DNA of 63,220 bases, the filler included. It is 15 parts of 15 records of this genome, joined end to end, with 100 filler letters (N's around TTAATTAATTAA, not from the genome) between each part and the next. Parts side by side here need not be neighbours in the genome. Positions count along the whole stretch, not along the records: positions 1 to 3,703 come from SRR15195285_9083; 14 more parts are not named here. The stretch is one strand, 5' to 3'. Every line of letters begins with the position of its first letter. Position 1 is the stretch's first letter. Below the pieces are notes generated by a model, which was not told the origin of the DNA, did not search any database, and was given only the letters and a program-made list of their open reading frames with translations. Positions 1 to 63,220 of the stretch are shown here, piece by piece. Made by a program: the position numbers and the translations under genes.

Positions 1-244
1 CATGAAGAAAAGCTGTACACCACAGAGTTTGGCGCTGGAAACCAGCCCGCGAAGCTGTAGCGAGGAACCGTATACATACTAGCAAGGAGGCAAGTCGGGA
101 TGAACGGAGTCCGGGGGTGAGTAAACACTTCTTTTTTGGCAACCTGGTCAGAGCGTGTATGGCGGACACTTTTGTTTCCTGGCGCTGGTTCGGAGACACG
201 CGCGGACATCCCAACACAAAGACGGCATGGTTGCATTTCAATCA

Positions 245-1204
245 TTATTTTGGTCCCGCATTGCCCAACACCAGTATCGATCCTTGTGGCAGTGGTCGAA
301 GGCAGAGTAACACCATCTCTCGGTCACAGCCGCTAGAGACAGGCCCGGTGATGTCCATGTACTCCACACAGAACACTGCTTTCAGTGCGGTGATGTAGGC
401 TTGCTCCGTGTGCACCCGCCGCCGCGGAAAGCACAAGAAACAGGTATGCTGTTCCAAACCGCACTTGGTCCGCTCACTCAGCACTAAGCTGGACCGTGCT
501 GAGCCCCCGTCAGCAGCGCCAACAGGGGACTGCGGCAGCAAGAAAGATAGCGTTGACAGCAGGGAACCAAAGGTCTCATCGTTGTCATAGAGCACATCCG
601 CCGCGAGCACAACACTACCATCAGAGTGAGCTGCCGCTCGATCTTGCCAACTCTGCAGCGTAGGCGGCAGCGCGCTTCCCCATCGGTACCGCGATAGATC
701 AGGGCTACACACGCGGTGGGGACATTGCTCTAGCCACGTGGCGTGTGCTTCAAAATTATCTTGGGCTAACCGCAGTGCTGATTCATCCATATCAGTTGCA
801 ATGACCTCCCTGGCGCCAAGTGCGGCGGCAGTGAGGGCTGTGAGGCCTGTTCCACAGCCGAGCTCGAGCACGGACAGGCCACGAACGACGTTAGGATGCG
901 AGCACAGCCAGCGTGACAGCACTACGCCCGCGTCATAGATTGCCCCGCCAGTCTCTGCTACTGAGAGGTAGCGCTGCTCAAGCTGTAGCCCGAGTGGAAG
1001 TCCTTCGAGCTGGAATTGGCGGTGCGGGTCCCTGTACTTAATCGATGCAGTGCCACTCGCAGCATCGGCGGCGGGAATAGGAAGGCCTTCGTCGTCCGAG
1101 CTTGAGCTGTCTACAAGTGCAGCCACAAAGTCTGCAGCCAGCTCCGCCCCATCGCGGCCGTCCAACTCGCTCGAGCTGTCTGAGCCGTCTAGTCTGTCTG
1201 TCAT
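245..1204 (-). CDS. METTL21/Methyltransf_16-family class I SAM-dependent protein methyltransferase
   Basis: Intact 319-aa ORF with TGGAIYDAGVVL, motif I VLELGCGTGL, VIATD and VLAADVLYD. Confidence 0.85.
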   Translation of the reverse strand: MTDRLDGSDSSSELDGRDGAELAADFVAALVDSSSSDDEGLPIPAADAASGTASIKYRDPHRQFQLEGLPLGLQLEQRYLSVAETGGAIYDAGVVLSRWLCSHPNVVRGLSVLELGCGTGLTALTAAALGAREVIATDMDESALRLAQDNFEAHATWLEQCPHRVCSPDLSRYRWGSALPPTLQSWQDRAAAHSDGSVVLAADVLYDNDETFGSLLSTLSFLLPQSPVGAADGGSARSSLVLSERTKCGLEQHTCFLCFPRRRVHTEQAYITALKAVFCVEYMDITGPVSSGCDREMVLLCLRPLPQGSILVLGNAGPK

Positions 1205-1727
1205 GCCTGCCGCTTGACAGCTACCGGCGAAACTCGTCGTGCATGATTATGTCACTGCAGTGACGGCGTGTGCCACAACGGCCTCAGCTACACATCAATG
1301 CAGCGCCTGCGTGCAGGGAAAACAGGGCAAATTGGCCACGTTCCCGAGGCGGCTCGGAGCGAGAGCCGGCCACAATACGCTCTCACCGACCCCGCCGTGC
1401 ACGATCCGTGGAACAGCTACCCTCAATCATCCGAATAAACGGCGCTATCGCTGGGTCTGCCCACTGGCTAGCCCCCCTAGTCCCATGCGCTTGCCCGACA
1501 CGGCACGGAGCCATCATCACCATTTCCGCACATCATGCATGCGCGCGAGCGCCGGCGGCGCTCTCCCCCGCTCGTTTGACGGGCTCGGGGGTCGGGGCTC
1601 AGTGTGCATGGGCATCGACATGTTCGTGTACTAGTAGCCATCTACGGCTGCAGTGCACTGGCAGTGGCCACAGGGTAGGGTGCTAGTAGAGTGCTACGGC
1701 AGTGAAAAAGGAAGGCGGGTTGGTGAA

Positions 1728-3703
1728 ATGGAGGCTGCGGTAGAGGAGGGCGTGCCGCCGCTCGAAGCCACGCCGGCGTTGGCGGGGCCGGGACCGAGGC
1801 CGGGACCGGGGCCGCTGACGAGCCAGCGGTCGGAGCGCGAGCTTCGGGAGAGATTTTGCGAGCCCGATGCTGCACGCGAACAGGCGACCTTTCGGTCTCT
1901 GTCGGCGTCAAATTACAAGAAGAAGGTGCTCGATGAGCACTTACCCAACTCTGACTGGCGCGCGACGCTACCTGCTCTGGATGGGCTGGAAGCAGCTGGC
2001 GCACTCGGCTGGCCTAATGATCTGAACCGCTGCGCCAGCCAGGACAGAGCTCTTGGCACGTACCGTGAGCTAGTTGCGGCCCGAAAGTTTGATGAGCTTG
2101 CTGTGCTGGTGTGGACGTTTGGCGACGATCTGAACCTGCCGGAGGTGTACAGCGGCGCAAACAGCACGATTCTGTGCGACGACCCGGCGCGACTGGACGT
2201 CTACAGCGGCTTCATGTCGTCAGTCAACCGTTACATTGAGGCGCAGCCTGCGCAGCCTGCACAGGTGGAGCTCTTCCGCGGAACAACCATCGGCGCAAGC
2301 CAGCGCGCCGCGCCACAGCCTGATGGACTGGGCGCGTTCGAGCCATTCAGGCAGCCCTACTACGCGGCCGCGTCAGCGGACGAAGCCCAGGCCGCAAAGT
2401 TTGCCACAGATGGCGCCCCGATCATCAAGTACGTCGTCCCAGCTGGCTTCACCCGATGTGCGGAGCTGCCTGCGGTGCTCACCGCGTTCCCACGGGAGAG
2501 AGAGTGGTTGATCATGCCGTACACGGGGATGCGGTACAGGGGGCAGGAGCAGCGAGAGTTTCCAGCAGCGGGAGTGGATTGCGATGAGGGATTACGCGAG
2601 CGACGTCTGGTTGTGACCTTTGAGCTTGTCTTCGAGGAGGCTATGCCACCTGACGCGCCGTCGCATCTGATGGTCTGCGTGCCGCCATCAGAGCAATGCC
2701 TGTTCCGCGGTGCGTACAACGATGAAAGTGATGAGGGGCGTGACCCGGACGTACCGCTCAATGCGGTGGCTCTAGTCATCGGAGTTCAGAACTACGAGGG
2801 AGCGCGCGAGCTTAAGAACACGCTGAGCGATGCGAAGGCCATCGCGGACAAGTTTGAGGGCATGGGCTTCGACGTGATGTCGCTGACAGACAAGAACGCG
2901 GAGGGCGGCAAAGTTGACGTGGACCAGATCGAAGACGCAATCGACTCACTTGTCGAGAAAGTTGACAAGAACACGATCGCCGTCTTTGCCTTCATGGGTC
3001 ACGGAGCCGAGCAGACAGACCACAACGGTACAAGGAAGCACTACCTCATCCCCCAGGAATTTCCAGAGAAAAAGCGCCTGGCCAGGAAGGCTGTTGACCA
3101 GCACCAGATCTTGGATAAGCTCAAGGCGAAGAGTCCGCTCGTCACACTAATGATCCTGGACTGCTGCCGCGAGAAGGCAGATGTGCGCGCCGGCTACGGC
3201 GGGGGCGAAGGCCTCAAGGGGCTCGCTGGACCGGCGGGCTCGCTGGTGATGTACGCAACGGGCGAGGGCGGCTATGCCAAAGACGGCTTGGGCGGCAGTG
3301 AGCACGGCGTCTTTACGGAGGCGCTGCTGAAAGTCATGGACAGACCAGGACTCAATCTGGTCGAAATGTGCCAGACAGTCAGGGAAGAGGTCAACTCCTT
3401 GACCGCTGGCGAGCAGGTGCCAGACATTAAGCCAGGCGGTGAGGCCATCTATGAAATCCCGAGGCTGCAAAAGATCTCGCTGGTTGCCAAAACTGCAGGA
3501 CAGCAGCCAGGAAGAAGCAACACACTCGGAAGGACCAACACGTCTCAGCTTGAGGAAGCCAGGAGAGACGCCAAGAGAGAGAGAGACCTGAGACTGATGT
3601 TCGAGCGCAAGTCTGCCGAAAGCGAAAGTCTCTTACAGGCTGTCATTGAGGCTGGTCAACCTCCAAAGCTGTCGCCAGAGCCAGAGCCGGAGCCGGAGCC
3701 GGA
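1728..3703 (+). CDS. Mono-ADP-ribosyltransferase (R-S-E type) fused to a caspase-like peptidase C14 domain; 3' truncated
   Basis: ART motifs LFRGT (Arg 2277), YAAASADEAQAAKF and FPREREWLIMP (ExE 2496-2504). C14 motifs ALVIGVQNY, FMGHG (His 3000) and ILDCCR (Cys 3165). First ATG is at 1728; the ORF runs into the spacer in a PE repeat. Confidence 0.8.
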
Positions 3704-3803
3704 NNNNNNNNNNNNNNNNNNNNNNNNNNNNNNNNNNNNNNNNNNNNTTAATTAATTAANNNNNNNNNNNNNNNNNNNNNNNNNNNNNNNNNNNNNNNNN
3801 NNN
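3704..3803. other. Artificial contig spacer (44 N + TTAATTAATTAA + 44 N), one of 14
   Basis: The same linker, with stops in all frames, also starts at 7843, 11624, 16933, 21910, 26474, 31616, 34993, 41365, 44826, 48336, 51473, 55110 and 59387. Confidence 0.99.
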
Positions 3804-4129
3804 CTCTGACCACCTCGCGTCGCTGCTTTTTGTTGCGAATTATCAGCGAAATTCGTGTTATTTTGACTCCGCGGAGTGTTACATTCTGCATCTCAACCAT
3901 CTTCGATGACCCATGAGATTCTTGAGTCGTCCGTCCGCCCAATTTTCTCGTACATAATTCGGTATATAATTCATTTTTCAATTAATGCTTAATAAGAGAT
4001 TGTAATTGGTCAACAATCTCGTACATAACTCAGCCTAAAATACAGTTTTTGTAAATAGTGAATCAGAGATTCAATTTGGACCACCCACGGACGGTAGAGA
4101 GGAAAGACTACCACGCCGTACACCGTGTG

Positions 4130-4201
4130 TTTGACTGGCGATTTGACTGGCGATTTGACTGGGCAAGTGACTGCGGAAAGTGACTGGGGAAGTGAGTGGC
4201 G
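4130..4201 (+). repeat. Degenerate ~12-bp tandem array (6 units, TGACTG core) abutting a start codon
   Basis: TTTGACTGGCGA x2, TTTGACTGGGCA, AGTGACTGCGGAA, AGTGACTGGGGA, AGTGAGTGGCGA, running into the ATG at 4202. Confidence 0.8.
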
Positions 4202-6503
4202 ATGGCGACGGGCGTCGCCGACGTCGAGGGCTACTTCTACGCTGGGTACGGGATCTGGGCGCTGCGCCCCGGAGCCTCGGCGTCAGTGCCGTCGACGCTG
4301 CCGGCGGCGCGCTGGGCGGTCCCGGAGCTCCCGTTGCGGGACGGCCGTGGTGGGCCGAAGGCGGAGCCAGCTGCGGCTGCGAGCGAGTACGTCGCAGTTG
4401 AGACGCAGGGGAAAGCTTCAGCTGCCCCGGGCCCCGCTCCACAGAAGCAGAAGCAGGAGCAGTCGGAGAAATCGAAGCAGAAGGCGCAGCCGAAGAAAGC
4501 GGTCGGCGAGCCAGTAGACGAGATGTCGGATGCAGACATGGCGGAACGCTTGCGGGCGGAACGCTTGGGGCGTCTCGACGCGGGCAAGCAAGCTGGCGGC
4601 GGCGCGCCGTCGCTGCGCCCCGCGTCGCTACGCCCTGGCGGACCTTCGCTCCGACCCGCGGCCCCCCTGGCACCGCCCTCTCCGAAACGATCCGGGTCAG
4701 GACCGCCCGACGCGCTCGGCGCGAGCAGCTCAGTGCATAAGCTCGGGACGTATCAGTATACAAAGCAGCAGCTAATCGAGCACGGAAAGACGTGAGCAGT
4801 TAGCTCCATCAGCCTTGGCGTGATTGGGGGTCAGACCGTTGATTATTGTGTGCGCGCGTGCGTGTGCGTGTGTGTGTAGCCGCGGGGCGCAGGGCAAAGT
4901 GCAAGTCGACCCGATCTTTGCCGTGAAAGCCGTGCCGCCCGCTGCACTTGCGCTGCCTTTCGCGACAGAGTCGGCGCTTGCCAAAAACAAGAGCAGCGAT
5001 GGCGAGCAACCGCGCACTCGCGAATGGCAGCAACAGCCGGCGGGGACCAAAGGGAAGGGGGCAAAGATTGAAGGCCCGCCGCAACCGCTGCGTGCGCACA
5101 TCGGCGGCTTTGACCGCATGCCTTCTCGTGCGGAGCGCGAAGCTGACGCTGCACGACCGCAAAGTGCTGCCACGCCAAGTGCTGGGAACGGTATACTCCC
5201 GAAGGCCAGCTCGTCGAAGGCGGCGTTGTTGCAACAGCAGCTAGCACAGGGCAACAATACAGACGTTACTCAAGCCATCAATCAGCACCAAGTCACACAG
5301 GAGAAACGAGCAGAGAAGATAGAGAAGAACGAAGCGCGGAAAGAGAAGCAGCGCCTGAAGAACAAAGAGAAAGCAGAGAAGAAAGAAGAAGAACGCAAGG
5401 CGAAGCTAGAGAAGCAGAGAAAAGAGGCAGAGGAAGAGAACCAGAAGTGGCTGCAGAGAAAGGTCGATCAAGCAGCTGCCAACAAGGCGCGGTTCGAGCA
5501 GGAGCGTCAAGAGGCCGAAAAGAGTCGCGCAGCTACGGCGAGTTCCTGGCGACGCGGGGAGGACGAACCCCTGCCCGCGTTTCAGGCTCGACCTGCGCCA
5601 GGCGGAATCCTCAAAAAGCCGGGCGCGGGTCCCGGGCGCTCACCACCACTCGACGCGCAGAAGGCGCCGGATACAAGCCCACCACAACAACAGAAGGTGT
5701 CTAATGGCAGTGGTGTCCCGGCTGACTTTCAGTTAGGCTCGCGTGGAGGCAGCACAGGCGACCGTGACGCAGACTGGCGTGGGAATGGTGCCGGGCCGAC
5801 GTCGAAGCCCCGTGGGGCGGCCAATGACCCGAGCCGCGCCAGCAGTGGCATGCCGAACGAAGGCGCTGAAATGGGAGCGTTGGCTTTCCTGAACTCGAAT
5901 TTTATGCAACAACCGGCGCCGCCTCGGCAGCAGCCTTCCGCATCGATACCATCACAGGCCAGCGACTTTGGCGCCGGTTTACCTTCGACTGGTGATGGGA
6001 AGTCACGGGAAGACAAGGTCGTTGGAAGACATGACATGCAAATGCCCAGTTCCTTTGGACCGTCTCGGCGGAAGCAGCGGCCGTCGCAACCGCAGCAGGG
6101 CATGTTTCAAGGGAGCGCTGGGGCGCCAGAGAATGTCGCACCATCTGTGGCGAACTTCTTCGCGTCTCTACAAGGCAGTGGCGGGGCACCGGCTCCCGCC
6201 CCCGCCCCTGCACCTGTGGCACCCCCTCAACACGCTCAGCTTTCTAACCAAACGATGGGCGGCGGTAGCACGATTGCCGCTGGAGGCGGTAATAGTGGCA
6301 TGGCCCCATCGGTTGCGAGCTTCTTCGCTAGTGCAGCTGCGGCGCCTGCTGCTAAGTCTGCTGCACCGCCAGCGCCTGCCGATTCAACGAGAACCTCGAT
6401 GGCTCCGTCGGTTGCGAACCTTTTCGCCATGGCGGAAGGCAAAGCAGTGGCACAGCCCACGATTAGCACGCTAGGCCCAGGTGGAATTCCGTTTGGCAGG
6501 TAG
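4202..6503 (+). CDS. Low-complexity/coiled-coil protein with candidate eIF4E-binding motif; 2 exons (4202-4791, 4880-6503)
   Basis: A phase-2 GTGAG...TAG intron at 4792-4879 joins two ORFs in frame. Contains SLRPGG, YTKQQLI, a K/E-rich coiled coil and three APSVAxxFA repeats. Confidence 0.7.
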
Positions 6504-6806
6504 GCTGCGGAACAGGCCGAAAAGGCCGACGGGAAGGTGAACAGCGACGCCGAAGGAAGCAGGCAGGAGCAGGAGGAAGAGGCGGGAGGAGATGGGAGAA
6601 GTGGCAAGGATTTGAGGAAGACAAAGGGAAACGAGGATGAGTAAAGCAAAGGGAGAAGAGGTCGCAAAGTCATCGATGTCGTTGATGCAGACGACGATTA
6701 CGCAGACTGGAGGCGATACAGAGCCTGTAAACTGGATTGATTAAAAACGGGTTATGTATGCACACTACGGTACCATGGCACGATGGCGACATATGATGAT
6801 GACATG

Positions 6807-7482
6807 TCAGCCCGGATAGTCCCCCAGCGCACGCCTGCCGGCGTCAACGGCACCCAGCGCGCCCCGTGTCCCTTGGTGCCCCGAACCCCTGGATTGCGCG
6901 TTTGCAATGAACATCTCTTGCTTCTGCCGCAAGGCGAGCTGCTCCATCTGCTCCCCGTGCTTCCGTTTGAGCTTGTCGATTCTCGACTTGAGGCTCTGCG
7001 CGGTGCAGCAGCGAATGATCAGCCCACTGCCTTCGCAAACAAGCGCAGTGTCCGCTGCAATACGTGAAAATGTACGGCAGTGCAATCGCCGTGCGCACCG
7101 CGTTTTCAACGAGGGTAGCCTCCAGCGTTGTTCTCATTTCTGCCACGCCTTGCTGTGCAGCCAAGACCGAGCGCTGCGCGTTCTGCTCTACCTGCTTCGA
7201 CAGCCTCTCGTAGTGGTCCTTGGCCTCCTGCATCTTGGCGCGCATTTCCGTGATCTCTACCTCTACCTGTGCCAGCACGTCGTTCTTTCGTCGGTCGGCT
7301 GCGCGCAGCTCCGCCACGGTCTGCTCTAGCTCCCGTAACCTTAGATCCTTGCCTTTGGACTGCTGCGCGAGCGCCGTGAAGGCTTCTCGCATGTGGTCCA
7401 GGCCAGCGGTTCGCAGCGCCAGCAGGCTCTCTAGCTGGCCGCTAGCCAGACGGGCGGAAGCCAGGCTCACGGCATCCGCCAT
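6807..7482 (-). CDS. Small coiled-coil protein of unknown function; 2 exons (7482-7099, 6995-6807)
   Basis: A phase-0 GTGCGC...GCAG intron at 7098-6996 joins two helical, heptad-rich ORFs. Confidence 0.7.
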
Positions 7483-8724
7483 ACTGTCTGATGCCCGTTC
7501 CAGCAGGCGGCGCTCAGCGAGATATCACTGGGCTCCTCCGTCACGGTCCGGGCGGCGAGGCCATCGCCTGCCAGCGGAACTCCCCACCCTTCCACACCGC
7601 CCGGGGTGCCGACAACCGGATGTGCGTGCTGCGAGCCGCCGATCGCAAGCAGCCAGTGGCACTCTACAGCTGTACCATCCCCTCCGCTGGCCAGACGTCC
7701 AAGACCGTGACACGCATGTCCTGCAACCACGAGCTTCGCAGTTCGTCGGTGCCACCCACCCAGGCACGCATGCAGACACACAGGCCTACATCGACTTCAG
7801 GTACCCGGCCCAAATCGCCATTTGGCGGTTACCGAATCAGTANNNNNNNNNNNNNNNNNNNNNNNNNNNNNNNNNNNNNNNNNNNNTTAATTAATTAANN
7901 NNNNNNNNNNNNNNNNNNNNNNNNNNNNNNNNNNNNNNNNNNAAGGCTCTTTAGTTCAGCCTTTTGCATCAGGATCATTTGTGCGCGCTCGTAGTGACGC
8001 TCGGACTCCTCTCTATTTGCGTTGCGCTGACCACGCGCTGTAGCGCGAACAGCGCGCACAGGTCTAAGACAATCTCCACCTCAGGCGCTGCGCGCCTGGG
8101 CTTCCCGTTTGTGGGGGTTTCCACTTGTGCAATCGCCATGTGGGGGCCGTCCTCGACAGATGCGATGCGGCAGCGAGAGATCAAGTGGGAGAAGCTACCC
8201 GGGTACCGGTATGCCCAAGGGCAGCGCCAATCGTCTGGACGACTGGGCCCGCATTGACCTGGTGCTGCTGCAGCCCCAGCTTGGCTCAGCTTAGCGAGGG
8301 AGGAGGCCGGAGAGCCGGGGGTCGCTGGGGTTTCTATACGTGTGACTAGCCCAGCGTCTTTGTAGCGGCGAATGTGTTGAAGGATGTTGTGTGTTCTTGA
8401 TTCTTGAGTTTTTTGATATGTCATGTCATGCCATGTTGAACACATGTACCGAGAGAGAAGGCCCGACCAAAAGTCGGTCAATGGCGACTCACCAAGTCAC
8501 CATCCGTCATGCCATGTCCGCGGTCTCACCTCTAGCTATCATAGTACCGTATACATGTACAAAAAGCTCAAAATACGGCTGGGTTCATTGAACAAACATG
8601 TACTGTACCGCATGACCCGCTACACTTCCACATCTTCCACCACTTGCCAACCTTGTTGATCGACCGGCCACGTTTCACATTGCGAAGGGCACGTCGCCGA
8701 CACTCTGCCCCACATCACTTCTAG

Positions 8725-8925
8725 GTAAAACGCCGGCAGCGCCACTGGTTGAGCCCCTCACTTCGGTGCAAAAAATGCTTGGACGAGGTATACTGCAAGG
8801 TGTGTAAGGTGTACAAGCCGCTCGGCATTGGTTTGGACACGCGGGGTGACAAACTGGTGCCCTTTGGTGTCGGCGATGTTGAATTCCTGTGGAAATGCTC
8901 CATGTTCATTAGTCACTGGACATAA
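8725..8925 (+). pseudogene. Possible decayed zinc-finger fragment
   Basis: Stop-bounded frame with no early ATG, containing RCKKC...YCKVCK, inside about 1.5 kb that has no coherent gene model. Confidence 0.2.
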
Positions 8926-9517
8926 GCCGAATGAACTCATCGAGAGAAGCTGCGTACAGTGAATTCATGTTCAAAGAATCACGAGTCCGGTCACCCGGAT
9001 ATGCTCACTGGTCAACTTTAACACAAGCTCAGTACCAGCAACGTTGGCCAAAACCTTCGGAGCAATATAATGACCGCCCTCTGGAGGAACAATTTTGCGC
9101 AGAAAGTCAACATGAGGGTTCGCAGTGGCTACATTGGGTTTAGGGTACACAGGCCTGGACTCGACAAGGCCTGTGGATCACTGCGTTCCTGCATGTAAAC
9201 CTTGCTCGTTGTCTGTCGTGTCCCGACCGAAGTACTCGCCACGTGCAGTTCAGATTGATCAGAACACGGTGGGGACAGTGTTTGTCAAAGGGCCACAGAA
9301 TCCACAGACTGAGGGTGCACTTTTTTTGTCAAGCCGCCGTTGGCAGCGCTCATTTAGCAATCGTGACGGCTCAGCTGAGAGCAAACGGTGTGCACGTTGT
9401 GAGCTGCGATGCTCCAAACGTTTAGTCATTTGTTCTGCCGCACTCGTTTGCGCCGATCTAAGTACCGGTATTAGGTGAAGTAAGACTTCACAAATGAAAC
9501 TATCGCAGTGGCATTCC

Positions 9518-11623
9518 TCACCAACCAGACCAATTCGTTGCATCTGAAGACTTGGCCGGTGGTATCTCATCATCAAGTGTCCTCTGGCTACCATTAGCGC
9601 TGATGAGACTGTCCCAAGACACGATATCGATACGTTCCACTAAACCGAGCGCTGCCGCTTCTTCGAGTGTCTCCGAGCATTGTGTGCAGCCAAGGCTGCT
9701 GTGCATTTGCAGACTCTGCCAACAGTGTTGCCCCACCAGCTCGCCACCGGCAGCGTGGGGTGGGCAATGTGCCCGTGCCGCCCTGGTCAGACGGCTAGGT
9801 GGGGCGTTGTTGTGGCCCATGGTCGTTTCCACCAAACTGTCACACTGCTTCCGCAACTGCTCATTCTCTATCTCAAGATCATGCACACTTTTTCGCAAAC
9901 GTGTGGCTTCGATCCGCAGCGGCAGCGAGGTACTTGTGGAAGAGGGCTGCTGCTTTTGCTGCTTTTGCTTCTGCTGCTGCTGCTGGCTGTTAGTGTTATC
10001 ATTAGCCATAGCTTGCTTCTGAGATGGGTGGCTGCTATATTCGTCTCTCGATCCACGGGAAGGGCGCAGTAGCTTCTTACCAGTTTGCTCGACCTGCCAC
10101 GTGTGCAGCTTGCTGCCACCACTCGCACCTCTGCTCCTTCCTCCTGCGTCTGCCCTCCTTCCCCGCCCGAGTGACTGCCCTTCCTGCTCAATACTGTCTG
10201 CCGCCGAGCGTGGATAGTGCAGTGAGCGTTGCTCCGACCGTACAGTCGCTGACGACCGCCGCAAAACCCAAGCCGCCCTAGCTGCATCTACACCAGCCAA
10301 TTTGCTGCCGTCACTTAAGCTGAGGAGAGTGTCGGACGCCACGCGCTCCTGTGTGGAGAATGCATCTGGCGTTTGACGCAATTCCATCTTCTGTTGGCTT
10401 GTCCCAAATCGTCGATTCGCTCTACGTGTGCATGTGCTGTCAAATTCTGCACCAGAACCAATCCTTGCCATCGCGGAGCGAGGACGCTGTCGCCGACTGC
10501 GTCCAGTGGAACTACTCGTGCGACAGTCGCGGGCAGCCACTCGTGGTCGCCTACGCTGGCGTGGCTGGCGCATGTGGCTTGTTGCTGCAGCTAAGTCTGG
10601 TGGTGGTGGCGGAGGCGCGGATGCGCCGTCTGTTACGGATGCATCGTCAGATTGCGCCTGAGTGGAGCTCGCCCAGGCTAAATCGACCTGCTCCAACCCA
10701 TCCAAAGTCCCTCTTAGTGCTGAGCCTCCGTGTGGGCACTCACACAACTGTCCAAACCTACCTGCATCGACACCAAATTGTACGAACTGTTCAGCTTGGT
10801 GGCCAGAAGCTCCTGTCGCAGTCGCTCCGCCTCCGCCTGTGCCTGCCGTAGCACCTCATCGTCGACCGATAAAGTCACGGGCTCCGGGACAGGCTCAGCA
10901 GCCAGCGTGGTCTGCTCCGGGCCGATCTGGAGCAGTTCTGCCGCGGCACTCGCCGTTGCTGCCTCACGAATCGCCAACGCCTCCTCCGATTCTTGTCGAC
11001 GCGCGATCGCTTCCGCTTCACGCGCGTACTCACGCAGCCGCGCACGAAGCCGTTGTCTCTCAGCATCGGAGGCCTCGGCTGCCTGCATCGCCGCGACGCG
11101 CGACGCCTCAGCAACAGCGTCTGCTTGGCGCTCAGCCGCCGCGCGAGCGGCAGCGGCGCTTGTTTCAGCTCGAGCCTTGAACGCGTCTGCCGATCGTGTC
11201 ACCGACCAAAGTTCGTTCTCCAGCCGCACGACCTCTGCCTTTGCCGCGGAGAGATCGCTTGCGGCGGTGCTTCGGACGTGTTCCAGCTCCGTGCGCAGGC
11301 TCGCGAGTTCTGTCTCGGCTGCCTGCAGCAGCAGCTGCTCCATGGTCGTTTTGTCAGCATCGTCCTGTGCTAGCCACGTCGCCCTCAGCCGCAGGTCAGG
11401 TCCCCAGTGGGTCTCTAGCTCTGCTCGCAAGCTTCCCAGTCCCCGATCCTGCAGCTTGGCGATGCTGAACTCATGCCCCGCGTGCGCCCAGATGCGTTCG
11501 AGCGCCACGATCTGCAGCAGGTCGAAGCCTTGCTCCCCCAGCCACCCACGCGCCTGCAGCCGTGCCTGCAGCCCGAGCTGCTCATTTGTACCGAGCTCCA
11601 GCTCCGGCTCCGGCTCCGGCTCC
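9518..11623 (-). CDS. Coiled-coil/low-complexity hypothetical protein, 5' truncated; exons 11623-10762 and 10687-9518
   Basis: Begins in a PE repeat at the contig end. A phase-0 GTAGG...GCAG intron at 10761-10688 joins the ORFs. Contains A/E/R-rich coiled coils and poly-Q. Confidence 0.7.
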
Positions 11624-11737
11624 NNNNNNNNNNNNNNNNNNNNNNNNNNNNNNNNNNNNNNNNNNNNTTAATTAATTAANNNNNNNNNNNNNNNNNNNNN
11701 NNNNNNNNNNNNNNNNNNNNNNNAAAAAAAGCTGATG

Positions 11738-11753
11738 CAGTCTCATCGACACC
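11738..11753 (+). repeat. Dispersed 16-bp repeat CAGTCTCATCGACACC (second copy 41465-41480)
   Basis: Identical 16-mer at or near the start of two different contigs, each 70-110 bp upstream of a + strand ATG. Confidence 0.7.
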
Positions 11754-11823
11754 ACGTGGCTCGTGGCACGTGGCACGGTGGCACGTGTTGTGCGTGCGCG
11801 CGAGCGAGCGTCGACGAGCAATC

Positions 11824-14463
11824 ATGGTGGCGCTCCTGCCGCTACTGCTGCTGCTGAGTCTCGGTGCCCACACTGCGGTGGGCTCTCAGCTATTGCACGT
11901 GGCACCATACGGTGCCAATGCGGTGCGGGTGCGAATGTTCGCGCAGCAACCCACAGTGGCGGCGCTGAGCAATCCGGGCTACCTGCTGCCACCCCGGCCT
12001 GCAGACAACGCCACTGCACGTGCTAGCGAGTCGCCACCAGCCGATCAGGACGGCGCATGGCTGCGCTCTGGCGTGGCGGTGGCGAGTGGCAACATCGAGG
12101 TAGTCTTATCTGGAGCTGGTGGCTTCACGGTGCGCAGGATATCCGACGGCGCCACGCTGCTGACGGCGCAGTCCGGGGCACTCGCTGCGGGCACGCCCAG
12201 CGCTGATGGCCGTGCCCAGCTCAACGCGACACTCGGTGTTGCTACAAGCACCGGGCTCCGCTTCTACGGTGGCGGCTGCCGATGCGGTGGTGGGTATAAC
12301 CAGCACGATGGCCACGACGGAGGCGACATGACCAACCCCGGGCGCAACGCGAGCGCAGACCTCTCATTCGGCGTGCCGATCGGCCTCGCACCGTCGCCAC
12401 ATATACCCGGCATGACGGGCGGCCTCGGCAGCCAGTGTGGCATGATGAACGGCATGCCGTGGGTGGTGGCAGCATCGATCAGCTCTGGTGTGGAGTTCGG
12501 TTTGTTTGTCAACACGCAGGGCTGGACCTATGGGACTGCCTCGGCCTCTCGTCAGACCGTGGAGCTCTACGCCACACGCGCGCACGTGGTGGATGTGGTA
12601 GTGTCCACCTGGCCTGCCGGAGCCAGCGCAACTGGCAGTAGCCGCGCGTCCGCCATCCAAGGCTGGTACGCTGACGCACTGGGCCACGTCCCTGTGATGT
12701 CACGAGAGGTCGTCGGATACTGGCACTCGAAGGACAGCATCGGCAGCCAGTCCGAAGCGGAGTCCATCGTCATGGGGTTTGCGGAGCGTGGGATTCACGT
12801 GGACGTGCTGGTCCTGGACTACAAATACAAGACTTGCGATGGATGCACTGCCTTTAACGACAATTTTCCTGACGCGAAAGGGATGGTGGCAAACTTCAAA
12901 AAGAATGGGACGCACGTCATGGCCCATGTGAACGTCGAACAGAACTTTTCTGACCCGTCTTTCGTGGGTGGTCAAGCGTTCCTGGACAACAAGTGGACGA
13001 CGATGCAGCGATCGTCGGAGGGCAAGTTAGTGCCTTTGTGCCGCAGCGGTGCAGGGCACTTGATGCCAGGCCAGCCTCTGCCGATCAGTGACTCTAACAA
13101 CAACACGTGCAGATACGACCCCTTCATCCCAGAGGCGCGAGCTGCACTATGGAGGTCTGTGAACGACACGTTGGTTGCGGCAGGCGTCCACATGTTCTGG
13201 CTGGACGGTGACGAGATTATAGGCGAGGACCCATGGGAAACCCCTACCGCACCGCTCGGCCCGCAGATATGGGGAGGTGACCACGACAGCTACAAGACTG
13301 TGGCTAGCAGCAGCATGGCCGTGCGCCGTGAATATCCAGGTGCTGGTGCCGATAGGGATGCTGATCCATCCTGCCCCGCGACCTGTGACAAGTCACTCCC
13401 CACAGCGAACTGTCCACTGATTGGAGTGGACTACAATGGTGGCGATGTGGCCCATGCCGATGCAGCCAACGTTACTGAGTGTTGCTCGCTCTGCCACGGC
13501 CACTCCTCATGCAAGTACTGGACATTCACTGGTGGGGTCTGCTGGATGAAAGGGACGATCCAACACAAAATGACGAACCAGAAGGATCACGTTTCGGGCA
13601 CTGGTACATGTGACCTCAAGTGTTGTAGCAAGCTGCCACCCCCACCACCGCCACCTCCACCCCCCAATCTCAACTGCACATCGACAGGCCGCAATTGCCC
13701 GACAGTATTCAAGGCGGGGACGAACGACGAGGTTGGAACCTTCTTTCCTTACTACCACCAGCTCACCTTTGCAGAGGGTATCAAACGAGACCGGCTGCCT
13801 CCGCCGGCCATGACCCTCTCGCGGGCAACTACTGCAGGTAGCTGGCGGCTCGGTGGGGCAAGCTGGGATGGCGATCATCACTGCGCATGGAGTGACTACA
13901 TCAACCACTTCTACGACACACTGGACGCTCAGCTGAGTGGTCAGCTGTGGTGGTCAGTGGACGTGGGCGGGTTCTTTTGCCAGATGGATGAGGAGACGCT
14001 AGCGCGTGACTTCATGCTCAGTTCAACTGCGCCGATCATGCGGCAGCATGGGGACCGCGACACGCGTATCTGGGCCCCTGGCTGGTCGAAAGGGGCGACG
14101 AATGCGGCCACCAAGGCCATCCAGTTGCGCGTCGCGCTCGGTGACTACATCCACGAGCAGCTGGCCATCGCCAGTGCAACAGGGTTGCCGCTGAATCGCT
14201 ACCTTTGGCACGACTTCCCAGAAGATTCGCTGACGTTCGACATCCAGGATGAGTTCATGTTTGGTTCGGATTATCTTGTGGCCCCAGTTGTCGTGCAAAA
14301 ATCTCTGAGCCGCACTGTCTACTTCCCTAAAGGCGCGTCCTGGATGCACTACAAGACCGGCCAGGTGCATAAGGGTGGAAGCAGCACTACAGTAGTAGTG
14401 CCTTTGGATGAGCTCGCGATGTTCCAGCGCACTGACGCCAAGTCGCCATTTGTGCTGCAATAA
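11824..14463 (+). CDS. Secreted glycoside hydrolase family 31 with an inserted PAN/Apple domain
   Basis: Signal peptide MVALLPLLLLL, nucleophile motif FWLDGDE, acid/base motif SWDGD, plus WSVDVGGF, PIMRQHG and DEFMFGSDYLVAPV. PAN pattern DYNGGD...CCSLC...CKYWTF...CWMK at about 13411-13551. Confidence 0.88.
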   Translation: MVALLPLLLLLSLGAHTAVGSQLLHVAPYGANAVRVRMFAQQPTVAALSNPGYLLPPRPADNATARASESPPADQDGAWLRSGVAVASGNIEVVLSGAGGFTVRRISDGATLLTAQSGALAAGTPSADGRAQLNATLGVATSTGLRFYGGGCRCGGGYNQHDGHDGGDMTNPGRNASADLSFGVPIGLAPSPHIPGMTGGLGSQCGMMNGMPWVVAASISSGVEFGLFVNTQGWTYGTASASRQTVELYATRAHVVDVVVSTWPAGASATGSSRASAIQGWYADALGHVPVMSREVVGYWHSKDSIGSQSEAESIVMGFAERGIHVDVLVLDYKYKTCDGCTAFNDNFPDAKGMVANFKKNGTHVMAHVNVEQNFSDPSFVGGQAFLDNKWTTMQRSSEGKLVPLCRSGAGHLMPGQPLPISDSNNNTCRYDPFIPEARAALWRSVNDTLVAAGVHMFWLDGDEIIGEDPWETPTAPLGPQIWGGDHDSYKTVASSSMAVRREYPGAGADRDADPSCPATCDKSLPTANCPLIGVDYNGGDVAHADAANVTECCSLCHGHSSCKYWTFTGGVCWMKGTIQHKMTNQKDHVSGTGTCDLKCCSKLPPPPPPPPPPNLNCTSTGRNCPTVFKAGTNDEVGTFFPYYHQLTFAEGIKRDRLPPPAMTLSRATTAGSWRLGGASWDGDHHCAWSDYINHFYDTLDAQLSGQLWWSVDVGGFFCQMDEETLARDFMLSSTAPIMRQHGDRDTRIWAPGWSKGATNAATKAIQLRVALGDYIHEQLAIASATGLPLNRYLWHDFPEDSLTFDIQDEFMFGSDYLVAPVVVQKSLSRTVYFPKGASWMHYKTGQVHKGGSSTTVVVPLDELAMFQRTDAKSPFVLQ

Positions 14464-14888
14464 GCCATTGTTGCGTAGTGTGCGGAAGCTGATCGGCACC
14501 GGGTCGTCGCGCCGTGGGTGAGGACTGGGAGGGCGGAGTAGAACGAAGGAGTGGCAGGCCAGGCGTTGCAAAATGCAAAGGGAGCTTCCATGGCCAATGT
14601 GCCCAGTCCAGTGCAGCATTTTGAAAAAATCGCATCGAGAGTTTTATCGGGGTCCCTCCCACCACTCCGACTCAGGACCCATGAGATCGAGCATCTCGTC
14701 CCCTCCACTCACTTCTCCCACTCACCTCACCCTGTCACAAGCACCCCTTCGTGTGGAACGAGAGCCGTGGAGTTGACGTAGGCGGAGGCCCAGGCGCGCT
14801 TGGTTCAGTCTATTCAATTCGATGTTGCTGCCAAATGCTCGCAACCAGAAATCTCCAGGAAAGACCGCCCCCATCTTGAAGGCTACAT

Positions 14889-16621
14889 CTAATCCGCTGA
14901 AGACGTCGTCTCGTGCAAGCCGCCACTGACGTCATCTCGGTAGTCACACAACACTGCAATCGATTGCCGTAAGTCCCGGTGCGCGTGTGCAGCCAGACTG
15001 TCGCGATGCAACCTACACACCAGATAGATGCAAGACGGTTCAGCTTGTAGTAGCTCGATTTGATTGGTGCGAGTGAAAGAGCAGGGTTGCGATAAGTTTC
15101 GTGCTCGATATCTCAATTCAGGGGCGATTTCGCACCACGGGTGCTCGAGGATCTCTTGTGCAGTGATCCGCTTGGCTGGGTCCTTGTTGAGCATGCCTGC
15201 TATCAGGTCCTTGGCTTGCTGGCTGGAGTTGCCCCCTGGCAGGCAATCAGACACGCATTATTGCACGGTGAGAAGTTTTCACAAGCCAGCGGCTACACTC
15301 GAATGTAGACACAGAGTGGTCTAGTGGCAGTGCTCAACCGCGTACAGTATCGTGCAGGAAATGAGACTGGCGAGCTTTTGATCATCTGGAACAGCTTTGC
15401 CTGGTTGCGCGACCAGAATGGAGGGCGACCAGACAGCATAACGTAGACCACGATGCCGAGACTCCAGATATCGCACGGAACACCATAGCCCCCTGGAAGC
15501 TGCTGCAGTACCTCCGGTGCGACGTACTCCGGCGTGCCGCAAGCCGTCTCGAGCATCGCCTTGCTCTGTGTGTCGATGATCTTCGCGAAGCCAAAATCAG
15601 CAATCTTGACAACCGAATCATCCCCAGGGCCAGACAACAGAAGGTTCTCCGGCTTGAGGTCGCGGTGAGCGATCCCTCGCGCGTGCAGGTACGCGAGAGC
15701 CTCAGCGATCTTTCTAACAGTGTGAGCAGCGTCGCGCTCTGTGTACTTCTCTTGCACGCGCAATTTATCGAGCATCTCGCCGCCGGTGACCAGCTCCATC
15801 ACCAAGATCAGCTTGTCATCTGTGTGGAAGATCTCATACAGCTTGATCATGTTCGGATGGTCCACCTCTTTCAGCACACGGCACTCCGACTCGAGCATGC
15901 TTTCGTCGTCCTGACTCAGCGAGGTTTTGTCGATAAATTTGATAGCAAATTCGTCCCCGTCCGTCTTCCGCGTCGCCTTGTGCACCACAGCGAACGAGCC
16001 CGAGCCGAGCTTGTCACCGATATCATAGTATTGCTCCACGCCCTCGTCACCGTACCACCATTTTGAGATAGCGCTTCGGTTCGTCACGACGTGCTCGCGT
16101 ACATGGCCGGCTTCTTCGCCGTACAGAAGCTGTACTTCGACCGAGATCTCACCCCGGGCGGCGTCAGGCAGGTCGCCGACTTTCTTTGCCAACCCTAGCG
16201 ATCCCACGAACGTGTGATCTGGTTGGTGCAGGACCTTTTCTAGCCGGAGGACGGCGATGCCCATGTTATCGTCTTTTGACGTTTCATCCTTGTCCCACAC
16301 CTTCATGATCAGCTGCGCGTTGTCCACCGGCGGTAGCGAATTGTAGAAGTGGAAGGTGCTGTTCCAGGTCGGGTTGATCGTCTGGCTGACCACCGGCGTG
16401 GTGTTCTTCTCCGACTTGCTCTGCTTGCCGCCAATGTTGCGCACGCGCACCTCGACGTACGGGTCGCTCTTCCCGGTCCAGTCCATCCCCTTCAGCGAGT
16501 GCCCCTCGACCACCTTCACGGCCACGCAGCTCGGCACGTCGCTTACCGAGCGCCCCCGGATCTCCGTCGCTTTCAGCCCTGGCGGCAGCGCGCAGCCCCG
16601 CGCTGGCACCGGCGGGACCCC
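14889..16621 (-). CDS. C2-domain CaMK-group Ser/Thr kinase, 5' truncated; exons 16621-15346, 15235-15136, 15012-14889 (last exon provisional)
   Basis: C2 motifs GKSDPYV, NPTWN and VWDKD. Kinase motifs LGSGSFAVV, AIK, HRDLKPENLL, DFG and GTPEYVAPE. Splicing restores YWGNSSQQAKDLI...DPAKRITAQEILEHPW. Confidence 0.9.
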
Positions 16622-16639
16622 CTGCAGCAAGCAAAGGCC

Positions 16640-16932
16640 ACCCCGTCGCTCAGACGAGACAAGCGGCCAAAGAAGCGAGCGAGAGAGGCAGACACAGAGA
16701 AGGGCCAAAGAAGCTAGAGCAAAAGTGATCGACCCGGCACAGAGACACAGGAGAGACAGACAAGGGCCAGAGAAGCGAGAGAAAGAGAGGCAGAGCGAGA
16801 AGGACCAGAGAAGGGCCAAAGAAGGACCAAAGAAGCTAGCGAGAGAAGCAGAGAGAGAAGCTAGCGAGAGAGGCAGAGCGAGAAGGGCCAAAGAAGCCGG
16901 ATAGACAAGGACCAGAGCGAGAAGGACCAGAG
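16640..16932. repeat. Degenerate purine-rich tandem repeat in the kinase intron
   Basis: Recurrent AGAAGGGCCAAAGAAG, AGCGAGAAGGACCAGAG and AGAAGCTAG units; a TGCTGCAG acceptor lies at 16622 on the minus strand. Confidence 0.75.
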
Positions 16933-17367
16933 NNNNNNNNNNNNNNNNNNNNNNNNNNNNNNNNNNNNNNNNNNNNTTAATTAATTAANNNNNNNNNNNN
17001 NNNNNNNNNNNNNNNNNNNNNNNNNNNNNNNNTAACCAACTTGCTAGTGCAAGCCGCGAGAACGTGCGCAAATAGCCTAATCAACTTGCTATTGTAAGTC
17101 GCGAGCTAAAAGTGACAGCAAGCTCACGCTTCGCAGCAAATGTTATCGAAGTGCTTCTGTGCCAATGGCCAATGTACTGATATGGTTGACTAGCCGTTGG
17201 TGTAACTTCTCGACTCGCTGTTTTGGATGTAGCTAGTCGCGCAACGCGCATGCCCAAACTGGAAAAGGTCAAGCCGTTCCATACCGCATAAGGCAATAAT
17301 GCGACGGATTGCGATATATTGAAAAAGACCACTGCTGTGCCTTTAGTTCGGAGTTCTGTCGTGTAGG

Positions 17368-17403
17368 AGGGACCCAAAGCCAAACCCGCGGGTTTGGGTC
17401 CCT
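17368..17403. repeat. Nested short palindrome
   Basis: AGGGACCCAAA/TTTGGGTCCCT outer arms overlap a perfect 18-bp palindrome, CCAAACCCGCGGGTTTGG (17380-17397). Confidence 0.8.
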
Positions 17404-17482
17404 ATCCGTCCAGATACTCTGAGGACATGGACAATACTTATACTAGGATCCTACAGTGTACACATGTAAGTTCAGTTATCAT

Positions 17483-17561
17483 TACCGGTATATTATATAC
17501 TACTAGTAGTAGATCTAGCTATTATAGAACATTACCGGTATCCTAGAGCTAGATACCGGTA
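17483..17561. promoter_or_regulatory. Cluster of three TACCGGTA palindromes upstream of the ProX gene (candidate promoter element)
   Basis: Copies at 17483, 17533 and 17554 in AT-rich DNA; further copies at 8204, 9463 and 21875. Confidence 0.3.
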
Positions 17562-17799
17562 CACGATGTCCGGCAGGCCCGCGCGGGACGAGGCGGGGAG
17601 CGAGCCGCACCCCGCACGGCCGGTGCAGCGTAGCGCCCGCCGCACTCTGTGAGCCAGTGTACACTACTCGCTGGTACGCAGCGTGGTGGATCCCAGTGCC
17701 ACCCGCCGCCAGATCTCGGCGTGCCAGCCGACCACCGCTGCAACGCGGGGCACCCATTTGCCACGGAACTCAATCTGGTAGGGGGGGCGAGAGGCAAGC

Positions 17800-18648
17800 A
17801 TGGGCGGTCCGGAGCTAGAAGGCCCGCTGCTCGAGTATCTGACTCAGCAGGGCTGGACGCACACCGTGTACAGGCACCCGCCCGTCATGACGGTGGCCGA
17901 GGCCAAAGAGAAGGGCGGCAACCAGCCTGGTTTGCACGTTAAAAACATGTTTCTCAAAGCAAAGAACAAAAACCAGAAGGACCGCTGGATCGTCACGGTC
18001 CCGGAGGACGCGAAAGTGGACCTTAAAGTGCTGGGAAAGACACTCGGTGCGAAGGGCGGCTGCTCGTTCGCGCGCGACTTGGAAGAGCTGCTGGGCATAA
18101 CGCCTGGGGCAGTCACCCCGTTTGCTGTATTCAACGATCGCGACGCCAAAAAAGTCACGACTGTCGTTGCAAAAGCTGTTGTGGACGGCTCATACGAGCT
18201 GGTGAATGCGCACCCACTGCACAACGAGGCCACTGTCGGCATTGCACCAGCTGATCTACTCGCGTTTCTCAAGAGCGTGGGGCATGAGCCTGTGCTGATA
18301 GAGGTGGACGGCACCCCAGCTGCGGCGACTGGAGGCGCGGATGCGGCATCGGCGACTGCGGCCCCGACAGCGGCGGCCGCAGCGGCCTCCGTACCGCGGA
18401 CAGTGGCGTGGACAGTGCCCTCCGACGAGCAGCAGCGCATGAGTGTAGACGCGATGGCCACAGAGATCGCGAAGCGCTACCTGACAGTGCTCTCCTCGCG
18501 ACTGGGAGAGAGCGGCGGCGTGGGCGCAGCGGCTTTGCAGGCGGCAGGGGAAGCGCAAACCCGAGACGCATTAGCCTCACAGTTGAAGCGGCCCTTGTAC
18601 ACACTCCAGAATCAGGCACAGGCTGGCTCTCGCTCGATGTTCTCTTAG
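17800..18648 (+). CDS. PRORSD1: ProX/YbaK-family tRNA editing protein (PRORSD1-like) with C-terminal extension
   Basis: HPPVMTVAE, HVKNMFLK, LGITPGAVTPFAV and HPLHNEAT. Confidence 0.88.
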   Translation: MGGPELEGPLLEYLTQQGWTHTVYRHPPVMTVAEAKEKGGNQPGLHVKNMFLKAKNKNQKDRWIVTVPEDAKVDLKVLGKTLGAKGGCSFARDLEELLGITPGAVTPFAVFNDRDAKKVTTVVAKAVVDGSYELVNAHPLHNEATVGIAPADLLAFLKSVGHEPVLIEVDGTPAAATGGADAASATAAPTAAAAAASVPRTVAWTVPSDEQQRMSVDAMATEIAKRYLTVLSSRLGESGGVGAAALQAAGEAQTRDALASQLKRPLYTLQNQAQAGSRSMFS

Positions 18649-18697
18649 GCCGGACATGTGAATGTGAACCAACGCATCTGATCACGTTTCTTTCATT

Positions 18698-21600
18698 TCA
18701 CTGGCTATGTTCTTCTTTCGATTTGATTTGTACGCAGCTATTCTCGGCGATTTCACTGATCGAGTTTGGCAGAAAAAACTCGTCGAACTCGTCATCATGC
18801 AGCAAGATGTATATCTTGCCACTGACCGCTAGCGACTGAGCCACGTTCGTCGCCAGCTCCGTGAGGTCACGTGCAAATACCGAGCACTCCCGCTGCTGGC
18901 CCGGGAAAAAATCGTCGCTTTTGACAACTAGGTTGAATTGAGTTCCTCTTTTCGCCCCCGGCTCTGGCTCCGCTTCCGGGGCAGGCTTCTGCAGCTGCAA
19001 ATTAGGCTCAATCTCCGGCTCCGGCTCGGGCACCGCGTTCTGGTGTACTGGCAGCATCGCATATGCAGAATCTGCAGCCGGTACTGGAGATGGACCCGAA
19101 GTTGCAGCTGAAGAAGCAGGCACGGGCTCTGGTTCTGGCTCGGCCAACTTTGGGCCCGACTTCAACTCCGGCTCCACCAGCTTCTGTGGTTCCACCTGGT
19201 TGTGGTCCTCCGGAGACCAGTTAGAGATCCAGTGCATCGCTGCCTCGAATACACCCAGGTAGTAGCCGCCCTCGCCCCGAAGCAGTACTGGGTCGGCCAA
19301 GTAGTACATGTAATGCCACATTTGCGACAGCTTCTTGAGCTTGGACTGGACGACAATATAGATGAAAATAGGCAGAAAGTCATCTCCGCTGATGAATGCT
19401 GCTTTCCCGGATGTCTGCTCTGAGGCAAAGACACTGTAGACAGAGCTCGCTGCAGCCATCAGTGAGGCCAACTGCTTCGACGGCAACAAAGGAGCTTTGA
19501 TGTCACCGCTGGATATAGCGTTGAGCTTGCTGATCACAGCGGCCCAGCCTGACGGTGACTGCAGCTTCGCTGGTATACCATAGTAGTCCTGCCCGTGTGC
19601 TCGGAGCTCACGGCGTTTCGCCTCGAACGCAAAATCTGCAGCATCAGCATATCCTGCCCTGGCCATCTGATCAAAGCACATCATCAGCTGGTTGTGTAGC
19701 GGCCGAATAACGGCAGATTCGAGGCGCCCATACACTATGTGAGATAATGTGTTTGCCGCGGCCAATTCACTGCCCGCGCCGTTTGCATCCTTGCTATCAC
19801 CAGATTGCGGCGCTGCAGGTGCATCAACAAGCTCTAGCGGCATTTCGACCAACGAAGGGCGAAGCGAGTCCATTCGCAGCGCCATGATAATTTCGCGAGC
19901 CTTCTCGAGAAGCTGCCTTGTCGATTCGATTGCTGTATCGGCAGAGCTGGCCATCTTCTCATCATACGTCGCCACAAACTTCTGGATTGGTCCGGCCAAT
20001 TTTTGCTGGTCCTCTGATTTTTCGCCGCTGAGCAGCTTGTCCACTGCGAAAGCCAAGCGTTCTGCCTCTGTCATGCCGGTGACCGAGTGCATGCGTTCTG
20101 CCAACATGCTACGTAGGCGGGTTTCTTCATGCCGAGCCGCAGCATCCGCCGCAGAAACATGCGCCGCACCGACTTGCCACGCCTGCGAGCCTCCCGTGCT
20201 CCCTACTGTGGCGGCTTGGTCCGATGCGATCGATGCCCCAGCTGGATTCAGGCTGCCAGCCTCACTATCGTCGCCCTCATCGTCACTGTCGTCTGAACTG
20301 CGATCGACCTCTAGTAACGAGTCTAGATCCCAGCCTGTCATGGCCGACCATCCTTCTCCCTCCTCACTATCGGATGAAGGCGAGGCGTGCACCAAAATCG
20401 ACTGTCGCGCGATGACTGTGTCTTCGCTCTGTTTATCCGCCCAGCTACATCTAACAGTCTTTTCGGTAATGTGCTTGGCAAGCGACACGCGACGACTCAA
20501 TTCTGCAACAAAATCTCTGGCCCGGCCGCACTGGTAGCGACGCCAGGTTCGCTTCCCTTCAACGGCCACGGATAGCATCACGAAATTGTCGCCTTCGATC
20601 CGCCCGGACAAAACATCAACGTACTGTATCGCAGCTGAGATCCTTTCCGGCGGCCTAATCACTACGAGCGCCTCAGACGTGAGCCGCAAGGAGCGCATGT
20701 TGCTGCCAGTCTCGCGTCGGCGGGCTACACGCTTCTGCACGTGCACACAGTCAAACACCTGCGTGGGCAGCGTGCTCTGGTACACTTGGGCAACACGCAG
20801 CTGCTGACGAGTCTCTTCGGCCGGAACGAACTTCGCTTGATCCTCAAGCAGCTGGGACACAGTCCATCTACCGACAGCTACCCCTGCGGCACGTTCGCCG
20901 TTTGCACCACTGGTGCTGCCGTCGCTACTACCCCGCCTCGCAGCGCCATTCGTTGCCCACACGGCGTCGCCTCCTCTACTACCCGTGCTTTCGTCTTGCT
21001 CGCCCTCTGACTCCTCATCCGAGTCTGGTTCCTGCTCTGGCTCCGGCTCCGGCTCTTCCAAAGTGGCGCCCAGCAGATTTGTCAGGTGCGGCGGCACGCC
21101 CTCGGCAACATGCGCCAGCTGCTCCGGAGCGGCTGGGCTTTCATCGCCGTCGTTCTCCTCCTCCTCTTCATCCCCGTCGTCCTCCTCCAACAGCGGCTCG
21201 TACGCTGGGTGAAAGAAAATTTTGACTAGCGGGTGGCCGCCGCAGAAAGAGACACACAGCGAGAGAAAAGTCTCCACAATCGCCTTGCGTTGGATGATGG
21301 TTTCCTCCGCCATCTTCCGCTGGCTTTTTGTCACCGCCAGCTTCGACGGCAGCTCCCATCCCTTCACAACGTCCACGCCGCCGCTGATCAGGTCCTTCTT
21401 AAACTGCTTGATTTCACTGAAGCGCTTCTCGACCTGCCACGACTCGCCGTGCTGGTCCGTGACCACGAACTCATACACCGTGTACTGCCGCTGGACTTCC
21501 CTGTGGGCGATCGCCTGCGGCACGCCCTTGACCGCCGTTCTCATCGAGCGCCCGAGCCGCTCCTCCCGCGTGGCGATCCCAGCACAGCGACATTCCGCGA

Positions 21601-21718
21601 TGACCGGCAGTGACTGCGCCCGCAGCCCATCCGCCTCCGTCAGCGCCGCACTGTCCTGCCGCAGCGAGCTCTGCACGTGGTCGAAGAGCACCGAGACCGA
21701 GCCGCGGCGCAGGCTCAT
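18698..21718 (-). CDS. PX- and VPS9-domain protein (putative Rab5-family GEF)
   Basis: PX: YTVYEF...WQVEKRFSEI...LP.K...QRKAIVETFL. VPS9: ISGDDFLPIFIYIVVQS...GEGGYYL. Possible PH-like middle region; PE repeats. Confidence 0.85.
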   Translation of the reverse strand: MSLRRGSVSVLFDHVQSSLRQDSAALTEADGLRAQSLPVIAECRCAGIATREERLGRSMRTAVKGVPQAIAHREVQRQYTVYEFVVTDQHGESWQVEKRFSEIKQFKKDLISGGVDVVKGWELPSKLAVTKSQRKMAEETIIQRKAIVETFLSLCVSFCGGHPLVKIFFHPAYEPLLEEDDGDEEEEENDGDESPAAPEQLAHVAEGVPPHLTNLLGATLEEPEPEPEQEPDSDEESEGEQDESTGSRGGDAVWATNGAARRGSSDGSTSGANGERAAGVAVGRWTVSQLLEDQAKFVPAEETRQQLRVAQVYQSTLPTQVFDCVHVQKRVARRRETGSNMRSLRLTSEALVVIRPPERISAAIQYVDVLSGRIEGDNFVMLSVAVEGKRTWRRYQCGRARDFVAELSRRVSLAKHITEKTVRCSWADKQSEDTVIARQSILVHASPSSDSEEGEGWSAMTGWDLDSLLEVDRSSDDSDDEGDDSEAGSLNPAGASIASDQAATVGSTGGSQAWQVGAAHVSAADAAARHEETRLRSMLAERMHSVTGMTEAERLAFAVDKLLSGEKSEDQQKLAGPIQKFVATYDEKMASSADTAIESTRQLLEKAREIIMALRMDSLRPSLVEMPLELVDAPAAPQSGDSKDANGAGSELAAANTLSHIVYGRLESAVIRPLHNQLMMCFDQMARAGYADAADFAFEAKRRELRAHGQDYYGIPAKLQSPSGWAAVISKLNAISSGDIKAPLLPSKQLASLMAAASSVYSVFASEQTSGKAAFISGDDFLPIFIYIVVQSKLKKLSQMWHYMYYLADPVLLRGEGGYYLGVFEAAMHWISNWSPEDHNQVEPQKLVEPELKSGPKLAEPEPEPVPASSAATSGPSPVPAADSAYAMLPVHQNAVPEPEPEIEPNLQLQKPAPEAEPEPGAKRGTQFNLVVKSDDFFPGQQRECSVFARDLTELATNVAQSLAVSGKIYILLHDDEFDEFFLPNSISEIAENSCVQIKSKEEHSQ

Positions 21719-22010
21719 CCCTGCCCGTGCCAGTACCAGCGCCAGCGCCAGTGCCAGCCAGGGGGGTTGGGCCCAACGGCAACCGACGCCCCCACGCTCA
21801 CGCCCCCAGGTCGATTCTCAGTCCGCTATAGCCCAGCGGCTCGTCCCATACCAGTACTGATTCTCAGTAGACAGTACCGGTACTCATGAAAACTGGAATT
21901 GAGAATTCTNNNNNNNNNNNNNNNNNNNNNNNNNNNNNNNNNNNNNNNNNNNNTTAATTAATTAANNNNNNNNNNNNNNNNNNNNNNNNNNNNNNNNNNN
22001 NNNNNNNNNT

Positions 22011-25000
22011 TATGTCAATCTCGAGTACGCCGAGCCTGTATCTGAGGATGAGAGGATCTCTGAGATCATCTCAGCAGGTTCTGCTAGACATCACGGTGCT
22101 GGTGGTGTTGCGCACGAAGAAGCAGGACAAGATGGCTTTGTGCGCATTGCTGTAGATGGTACTGAATTTGACTTTGAAGCAGGTCAGGCCTACATCTGGA
22201 CGTACACACCTGCTGTTTCACTCATAGAAGCGCCGAGTTCCCACAACACGCAGACGTGGTGCAGACCCACCGTGGACGAGACCAGCCCTGGCCTCTGGAA
22301 CATGTTTGCACCAGGATGTGTTGAGCCGCAACATCGCATTGCCATTTACCCACGACAAAGCATCGAACAATGCAAAGCCAAGTGTTTGGAGACAGATGGC
22401 TGCGTCGCGATTGTGTATAGACCACCACGGCTAGAGCCTCAGGATGAATCGACCAACTGCAAGCCGAATGGGATGCGTTTCATGTTCGAGCCACGAGACT
22501 GCGAATTGACATCAAGCTCTAACCCTGCAGGTTGCAGTGGCGCACAAGAGGACCTTGAACTCCATATACGACCGGAACAACTCGCCTCGAGACTCGGTGT
22601 ATCTGAGGGCGACAGTTGTTCCGACCACTCAGACTGCGCAGCAGGCCTATATTGTGATACATCAATGCACTGCGTCTCGTGTGTACGCATAACAGCGACA
22701 ATATGCGATGCAGTTGACTGCAGCGCAGGACCTTGTGCCGATTGTTGCGAAGATGTGGCGCTGTTAGCACAATGTCCTTTCTCACAGTTCCAGAGCTTTG
22801 CTACACGCTGCAGCATGCAGGCAGAACGTGATGGTGTTCGCAACCTACCGGAGCTCAGTCGCGACTTCGTGTACCTGGGTTGTTGGTCGACTGAAGCCGG
22901 CAGCGTTGCACTCTCAGCAGAAACACGGACAGTGCTGACGGGACCTGTGTCACCAGCTCTCTGCAGCACCGCATGTGCTTCAGAGCACACACACTTTGCT
23001 CTACAGGTCAGTGGAGCTTGCCTTTGTGGTGGAGAGCCAAGCGATGCGTCTACAGAGCGGGACACATTCGAGTGTAACCAACCTTGCAGTGGTGACTCGG
23101 TGTCGAGGTGCGGAGGCACATCCACGCAGGCAGTAGGCAGCGCCGGTCCAGTGATACGCAGCAGCGTGTACAAAGTCGTGGCCTGTCCTAAGGGCTTTAC
23201 CCGTGCACAAAATGGACAGACATGTGGAGTGTGTCTGCCAGGTACCGAGGCTGTGAGCCCAGTCTCGATCATCGGAAACCCTCGCGTCGTTCCAGGCCCA
23301 CAGGGCTCAACCGGTGGGTTGGTGTTTGGGGATGGAGATGCACTGCTACTTGGGACCGCGGGCATTGACATTCATGGCGACTTCTCCGTCCAAGCCATGT
23401 TCCAACCGTTGGACAGTCTGCATGGCTTGGGCCAGCTGACGGGCGTGCTGCTCAGTTCCGGTGTACCACCCCCGAAGCAGGCCGAAGCGGACGCGTCCTC
23501 TCTTTGTTCAGCGCTGTCATGCGACGAATTGACCGCAGAAGCGTTGGTGAGAGGAGGAGCTGAAAATCGGGGTTGGGTCGTGCAGACGGACGGTTCATAC
23601 GGAAGGAGCACGTTAGACTCTCCCCTCGTGTGTGGCGCTAGCACCACAGACGCGCGCCTTTCCTGCGCTTTTGGAACTTGGATGGAAGCGGCAGAGACGT
23701 GCGAATCTGTTGGGGCGCGATTGTGTACAATTGCAGAGCTCCAAGCGGACGAGACAGCACACACCGGCTGCCAAATGAATGCTGGATGGGTGTGGTCGAG
23801 TGAAGATTGCAACGACGGTGAAGGACATCTCATCACCTCTGGAGGGACGTTCGCAAACAGCGCTTTTGACGCGGAATTATGTGAACCCGCAATCGCAGGT
23901 GCAGCTGCAAACGACCACGTGAGCTGCAAGCCGCTGTGCCAAAACAATGACGACGTGCACGCACCACCCGCAGCGAAAGCAGATCCATCTTTGGAAGAGA
24001 TCGCTGTGCGCTGCTGTGGCGATGTCGATCCGGACGAGTGCAAGGCTGCGGCCGTGGCGGCAGCTGCACAAGCTCAGCGTCCGTGCACCGATGCCGACGC
24101 GGGCGTGACGATGAGGCAATGGACAAATGGACTTCCGCCGTACGATGTCGCGCCAACTCTGGCAGACCTGGACTCGTTTTTGATATCCCGAGGGGACCCA
24201 GACTCTACCAGTGTCAATAGCGACGCGTTCATGTCTCCGATGTTCATGTCTCCTCAAAGCGAGTGTCACGATTGCGCATATGAACTGGAAGCAATCTTCG
24301 TGGCCACGACCACTGGCGAGCATCGGCTTCACCTTACGAGCGATGATGCAGGTCAACTCTGGTTTGGCGACACAAAGGAGCAGGCCATGGCGGCAGATCC
24401 GGTTGCCAGTGTCCCTGGCTGGTCATTTCCCGATGACTGGACCAAGTACCCATCGCAAACCTCTGCGCCGATCCGTCTGCAACGCGGCAGCAGCTACTTT
24501 ATCCGGGCTGCCGCCCTGATGGGCGGAGGGCAAAACAATCTAGGGGTCGGGATTAGCAATTCGGTCGAGAGTCTGCTTCCAATTCCTGTCAGTGCGGGAC
24601 TGTACGCAGGTTGTAGCGGACTGCCTGAAAAAGTATACATCGGCGTCGACCTGGAGCTGAGCTGGGAGGACGCGCGCGATTACTGCCGCGCGCACTACAC
24701 TGATCTCGCCAGCATCCACAGCGTCGACGACAACGATCGGGTGGTGGCGGAGTGTCGAAAGACCTCGGCGCATAGCATAAGCAACGAACAAATGTGGTAT
24801 ATGGCACACGGGTGTTTTATCGGATTCTACGACGCCGATGTAGAGGGTGATTGGTTATGGAGCGATGGAACCAAGGTGGACTTCACAAACTGGCACCCTG
24901 GAGAGCCGAACAACAACGAAGCCAGTGGTGGCTTTGCCAACTACGGCTTCGTATTTGACGATGGTGATGCCGAAGCATTGTGGGACGACGTCTTCAGACT

Positions 25001-26381
25001 CGGGCCCGGATCATCCAGGGCAAATCAGGATGTGCCAGGAACAGGATTCGTTTGTGAAGACGACAGAGTGGGCGACGAGCGTCGCAAAATGTATGCGGGC
25101 GTCTCGCTCCCACTTGAGTGGGAAGACGCGCGTGACTACTGCATTACGCACTTTACAGACGGCGACCTGGCCAGCATCCACAGTGTGGAGGATAACGAGC
25201 AGGTGCTGAATGCATGCAGTAGTGTTAATATGAACTCAGGGCATTGGTGTTGGATTGGATTCCATGACCTGAATGTCGAGGACGATTTCGAGTGGGCCGA
25301 TGGCAGCGACGTTGGTTTTTTGAACTGGGTTCCGGATCAGCTGGACAATTGGGGTGGAGACCGCGACAGTGTGACCGGCGACCAAGACTACTCGATGCTG
25401 ATGGTAGACAACATGGGAGGACCCGCATTATCCTGGACCAATCGTGCTGGACAATTTACACCAGGGCAATGGGATGACGGCGGTAGTATCGCAGGCCAAA
25501 CCAGAAATGCAGGCCCGCAGGTGGGGTTTGTGTGCCAGTTTTACGAGGGTAACCGGATCGCAACTCCTCGGCCACCTTGGCAGCGCAGCACCACTGACAG
25601 CTTTGTCCTCGAATCAAAGCAGCATGTCGGATGTTACCTCGCCAATTGGCAGAAGCTGCTTGTCTCAGATCACCCGATTGACGCGTACAACGGGCCGTAC
25701 GTTCCTGTCGCCAAATGGTCGGGGTACAGTGCATATTACAATAGCGTAGGCGGCGCTTATCTATACAGCTATACCACTGCGGCCGCAGACTTTCCTTGCG
25801 GACCACAGCGCTGTGATGCGTGCCAACATGCACTGTGCGAGTTGCAGTCGGGATGTATCTGGTTTGCAGCAAGTTGTTACCGAGGTGTCTCGTACCGGGA
25901 CTCGTTCGACCAAGGAGACGTGAGTGGATGGGTAGTGAGCAATCCGCTCAGGCAGGGGCATCAACCATGGATAGGCGCAGATCTATCCCAGGCTGGCCAT
26001 TTAAACAACGGTACGCTTGGAAACAAGGTTCTCGGAGGCCGAGGAATGTTCTGCAGAGGAGCGCGGGCATTCCAGATATTCGATACCGACTACGAACACA
26101 CTGAGGCCAAAATCTCGTTGACCTTCTATGCATACGGCAGTTGGGATGGCAACAATCAAGGCCAAGTGTGGATAGATTCAGAGATAGTGTGGGAAAGGAC
26201 CTTTCCCCACATGAATCGGCGTCAACCTCCCACTCAAGCGCGAGTTGACGTCACCGTGCCTCACACTTCCAAACAACTTAAGTTGCAGATCACGACAACG
26301 CTGGACCAAGACTGTGATGCAGCCACGCGCGCCAAAAACTTGTGTTCATATAGGCGTCATACATTTTGGACAGGGAAATGA
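22011..26381 (+). CDS. Large Cys-rich extracellular mosaic protein (PAN, WSC, LamG-like fragment, PA14, two C-type lectin domains); 5' truncated, 3' end uncertain
   Basis: Frame is open from the contig start. WSC YLGCW...CSTAC...CLCG...CSGD...CGG; PA14 LTSDDAGQLW; CTLDs SWEDARDYC...LASIHS...W.DG...F.NW, one with EPN. Confidence 0.8.
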   Translation, partial: YVNLEYAEPVSEDERISEIISAGSARHHGAGGVAHEEAGQDGFVRIAVDGTEFDFEAGQAYIWTYTPAVSLIEAPSSHNTQTWCRPTVDETSPGLWNMFAPGCVEPQHRIAIYPRQSIEQCKAKCLETDGCVAIVYRPPRLEPQDESTNCKPNGMRFMFEPRDCELTSSSNPAGCSGAQEDLELHIRPEQLASRLGVSEGDSCSDHSDCAAGLYCDTSMHCVSCVRITATICDAVDCSAGPCADCCEDVALLAQCPFSQFQSFATRCSMQAERDGVRNLPELSRDFVYLGCWSTEAGSVALSAETRTVLTGPVSPALCSTACASEHTHFALQVSGACLCGGEPSDASTERDTFECNQPCSGDSVSRCGGTSTQAVGSAGPVIRSSVYKVVACPKGFTRAQNGQTCGVCLPGTEAVSPVSIIGNPRVVPGPQGSTGGLVFGDGDALLLGTAGIDIHGDFSVQAMFQPLDSLHGLGQLTGVLLSSGVPPPKQAEADASSLCSALSCDELTAEALVRGGAENRGWVVQTDGSYGRSTLDSPLVCGASTTDARLSCAFGTWMEAAETCESVGARLCTIAELQADETAHTGCQMNAGWVWSSEDCNDGEGHLITSGGTFANSAFDAELCEPAIAGAAANDHVSCKPLCQNNDDVHAPPAAKADPSLEEIAVRCCGDVDPDECKAAAVAAAAQAQRPCTDADAGVTMRQWTNGLPPYDVAPTLADLDSFLISRGDPDSTSVNSDAFMSPMFMSPQSECHDCAYELEAIFVATTTGEHRLHLTSDDAGQLWFGDTKEQAMAADPVASVPGWSFPDDWTKYPSQTSAPIRLQRGSSYFIRAAALMGGGQNNLGVGISNSVESLLPIPVSAGLYAGCSGLPEKVYIGVDLELSWEDARDYCRAHYTDLASIHSVDDNDRVVAECRKTSAHSISNEQMWYMAHGCFIGFYDADVEGDWLWSDGTKVDFTNWHPGEPNNNEASGGFANYGFVFDDGDAEALWDDVFRLGPGSSRANQDVPGTGFVCEDDRVGDERRKMYAGVSLPLEWEDARDYCITHFTDGDLASIHSVEDNEQVLNACSSVNMNSGHWCWIGFHDLNVEDDFEWADGSDVGFLNWVPDQLDNWGGDRDSVTGDQDYSMLMVDNMGGPALSWTNRAGQFTPGQWDDGGSIAGQTRNAGPQVGFVCQFYEGNRIATPRPPWQRSTTDSFVLESKQHVGCYLANWQKLLVSDHPIDAYNGPYVPVAKWSGYSAYYNSVGGAYLYSYTTAAADFPCGPQRCDACQHALCELQSGCIWFAASCYRGVSYRDSFDQGDVSGWVVSNPLRQGHQPWIGADLSQAGHLNNGTLGNKVLGGRGMFCRGARAFQIFDTDYEHTEAKISLTFYAYGSWDGNNQGQVWIDSEIVWERTFPHMNRRQPPTQARVDVTVPHTSKQLKLQITTTLDQDCDAATRAKNLCSYRRHTFWTGK

Positions 26382-26573
26382 TCTGAAAGCGCTGTTCGTG
26401 ACGACCAGAGCAGCCGGCCGGCGGGCCGGGCTGAGCGTGCTGGACGCACGAAAAACGGCCAGAGCTCCCGTGCNNNNNNNNNNNNNNNNNNNNNNNNNNN
26501 NNNNNNNNNNNNNNNNNTTAATTAATTAANNNNNNNNNNNNNNNNNNNNNNNNNNNNNNNNNNNNNNNNNNNN

Positions 26574-28679
26574 CACCACCACCACCACCACCACCACCAC
26601 CATCACCAGCTGCTGCTCTTCCTGTCGCTGTGCAGCCGTTCCGTTGAAAGCAGCGGCCTGGGCGGCCTGGCGCATCGGCCTACGTACCACCTGCTTCCGC
26701 AGGGCTCAGAAGCAGGCTGGATCTCGGACCCGAACGGCCCGATCTATTACAAAGGGCGGTACCACGTGTTCTACCAGGCTGCAACGTCTGCGCAGATGCG
26801 CTCGCACTGCACGGCATCGTCGTGTTCTTTCCACACGCCCGATCCGGTCTCTTGGTAAGTGCAACCACTATCGCAACATCGTTCTTGAACAGCTAGAGTA
26901 GTCCCTCGCACGTACTTTCCAGTCACAGCACCTGGTGCTGGCCGATACATTCACAACTCAGGGGACACATGAGTAGCACGGATCTCACTCACTGGGTGCA
27001 GCATCCGATGGCCATCGCACCTGCTGCGCCAACATCCTATGAGGGTGCAGATGTCTACTCAGGCGCCATGATTGAGGATCCATCTGACGGTTCCGTCAAG
27101 GCATTCTTTGCGTGCGGATGTGGCGATGCCAAGCCTCCGGGGGGTCACAACGACGCGGTATGCTACGCCTCATCTTCTGACGAAAACCTTACAACCTGGA
27201 AAAAGCACGACGGCCCACACGGGTCTGTGGTGCTGTACATTCCAGAAGCACTGGGCGCAGACAACTCCCAATACTTAGCAGAAGCGGGTTCGCAATTTCT
27301 CTTTCGGAACGCAAGCGACGGCAGCTGGATCATGATGGTTGGCAGCGGTGTGAAAAAGACCCGACAAATGGCAACGCTGTTGTTTTCGGCGGCTGATCTC
27401 AAACCAACAACGCCATGGGTGTACAAAGGAGCGCAATTTGTGGGTGGTGGCGCGCATGGTGGCGCATGGTGCCCATATTTTGCGCGCCTTGACCCGAAAG
27501 GAGACCCAGACAGTGTTGCTCTCGACTTTCAGAACTGGGTCGCCCGTGGCACCCTGCAACCTCCAGATTACAGATTTGTCCCCACAACTACCGATGCCAG
27601 TAGTTCTGACCAAGAGAGCTGGCCATTGCTAGACGCTGGCAATGCTCATGTCTCAGCAGTCTTCGTAGGACAGGAGCCTAAAGGCAGACAGAACATTGTT
27701 ATGAGGTGGCTGACAGGAGCGCCTAGCTGTGTTGATATTCCTGGACGTGTAGATAGAAATACGAAGGTCGAATCGGCCTCATCCCGTGCAAATATCAGCG
27801 TGTCCGCTGCTGCATCTGGGGAGAAGTGTGATCCGAACATGTCACGGGCGTGCTCAGTCGAATGGGGCTGGGTCGGGGTACATTCGTTGCCAATAACAAT
27901 CGAGAAGGCTGCTGACGTAGTACAGAATACCCAGCAGCTAGCGTATCGGGTCGTTGAGGAAGTGGAGGCACTCCGGATACCACAGACCCACGCGCGATCG
28001 TATCACCTCGACAGCGTGGCCCGGGCTAGCATCTCAGTCGATCCAGACAGCCCGGCAATCGAGAGACAAGGCCACCATAAAGCAAACGTGCAGTGGCATG
28101 CTGCAGCCAGGGTGAGCTGCTGACCCACGCTTCCTGTCTGTGTGGTCGAATTCGTTGCATACTCTAACACTCCACCTCCACCCTCTAACATCTCTCTCAT
28201 AACAGGGGTCTGCTATCGAGCTGTTGATTAACATTTCCCTGCCGACGTCCACTAGCACTAGTGCCATCAGTTGCCATGCTGGGCTGGTGGTGCGAGCGAC
28301 AGCGGATGGCTCGGAGCAGACGGTGATCAGCCTCGTGAGCTCGCAGGCCGGCGTTGCATTGGTCGTTAACCGAACGCTGTCCTCGCTCTCGGAGAATCAG
28401 ACGCGAGCCCCGCTGCTGCACCAACTTCCTTCGGCAATGAGCGGACGCTCAGACAACACTTTGCGGGTCTGGGTAGATAAGTCAGTTATCGAAATATTCG
28501 TAGGAACTCACACTATACTGAGCACGCGAGTGTATCCGGTCGCAGGGGACGAAGCTGATCGTGTAGCTACTGTCTTGTCGCCGGGTAGTGGCAGTGGCAC
28601 ATCGTGCGGCTTTGCTGGGCCTCTGGAAAGCTGGGAGATGGAAAATGTTTACGGGGATGCCTCTGAGCTAGGGCACTAG
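26574..28679 (+). CDS. Glycoside hydrolase family 32-like protein with divergent catalytic motifs; exons <26574-26854, 26962-28111, 28206-28679
   Basis: [19 protein letters not shown], spliced [15 protein letters not shown] and C-terminal [13 protein letters not shown]. Canonical introns at 26855-26961 and 28112-28205. Confidence 0.85.
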
Positions 28680-28872
28680 GTCTGGGGACGCGCGTAGGGA
28701 AATTGACCCAGCGACATTCGTTCGCGCAGTAATGAATGATTATCGCATTCAGTAACGTAATCACAGTGGATTGATTGACTGCATCTGGAGTTTACGCCAG
28801 ATGATACTGCGCTGCACTGCACGCCGCACTAGTACTGTGAGCCTAGGGCAGGATTGGCGGCTCGGCTATGTG

Positions 28873-31599
28873 CTATAGGCCCTGCGGCAAATTAGTGACC
28901 GTGACCATCTCTTCAAAGTTCTGGCCGTTAGTTGACCACAACACCTGTCGTGCAGTACAATGCAGTAGCACGATCAGGCCACAGTATGTCGATGTTCTGT
29001 GAGTCAACAGTGCAATGGCTCTACTGGCGAACAGGTCGTAAATGTGTGTGGATAAGGAGCGCAATGCGAGTGACAGCGCACCTTGAGCTTGAGCTGGATC
29101 GGCTTCACGCCGTGCTCGCTGTTGGCCAGCTTAATCACCTGCGTGATGTTTGGTGGCATAGTCATACCGCTCGCCTCACCCTGCGCGGGGACAAGAACCA
29201 TCAAGCGGATCATCAAGACAGACCAGCCACAACCTAACCAGCAGCAGCAGAGCAGGGAAGGGCAGCAGCATCGAGACGACAAGGTGTATGTAGAAAAACG
29301 ATCATGACAGTGGTGGTGGCCATGATGGGACACGCACCATCTGCATGCGGATGTACTTCGGGACAGCCGCCTGCATCTGAAAGCCGGTCACCGATGGCTG
29401 GTTGGTCACAACTGTGGCGTTGATCGCCGTCATCGAGGCGTTGTTCGGCGCCTTCGCGAAGTCCATGCGAATCTGAATGCCCTTGCCTTGGTACGCAATG
29501 ATCTGCGGGAATGCGCCGGCAGCAGGAGCACCCACTGGTGGCGGAGCAGCGACCGGAGCCGGGGCCGCTGCCATCATCGGCGCAGGCGCGGGCGCCGGTG
29601 CTGGGCCACCAAGCAAGTCGCCCAGCAAATCTCCTCCACCGCCACCGATCGGAGGCGCAGCAACAGGCGCTGGGGTAGGGGCAGGGCCACCCAGCAAGTC
29701 TCCCAGCAGGTCACCGGCAGCGTCGGCCGTGGCCGGGGCGGCGACTGGTACGGACACCCCTGGGCCGTCACCGAGCAAATCGCCTAGCAAGTCACCGGTC
29801 GCGTCCGGCGCAGGAGCGGGTCCATCGTCTGGGTCGTCGTCGATCAACCCCCCGGCGGCAACCCCACCACCGCCACCCACCTCACTCGCCGGCGGTAGCG
29901 AGAGCCCCCCTGTGTCTGCACCTCCTGCATCGTACCCACTGTCTTCGTCATAGTCCCCTGCAGCGATTGCCTTTGCTCGCCGGACAACTGCCATGTCAAC
30001 CGCTGGCATCCTCTCCAGCACTGCCGAGCGGATCTCCAACTGGTCCACCAATTGACTGTATTCGCAAGTGCGACTCTGAAGCTCAAGTGAGACGCTGTGG
30101 TCGTAGTACTGCAGGAGACTCTTGATCCGTGCTAGGCCAGTGAAGCGTGCGCTGAGCTTCACCAGCGCCGTCATTGCGTACTCCTTCGTTGCTGTGACGG
30201 TGGTGTTGAGCTTAAGATACCGCTCCACCAGGTCCAAGGTGTCGTCCTCCGATACCGGCACCGGAGTCTCCTCGTCGCCGGCACCCTCGCCGCTCACCAG
30301 CATCTCGCCGTACTCACCGATGCACCACAAGGTGACCTGAGCGAGGGACTGCAGGGTGAGTTCTTCCGACGCGGCTACGTACAGCTTCTGCACAGCATAT
30401 CCGTAGATCTCAGGGTTGCTGATGACTAGCGTGATGAGCTGCGTCGTTGTCTCCTCCCGAACCTCATTGCCCGCGAGCAGCAGCACCTTGATCACGGTGT
30501 CGATGTGGTATCGTTTGTTTGGCGCAAACTCGTCAACACAGGTCATGATCTTCATCGCAAGCTCGCCCTTCATCGCTGTCTCCGCTTCGCTCAGGTAGTC
30601 CACCAGCTCACGCACCAGAATGCGCACGTTGTCCTGGTTAACAAGCGAGTACACCAGGTGCTGGGCACGGTGCCGGATGGAAATATCCGCGTCCTTCAGA
30701 CATTCGACAATCGTGCCGCGGTGGCGCTGCACTGACTGGCTGTCGTCCTTGACAACGGTGCCGAGGGTCGCCAGAGCGACATAACGGATGTTATTGTCGC
30801 GGTTCAGCAGGAAGCGCCCCAGCACATTGACGGCAAGAGTGCGCAGGCCGTTTTCCGACTCGACGGCCATGATGGTCATGATGCACTCATACACGATTGC
30901 GTTCCCTGCATTCTTTGTGATCTCAGTGTTGGTAACAACCTGGGCGAGGATGTCTGCCATTTTGTCGCTAGCCTCCACATCGCGCGTACCCAAAATGCGC
31001 AGCAGCCGGAGGCAAGCGACCTGCAGAAACGGATCGGTCAGGCCGGACACGTCGTGCTCGGGTGTGTAGCCGGAGTGCACTAGCCCACGCAGGATCCGGA
31101 CCAGCGTCGAGACTGTCTGTTGCCGGAAGAAGTCGACGAACTCATCCTGGGCGCAAATCTCTGTGATGCAGCTGACTGCGGTCAGGAGCACCGCGTGGTT
31201 GCGGTCGTTCAGCAGGGCTGGCATGTGATCGATGAAATTCTCGACCAGATCGGGCACCTTCCGCAGGATCCGCACCGTGGCGAGGCAGGCCTTCTTTCGC
31301 ACGTATGGGTTTTGGTTCTTAAGCAGCTTCTCCACATCTGGTGCAACGTCGGCTGACATCTCCATCGAGCTTATGTTGGCGACAGCGCACAGGGCCTGAG
31401 CTACCACGAAGTGGTTCGAGTCCTTCAGGTCGGCCTGGAGCGAGTTCGTCACCAGCATCAGCACCTCCTGCTTCTCGTCCAGCAGGAGCATCAGCGCCAG
31501 GTAGCCAATGCGCTTCTCGGAATACTTCGAGGTCGCGATCAGCTTGAGACACTCCATGTGACCAAAGTGCGTCGAGTAGCCCAGCATGTGAATGAACAG
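28873..31599 (-). CDS. AP1G1: AP-1 complex gamma adaptin, 5' truncated; exons 31599-29338, 29180-29082, 28944-28873
   Basis: HMLGY.THFG.MECLKLI, EKRIGYL, PEHDVSGLTDPFLQV, LERMP, DLL-rich hinge and ear domain QAAVPK. Both introns are phase 0. Confidence 0.95.
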
Positions 31600-31715
31600 C
31601 TGCGGCGCCAGGCCANNNNNNNNNNNNNNNNNNNNNNNNNNNNNNNNNNNNNNNNNNNNTTAATTAATTAANNNNNNNNNNNNNNNNNNNNNNNNNNNNN
31701 NNNNNNNNNNNNNNN

Positions 31716-32888
31716 GAGACAGTCTTCGGCGATGAATTAGTTATGCACACGGGCGGCATTGACCTCGCATTCCCACACCACGAAAACGAAATAGCCCAGT
31801 GTGAGGCCGCTTTCAACTTAAACACTGCATCAGACTGGCAGAGCGCGAAGGCTGAACAAGGTGCCAATGATGCGGCCGAGACATGGCATCCCTGGTGCCA
31901 TTACTTCGTCCATACAGGCCATCTTCACATTGCAGGGCGTAAAATGTCGAAGTCTCTCAAGAATTTCATTTCCATAAGTGACTTCCTGACTGTGGATTCA
32001 ATCGATCCGGCGGCAACGAAGACGGTTGAGCAAGGGCAGCAGCACGAACAAGAGCACTGTGGCACGCCGGGCAGCTTCCGAATGTTTTGCTTACTTCATA
32101 AGTACAATTCGAATGTGGTTTACTCGCCTGCGCGGATCGACGATGCCACGAAAGTTCTTAAGCGAGTCAGAGCATTTTTCAGCCGTGCTCACCGGCTTTT
32201 GCACGCTTCGACTGCAGCTTCTGCTCCATCCGGCGAACTCAAAGTTGGTGGGGAGTACGATCATTGGGGAGAAAGCAGCGAGTCTCTAGTGAAGTCAGTG
32301 TGGTCTGCCCGTGAGGGGGTTGAAGCAGCGTTGGCTGACGACCTTGACACGCCCACCGCCATTGCGGTGTTGCTGCAGCATATCTCATATACGCATGGAC
32401 TTCTTGACAAGGACGAGCAAGCGTCAGCGGCTGCAGGGGATGCACCTCGCGACACCCGAGGACCAGTGTCAGCGACCACGCAGCCGTTGGCTGGACTGTG
32501 GGTGTCAGTGCGCTATGTAGCGAACGTTTGTCGGCTGTTTGGACTCGACGATGCCGAAACCGGCGCGTTCGACTCCCTGCAGCTGTCTACTACCAGCAAC
32601 GGAGGCGTTAACGGAACAGCAACATTCGCGGATTCTGGAGGCGGCAACAGCGTAGCTGCTGGTAGTTGCGATGGTTTGAGCGCAGCAGAGTTCAATCGCA
32701 CCGTCGAAGAGATACTGCGTTTGCGTGGGATAGTTCGTTCTGCGGCAATGGACAAGCTCCCGCTCGACGTCGGTGAGCTGTGGTCGATTTGCGATCAATT
32801 CAGGGATGATGTGCTAGCAGGGCAGCTCGGTGTGTCCTTGAAGGACCACAGGGATGGTACCACCTCCTGGGAGCGAAAACGCAACTGA
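31716..32888 (+). CDS. CARS: Cysteinyl-tRNA synthetase, C-terminal half (5' truncated)
   Basis: HTGGIDLAFPHHENEIAQ, HTGHL, KMSKSLKNF, ALADDLDTP and CDQFRDD...LGVSLKD. Confidence 0.95.
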   Translation, partial: ETVFGDELVMHTGGIDLAFPHHENEIAQCEAAFNLNTASDWQSAKAEQGANDAAETWHPWCHYFVHTGHLHIAGRKMSKSLKNFISISDFLTVDSIDPAATKTVEQGQQHEQEHCGTPGSFRMFCLLHKYNSNVVYSPARIDDATKVLKRVRAFFSRAHRLLHASTAASAPSGELKVGGEYDHWGESSESLVKSVWSAREGVEAALADDLDTPTAIAVLLQHISYTHGLLDKDEQASAAAGDAPRDTRGPVSATTQPLAGLWVSVRYVANVCRLFGLDDAETGAFDSLQLSTTSNGGVNGTATFADSGGGNSVAAGSCDGLSAAEFNRTVEEILRLRGIVRSAAMDKLPLDVGELWSICDQFRDDVLAGQLGVSLKDHRDGTTSWERKRN

Positions 32889-33005
32889 TCGCAAACCCTG
32901 GACCTAGGGCTTTACGGATAATGCATTGATTCTGGATTAAGTTCGCTAGTACGGAGTAGGCTAGAATCAATCAGTGCATTACTACGAGATATAGCTATCT
33001 GGAAC

Positions 33006-34715
33006 TCAGATTGTTTTTCCCGGCGGGCCGAGTGCTTTCTTCCCTTCCCCATCACCAACCACTGCCGGCATTGTTGCCGTCTCACTGTTGTTCGGTCCAC
33101 GGCTGTTGTCGTCACCGCTGCTGTCGGCTGGGGTGTTGCTGCCGGCGTCGCCAAGGAGCCAGTTGTCGGAACCATTCATCAGAATGAAAGACACTGCTGT
33201 TAGCACCAAAATGGCGCTGACAATGACGAATGGAAGCGCGCCTGGCACAATAAGTCGTGTGAGCTGCGGCTGCCGTGCCCACTGCCAGCTGTCGCCTGGA
33301 CTTGCCACACTTTCCATGCCCGTAGGTGCAGCCAGAATGGTGCCGTTCGTGAGCTGGTCTTTGGCCTGTCCACTCGCATGTAGCAGCAGTGGCTGCGCCC
33401 CTGCTGGATAGAGCATGTCTTTGGTGGCAGCGTAGAGGCGTGTTCCACAGACCGACCCAACTGAGTTGCCAAGTGCGATCACCGAAGCCAGGATGCCAAA
33501 GCTTCTACCACCTTCCGACGCGGCCCGTGTGGTCGAAGCCAGTGACTTCAAGGAGGGCTCTAGTAGTGCAATAGCGGCGAAAAACGCCACAGCAGCACCA
33601 CCGTGCACCAAGATCTCCATATCCACACCCGTCCCGCTGCCGCTGCTGCTGCCTGCAGCGACAGCAAAGGCAGCGAAGCAGAAGAAGCCTCCCACCGACA
33701 TTGCTAGCGCCGCTGTTCGCACACGTCCGAGTGTGGCCTCGAACGTGGGCAGGCTCGCGACCGAGGCGGTAGAACAAATTGATGAGATCATCAGGAGGTA
33801 CGAAAACTCGGCAGACGACCAGCCAAACCGATCTCTAACAAAAAGCGGCCACAGTGTACTACCGACTGAATGCGCCATCGACTGACTTGCTAGAGCCAGG
33901 CACACCACTGCAAATGGACCGAGCCAGACTTTTGCGAGGTTGCTAGTACTGGCGTCCGCATCAGCATTGCGCTGTTGGCCGTGCTCGGCCTCGCTGCTTG
34001 CCTTGAGCTGCGCGTCCTCAAGCTTGGTCTCGGCGAGCGGCCGTGTAGTACGCACCGCCGCGCCGAAGAACATCAGCTCGAACACACCGAAGAAGCAAAA
34101 GAAGGTGCAGACACCCATGCTGAGTCGGTCCCGAAACAGCGAGGTCTCGTCGTCTTCGCCGGGCCAGATCGTCGTGAGACCACGGTACCAGATTGGATAG
34201 AGTGACGTGCCGACGATCCGTACCGAGGTGACCTGGAAGAGGTAACCACTTACGACCAGAGAGCGGCGCTCAGGGGGGGTATTAGCAGCGATGTACGAGC
34301 ACACAGTTGTCCAGAGGTTTATCCCGCCGAGACCCAGGATTGCTGCGGCTACGTACAGCTGCGTTACATTTGTAGCCAAGCCGCGCACCAAGCAGCCTAC
34401 CGAGCAGAGCACGATCGAAATCATCATCGGCGTAAAGCCTCCGCGGGTGTCCAGAAGCCAGCCGTAGAAGGGTGGCATGAACAGACCTCCAAAGTTCCAG
34501 AACAGCCCGATCATCCCGAGGTCCTCGTCTGTAGCGCCGACTTTCAAGCAAAAGAATGCCGTGACCGGCGCGTGCAGCGCGCCGCCAAACGAGGCGACCC
34601 AGATCACGATCAGCGGGGGGCGGAAGCGCGGATCTCGCCACAGAAACAGGACGAGCTCTTGCTGCGCAGTGGCCGTGTCGCACACAGCAGCGTGCAGCGA
34701 GCGAACCGACTCCAT
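33006..34715 (-). CDS. Major facilitator superfamily transporter
   Basis: About 12 hydrophobic segments in two bundles; motif A-like GWLLDTRGG; PLFVRDRFGW. Confidence 0.85.
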   Translation of the reverse strand: MESVRSLHAAVCDTATAQQELVLFLWRDPRFRPPLIVIWVASFGGALHAPVTAFFCLKVGATDEDLGMIGLFWNFGGLFMPPFYGWLLDTRGGFTPMMISIVLCSVGCLVRGLATNVTQLYVAAAILGLGGINLWTTVCSYIAANTPPERRSLVVSGYLFQVTSVRIVGTSLYPIWYRGLTTIWPGEDDETSLFRDRLSMGVCTFFCFFGVFELMFFGAAVRTTRPLAETKLEDAQLKASSEAEHGQQRNADADASTSNLAKVWLGPFAVVCLALASQSMAHSVGSTLWPLFVRDRFGWSSAEFSYLLMISSICSTASVASLPTFEATLGRVRTAALAMSVGGFFCFAAFAVAAGSSSGSGTGVDMEILVHGGAAVAFFAAIALLEPSLKSLASTTRAASEGGRSFGILASVIALGNSVGSVCGTRLYAATKDMLYPAGAQPLLLHASGQAKDQLTNGTILAAPTGMESVASPGDSWQWARQPQLTRLIVPGALPFVIVSAILVLTAVSFILMNGSDNWLLGDAGSNTPADSSGDDNSRGPNNSETATMPAVVGDGEGKKALGPPGKTI

Positions 34716-35130
34716 TGCGGTAGCCGTACTGCAATCTGTAGCCGGCGAGTATCGAGTGTCGCGAACACGCACCGTGCGCGCCAGCACGTAGCGTGCACAG
34801 ATCACGCGTGCGCCGACACGCGTGTGCACCCTTGCTTCGTTGCTCTCCAGGTGTCTACATATAGATCTATACGCGATTAATGCGCGCGTGCCGGCCGGCG
34901 GCTGGCGGCGCGCGCGCGCGCGTGCATCTCCGACGCGTCCCTATATAATGTCAACGCGAACACGTGCCGAAAACGATCGCCCCGGGTAACTANNNNNNNN
35001 NNNNNNNNNNNNNNNNNNNNNNNNNNNNNNNNNNNNTTAATTAATTAANNNNNNNNNNNNNNNNNNNNNNNNNNNNNNNNNNNNNNNNNNNNGAGATCTC
35101 ATTATATTGCCAAGAGTGCGGGCACCGGCC

Positions 35131-35190
35131 GGTGTGGCCGGGTGCAGAGACTGCGAGCCTGGTGTGGCCGGGTGCAGAGACTGCGAGCCT
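35131..35190 (+). repeat. Perfect 30-bp tandem duplication
   Basis: GGTGTGGCCGGGTGCAGAGACTGCGAGCCT x2, upstream of the S10 gene. Confidence 0.95.
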
Positions 35191-35346
35191 CGCCGAGATC
35201 GATCAGGGCGATGGCAGACCACGCCACGATCGATCACAGCCTCGCGGCTCAACGCCACGACACGACCCCACGCCACAAGATCATCAACAGCATCGATACG
35301 GCACGTCCACTGCCCAACGACATACAGTATACAGCTCGTCGCAGCG

Positions 35347-37752
35347 ATGTTCAGCTACCACGGCGTCGCGTACGCAGCTGCCGCTACCTGCGCTCTGGCA
35401 GTCCTGGCAAACCCAGTGGGTGCAGGCACGCTGGAGAAGCACACCAACGGATTTGGGCCAGAGAACGCAACACAGCACGCTGGATACATCGCGGTGAATC
35501 AGAAGAATGGCAACGACGGCCACCTGTTCTACTGGATGTTCGAGGCCCGCCGCGACCCGTCGACCGCGCCGCTGGTCCTGTGGCTGACCGGCGGCCCTGG
35601 CTGCAGCTCCGAGCTTGCTGTGTTCTACGAGCAGGGGCCATACCGCCTCGATAAGGAAGGCAACGTCAAGATCAACCCGCACTCGTGGACCGAGATCGCG
35701 AATGTCCTATTTGTCGACCAGCCCGTCGGTACTGGCTTCAGCTTCGCGGACAATTCCGACGCCTATGTCAAGACCGAGGACGGTGTCGCTACGGACATGT
35801 GGGAGTTTCTGCAGACGTTCATGGTGGAGTTCCCGCAATACGCCCAGCTCGACTTTTACGTCACCGGTGAATCCTATGCTGGGCATTATGTGCCCGCCAT
35901 CTCGTCGCGGATCGTTGCCAATAACAAGAAGCTCCGTGCTGGGGAGCACACAATCCACCTGCAAGGAATCGCGATCGGCAACGGGCTCGTCGACCCAGAA
36001 ACGCAATACGGCCAGTATGTTCCGTATGCACTGGACAAGGGTTTGATCACGCGCAAGCAGGCCACCTCGCTCAACCGCACTGCGCACGCCTGCCAGAGGT
36101 CCATCCTGGCAGGGCACAAAGGCACCGTCACGCTTATGGAGTGCAACTCGATGCTGGAGCGGATCATGCTAGACGGCGGTGGCTTCAACACCTACGACGT
36201 GCGTATCAAGTGTGCCAAGCCGCCCCTCTGCTACGACTTCGCTCCGCTCGACACTCTGATGGCTCGTGACGATGTCCGCAAAGCGCTGGGTGTCTCACCC
36301 AAGGCCAACTGGCAGTCCTGCAACATGAAGGTGCACGAAAAGCTCATGTCTGATTGGTTTACCAACATGGAAACTGTCATACCGGCGATGCTCGAGGACG
36401 ATGTGCGCGTACTGGTCTACTCTGGGCAAGAGGACTTCATCTGCAACTGGTTCGGCGGCCGTGCCTGGGTCGACAAGATGCAATGGTCTGGAGCTGCACA
36501 GTACCACGCGCAGAAGTGGTCGGAATGGAAAGTTAGCACCATGAATGCTGGCACCTTCAAGGAGCATGGGCCGCTCACTTTCCTCGGCGTTGCCAACGCA
36601 GGGCACATGGTCCCGATGGACCAAGGCGAGAATGCACTCGCAATGCTCCATACCTTTGTCAACGGGAAGTCCTTCAACTGTGACGCTGGCTCCCGCCGTG
36701 ACATGGTTGGCTGCGACTCAGACGCAACATCGTCGGACGTTGTCGTTGCGAACGCCACCATCATTCCCATGCCCAAGGACGGCCATGGCGACTATTGCTT
36801 TGCCTGCTCGCAAATTGTCAACTATGCTTTGCAAAAGGGCTGTGATGCCATCCTCTGTGACGTCGTTGCTGGCAACTTCGGTCCCAGAGCGTCGACATAT
36901 TGCAAGAAGCTCGAGCGTACCGCAGGTATGTTTGGCCACAGTCTGTGTGATTACATCAACAAGAACGCACACCTGCAGGACAACGCCGAGGCAATCTGCA
37001 ACGACCTAAATTGTGAGGGCGATGGACCAACCACATCCATCAACCAAATTGAGCTCGATGATCAGTCGCATGCTGCTGGTAGTGTGTCTTGCGATGCCTG
37101 CACTACAATCATTGACGGTGCGATTGGAGAAGGCTGCGACGAGTTTGCGTGCGCAGCGTTTGGGCCGTATGCCCCAGCGTGTGCAGCACTAGAAGCCGTT
37201 CTTGGCCTCTTCGGCGACTCGTTCTGTGACTGGGTCCAGCGGAAGGCGGGCACAGGTGAGGATGTGCAAGAGATCTGTACCGATCTCGGTGCATGTTCGT
37301 CGACCTTCGACTCGATGCTGGGCGAGAGTGCAGTGGGGGAGGGGTCTGACACCATCGTCGTCGCAAACAAGAACGCAACGCTTGCTTTCGGATCCGCTTG
37401 TGACTCTTTCTACGAGCTGAGAGGTGGCTTCCGTGAGCGATTTCGAGGTCGCTACGAGCAGTACGGGCCAGCCTCTACTAGCTGCAACGGCAAGCCTGTC
37501 TACAAGAATGCTGATGGATCTACAGACTACTATCTTTTCGCATCAGACTCGGGGAACTGGATGGTGGGGCTAGAGGACCGTATGCACAACTGCCAAGCGA
37601 CAGGCTTCATTCATTCCGCTGGAAGCTGCACCTGTCCAAACAGTGCTGGCTGCAAAGGAAACTGGGTCCAAAATACCGGGCAGAACAGCGCTGAGGGGCA
37701 CACTTGCAGCGCAAATACTTGGTGCCCGGATTGCGGGCTCTGGTGGCATTAG
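35347..37752 (+). CDS. Serine carboxypeptidase (S10) with signal peptide, two saposin-like domains and a Cys-rich tail
   Basis: WLTGGPGCSS, DQPVGTGFS, GESYAGHY, DFICN and AGHMVP. CxxC...ICxDLxxC-like modules at about 36793-37014 and 37087-37296. Confidence 0.92.
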   Translation: MFSYHGVAYAAAATCALAVLANPVGAGTLEKHTNGFGPENATQHAGYIAVNQKNGNDGHLFYWMFEARRDPSTAPLVLWLTGGPGCSSELAVFYEQGPYRLDKEGNVKINPHSWTEIANVLFVDQPVGTGFSFADNSDAYVKTEDGVATDMWEFLQTFMVEFPQYAQLDFYVTGESYAGHYVPAISSRIVANNKKLRAGEHTIHLQGIAIGNGLVDPETQYGQYVPYALDKGLITRKQATSLNRTAHACQRSILAGHKGTVTLMECNSMLERIMLDGGGFNTYDVRIKCAKPPLCYDFAPLDTLMARDDVRKALGVSPKANWQSCNMKVHEKLMSDWFTNMETVIPAMLEDDVRVLVYSGQEDFICNWFGGRAWVDKMQWSGAAQYHAQKWSEWKVSTMNAGTFKEHGPLTFLGVANAGHMVPMDQGENALAMLHTFVNGKSFNCDAGSRRDMVGCDSDATSSDVVVANATIIPMPKDGHGDYCFACSQIVNYALQKGCDAILCDVVAGNFGPRASTYCKKLERTAGMFGHSLCDYINKNAHLQDNAEAICNDLNCEGDGPTTSINQIELDDQSHAAGSVSCDACTTIIDGAIGEGCDEFACAAFGPYAPACAALEAVLGLFGDSFCDWVQRKAGTGEDVQEICTDLGACSSTFDSMLGESAVGEGSDTIVVANKNATLAFGSACDSFYELRGGFRERFRGRYEQYGPASTSCNGKPVYKNADGSTDYYLFASDSGNWMVGLEDRMHNCQATGFIHSAGSCTCPNSAGCKGNWVQNTGQNSAEGHTCSANTWCPDCGLWWH

Positions 37753-38200
37753 TTCGCGAGAGGAGGGTTTGAGGGGTTGGGTGTACGGAAATGCAATGGA
37801 TTCGCTGTTTACCCCACACGGCTTCCTGTGCGTGCCCAACTCACATCTCTGCGTCTTAGCTGCCAAGACCCTGTCGCCACTGTGCCTATTAGGTAGTTTC
37901 AGTAGCTTGCTGTTGGTGCACCGCAGCGCGTGATCCGCATTCCCTGCTCGCCGGTGGCCACAGCGCTCGTAAAAGCCAGAACATAGAATACTTGGCACAT
38001 TGCAGTACAATGGCACAAACTTCTTTCTTATGCGAGAAGCGGTTAAACGCAACCCAAACATCTTGTGTGACGGATGGCTGGTTCACCACTTGCATTTGGG
38101 GCTGCATCGTTGGCACCAAGCTCTACCTTCAAAATTTGAAGATGCTGTAGTGTCCTGTCAAATGGAAACCGATCACAAAGTAGACCATTCTAATTTAAGT

Positions 38201-38249
38201 TTCGGTCGCTCGTAGAAACATGACTTAGAATAGTCTACGAGCGACCGAA
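38201..38249. repeat. Perfect 16-bp inverted repeat with 17-nt loop, between convergent genes
   Basis: TTCGGTCGCTCGTAGA / TCTACGAGCGACCGAA, with extra flanking GACCATTC/GAATGGTC arms. Confidence 0.85.
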
Positions 38250-38853
38250 TGGTCGTACGACGAATTCTTTGCACAGACGAGTGCGAAGGCTGGGAGCCAC
38301 AGCCGGCGCCGCTGATCTTGCCGATAAAGTATTCGGTGACGTTGGTGGTTTAATCATGCAGTGACTCATCACGCCACCAGGTAGCCACGACAACACACTC
38401 TATATCGACGGGCAATTGCACGGCTACAATCCGGGTGCGCTGCAGGAGTTGGTGATTATCTGCATCTACGAGGAGCTCGTGATACAAGAGTTTGCGCCAC
38501 CCCAGGAATTACCGATTAGCACAACGCGTGTCCACGTGATTTAAATGAACACAATCGTCACGTAGTACGTTTTAGATGCATTTACGCACACAACACTCGC
38601 ACACAATACCTTAATTTTGAGGTAGTTCCGCAAAACGTGGCAGCCATGTAGGACTGGAGGTTTGTGGAACTGAGTTTGCGGTCTCTGGAACCGGCGGCTG
38701 TGGACGGAGAAGGCACTAGCACCACGCAACAGCAACGCACGTGCGATGCATTCACGCCAGGTACCGCTCACTGAGTGACAAGAGCTACATTGTGACATGT
38801 TCGATGGCAACAGAGCCTGTTGCAGGCATACCATATCGTGTACGTTCTAGCTC

Positions 38854-41079
38854 TCAGCAGTCGGGTGGCACGTACTCGTATACCAAGCGAATTTCCTCTT
38901 CACTCAGCGCGCGGTTGTACATGCGGTACTCGTCCAACGTGCCGTCCGTCTTCCAGCCATACAGAGTGCCGATCGTAAATGCCTCGTCGTTGTCGACGGA
39001 GCCCGTCACGTCACTGATATCGAGGCTGTGCTGTTGCCTGACGCCGTTAATGTGCACGAAGACACGGTGCTCCAGCGTCCGGTCAAAGACAAATGCGTAG
39101 TGCGCCCATTGGCCCTGCAGATCAGCCGGCTTCGAGCCAACATCGTAACGAATTCCGGCCCGATTCTTGTGGTCGCCTGAGTCTCGGATGCATATGTTGG
39201 ATCCCTCGGCATCAAAACCGTGTCCGATCTCCCAGCCCGGGTTCCAGCCTTCTCGCGCTACACCAGATGGATGCTCACTTGCTTGGTGGTAATAGCAGCC
39301 GTGCCCATTCTTCGCAACGAACGAGGTATCTGGGTAGGTGTAGTCGAGAAAACTTGCCCAACCCATCACGCTAAATGACCCCATGCCAAACTCCAGAGAT
39401 GGCGCAGAGGCTACGCTGATGCCTTGTGGTCCGTCAGTCGTGAAGCTCAGCCCCCTGCAGAATTGACCGGCATCGACTGCTCCGGATGACTGGCAGTGGT
39501 TGCCGAATAGCGAGGAGTCCGTCACAGCGCCACCCGATGTCTCAGAATCCATGTGGAGATGAACAACAAGCCCATCGTCGAGGCTTGGGATAGGTGGCGT
39601 ACAACTGACGAGCTCGATCTCCTGGATCACCGACTCGCCCCACACAGCAAACGCTACAAACTCCGCTTCTCCGTCAACGTGGAAGACGGAACCTGGCGAC
39701 GTGGAGCCAGTCTCTTGAGGGCATACTATTTCGGCGTTCTGGAAAGCGCCAGCACCGCTGCCCCCCCTGCAACTCCAAGTAGTTCCGCCAACGCCGTAGC
39801 CCACGCGCACGCCTGCCATGTCCCCACTAGCATAGACTGCAAAATCGCTAGTCGCGCACCGCTGTGTAAGCCGAACACCGACGACCAAGTCAGCTCCACG
39901 GACGCTGGCGCCCTCTCTGTCGCCGTCAGTGAGCTCGTCAGACGGCTGGGCGGTGGAGAAGTCCCAGGAGAGCATTGCAGAGGCGCCACCTTCAGTGGAC
40001 CTTGCATACTCAATCGCCGCTGGCTCCAAGGAATCGCCAGTTTCACACTGTGCGTTTTTGATGGCATTCAAGAAGAACAATGGATCTGCAGTGTCCAAAC
40101 ACGACTGTTCGAATGCCATGATGCGCTCGTAGTCCTGATCAACGACGAGAAGCGTCGATCCACACGATACGGTAAACTGATGCAGAGCCACAGCGCAACC
40201 AGGCGAGCATGTGTCTGGCACCAAGCTACCTTCTGGGCAAGCACCACCTGAGCAGCAAATCGAGTGGACGTCCTGGGCAATATCGTCGAGCGAATCCCAT
40301 TCACAGTGCTCCACGCTAGATGAGAGGCGGTCCGTCAAGAAGTCTTGCAGGCGTCGATGGCGCCCACCACTACCGGTGCCTGTAAGGTCTAAGATGCAAC
40401 CGCGGCTGGCCAGTTCGAGGGCATACTCGACCAGAGCTAGCCCGTCACTAGTCAGACACTGCTGCTCGAAGGCCTCGAAGTCGGCGACAACAATGGTCGC
40501 GTCGGTCACCTCGCGCTCGGCGACGTGCTCGCGGCACGTCTCGAGGAACTCGGGAAAGACGATGGCGCAACCGACTGGGCAGACGTTCGGAACATCCGAA
40601 CCTTCCCGACAGTTGGTGCCTTCCTCGTCGCAACACGCTTGGTGGACCTCTGTGAGGTAGCAGTCGTATGTGTGTTCGTTGCAGAAGGTACCGCACGACC
40701 CGGGTGGGTAAAGCTCCTCGAGGCAGTCGTCGTAAAACAACCCCATCTCGTCCATCCCGCCCATGTGCGCTTCCACGAGCATCGCACCACATTGATCCCA
40801 GAAGGGCTCAAAAACCCTGCCACACTGCGGGTTGCACTGGTCCAGCGAGTTCGGCATCCATCCCGGCGGACACGCCCCTCCCGCGCATCCGCTCCGGCAT
40901 GCCTCGTTCGTCGTGATCCCCTGCAGCTTGCCGAAGACATCGGCGATCGTACACAGCTCCGTCGTGACCGCCTTGGGGGGCGCACCGCCGATCTGCGCGG
41001 CGGCCTGTGCGCTAGCCCCACTGAGAAGGAATGGCAGCACGCACGCGATGGCGGCCGCAGCGATCCTCATGCTCATCAT
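38854..41079 (-). CDS. Secreted protein with three Cys-rich repeats and a C-terminal LamG/concanavalin A-like domain
   Basis: Signal peptide; repeats of C...P..C...C...F...C; RRLQ; LamG motifs FSVMGW, QWAHYAFVFD, VHINGV and GTLDEYRMYNRALSEEEI. Confidence 0.8.
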   Translation of the reverse strand: MMSMRIAAAAIACVLPFLLSGASAQAAAQIGGAPPKAVTTELCTIADVFGKLQGITTNEACRSGCAGGACPPGWMPNSLDQCNPQCGRVFEPFWDQCGAMLVEAHMGGMDEMGLFYDDCLEELYPPGSCGTFCNEHTYDCYLTEVHQACCDEEGTNCREGSDVPNVCPVGCAIVFPEFLETCREHVAEREVTDATIVVADFEAFEQQCLTSDGLALVEYALELASRGCILDLTGTGSGGRHRRLQDFLTDRLSSSVEHCEWDSLDDIAQDVHSICCSGGACPEGSLVPDTCSPGCAVALHQFTVSCGSTLLVVDQDYERIMAFEQSCLDTADPLFFLNAIKNAQCETGDSLEPAAIEYARSTEGGASAMLSWDFSTAQPSDELTDGDREGASVRGADLVVGVRLTQRCATSDFAVYASGDMAGVRVGYGVGGTTWSCRGGSGAGAFQNAEIVCPQETGSTSPGSVFHVDGEAEFVAFAVWGESVIQEIELVSCTPPIPSLDDGLVVHLHMDSETSGGAVTDSSLFGNHCQSSGAVDAGQFCRGLSFTTDGPQGISVASAPSLEFGMGSFSVMGWASFLDYTYPDTSFVAKNGHGCYYHQASEHPSGVAREGWNPGWEIGHGFDAEGSNICIRDSGDHKNRAGIRYDVGSKPADLQGQWAHYAFVFDRTLEHRVFVHINGVRQQHSLDISDVTGSVDNDEAFTIGTLYGWKTDGTLDEYRMYNRALSEEEIRLVYEYVPPDC

Positions 41080-41343
41080 CTCGTGGCGCTCGCCGCCGCG
41101 GGCCTGCTCCCGCGCAGGCCGCCGCCGCCGGGGCGGGTGAGCACCGGCGCCGCTGCTCACTACTATGCGAATAGGATACATATGATGAGCTCTGCGCGCG
41201 CGCGCGCGCCGGCGCCGCCGCCGCACCGGCGCAGCGGCGCGTGGCACGATACGATGCCGCCCAGCATCGCTGAGCATGGCCATGCATCCTTGCATGTGTT
41301 ATAATAACATTAGCTATGCAATGCATGCCAGGCTGGCTGGGTC

Positions 41344-41364
41344 AGAATTCAATCCTCAGCAGAG
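41344..41364 (+). repeat. Dispersed 21-bp repeat AGAATTCAATCCTCAGCAGAG (second copy 58651-58671)
   Basis: Exact match on two contigs, both upstream of minus-strand genes; one copy is at a contig end. Confidence 0.8.
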
Positions 41365-41589
41365 NNNNNNNNNNNNNNNNNNNNNNNNNNNNNNNNNNNN
41401 NNNNNNNNTTAATTAATTAANNNNNNNNNNNNNNNNNNNNNNNNNNNNNNNNNNNNNNNNNNNNCAGTCTCATCGACACCGCTGGCACGCATTGTGGGTC
41501 TGTGCGAAGCTGCGTATGTGCCGGCGCGCGCGGTGCGTCCGTCGCCTGTGTCCGTCCGTCGCGTACGCACTACTAGTACTGGTGGTAGT

Positions 41590-42915
41590 ATGGTCAAGCA
41601 GGCCGATTTCGAGGCGGAGCTGGAGATTGAGCCTGAGAAGCTCCATGCTTTCGTGCAGAAACTCTTCGAGGGCGCGGGCACGGAACCGCAGCAGGCGAGC
41701 CTCGTCGCTGGGCTGCTCGTCGACAACGACCTGCATGGCGCGTCGAGCCACGGCACCAACCTGCCACATGCCTGGGGTTACCTGAAGATGATGCGGGAGG
41801 GTAGCATCAACCCCAATCCCGTCCCAAAGCTCATCGCTGACGAGGGCTCCTGCCGCGTCTACGATGGGGACGGCGGTATCGGTCATCCCGTGTGCTACGA
41901 GGCCATGACATGGTGCATAAAGAAGGCCAAGGAGGTGGGGGTTGCCGTCGCCACTACCCGCAACCACCACCACTTTGGGGCTGCAGTGCAGTGGGGCCGT
42001 ATGGCGCTGGAGGCGGACTGTATCGGCATTGCTGTATCCTCCCACCGCTACGACCTCGACCCGAATCGTTCCGTCTCCAGTGTCAACGGCACGAGTCCCA
42101 TCTCGATCGTGCGAGGCTGCATTGCACAGTCTGCTCGCCACTCAATCTCACGCAGCAACTCATGACTGCTGTCGCTGCTGTGTCGTGCAGGCCGTGCCCG
42201 GTGGTGAAGAGGCACCTCTCGCCCTTGATATGGGTGCATCGTTCGGACTTCCCAACGAAGAGGACTACTTTGACCTGATGCCCTCTGCATATTTCAAGAA
42301 CATCGCCATGGGCGCAATCAACTACGCACTCGGAGGTGTGGTCTCCGGAATTTACCGTCCAGAGGTCGTCAACTCCAAATGGGAGTCGAACCAGGTGTGT
42401 ATCGTCTATCCGCCAATTCAGAGTTGCCAGCCAACTGTTCGGACTGATTTCTGACTGCCTACCTGGCATGCAGGGTTCATTCATGGTCGCAATCGACGCT
42501 GGTCGCCTGCAGCCACTGGCAGATCTGAAGGCAGAGATGGATCGCATGGTCCATGATGGTGAAAAGATGCAGCCGCTACCAGGCATGGACAGGTGAGGGA
42601 GAGTTTAACCGCGATACTTCACCTATACACTCATGCCGGCTTGCGTGTGCACGCATAATTGTGACGCCTGTAGTTATAGAGAGAGTTGCCTGTGAGAGAT
42701 CTGATTCCATGGCTCCTGATTGACGCAGGGCTCACCTGCCCGGTGGGCGGGAGAAGCAGGCATATCGTGAGTATACTGCCAATGGTAAGATTCCCATCGG
42801 TCTGGCTCAGGTACTAGGAATGCAGGAGGAAGCGGACGAAATGAATATCCCTCTACCGTGGGATCGGGTAGCGACGCCAGCCAAGTTGCAACGTTTATTG
42901 ACTGCATCAAAGTGA
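41590..42915 (+). CDS. Ldh_2-family (type 2 malate/L-lactate dehydrogenase-like) oxidoreductase; exons 41590-42108, 42191-42394, 42474-42592, 42729-42915
   Basis: DLHGASSHG, DGDGGIG, RNHHHFGA, GTSPI, PLALDM, GSFMVAID and LPGGRE. Three GT-AG introns keep the frame. Confidence 0.88.
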
Positions 42916-43135
42916 TTTTGTTGAACGCATGGCACCCTCTCTGCGAGACTACTGATCTTCGTAAAGTTGCGCAGGCAGGTCCATAGACAGCAGGAAGCGT
43001 CCTCACCCTAGCACTTCAGGACCCGCTCGGCCCCGAGTATCACATGGAGGAACAGAATAATCCGCAGCTAAATGGGTGATGTGATCCATAGCCAATAGCC
43101 GTGCTGCCTCGTCTGCCGCAGCCACGTTCTCAGCC

Positions 43136-44765
43136 TCAGTCTCCGTGCTTAGCTTCCCACAGCACCTTTTGCATCTCCACCATATCGTGTGTCACCGCCT
43201 TTACTGCGTCCGACTGGGCGCCGAATGCTGCCTTCTTGATGAGGAGCACTCGCTCGTATATTGTTAGCGCTACTGCGTGTTTGCCGAGGGCCGCGTACAG
43301 GCTTGCAAGATTGCTAAGCATATTCGCCAAAGGTGGTGCCTCACTGCCTAGCAACCGCTCGCGTAGCGGGACAGCTTGCTGCAGCAGCTCCAACGCGGCC
43401 TGGCATCGACCACACGCGCGATGCACCGCTGCCAGGTTAACCAGCACTAGTGCCACTTCATCATCGGTTCGCAGAATATCGATGTGATTTGGGCTGAGCT
43501 CCTCCGACAAGATCGAACGCGCCTGCTGCAAAACCATCAGCGCTTCGCTATTACGACCAAGGCCCCGCAGTGCGCCGCCTTGGCCTCGCAGCACGCTCGC
43601 TAGCTCTACGCTTGCTGTCCCATGGCTCAGCCTTTCGATCTCACCCGCCTGCACAAAGAGCTCGAGCGCTGCTGCATACTGCCCACGTAGCTGATGGATT
43701 GATGCAATTCCGACGACAGCTGTGGCCACAGTAGAATGCATCGTCCCAAACACATCCGTACAGGTAATGTGTGCATCCTGAAAAAGTGAGAGTGCCTGTC
43801 CACGTCGAGCAATAATTGTCAGACTTACTATTTGGCGCTAGCGACGACAAATTTTCTGTTCTACAGGACCAATAGCTGTGATAGCGGTGTACGCTGCGGC
43901 ACCTTTTCGTGCATCCCAAGTGCGGCCACAGCATCTGCCATCTGGCAGAGGGTACGTATGGCAACCTCGCTACTTTTGCCGTAAATGTGCTCCTCGATCG
44001 CCAGCGCGTCGGCGTACAGAGCAACTGCGTCCTCTCGCTCGCCCAACTCGACCTCCACTGAGGCCAGGGTTTTCAAGGTGAGCGCCAGTGACTCGTGAAA
44101 CTTCGACGCATAGGCTGTCTCTTTGAGCACCAGCGCCTGAACACGTGCAGACAGCTCGGGTCTGTTAGGAACGAGTATCCTGAGCAGTGAGCACGAGATC
44201 AAGCTGGGCACAGCCGGCCACAGCCAGGCGCTCTCACCCAGCAGTAGAGCTCGCGTGCTCCATCGTTGTCACCGGCGCCCCTCTTCTCGCCTGCCTGTCG
44301 GTGCAACAGGTCCGCCACCTCCTTTTGCTCAGAACGGCGCAATCTTGCAAGCCACTGGCCAGGAGTGTCGCGCGGCGCCCCGCGGTGGCGTGCAGCTGCA
44401 CGCTCCGCCGATGCAACGAGACCGCCAACCTTTTCTTCGGCATCGTTCACGTGCTGGGGCGCATCCTCCTGGGGCATCCACGGATTGGGCGGCTCCTCCA
44501 TGAAGCCGAGGAATTGGTCATCCTCGGGCGCTGGCGCGAACTTGTGCGCCCACAGGCGCAGCTTGTACTGCTTGACAGCCAGCGCTTGCTGCAGGTTCGT
44601 GCTCGCCCTCCCATAGCACCTTCCAGCCGCCAGTGATGCCTCCCGAAGACGCAACCCCGCCGCACTCCTGGCAGCGTCACACCTCTCGCCGCTGCTGCTG
44701 ACCGCTTCGCTCTCGCCGCTGGCTTGCGACGGCGCCGCTACAGCAGCGGGCGCCGCCGCCTCCAT
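43136..44765 (-). CDS. TPR-repeat protein (kinesin light chain/nephrocystin-3-like repeats); exons 44765-44238, 44136-43903, 43795-43136
   Basis: About 42-aa repeats such as LANMLSNLASLYAALGKHAVALTIYERVLLIKKAAFG; phase-0 introns. Confidence 0.8.
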
Positions 44766-45150
44766 CTCCGAAAAAAAGGGCAACCAACTCCAAAATCAAA
44801 CGCCGGTACTTTTTGTTTTACAATTNNNNNNNNNNNNNNNNNNNNNNNNNNNNNNNNNNNNNNNNNNNNTTAATTAATTAANNNNNNNNNNNNNNNNNNN
44901 NNNNNNNNNNNNNNNNNNNNNNNNNAACTATCGTAAGGTATAGCTGAAGCCTCCACTCGTAGCGATTGCGTCTCTTCGAGGTGCGTTGCGTGGATCGGTC
45001 GTTTGCATGATACATGCGCAAAATTGAGCTACTGGTTATACACAGCATTACCTAATAAATTACGGTTCGTTTCCTGCCTTTTAGATCTACTCCGTCTTTT
45101 TACCTAGTATGCCCGGTGGGATCAAGCGCCGGAACGTATTGATTTGACCT

Positions 45151-45185
45151 TGACACCGGGCACTTGGCCCAAGTGCCCGGTGTCA
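45151..45185. repeat. Perfect palindrome with 17-bp arms and a 1-nt spacer
   Basis: TGACACCGGGCACTTGG-C-CCAAGTGCCCGGTGTCA. Confidence 0.9.
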
Positions 45186-45489
45186 TTTTGCAAGACGAGG
45201 AGATGTACGTCGTCGAGGATGCCATCGCCGACAGCGAGGATATGGACGGAGGTGGTTGCGTGTCCAAACTCACTGCACTCTCGGCACAAATGGAGCCAAG
45301 TGGTCTTGAATGCATTTCTTGAGGTACAGCTTGTAGTCGCAGCTACGCTATAGCCATTGTATGGCCCGGGCATACTAAGGTTATAACACATACTCATCGC
45401 GAGCCACTACCCAATGTGCCGCATTGCACACGCGAGATCGCAAGAAACCGTAGTGCACGCCCAGGACGAAGCCGTCTCGCTAGATGTAG

Positions 45490-48333
45490 TTATAGCTTCG
45501 CACTCGATGGAGCGTCGTTGTCGACGCAAAAGTTGTCTAGGCTCTCCCCTACCGACGACGGCATCATCGCTTGAATCGTTACGTCATCGCCCACTGCCGA
45601 AGCGTTGACTACGGTCACAACGAACGCCTGAGTCGCTAATTGACTTGGAGCTGGGCTCGTGCTGCACACAGCTCTCCATCCTCCTGTGGAATAGGACGAC
45701 GGCGTGGCCGTGTTGTCGTTGAAGACGAAGTCGTTGTCCGTACGGTACGTGCACCCGTAAGGCAAATCGTCACCGTTGCAACAACGTGTATTGTTCTTCG
45801 CGCCTTTCGGCAGTGTCGATTGCAGCGCTACGAATGCGGCAGCGCACTCAGACTTCGTTGTAAGCACGGTGCCACTAGGACAGCTTTCTTTTTGTGGGAG
45901 CCGTACATAGCTGATGCCTTTGTTTGGATATTGTTTTGGTGGAGATACCAGCAGTGGCGGACCAGGTTCATCACACGTAGCAGTCCTGATGATCCCGTCA
46001 GGGGACAGCTGTAGGCACTGTCCGTCCATTATGGAGGTGATGGTGTGGTTGCTGTTGAGCACCCACGCCCCGTTAAGAGCACATTTTCCGGCCGTGCCTG
46101 GCTTAGGCAGAGGCTTGCAGCCATAGCTGGTGCCAACTGAGCTGCCGGCACAGCCTGTGATCTCAACGCAGCCAGCTTGCGCCGTGGCAGACTTGATGTT
46201 CGTGACAGATGCGCTCCCTACCGTCACGCCAGGGCTCAGGTGCCAGCGTTGTGAGAGCTTCGAAGAATTGCACACTGCCACTCCAAAACGCGTCGTTCGC
46301 GGAGAAGGGGCTGGGGGGCCTGGGGGGGCTGGCGGCGGCGCTATTGGGCACGGTGGGCTAGGTGCGGGCGTCGCCGCTGGGCAGTTTGGCCAGCAGCTTT
46401 TCCTCCCTGCGCCTGATATGATTGCCTGCGCCTCCGTCGGCCAGGATCCCCAATTCGTGTTGTTCAGGATCTCGATTCGGCACGAGAGGCTGTGTGCCTG
46501 ACCCTGGACTGTTGCTCCGCCAGTGTTGTTGCACCAAGTCTGTCGTTCAGATATGTTTGCGCAAGACCCATGTGTGAAAATGCAACTACTCTTGACATTC
46601 TCGATAACATTCTGCGTATCGTGCCAGTTCGCGCTCCCACCGTCATGGTATATGCCACCATACTGGACTGGGTCGCCATCCAGATGGTTGAACGCCAAAG
46701 TGCTACCGATTCCGTCCGAAGTGCTATATATGAAGCCGCCATCAGCGAGCAGCTGCATCGCATTAATAATGCGATTGTACGTGACTCTGACATTGCGACC
46801 ATAGCTCGGCTTTTTCGGCCAACCACCACCGATGCATATCGCGGAGTAGCTGGTGTTAAGAATGGTGTTATGAGAGAGCTCGACGTCGCGCGCGTAGCCG
46901 ACGAAAATTGCGTTTGAGCCATGAAATTCAGTTGGAATGGACTCGAACAGAGAATTCGTGACCAAAAGCTCAGCGTCCTGCTGCTGAAGTGGCGTGTCAG
47001 GCTTCGGCCACCATTGGTTGCCTTTACCAGAGTCAGCGCCAGGAGGAGGTGTGGAGTTCGTTGGTGATGGGGCCGCATTGGCGCAACCTGTGCTGCAGTT
47101 CGCCACAGAGCCGAACTTTACACCACCACCACTACAATCTGAAAACGTACTGTTCTCAATGGAGACGCCCTGGCTACCGTCCTCCGCAGTGATCGCATAC
47201 ACGCCTCCCAAGTGACGGAACTCACAACTGATGAAGCTGATGTTGCGAACGCCGTACAGCTGTAGAGTGCTCGCCGCGATGACCGAGCCGTTAAAAATCT
47301 GCCCCGACTGGATGTCCACGTAGCCTTCCTGCTCAACGCTCAAAGGGTCCCACACCGCGTACTCGAAAATGACGCCAACCCACTGGTGCAGCCTCGCACC
47401 ACGCACGATCAGAAGTGTCGAGTTGATGCTAGTGATCGCCGACTTCTCGACATCTGCGAGTGTTTCTTGTGCCTGTGGGCGGTAAAGTATCTCCTTAGCC
47501 GCAGAGTCTAGGTACCACTCTCCCGCCTTGGTGAAGTTCACCTCGACATTCTCGAGGTACGCCGGCGGCTGATGGCGAACCGATCGTCCATAAGCGCTGG
47601 TGTCTTCCGCACCAGCGAAAGGCAAAGCATTCCAGCATGCCTGTCTGAGCGCTACGCTGCGGTTGTTAACTGATGCCACCGTGCAACGCATCTCGGTCCA
47701 TGGGTCCTCCCCACTCTGCACCCCAAGCTCATGCCCATCCGCGTAACCAGTTGGTGGAGCTGGACGAGCACCAGCTCTACCTGTGTAAACGAATTCTATG
47801 TTCGTGGGGTTGCGGAACGACATTGGGTCCAGTGCGGTAGTGTTGAAGTAGTACCCGCCGTAGGGGAGGTCAGCGCCTAAGGGCACGCTAGAGTTCTCGA
47901 CTACGCCGATGGAACCAGTCGGTGGGTAGTATCTTGGCTTGAACGCGCGCTTGCCGCCCACCCAGAGGTGCCGGATGGCAGAGGTCCGAGAAACAGTGGG
48001 TGGGATTGGAGCGGCAAACACGCCAGGGCGTGTGGCGTCGGTCTTCCAGCCAGTGACAGGTAGCGCCGCGCTGATTGTAGCGGGCGAAGACGGGTCGAGG
48101 GATGTCCAGGTCACGGTGGCTCCGGTAGAGCTGTCGTCAGCTCCGAGTTCCAGAGGTTTGGGCCCGATATTGTGCCTGCCTGGTGCCAGCTTTATGACAA
48201 TGTCAGTTCCCGGATTATCACCCAGCAGCCGTCGCACAGCATCACGCGCTGCATGCACGGTGCTGACAACGACCGCACTACGGTCTGTGGCGTCTCCTGG
48301 GTTGGCTGTGGCCAGGCGCGCGTTGGCAGGGTC
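45490..48333 (-). CDS. Right-handed beta-helix carbohydrate-active protein (GH141-like) with ricin-B-like lectin; 5' truncated
   Basis: RHLWVGGKRA, YLENV...GEWYLD, VELSHNTI...YSAICIGGGW, DGGFIY and GIYHDGGS, then a Pro-rich linker and ricin-like SQRW/GQCL repeats. Ends in AKL-stop. Confidence 0.7.
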   Translation of the reverse strand, partial: DPANARLATANPGDATDRSAVVVSTVHAARDAVRRLLGDNPGTDIVIKLAPGRHNIGPKPLELGADDSSTGATVTWTSLDPSSPATISAALPVTGWKTDATRPGVFAAPIPPTVSRTSAIRHLWVGGKRAFKPRYYPPTGSIGVVENSSVPLGADLPYGGYYFNTTALDPMSFRNPTNIEFVYTGRAGARPAPPTGYADGHELGVQSGEDPWTEMRCTVASVNNRSVALRQACWNALPFAGAEDTSAYGRSVRHQPPAYLENVEVNFTKAGEWYLDSAAKEILYRPQAQETLADVEKSAITSINSTLLIVRGARLHQWVGVIFEYAVWDPLSVEQEGYVDIQSGQIFNGSVIAASTLQLYGVRNISFISCEFRHLGGVYAITAEDGSQGVSIENSTFSDCSGGGVKFGSVANCSTGCANAAPSPTNSTPPPGADSGKGNQWWPKPDTPLQQQDAELLVTNSLFESIPTEFHGSNAIFVGYARDVELSHNTILNTSYSAICIGGGWPKKPSYGRNVRVTYNRIINAMQLLADGGFIYSTSDGIGSTLAFNHLDGDPVQYGGIYHDGGSANWHDTQNVIENVKSSCIFTHGSCANISERQTWCNNTGGATVQGQAHSLSCRIEILNNTNWGSWPTEAQAIISGAGRKSCWPNCPAATPAPSPPCPIAPPPAPPGPPAPSPRTTRFGVAVCNSSKLSQRWHLSPGVTVGSASVTNIKSATAQAGCVEITGCAGSSVGTSYGCKPLPKPGTAGKCALNGAWVLNSNHTITSIMDGQCLQLSPDGIIRTATCDEPGPPLLVSPPKQYPNKGISYVRLPQKESCPSGTVLTTKSECAAAFVALQSTLPKGAKNNTRCCNGDDLPYGCTYRTDNDFVFNDNTATPSSYSTGGWRAVCSTSPAPSQLATQAFVVTVVNASAVGDDVTIQAMMPSSVGESLDNFCVDNDAPSSAKL

Positions 48334-48435
48334 GANNNNNNNNNNNNNNNNNNNNNNNNNNNNNNNNNNNNNNNNNNNNTTAATTAATTAANNNNNNNNN
48401 NNNNNNNNNNNNNNNNNNNNNNNNNNNNNNNNNNN

Positions 48436-51400
48436 CTGCTGCTGCTGAGCAGCGGCCTGCTGCTGTTGCTGATAATGATGCTGCTGCAGCTGCTGCAATT
48501 CTACCTGCTCTTGTTCGGTCAGAGCCGGTTGTTGACCTGTTGCTGCAGCAGCCTGTTTTTGCTCCAGCGCTTGCTGCCGCTCCAATGCCGCCTGTTGTTG
48601 CTGTGCCAGCTGTTGTTCCAGCGCTTCCTGTTGTTGCAGCGCGGTTTGACGCTGGATCTTGAGCTTGTACACCATCCCTGGCTGCGCGCCTTCCGGCACG
48701 GTCATCTGCATCCTGATCGATCGCTGCTGGCCCGTCTCTGGATTGGTGTCTGGAACCTCGACGATCAACGTCATACCCGGAGCTGCATTCTCTGGGATGA
48801 CCGTCATGATGTATTCGTATCCTTCCGCATCAACCTGGCCCGGCGGCAGCGTGCCATCGTCGTAGTATTGTTGAGCGCAGGGGTCTTCCCACGTCGAGAC
48901 ACCAGTTTGGGAGTCGTAATAATAATAGCGCTCATGCTGGGCACTATAGTAGCGAGTGTAGCGGCTCGGTGTATGTTGTCCAGGCGGAGGTTGGCTTTCG
49001 CGGCCGGGAGTGTTCGGGCCCGTAGGCTGCTGCTGTTGCTGCTGCTCCGGTTGTTTTTGCTGCTCCGGCTGCTGTGCTGTCGCCGGCGAAGCTGTCGCTT
49101 GCGCAGCACTCTGATGACCGACTTCGGCCTTTCGCTTGGCTTCAAGCGCCTTGTGCTTCTGCCACTCGTGCGTCGCTACGATCTTGCGCACAATATCCTC
49201 CACCTTCGATCTGACTTCGCGCGCCACCCTCGCATTCTTCTTTGCTTGCGTATCGGCTTGCCGCTTCTCCTTCTCGAGCGTGCGAATGATCTTCTCGACC
49301 ACGGCCTTCGCAGCATTCTGCCGCTTGATTTCGTCCTTTGCTTGGCGTTCCACATACAGCACCATGTTCTTCACGACCCATCCGACAGATCGTGCCGTGT
49401 CGGTATCGCTGGCTTGCTTGCCTGGAGAAGGCAAAGGTTCCTCTGCGACCGGCACAACGGAGACGGGGCTCGCGGGCTTCTTGCATTTCTTCTTCGCAGC
49501 GAGCTGCAGGCCACTGATCTTCTTGGCTCTCGGCGGAGGTACGGGCTCATTTTTGAGACAGTACTGGCAAAACCAGTCCTCGCGGACAGCGTACTCTGTT
49601 TGGACGTCTTGCACATTGGGTAACTGGACGCGGGCCCGATCAAAGCCCGTCTGGCAGGCATCACACCACACCATCCTCTTCTTTGCCTCGTCTTCCTCGA
49701 ATTTCACTCCAGAGAAATGGCACGTCAATTTGTCACGACCCAAGTGAGAGAGTGGCGGGAGCTCCGCAGTTGGACGCAGCACCCACCATTGAAGTCGCCG
49801 CTCGAAAGTGATTCCTAGCTGATGCGCGAGCCACGAGATTACGGACAACGGCTCATTGTACAGTAAACAGTTGCGCAGGACCAATCGCGTGTCCTCTGCA
49901 AAGGCACCGACTGTCGTATACTGAGAGCTTTCCACAGAATCGGACAGCTTTCCCTTCACCGTACCAAAATCCATCGGCGTTTTGATAATTTCCTTGTAGT
50001 GCGGGATAGAATCAACGTCGACCGGACAATGAAACACTTTCTGCGAGTCCTGGTTCATCAACGATATCAGCACCTTTCGGCAGCGCTTAAGTAGCGCTGG
50101 CGTCATTTCCAGTTTTTCCGGAGTACCTGGTTTCTCCTTCTGCCACTTCGGCCGCCGCATGAGCTTTTCCTTCGCCGCCTTGGCCCGTTGCTTGGCTGCT
50201 CTTCTCGCCGCACGCCGAGCTAACACTGCAGGATCCTCGTTTTCGTCACTTTTCTTCTTTTTGGCCTTCTTCTGCGCTGGAGAGGGCTCGCCGTTAGCCA
50301 GCCGAACCAAGCGGGCGCTTTCTTCTCTCTGCATCCTCAGGATTTCAGCTTCCGAAAGTTCTTTGTAACACGGTCGAGCGCGTCCGGTGAGCGGAGCGTC
50401 AGCCGAGGCTGCTGCAGCAGCAGCCTGTTGAGTCCGCACCGACTGGCGCAGCCCGCCCGGCCGGCTGCCGACTCCTTGCGGTCGGAAAGGAATGGTCTCG
50501 TCCCCATCATCGTACTGGTGCCCCTCACGCAGGACCCGGGATAGCTGCTGGCCAAAGCGGGCTCGCTTTTCTTGCCAGAACTTAAACACGGCCTGGCGGA
50601 TTTCGGGCCGCAGCTTCTTGGCGTTGCGCGACATGCGCGGCGATGAGGAGGGTGAGCTCGGTACCTGGGACGGCGACGGCGGCATCTCCGTTGCCCCTGG
50701 AGCAGCGGCCAATATAGCCAGGTCATCTTGTCCTCCTTCCCCAAGTTGTGAGAGCTGTTCGAATTCTGCAGGCATTGGTACCAAGGGCGCTCCAGTTTAG
50801 CGATGCCGCACGCGAAGCGCATGGGAGAGCTTGGGCACGCAGGGCATAGCGGCTCACGGTCGAGTAGGACCTCGAGCATCTCTATTTTGAGCACCGGCGG
50901 AGATTTTCCAGCTTTCTTTTGATTCTGATCATTGAACCGCTGCAGCCACTTCTCGTCTTCCGGGTCGCACTCGTAGTCCAGGCCCGCGCTGCCTGCAGGG
51001 GGCCCGGTCGGGGCACTGCACGCACGGAGAGCACAAGCAATGGCTGAGCAGTTCCGGACAGCAAAACTGCTGGCCAGTCAACATCGCGACACGTACCGAA
51101 TATACTGCACCGGCGGCTGCCAAAGTTTGAGGGAGAAGAGCTCGTCGTACTGCGCGGCAGGGAGCTCCATCACCCCAGGCAACACGACGGGGCCGCTGTC
51201 GGGCTGGCGGTCGGGCTGCACGACGCCGCCGTACTGCGCAAAGTCGATCTGAACCTCGGGTGCCGCCGGTGCAGCGGCAGCCTCCTCCTTCGCGGTCGCC
51301 TTGCTAGGCGAGGCCCAGAACACCTTGAGCTCGTCTTCCTCCTCAAGCCCATCTGGGCGCTCCAGATGGTCAGCGAACCTGAACTTGCGCTTCTTGTGAC

Positions 51401-51472
51401 TCTTCTTGCGCGCGGGCTGCGGCTCCGCGCGCTTGCGTGCCGCGGGCTGCGGCTCCTTCTCGGGCTGCGGCT
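48436..51472 (-). CDS. Chromatin protein with EPC/EPL1-like region, bromodomain, degenerate PHD, WW domain and poly-Q; both ends truncated; introns 51096-51016 and 50857-50766
   Basis: Spliced LDYECDPEDEKWLQRFN...MLEVLLDQFEQ and AVFKFWQEKR. Bromodomain FHCPVD...PHYKEIIKTPMDFGTV...NCLLYN; CDAC...WFCQYC; WW-like YYYYDSQTGVSTWEDP. Confidence 0.85.
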
Positions 51473-51572
51473 NNNNNNNNNNNNNNNNNNNNNNNNNNNN
51501 NNNNNNNNNNNNNNNNTTAATTAATTAANNNNNNNNNNNNNNNNNNNNNNNNNNNNNNNNNNNNNNNNNNNN

Positions 51573-54500
51573 TCGGGCTCGGGCTCGGGCTCGGGCTCAG
51601 GCGACGTTACGGTAGAGACTAGCGCTGCCGCGTGTCGATCTAGGTGGGTTTTCAACTCGCCGACCTCGGTTTGCCAATGCAAGACACAGTCTTTGAAATG
51701 CTCATGCACGTGCGCTTTCTGCCGTTCACTTGCTCGTGCAGTTGCTCCCGTGACAGCCGGAATCGCTTCCTCGACGAAATGTCTCTGCTCCACCCTCGGC
51801 GATGTTGCAGTATTACTACCAGCGCCGTTTACTGCGGCTATCTGCGCCGGCTCGTGGTCAGTCAGCGTCGTTGCGATCGCCGCTTCGATTGCTGCTTCGA
51901 TCACGGCGTCGATTTGTTGTGATGCATCAGACGCTGAAAGTTTCACAGGCGGCTCGGGCACTGGTGCCATCCTCGGCGGTCGATATAGCCTCTGTCCTAG
52001 CTTCGGCCGTCGCACTGGAGCGGCTTTCTGCGGTGAACACACGGCAGAAGCTTCCATGCCAGAATGACCTTTGGCCTCTGGGACAGCAATGCCTGCAAGC
52101 AAGGGATCAACGCCCCTGGCCATCTGCGGCTCTAGAAACAAGTTGGACCCTCGAAATGCCTTTTCAATCAGGTGCCGCGCGTTGATGCCAATTCGATTGT
52201 CGCTTAGGTCGAGCATTTGAAGACTGTGAAGTTTCGGAAGCACCTGGTGTAGATTACTAACGTCAGTTATCATGTTGCCATCCAGTAGCAACTGCTTCAA
52301 ACTCGGCAAACGTGGCAGCACCGCGACAAGTGGAGCAACATCAACTATCAAGTTTACAGTCAGCAGCAGTTTCTTCAGCCTCGGCAACGCCGGCAAAGCA
52401 TCAGCCAAGGGGCAGATATTGGTGATTTCGTTCCCAGAAAGATTAATCATCTGAAGATTCCGCAACCGTGGCAACATGGCAGCTAGCTGCGATAGCTCCA
52501 CATCAGACACGGCCCAATTTTCCATGTCCAGAGCTGTACGGGTGCTGTTAAGGCACCCACCCCACTCTTCCGGCCACTCCAACGGCAATCTGTTGCCCGA
52601 CCAGCTTCCGCCGTTCATACCCATCCCTGCCCACCGTCCTTCGGTCATTCCAAGTTCATCGTCAGAGAAACATAAGTTGGCAACCCACAGCACATCACCA
52701 CCGGTGGACCACTCGTCCTCCTCAAAGCGTTGCGCAAAACAGACAGAAGGTGCACCTGACGTGGAACGGAGTACAATCCCATTAACGATGCAGAAGTCTT
52801 GGCCGGCATCGTGATCATTCACACTCTCAACATATTTCCCACAGAATGTCGCCGGAGGGTCTCGTGAAAGATGAGCAGCCATCAACTGTAACGCAGCAGT
52901 CCGCGTGTGTGCTTGTCCTCTTGCCCATTCAATTGCGGCTGGCTGAACTCCAGCGCAGGTGATAATGCGCAATACATCCTCAACATTCTCAAGGTCGAGC
53001 AGCAGCTCCTGCAGCTCTTTTACCGTTTGTGACGTTTTTGGCTCGTCATCCTGTGTTAACAAGAATGAATTCTCAATGATGCTCCCCCCGTGTGAGCCGA
53101 CTGTTCTCCAGGTGCCAGATACATCTATAGGTCCGGCAAGCACGTGGTCAGCAAGACCTCTGGGCGACGTTTTGCGGACCGGCGGGGAATCTTGCGTCAC
53201 ACGATCGAATTCAAGCGCTGCCGCTTCAGCCTCCGCAAGTTGTGCTGCCGTTACCTCCTGCTGTACGGCTTTCGCTTGAGCTCTAGCCAGCAATCCTGCC
53301 TCCACCTGTGCCCATGCATCAAGCTCTTCCTGTAGAAACGCCTGCTGCTGCTCTGCCATCTGCTTCTCAGCGTCACGTTGTTGCTCCGCTTTCTGCCGCC
53401 GCTGTGCCTCCTCAGACACTTGGCCCTCAAGGGCCTCGACTTCCAACTGCAGAATCTCTTCTGTTGCTGATGCTTCTGCAAGTGCCAACTTGATGCTGAC
53501 CTCCATCATTCCGACTTGCGACTGTAGCTCGACTCGCTGCGCGGCGAGCTCCAACTGCGCGGCTGCCTGCACTTCGGCCACCACGCTGTTGTTTCGATCA
53601 TCCATTTCTATCTCCAACCAGGCCAACTCTTCCGCAATCGACTCCATGGTCATCGGATGCCTTGTTCCCGGGACTAGTCGCAAACTTTCCCGTTCCCCGT
53701 CAGGAAGCATGCTGGTTGTGGCTTCCAAGTTCTGCGCGTGTGAAAGCAGCAATTCGCAGATCTCGGGGCCGTCGCGCGTGAGAAACACCTTATCTCTATC
53801 CTGGTTGGCGGTGACAACACAAAATCCAATTGCCTGTCCTGTCGCTGTGCGATGCACCCGCCACGACAGCATCGCGAGTAGGTGAATGAAGGCGACATCA
53901 TCACCGTGCGTAACTGCTATCCCATGTGGCACAATGTCCAAAATTACCTCGCGATAAGGTGTCTCCTGCGCGACACAGAAGCGCCGCACACTTGTCTCTG
54001 CAATCGGATCACAATCCTCTGCCAAAATCTGCCCTTTCGGGCTGGTTTCAGACTGGAGAGAGGGGCTTGGCGCTGAAAATGTGTCAGGCGGTTCGTCCGC
54101 ACACACTAGGGCCATCAACGCCTGCAATGACTCTAAATCATCGCCATCACCGTCGCCGGCGCCGTCACCGCTGTCAACAGCGGAAAGTGCGCTGACTTCG
54201 GCATCATTCGTGCCTGATGCCATTAGGTACGCCTTGGCATCGTCCTGTGCCTTCTGAACAGCGGCCATCGCGGTGTTTTTAGCGGTCGCGGCTGCAGTTC
54301 GTGGAGTAGTTACAAGATCTTGTTCGAGCAGCGTAGTGCCGCCCTCCATGTCCTCTTCTAGGCTACCTTCGGCAGTGCTGTCAAGCAGCTGTGACATTGA
54401 TTGTTGCAGTGCTGCGAATTCCGAGTCAGAATCGGTGTCATCGTCGCGTTCTCCGCGCTGCTTGGCGACGACTGCTGTGGCCCAGTCATCAATCTGCACC

Positions 54501-55109
54501 ACGGAGTCATCGCCGTCCGAGGCGCCAGCCTCCTCACTCGCAGCAGACTCAAGCTCGTCTGCGTCTCCCCTGGTGATGACCACTGGAAGCACTTCTGATG
54601 ATGGTGGCGATTCAGAAGAGCCTGTGCCGGTTGCAGTGAAACACTCTGGCTCCGGCTCGATCGATGCCGTAGAGCCATCACTGTCCAACCAGCTGGAGTG
54701 CTCACTCACAGGCACATCGGCCTCGATCCGCGCCATGGCGTCATCGCCGTCTAACAAGCTGGAGCGCTCACTCGCAGCCAACGAGGGCTCGACTGTCTGC
54801 TCGACCGACGCGCCTGCAAGTGAGCGCTCCCGCTCAGATGCTTCAACAGCAGCCAAGGGAGCCGAAGGATCTGTGTTAAATCTCTGGCGGTCGCTGATAG
54901 CATGACATAGCATCGCTCCACTTGGTGTCGCGAAGGAAAACTTCCGCCCATCTATCGTCTTGATATCGAACCCATGATCGCTCGGCTCCCATGACACAAG
55001 CGCCCCGTAAGGGAACAGGTGATCGACCATCATCTTGCCGCTGCTACGGTCAAACACTTGGACACCACTAGCAGCTGGTTTGACTAGCACCTCCTTGCCA
55101 CCTACTTCT
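51573..55109 (-). CDS. Large protein with PH-like segments, coiled coil and leucine-rich repeats; truncated at both ends
   Basis: Open frame across the contig with LRR units LRNLQMINLSGNEI, LKQLLLDGNMI and LQMLDLSDNRI; ends in a PE repeat. Confidence 0.75.
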
Positions 55110-55209
55110 NNNNNNNNNNNNNNNNNNNNNNNNNNNNNNNNNNNNNNNNNNNNTTAATTAATTAANNNNNNNNNNNNNNNNNNNNNNNNNNNNNNNNNNN
55201 NNNNNNNNN

Positions 55210-56244
55210 CCTGAGCCTGAGCCTGAGCCTGAGCCTGACCCTGAGCGAGAGCCGCAACCCCAGCCGATTTCTGGGATACAGGAAATGCAGGAGGCGCTGG
55301 ACGCTGCCCGGAAACAGAATGCAGCGAAAGTGATTGCCGAGGTCATTGGCGAAGACGACAGCGGCACGAATAGTGATGAAAGTGAGGCTTGTGGCAGCAG
55401 TGGTGATGAGGTGGCGGACGCGTGTAAGAAAGACCAAACAGATGATGAAGCAGTGGCTCACAACCAATCAGCAAACCTCGGCAAGCTAGACCGTGAGGGC
55501 TTGCTAGAACTCTGCAAGATGATGATAGGTGCGGGTGCAAATGTTGACCAGGACAGACGAGCGAATGACGCGGCGCGTTATGTAGATGATGCAATTGCTT
55601 TGCTCGCTGATGAAAAGGGTGAGGTAACGTTTGAAGAGTTTGAAGACTGGTGGTCGAAGAATCGGCAACACCAGTCTCACGGCATAGCTATGCAGGAGCA
55701 TTCGTCTAACTCGCGAACAGCTACCGATGGGGCTGAAGGCTTGGATTCAATGGAGGACCGATTCGCTGCCGCGCAGGCGGCAATCATTGCGTCACTGAAT
55801 GCAAGCGACGACCATGTACCAAACGAGGATGCGGTTGCGGCGGCCATCGCGGCAGCAGACGAAGCCGTTGGCACGTCAGGCTCACCGAGTACATTTCCAG
55901 ACGCTACCACTGTACCCACGTCTACGGGAAGACAAACCCTTGCACCCTCTAGTCTCACGAGCCGTTGCTTGTCCAGCCTCGCTGGTTTAGTAGGCCTAGG
56001 TAGCGGTGCAGAGGACGACGCAGAGCAACGCAGAAAGGATGCAGCAATGGTGGCCGAATTGTTGCGTCAAGAAGGCGCATCCGAGGAGGCGATCGCTGCC
56101 GTGTCTAGAGCCGCTCCGTCAAACCACCCGGGCTCGCGAGGGGATAAGTATGGCATGATGATGCTTTATTTGCAGGCCGGGGCCGCGGGGGTGGGTGCTG
56201 CCGCAGTGGCTTGGGCGGCACAGGCGAGCATGATGTCTGGATGA
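55210..56244 (+). CDS. 3' part of a protein with an EF-hand-like motif and hydrophobic C-terminus
   Basis: Starts in a PE repeat at the contig edge; DEKGEVTFEEFEDWW; hydrophobic tail. Confidence 0.65.
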   Translation, partial: PEPEPEPEPDPEREPQPQPISGIQEMQEALDAARKQNAAKVIAEVIGEDDSGTNSDESEACGSSGDEVADACKKDQTDDEAVAHNQSANLGKLDREGLLELCKMMIGAGANVDQDRRANDAARYVDDAIALLADEKGEVTFEEFEDWWSKNRQHQSHGIAMQEHSSNSRTATDGAEGLDSMEDRFAAAQAAIIASLNASDDHVPNEDAVAAAIAAADEAVGTSGSPSTFPDATTVPTSTGRQTLAPSSLTSRCLSSLAGLVGLGSGAEDDAEQRRKDAAMVAELLRQEGASEEAIAAVSRAAPSNHPGSRGDKYGMMMLYLQAGAAGVGAAAVAWAAQASMMSG

Positions 56245-56382
56245 CTTTGGATCACATGTATTGGCATTTGACATGTGTACTGGAATAGGTGGAAGTAGTG
56301 TGATCAATATCAATTAGTCCATGCTGAGATTCATCACTTGTAGTAAGCACTTGTGGCCGCGTGCCAGAGACGACAGTTGCAT

Positions 56383-58546
56383 TCAGTCCACGTGTTCTGT
56401 TGTGATGGTTGGATCCAAGAACAATCGTTCGCCTCCTGCGTGAGCAAAGCTCCGTACGGAAGCCATGCTGTCACTTGGCGTCTCGTTCGCATCCGAACGA
56501 ATAGACTGCATAAGACACGAGTTTTCAACAACGCGAGTCACGCTGTGCGATACCATTTATGCACAGAAGGTATAGGCCACGCACGAGAGGAGTCGCCAGA
56601 GGTGACGAGGGTGGCTGATTCCTTCTTAGCGGCTGCGGGGACTCCCAAAGCGTAGTATCGGCCTCCGAATCTGGCTTGTCTGCCCCGTCCCCAATCCAAT
56701 TGACAAGCTCTTCGAGATCGGAGCGCTGCAAACCAAACAACCGCTCAGGTGTATTCTGGGGGGCGAGGGGGGTCGGTGGAGGTGGCTCGACTTTCGCTCA
56801 CCTGAGTGACCGCAGGCAGTCGGAAAACACGTTCGTAGTACTGCCGTAGCTCCTCCGAGCGCTGGATGGCGTGCTCTCGCTCTTCTTCTTCTGTGGGCGA
56901 TCCTCCTGTGGTGTGCAGGCACATGAGCACAGGAGGTGGCGATTGCTAGCTAATGATCATGAAACGCGCGCAGTCTTTATCTACAGCGTGGGGTGTGCTG
57001 AAAGAAGACCACGCTCGCGTGAGATAGATTTCGCACCAAGCAGCCGTGCCGCTAGAGTTCTGGTGGTGCGATGCGGCGGATACACCACAGGTGGCCATGC
57101 GCCCTCGAACAGGCCAGCCGACTCCATAGCTTCGTGCTTGGCATGGCCATAAGAGAACCGAACAATCATGGGGAGCTGTTGACAGACATCGCGCGCACGC
57201 ACGCGGTTAGTGCAGGCAAGCCACCTCCTAGAGCACTCGTGCTGGTTTGCGGGCCACCTCACCTCGCGCCCGTCAGAATTGGCGCAGGCTGCAGCGACTG
57301 CAGCCTCCGCAATGTCTTCGTGCGAAGATGTTCTCCCTCCTGTGGGCGACGGCGTTCCTTGATTCAAATCCTGCACGTCTGTAGGCACAGATCCACCAAC
57401 TCCACCGCTCGGACTCAACGCTAGCTCCGGTTCAGCCTCTCGGTCCGCACCAGCTGCCGACGGCGTCTGAGGCATGGCTGGTTGATGCGGTGTGTGTGGA
57501 GCAGCGTATGCATGAGAACGGCTGAAACGCTTCGGTGGTAGCTGCACAGCAAACTCGAAGAGGAAGAAATCCACCGCCCGCTCAGAGTCTGAATCACCTG
57601 CCCGCGGAGTGCCCCAGCTCGCCGTTCGACGGACGGACCCGGGCTTCATGAGTACGGTGTGGATCTTCACTACACGGGTCACGCCTGCCGCAGCTTCGTG
57701 CGCGTTCCAAGTTGGGTGACGCGCGAGGATCTTCTCTGCCACCTGCGTTGCGACCTGTCCTTTTGCTACTTCGCTTGCCTCCCGTACGTCTGACACACTA
57801 CGGAGAAGCTCGCGCGTAGCCTGGCGCTGCACTTTCTGTCGCCACTTGCGCGAAATCGTGCTCGCCGCAGTATGCGTCTGTGCAACATCGCTGAGAGCCT
57901 GCGCGTGCTGGCGCTGCAATAGCCGCACTTCGGCCAGCTTGTATTCTAGTTGGCGCTGAAGCTCTCGGGTGGCGTCGCTGTCTGTGGCCGACGCAGCCTG
58001 TGTCACCGCGTCCGGGGAGGTGACCGGTGTTACTGGCGCGTCCTGGTTTGCAGCTGCGGGCGTGCTGGTGGAGCGCAGCCTGGTAGCCTCGTTACTGGCC
58101 AGGAGCCTGGCAAGTGCCGCTTCCTGCCGCTCCTGCTCGGGGCTCTTCTCATCGCCCGCCGTCCACGAGTGCCGCCTCCGCCTCGGTCGAGCAAACTCCT
58201 TCGGCTGCGAGCTCACGGGGGCCACGCGATCGAGCGTTTTCATGAGTAGCTGCGGCGACGGCCTGATTGTGTCGGCGAGTGCCTGCGCCGCACTCGCGTC
58301 CACAGCCTCCGCGCCCGCCTTCGCGCACCTATATACCGCGAAACCCGCCCCAATGGACGCCCCAATGCCCAGCCCGATCGTCGGCGAAGCCCCACGAGCG
58401 CTGGACTGCGACCCTACATTCGCCGCCGATTGCATCAGCATCGCCCCGACCTGCGCCGCACCATCCGCGGCTGCCGCCGCCAACGGCGCCGCGACATTCG
58501 CCGCCGATTCCATCAGCGGCGCCGCCATCTTCCCCACCCCCTCCAT
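56383..58546 (-). CDS. Coiled-coil protein with probable divergent PX-like domain; inferred introns 57262-57176, 57036-56906, 56801-56726, 56584-56506
   Basis: GT-AG introns chain five exons in frame. FFLFEFAV...VRFSY...YPP...QRSEELRQYYERVF resembles a PX domain. Confidence 0.6.
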
Positions 58547-58880
58547 CTTTCAATCTCGTGCTTCAAGCTGCAGAGCGCCAGGGCGGGGCCTTATAACCGG
58601 CAGCGCTCCTAGCCCTTAGCCCTTACGGTCGCAGACTGGCTCAGAATGTGAGAATTCAATCCTCAGCAGAGTCAAAACCATGGGAATTTAAGGAGTAAGC
58701 CCGCCCCCGGGTCAACGCCCTCCGGCCGGCGGCGGCGGCCGCGGCTCTCGTCGAGGAGGAGCCGAATCGCGTCAGTCGAGTCAGGAGGAATTAATCGAAG
58801 AGGCACGAGAATTCTGAATTGCATGTAGCCCTTCCCTGGACGTTCCGACGCTTCAGGTCGGAATCACATTTCTGAGTGCT

Positions 58881-58947
58881 TCCCGTTGTGACACCGAGTC
58901 CATGGGCATGGACTCGGTTGTCGCATGGACTCGGTGTCACAACGGGA
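58881..58947. repeat. Perfect 24-bp inverted repeat with an internal partial arm copy (MITE-like or palindromic element)
   Basis: TCCCGTTGTGACACCGAGTCCATG / CATGGACTCGGTGTCACAACGGGA; the spacer contains CATGGACTCGGT again. Confidence 0.9.
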
Positions 58948-59016
58948 GGGTGTGGGGTGCGGGGTGCGGGGTGCGGGGTGTGAGGTGAGTCCACTATGGA
59001 CTGTGTGGGGTGCCAA

Positions 59017-59386
59017 CTAGGGGGTGTGGGTCGAGGCGCGCATTTTGCACCATGCCGCTGGCTGTGCCGCTGCCGCTGCCACTCCCGCTGCCGCTGGCTG
59101 TGCCACTGCTGCCCACTCTGTAAAGCAGATGTCCAGGGCCTCTCCTGGGTCCCCACTATCACTTCTGCGCAGGGCAACCAGCGCCTGGACCAGCGTCAGT
59201 CCGCTGTCACCCCCCACTACCCCTAAAAACTTCTTCACCCCCTCCTCCTCCCGTTTTGAGGGCGAGGGAAAGTGTCCCCACTTCTGCCTGGTCAGCACCT
59301 CGAAGAAGTTGGTGGCGGGGGAGACGGGATCACCCCACTCCTCCATACCCTCCCCATCTTCCAGGGGGTACTCCACCCAGAACTCA
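59017..59386 (-). CDS. Possible 3' end of a gene or element ORF (UBA-like tail)
   Basis: Open frame from the contig edge; QALVALRRSDSGDPGEALD loosely resembles a UBA domain. Confidence 0.3.
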
Positions 59387-59486
59387 NNNNNNNNNNNNNN
59401 NNNNNNNNNNNNNNNNNNNNNNNNNNNNNNTTAATTAATTAANNNNNNNNNNNNNNNNNNNNNNNNNNNNNNNNNNNNNNNNNNNN

Positions 59487-59516
59487 CCCCGGTGTCAAAC
59501 CACTGTCACAACGCCC
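59487..59516. mobile_element. 30-bp terminal inverted repeat, left end of last contig
   Basis: CCCCGGTGTCAAACCACTGTCACAACGCCC is the exact reverse complement of 63191-63220. Confidence 0.6.
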
Positions 59517-59614
59517 TTTGCCCTCGCACAAATGGCCACGAGAAGAACGGCAGAGTAAACAACGCGATGCGACGCACTCTGTCTCGTCTTGCGCAACTGT
59601 TTTGATTCGCGCAC

Positions 59615-62600
59615 TTGCTTGCTTTTGTCCCCAGAGACTGCACTACGCTTTGTGTCGTGGCTGAGCAACTTTGCTCGGCTGCTGCGCACCATCCGACTCT
59701 GCCGCAAATCGTGGCGCGCCTTGACTTCGTCTGCAAAGTGTGCTGATGCTTTCACAACGCCATGCGTCTTCCATTGGAAGGTGGTGCGATCGAGCCCGCC
59801 TGCGGACACCACTCGTTCTGCGTCGGACAAAAACCGAACGCACATTACGTGCGACGCATGCCCGCGGAACGAATGGTGGGGTGACGCGGTTCTCGTGGAG
59901 TCGATCAGTTCTGGCGCGATGCTATGCCGCCGACTTGGATCTCCAGTAGCATAGTCACCCAGTACACTTGGATAGTGGTACAGGCCAACTGTCCCGTCGT
60001 CATTCGCCGTGACCAAATGTCCGCGCGAGTAAGCTCGTTGTTCATCGGCCAATCCTGGACTCACCACCTCACGCATCGTCTTGCCTTTTAGCATGGGCGA
60101 CCGATCGCAGGCATTGATATCTGTCCCATCCATGTCTGGCTCCCAGATGCCCATTACCGGAAACCCAAGCGTGCTGGTCCACGTTTCCCAGATTCTATCG
60201 CGTTGATTGCGCTGGATTTGTTTGCACACAGGCCATACCTCACCATTAGCGAGCATCAACTTGCTGCCAGCCATTCGTTTTTGGCGATCAAGCTCCGGCA
60301 GAAAATAGAGAGTTTCGTAAGCCCCACAAACCGTTTGCAGCATAAAGCCACCCTCTGTATCACTACGCCCGAACGGGTACGGAATAGTCACGTCTTGCTT
60401 GCTCCAATCCACATGCTTGATGTAACTAGAGTGACAACTACATACACCCACGGGCTCGAAAGCCTCCTTCTGTGCTTGGCCTTCGGCCGGCTCAAAGTCT
60501 TGGGGGGCCGTCCACACTTGATTGGTGTCATCCATGGACGTTTTTCCGATGACATACGTGAAGTTGTCGTGGCTGCCAGCCGCAAGCAGTGTAGAATCAG
60601 ACGAGAATGACAACACATCAATCTCCTCCTGTGATACCTTGTCCTCGTACACCAGGACGGGTGGCTCAGGTGAATTTGGGAGCTCTATATCATACTCCTT
60701 CGTCCAGCTCGTCTTGTCTTTGCAATACCACACCTGAATCACACCGCCAAGGTCCTCAGGCACATCTTCTCGCGCACAAACTTCACCAAAACTGCCTTTG
60801 AGCTGGACGTGCTGCAGAGGAACAGCAATGGCAATGTCCATGTATGGGTGGGCGTCTCGCGGAAGCATGTACTGGAACGTGTCGCAGTTTGCCTCGCCGG
60901 CCGGAGGAGACGGCGGAGAATCGTCACCTTTGTGAACCTGAACTTGCTTGACGGTCCCTGTGCGTTCGCGGATGATCTGAACCCACACCCTTTTCGGCGC
61001 ATGTGAATCCAGCTCATCTACCCAGCTCGGAAGCCTCGCCGTGATCTGCTCGCTCCTCTGCCGCACACCGCTTGTTGACACAGCCAGCATTGTACCATCA
61101 GGACTGAATGCACACGCCCGAGCCATCAGCAAATCACCTATGCTACAACCTCGTGGCACGTTACTTCCTTTCAAGCCACCATGCCGACGGATTTCGTGCT
61201 TGCGCAGATGCTTGCGGCTAACAGAGTCGAAAACATACACGTAGCCGTCCTCACATGCCGTTGCGTAAATGCGCCCTGTCGACTCCGCCGGGTCCTCACC
61301 CGGATCCCCGATTACTGGGTACGGAGCAACGCCCTGCACACTGGCGCTCTGCCCTTCGAGCAGGAAGTCAAACTCGTGGTCCCCAGGCTTACCTGCTTTG
61401 TTTGGCCTTGGCTCGAAAGGCCCTTCTTCACTGGATGCATCCTGGACGATTTCCCAAATGTCATTCTCTGTGTCGCCAGCACATATTTTGCGCTGCCACT
61501 TGTCGCCAACCTGAAAGTCGCAGCAATCCATGCCGATGAACATACGCGGCGGCCCCGTCCGATCTTGCCACCGTGCGTCAAATTCACGCAAGGGTGTCAG
61601 CATGTCGACTCCAGCCGACATCTTCAGTTTCGGGATGTTGTGCGTCCGTTTCAGCCCGCCCGTCTGTCCGCCGGAAAGTCCTTCTGGAGACATCTGCCAC
61701 TCAATGATCCGGCCGTCACCGCCGCCGGAGAACACAACGTCCCAAGTTTCTGCGAGCACTAGCGCCGTGCAACCACCACCCTTGACGTCCCATTGCCCTT
61801 CCTTGGTACCATCCTTGATGCGCGTAGCAGGTGCGTGCGCGTGCTGGATCTCTTGAACTGCTACTGTCTTGAGCTCCCGGCGCGTGTCGAGCTTCTTCAG
61901 GTCGACCTTCTGCGCGAGAGCCTTCCTCTGGAATGCCTGCTGCTTTGCGGTGAGCCCGTTATCAGACTCTTCCGGGTGCGCCAGGACCGTGATGCTGCCA
62001 TTCGGTCCACCAACAAGCACCATGTTCACCGGTAGATAGCAGAGACATAAAACGTCTTGTTTCTCGGCGTTGGCGGTACTTCTGGCCGGAGTCGTGAACA
62101 TTGCTGCCTTTCCGCTGATCGATGCCTGCACAGAAGGACGCGCGTTTCCGTATTGGTCTGTACGTCGCTCAGAAGTTCCAGCCTCGTCGATAAAAGGCGC
62201 GTTCCGATCTGACTCTTCATAGTGCCAAAACGTCACGTGCATCTTGCCCCAGGTCGCAAAAGTGGACCGATGGCAATGATCCTCGTTCAGGAATGGGTTG
62301 AATGCGCACCCGAACACTTGCGGAGGAGTGCCCTTTAATCCTGTCTGAGAGCATGTTGGCACTGTTATCACGGGGAACTTTCCGCCGTCTGCATCGTGCT
62401 TCCAGTGCCACAGGTTCACGGTGTGATCGGTATCCTTCGATACTGTCAACAGGACATCACCCTCTCCTCGCGCTAAACGTCCAAGGGGAACCTGTGAAAA
62501 CGCCATGCAACTGAGGCCCTCCTTCTGCGGCAGATTGACCTGCACTGGCTTTGTCCAGCCGTACGGACCACTGCGGGTTTGCTCGTTCCATATGAACACA

Positions 62601-63170
62601 GGCGAAACGAGAGTCTGCTTCTTGCCCTTCTCGCTGAGAGAAGAGATGCTGGCTGCCCCGACTGACGACCACGGGCCACAAATTTGACCTGTTGCAGCTA
62701 TTTCGCGGCTCGGATGCATGCATATGGCTGTGATGTCGTCACTGTGTTTCAGGAAGAATTTTTGCTCCACCTTTCGCTTCTCTTCAGGGCTGTCATCGGC
62801 GCCAGCATTCTCGTAGTTGCAGACTATTCCAACTGCTGCGGCGTAGTAGACCAAGCAACCGTACTGGTTGTCTGTGCCACGCCGACTGTAGAACAGATTG
62901 TTCGAGGTGTTTAGCAGACCGCTGAAGCCGTGTACATGCTCCAGCTTCAGATAGGCCTCTGGCTTGCGCTCCAAAACTTTGCAGGCTTCGGTGAAGTAGT
63001 CTTCCCAATCGGATGGGGCGTAGACTCCGGACTTGGCAAATCGCGGTGCCTTCTGAATCATACCCTGCCACTTCCAAAGGTAATGCTGGTACTTGCGCGA
63101 CTTGTCACGGGGGAACGCGCCGTCCCGCGAGCCTTCCAGCGACATCACATGTGCGTCGCCTGAGAACAGC
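59615..63170 (-). CDS. EML: Echinoderm microtubule-associated protein-like (HELP + WD40), large internal exon
   Basis: LKLEHVHGF, YYAAAVGIV, FLKHSDDI, GSHDN, HSSYIKHVDWS, GFPVMGIW, DGTDINACDRS and GHASHVMCVRF. Probable acceptor at 63171 and donor at 59614. Confidence 0.9.
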
Positions 63171-63190
63171 CTGCGCACGAAGACATCAAT

Positions 63191-63220
63191 GGGCGTTGTG
63201 ACAGTGGTTTGACACCGGGG
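63191..63220. mobile_element. 30-bp terminal inverted repeat, right end of last contig
   Basis: GGGCGTTGTGACAGTGGTTTGACACCGGGG pairs exactly with 59487-59516. Confidence 0.6.

Follow-up and report, generated by a model that had tools for sequence, protein, structure and literature searches.

The locus at 1728-3703 raises the question of what a single eukaryotic polypeptide, from a marine protist lineage in which functional genetics is nearly absent, would do with both an ADP-ribosyltransferase (ART) and a caspase-like protease of the peptidase C14 class. Both kinds of domain recur as executioners in the immune and cell-death systems of all kinds of organisms (PMC8195603). An earlier note on this DNA had proposed release or activation of the ART by the protease, with a sensor in the missing C-terminus as a possible trigger. 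The motifs named there (VWTFGD, YSGAN, LFRGT, YYAAAS, REREW, FMGHGAE, LDCCRE and the PE repeat) are all present.

The window, meaning the whole stretch of DNA analysed, spans 63,220 nucleotides and contains 14 artificial joins, versus 0 expected. Within it, the ART-C14 gene (protein P0001) is a single uninterrupted open reading frame on the plus strand, 1728-3703, of 658 codons plus 2 bases; all protein features below lie on this strand. The frame was first listed as 1653-3755 (+), its homolog-supported ATG is at 1728, and it is stop-free to 3701. This start is backed by the relative P0003, which begins MAEAAEEGVPP where the window protein reads MEAAVEEGVPP. The final real base is 3703, followed by Ns (3704-3747), TTAATTAATTAA (3748-3759) and Ns to 3803; this unstranded segment (3704..3803) is an artificial contig join, not biology. 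The annotated feature (1728..3703) is thus a partial coding sequence, truncated at its 3' end by the contig end, so the downstream window sequence is not its genomic neighbour. The missing C-terminus was not found in the window, where tblastn with six relatives matches only 1728-3689. No hydrophobic N-terminus or leader is visible in the protein sequence. Because of this N-terminus, and because relatives carry PH, FYVE, GBP and ankyrin partners, the ART-C14 gene is regarded as a real, 3'-truncated gene of a eukaryote, encoding a multidomain enzyme of the cytosol.

The ART domain occupies residues ~40-320 (1845..2687) and comprises an N-terminal helical part and a split beta-sheet core. Block-mean pLDDT of the AF2 model is mostly 85-98, falling to 77-80 around residues 190-210. 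Foldseek analysis of this half returns 141 PDB chains at E<=1e-3, from E 2e-8; all rows among the matches listed (to rank 50) are ARTs, led by CDTa, Ia, VIP2, C3 and Vis. In VIA, rat ART2.2 (1gxy) gives a Z of 14.5 over model residues 51-308, with HopU1 at 13.8 and Vis at 12.6. These matches bear out the earlier assignment of this half to the R-S-ExE ARTs, the cholera-toxin-like type (ARTC). By its modelled fold, which is nearest ART2.2 and the C2/C3-like exoenzymes, the N-terminal domain is an R-S-E-clade mono-ADP-ribosyltransferase.

By sequence, the ART half (P0002) taken alone matches 0 Pfam families even at E<=10, missing both PF01129 and PF03496, and single-sequence phmmer against the PDB gives no meaningful match. 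With profile A1, the ART matches among PDB sequences are non-significant (Vis E 0.41, Certhrax 0.53) and stand below chance-level matches to uS7 (E 0.05); alignment with PDB ART sequences needed the wider A2 profile. The ART-family profile search nevertheless recovers 283 relatives at E<=1e-3. In a scan of 116 sequences (the query and 115 of the 283), PF01129 ART is found in 78 and PF03496 in 62. Because the window protein's own sequence lies below the Pfam models, its ARTC membership rests on the fold and on these Pfam matches of its relatives.

The side chains expected of an ART active site can be located by alignment. The helix motif is present as VWTFGD (residues 128-133) and YSGAN (141-145). 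The Arg of R-S-E lies in LFRGT (residues 182-186; 2271..2285), whose aligned counterparts are YRG in Vis and YR in VIP2; its aromatic-Arg pair, F183-R184, is on strand 1, and the column is Arg in 105/116 family members. The STS-equivalent strand is YYAAAS (residues 211-216; 2358..2375), aligned with FTSTS in Vis and YMSTS in VIP2. Here the position reads A214-A215-S216, with the first Ser replaced by Ala and the last kept. Column 214 is Ala in 83/116 and Ser in 24/116 sequences, and column 216 is Ser in 96/116 and Thr in 15/116. The ExE motif (E257, E259) is contained in REREW (residues 256-260; 2493..2507), which in the alignment stands opposite EaE in Vis and EkE in VIP2; Glu is found in 104/116 and 108/116 members at these two columns, and F254 stands three residues ahead of the motif.

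ARTs with an ExE motif usually modify arginine. Because the Arg and ExE residues are kept, activity is predicted for the ART domain, with Arg as its target according to the ExE rule. The Ala in place of the first Ser could reduce or alter this activity; among relatives matching PF01129, the A-x-S variant is the norm. In the ankyrin-type subgroup (P0007, P0012) Thr replaces the catalytic Arg (LYTGT), so ART activity is not universally retained in the family.

The paracaspase-like Peptidase_C14 domain (residues 344-584; 2757..3479) is detected by Pfam, phmmer, Foldseek and VIA alike. PF00656 matches residues 347-567 at E 9.9e-30 (104.4 bits versus a cut-off of 21.4). All 10 phmmer matches of the domain among PDB sequences are MALT1, as are all Foldseek matches among those listed (to rank 26), and VIA superposes MALT1 (3v4o) with Z 25.9 and rmsd 2.7 over 215 residues. 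Sequence identity to MALT1 is 22-25%. The catalytic His425 lies in FMGHGAE (residues 422-428; 2991..3011), aligned to GHGYE of MALT1, and G424 and H425 hardly vary across alignment A3. Cys480 and the pocket residue Asp478 lie in LDCCRE (residues 477-482; 3156..3173), aligned to LDMCRK of MALT1 and present in 7/7 covering A3 rows. The C14 half is thus a paracaspase-like protease with an intact His/Cys dyad, in line with the earlier note, which had allowed for a paracaspase-like or a bacterial caspase-like protease.

Two further acidic residues bear on its specificity. Asp368, in NTLSDAK (2817..2837), occupies the position of MALT1 Asp365 and is conserved as Asp in A3 rows; Asp519, in YAKDG (3273..3287), occupies that of MALT1 Glu500 and is Asp in 7/7 covering A3 rows. 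Overall, H425, C480, D368, D478 and D519 align to MALT1 H415, C464, D365, D462 and E500, the last three of which we take to be the acidic positions of the S1 pocket. Because acidic residues stand at all three, the protease is predicted to cleave after Arg or Lys.

Between the two enzymes lies a linker of ~25 residues, disordered in the model (low-confidence residues 321-343; 2688..2756; pLDDT <50 at 321-326 and 328-334). It contains two candidate self-cleavage motifs, LFR327-G (2700-2717) and EGR338-D (2733-2744). The Arg of the first is present in 12/14 eukaryotic-clade sequences and in 10/10 ART-bearing ones. The second, R[DQC], is in register in 12/14 eukaryotic-clade sequences; it also occurs in C14 proteins that have no ART (P0010, P0159-P0161), which may mark it as part of the protease's own structure or prodomain instead of an ART-release site. 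An Arg kept in a disordered linker, adjoining a protease of predicted Arg/Lys type, fits a self-cleavage that may release the ART. A third Arg motif, LGRTNTS (3525..3545), lies 3' of the protease domain, and its Arg is found in 5/7 covering A3 rows.

Following the protease, DSSP assigns a long, coiled-coil-like helix to residues 605-642 (3540..3653), with block-mean pLDDT of ~82-90 and ~62 over the last residues, which fits the coiled coil anticipated by the earlier note. When two copies of the C14 domain plus helix (residues 340-645) were predicted as a homodimer, the score was 0.27 (mark 0.32), which speaks neither for nor against dimerisation. In the full-length model, a pTM of 0.62 leaves the mutual placement of the domains uncertain. 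At the contig end is a low-complexity (PE)n linker (residues 650-658; 3675..3701); P0003 and P0004 likewise carry PE repeats, which there precede the C-terminal modules. A Pfam scan of the whole window protein identifies only Peptidase_C14, with no death domain and no Ig-like flanking domains.

The union of ART and C14 in one gene is not confined to this contig. The same collinear architecture is found in proteins from four other sources, EukProt (Picozoa records included), ENA, JGI and Logan, and single collinear tblastn HSPs span both domains in P0003, P0004, P0007 and P0013. In a 121-row tree, 9/9 ART domains that have a C14 partner fall into a single clade (SH-aLRT 98), and 0/500 shuffles are as clustered. 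The fusion is of single origin and constitutes a small family whose members come from assemblies labelled Picozoa and from marine metagenomes. Comparison with P0010, whose protease and linker are 80% identical to those of the window protein and whose N-terminal region is different, suggests that the region upstream of the linker is swappable cargo. The C-terminal modules of relatives also vary: PH in P0003, ankyrin in P0007, GBP plus FYVE in P0013 and repeats in others. These look more like membrane- or partner-targeting devices than classical sensors, and a sensor in the missing C-terminus, as the earlier note had suggested, is kept as a conjecture.

One account of the locus is that it is an artefact: a chimera formed in assembly, or a toxin gene from a bacterial contaminant. 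The window is assembled from short contigs, and amplified single-cell assemblies can hold chimeras. Against this, the same junction and linker recur in independent records from the four sources, the partner domains of relatives are eukaryotic, and bacterial C14 relatives are just 27-36% identical and have no linker. Viral contigs likewise gave 59 pattern matches, none of them a relative. An artefact or bacterial contaminant is exceedingly improbable, and on the sequence records it appears effectively refuted.

The family also appears to be undescribed. Cluster look-ups of 20 relatives returned no functional names, and the source names are only 'hypothetical protein', 'uncharacterized caspase-like protein' or contig labels, in agreement with the earlier note, to which the fusion was not familiar from characterised proteins. 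No eukaryotic ART-C14 fusion is described in the consulted portions of the literature, including PMC3482391, PMC3417536, PMC7159879, PMC9503650 and PMC8195603; supplementary architecture tables might list one. On this footing, ART-C14 is rated a new domain architecture made of known domains.

Known systems share parts of this design. The fold is that of the ecto-ARTs (ART2.2, PF01129) and the C2/C3-like exoenzymes (PF03496; Vis, VIP2, iota Ia, CDTa and C3), with Z 11-14 to the toxins, and the aromatic-Arg pair, x-S, ExE and the helix W-T...Y...N are shared motifs. The window protein differs in falling below the Pfam models, in reading A-A-S and in having neither a signal peptide nor a GPI context; its ART is intracellular and protease-fused, neither a secreted toxin nor an ecto-enzyme. 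The best sequence and structure match of the protease is the MALT1 paracaspase (Peptidase C14B), with the dyad and three acidic pocket positions aligned, and by this pocket the protease is probably Arg-directed. In contrast to MALT1, it is flanked by an ART before and a helix after, not by death or Ig-like domains, and with ART, helix and PH/FYVE/GBP as its family's partners it is not an orthologue.

Large clostridial toxins consist of an N-terminal transferase, a clan-CD cysteine protease that cuts the junction, and then delivery and binding regions. The order of parts is alike (transferase, protease, C-terminal targeting) and offers an analogy for release of an N-terminal enzyme. However, the window protein has an ART and not a glycosyltransferase, a C14 and not a C80 protease, and is endogenous and cytosolic, so homology of layout is not implied. 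Bacterial polymorphic toxins (PMC3482391) have caspase-like releasing peptidases upstream of C-terminal toxin domains, ARTs included. They likewise join a clan-CD peptidase and an ART in one polypeptide, with a proposed logic of self-release. Their order is the reverse, the ART of the window protein being N-terminal to the peptidase; the window gene also lacks a secretion leader, repeats and an immunity gene, and its family is eukaryotic with cytosolic targeting modules.

Prokaryotic protease-effector defence modules, such as the caspase with EACC1, are protease-licensed effectors, as outlined in PMC12642450. There too, a caspase-like protease is coupled with an effector kept latent and with sensor or targeting parts that vary. 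Compared with that outline, the window protein has an ART as its effector, fused instead of separately encoded. The window protein scores below the NCBIfam model caspase_w_EACC1 (NF047832; 43.7 bits versus a cut-off of 140), and PADLOC returns its generic caspase model only (E 2e-9).

A stepwise mechanism is proposed. The C-terminal module would locate the protein on a membrane or partner, where crowding or helix-mediated pairing would switch the protease on, as for MALT1 and initiator caspases. The protease would then cut its own linker at FR|G and/or GR|D, and perhaps at L-x-R-T behind it. Once free, the ART would ADP-ribosylate Arg residues of its targets in the cytosol, and the protease would meanwhile process substrates of its own. 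Such a two-enzyme effector would serve in cell death, in immunity or in a drastic switch of cell state; an immunity or cell-death role is suggested by the architecture. That the fusion is active, is positioned by its module and cuts itself to release the ART as a dual effector is the best explanation, held tentatively. What speaks for release or activation of the ART, as the earlier note had proposed, is the conserved Arg motifs in a disordered linker beside a predicted Arg/Lys protease, and that claim is accordingly kept as a suggestion.

Another possibility is that the ART and protease act side by side, uncleaved, wherever the C-terminal module directs them, with the linker Arg serving a structural or regulatory role. 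Both active sites appear intact, PH and FYVE modules are indicative of phosphoinositide membranes, and the GR[DQC] motif is shared with ART-less C14 relatives; MALT1, moreover, largely acts as an uncleaved scaffold-protease. This possibility is somewhat unlikely: the disordered linker keeps its Arg in 10/10 ART-bearing members beside a predicted Arg-specific protease, and the shared protease and linker of P0010, behind a different N-terminal region, suggest swappable cargo.

The ART may alternatively be a degenerate pseudo-enzyme that serves the protease as a prodomain, inhibitor or binding module. This would agree with the A-A-S reading, the failure to match either Pfam ART model and the loss of the catalytic Arg in P0007 and P0012. 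It is nonetheless improbable, because R184, S216, E257 and E259 are kept in the window protein and in ~83-93% of the 116 relatives, a pattern expected from purifying selection on catalysis, and A-x-S is the norm among PF01129-matching members. A built-in antagonism, in which the ART modifies the P1 Arg of substrates or of its own linker and so blocks cleavage as a brake or timer, would draw on the usual Arg preference of ExE ARTs, on the Arg predicted at P1 by the protease pocket and on the conservation of the two domains together. No ADP-ribosyl-arginine hydrolase or macro domain is found in the family architectures scanned, and such an antagonism appears quite improbable.

A bolder extension of the self-release reading, which is doubtful, is that Picozoa-lineage protists possess an undescribed class of immunity or cell-death executioner. 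Its Arg-specific protease would cut conserved Arg sites on both of its flanks and launch an Arg-directed ART, while interchangeable heads (PH, FYVE plus GBP-type GTPase, ankyrin or lectin-like repeats) would place this core on phagosomal or pathogen-containing membranes. If so, it would be a one-protein protist parallel to the GBP-caspase platforms and to the protease-licensed effectors of bacteria. The swappable membrane and GTPase heads make it a testable hypothesis that protists license an ADP-ribosylating effector by proteolysis. Were this hypothesis to prove right, protease licensing of this kind would reach from bacteria and animals to deep-branching eukaryotes, and biochemistry would gain a compact, self-contained pair of Arg-protease and Arg-ART. 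Should the release model fail, the fusion would still be a new conserved architecture, worth adding to the ART and C14 classifications.

Among metagenome contigs, the A1 profile gave 10 pattern matches and no relative. With P0001 as the query, one 1,025-base fragment (L001) was recovered, which covers residues 388-586 at 69% identity and adds no extra gene context. At the locus itself, the adjacent gene is a Methyltransf_16 gene on the opposite strand.

Structural and sequence comparisons support a single ORF joining an ADP-ribosyltransferase (ART) half to a Peptidase_C14 (C14) half, confirming what the earlier note had claimed; we regard both domain calls as very nearly certain. The ORF begins with the ATG at window position 1728 (+ strand), a start backed by the almost identical N-terminal residues of its closest relative, and runs through 658 stop-free codons to 3701.

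Pfam places Peptidase_C14 at residues 347-567 (E 9.9e-30), and all 10 of 10 matches of the protease to PDB sequences are MALT1 (best E 3.3e-7). The full-length AF2 model is called confident (mean pLDDT 84.2), with block means across the protease mostly ~84-98 and a dip to ~62-64 at residues 481-500. Foldseek with this model returned MALT1 in every row to rank 26 among the matches listed (E 6e-15 to 1e-10), with caspases next. VIA-align to the MALT1 caspase domain (Z 25.9, rmsd 2.7, 215 residues) likewise scored above caspase-9 (Z 21.2) and metacaspase 4 (Z 20.2). In the sequence alignment, H425 (FMGHGAE) matches the His of MALT1 GHGYE and C480 (LDCCRE) the Cys of LDMCRK, bearing out the intact paracaspase-like dyad read earlier. 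MALT1 numbering, counted along the printed PDB chain, agrees with H415 and C464, which we take to be its catalytic positions. D368, D478 and D519 align with MALT1 D365, D462 and E500, presumably its Arg-binding S1 pocket. These alignments predict an active protease that cleaves after Arg or Lys. The target has none of the death and Ig domains found in true paracaspases, making its protease paracaspase-like rather than an orthologue; nor does the target score as an EACC1-type caspase. In the relative P0003, a 45-residue insertion at residues ~426-470 splits FMG from HGAE within the protease domain. It is lacking in the window protein and all other relatives, and is probably an unspliced intron of the gene model.

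Pfam finds no family for the ART half, even at E<=10, and searching PDB sequences with it, alone or as a small profile, gave nothing significant. Its identity comes from three independent lines in agreement: structure, transitive homology and language-model search. The AF2 model of residues 1-345 matched 141 PDB chains at E<=1e-3 in Foldseek, and the top rows among the matches listed were all ADP-ribosyltransferases, including CDTa, iota Ia, VIP2, Certhrax, C3, Vis, ExoS and Tre1. The full-length model is better for the ART core (block-mean pLDDT mostly 85-98, dipping to 77-80 around residues 190-210), and VIA aligned this core to rat ART2.2 with Z 14.5 over residues 51-308, with HopU1 (Z 13.8), Vis (Z 12.6) and C3stau2 (Z 12.4) close behind. 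A 7-sequence ART-domain profile (A1), searched against 1.84 billion representatives, found 283 proteins at E<=1e-3. When the query and 115 of the best 150 of these 283 (those 150-700 residues long) were scanned with Pfam, 78/116 matched PF01129 ART and 62/116 PF03496. A profile of the 116 matches Vis (E 5e-15) and VIP2 (2e-7), as well as SpvB, Certhrax, ExoT and ART2.2. The language-model look-alike search returned ART clusters.

The catalytic signature was mapped from the printed profile-PDB alignments and family column counts. F183-R184 corresponds to the canonical YRG (Arg in 105/116), A214-A215-S216 to STS (first position Ala in 83 and Ser in 24 of 116, last position Ser in 96) and E257-R-E259 to ExE (Glu in 104/116 and 108/116). 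F254 sits three residues ahead of E257, a spacing shared by the Vis and VIP2 segments in the alignment. The R-S-ExE signature ascribed to this half thus holds at R184, S216, E257 and E259 and departs at the first Ser of STS, which is Ala in the target. A further caveat concerns the family: Thr replaces the catalytic Arg in a subgroup, P0007 and P0012. Judged from sequence, the domain is an R-[A/S]xS-ExE ART. ExE in ARTs usually denotes an Arg acceptor, making Arg the most likely predicted acceptor here.

The same collinear ART-linker-C14 order, which the earlier note had proposed seeking in other sequences, occurs in relatives from EukProt (P0003, P0012, P0013), ENA (P0004, P0005), JGI (P0007, P0008/P0168, P0115) and Logan (P0006). 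For P0003, P0004, P0007 and P0013, a single tblastn HSP against the window crosses both domains. P0012 and P0013 are named in EukProt as 'Picozoa sp. COSAG01', and the labels of P0003, P0009 and P0160 read COSAG02 or COSAG06; COSAG names denote Picozoa co-assemblies in PMC8599508. A C14 domain is present in only 6 of the best 150 of the 283 ART relatives. From 160 matched sequences, after dropping 38 not spanning profile positions 110-220 and one near-duplicate (P0166), 121 ART domains entered a maximum-likelihood tree. In it, all nine domains fused to C14 fall into a single clade (SH-aLRT 98) and the fusion is one change, with 0/500 label shuffles as low; P0006 and P0115 are outside it because their ART parts are truncated. 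The fusion is old, and there is little room for doubt that it is real. Every family member seen is either unnamed or labelled 'hypothetical protein', and none of the literature searched, supplementary tables aside, describes a eukaryotic fusion of ART and C14. The ART-C14 domain architecture is conserved and unannotated.

The AF2 model has low confidence at linker residues 321-334, where conserved Arg motifs nevertheless lie. Among 14 eukaryotic-clade sequences, [FT]-R-[GA] lies ~20 residues ahead of the first protease strand in 12, including all 10 that bear an ART; P0159 and P0161 have FCG instead. R-[DQC], ~11 residues ahead of that strand, is in register in 12/14, with SR[EA] nearby in P0004 and P0013. 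Neither motif occurs in the bacterial relatives, whose signal-like N-termini lead directly into the first strand. Behind the protease, 5/7 alignment rows have a third motif, L-x-R-[TMS]. P0010 (595 aa, ENA) is 80% identical to the target over 89 residues of linker and protease start, and its N-terminal region (~490 residues, no Pfam match) is unrelated, which suggests that whatever precedes the linker is exchangeable cargo. Given the predicted Arg specificity as well, these features make it plausible that the protease would cleave itself at the linker Arg motifs and release the ART, as the earlier note had envisaged. R-[DQC] is also found in ART-less proteins, and so may simply be part of the protease module. 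Self-release coupled to an immune or cell-death role is a plausible reading that we hold tentatively, at somewhat less than even confidence.

Since the ORF is open up to the contig end at 3703, the target gene is 3'-truncated for a technical reason. The window holds 14 N-run / TTAATTAATTAA / N-run joins, against 0 expected by chance, and is thus a chain of 15 short contigs, making gene neighbourhood across joins meaningless. One spacer (3704-3803) follows the first contig (1-3703); 13 more joins lie at 7887, 11668, 16977, 21954, 26518, 31660, 35037, 41409, 44870, 48380, 51517, 55154 and 59431. Sequence after 3803 is unrelated to the target gene, and tblastn with six relatives did not find its 3' remainder elsewhere in the window. 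The first contig's other gene is a Methyltransf_16-type lysine methyltransferase ORF of 319 residues (245-1204, - strand; domain E 1.8e-14), divergent to the ART-C14 gene and ~520 bp upstream, with no evident functional link between the two.

Among full-length members, the region behind the protease varies: a PH domain in P0003, ankyrin repeats in P0007, a GBP-type GTPase and FYVE finger in P0013 (2,695 residues), and three ~50-residue repeats without Pfam match in P0004. P0009, N-terminally incomplete so that ART presence is not readable, shows a weak match to an EF-hand-like loop that falls below the cut-off (E 0.0035). Phosphoinositides are the ligands of PH and FYVE modules, and in animals GBPs coat the compartments that contain pathogens; this suggests endomembrane targeting. 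Large clostridial toxins likewise run from a transferase through a clan-CD protease to targeting parts, a layout that the target resembles by analogy. [quoted passage not shown] Licensing of effectors by a protease is common in prokaryotic defence systems (PMC12642450).

Other architectures were seen among the ART relatives. P0021 (755 aa, ENA contig) has a SidE-type phosphodiesterase domain (E 1e-20), an ART relative (E 2e-36, A1 profile) and then EF-hands, a SidE-like PDE-plus-mART layout outside known Legionella effectors. P0028 (4,073 aa, ENA contigs of ~17 kb) has an N-terminal SPRY, a related ART domain at 3464-3673 and weak, sub-threshold STAND/NB-ARC-like NTPase matches at ~3090-3257, a hint of an NLR-like architecture in which the ART would be the effector. 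P0045, P0052, P0076, P0090, P0097, P0108, P0138 and P0139 (1,442-2,377 aa), with 5-7 separate ART-profile matches each, are tandem arrays of ART-like domains. Within the 116-member set, ubiquitin domains occur in two relatives and WWE, RWD, Vint/Hint, LRR or ankyrin domains in single members; the ART family is thus joined to many signalling modules in protists.
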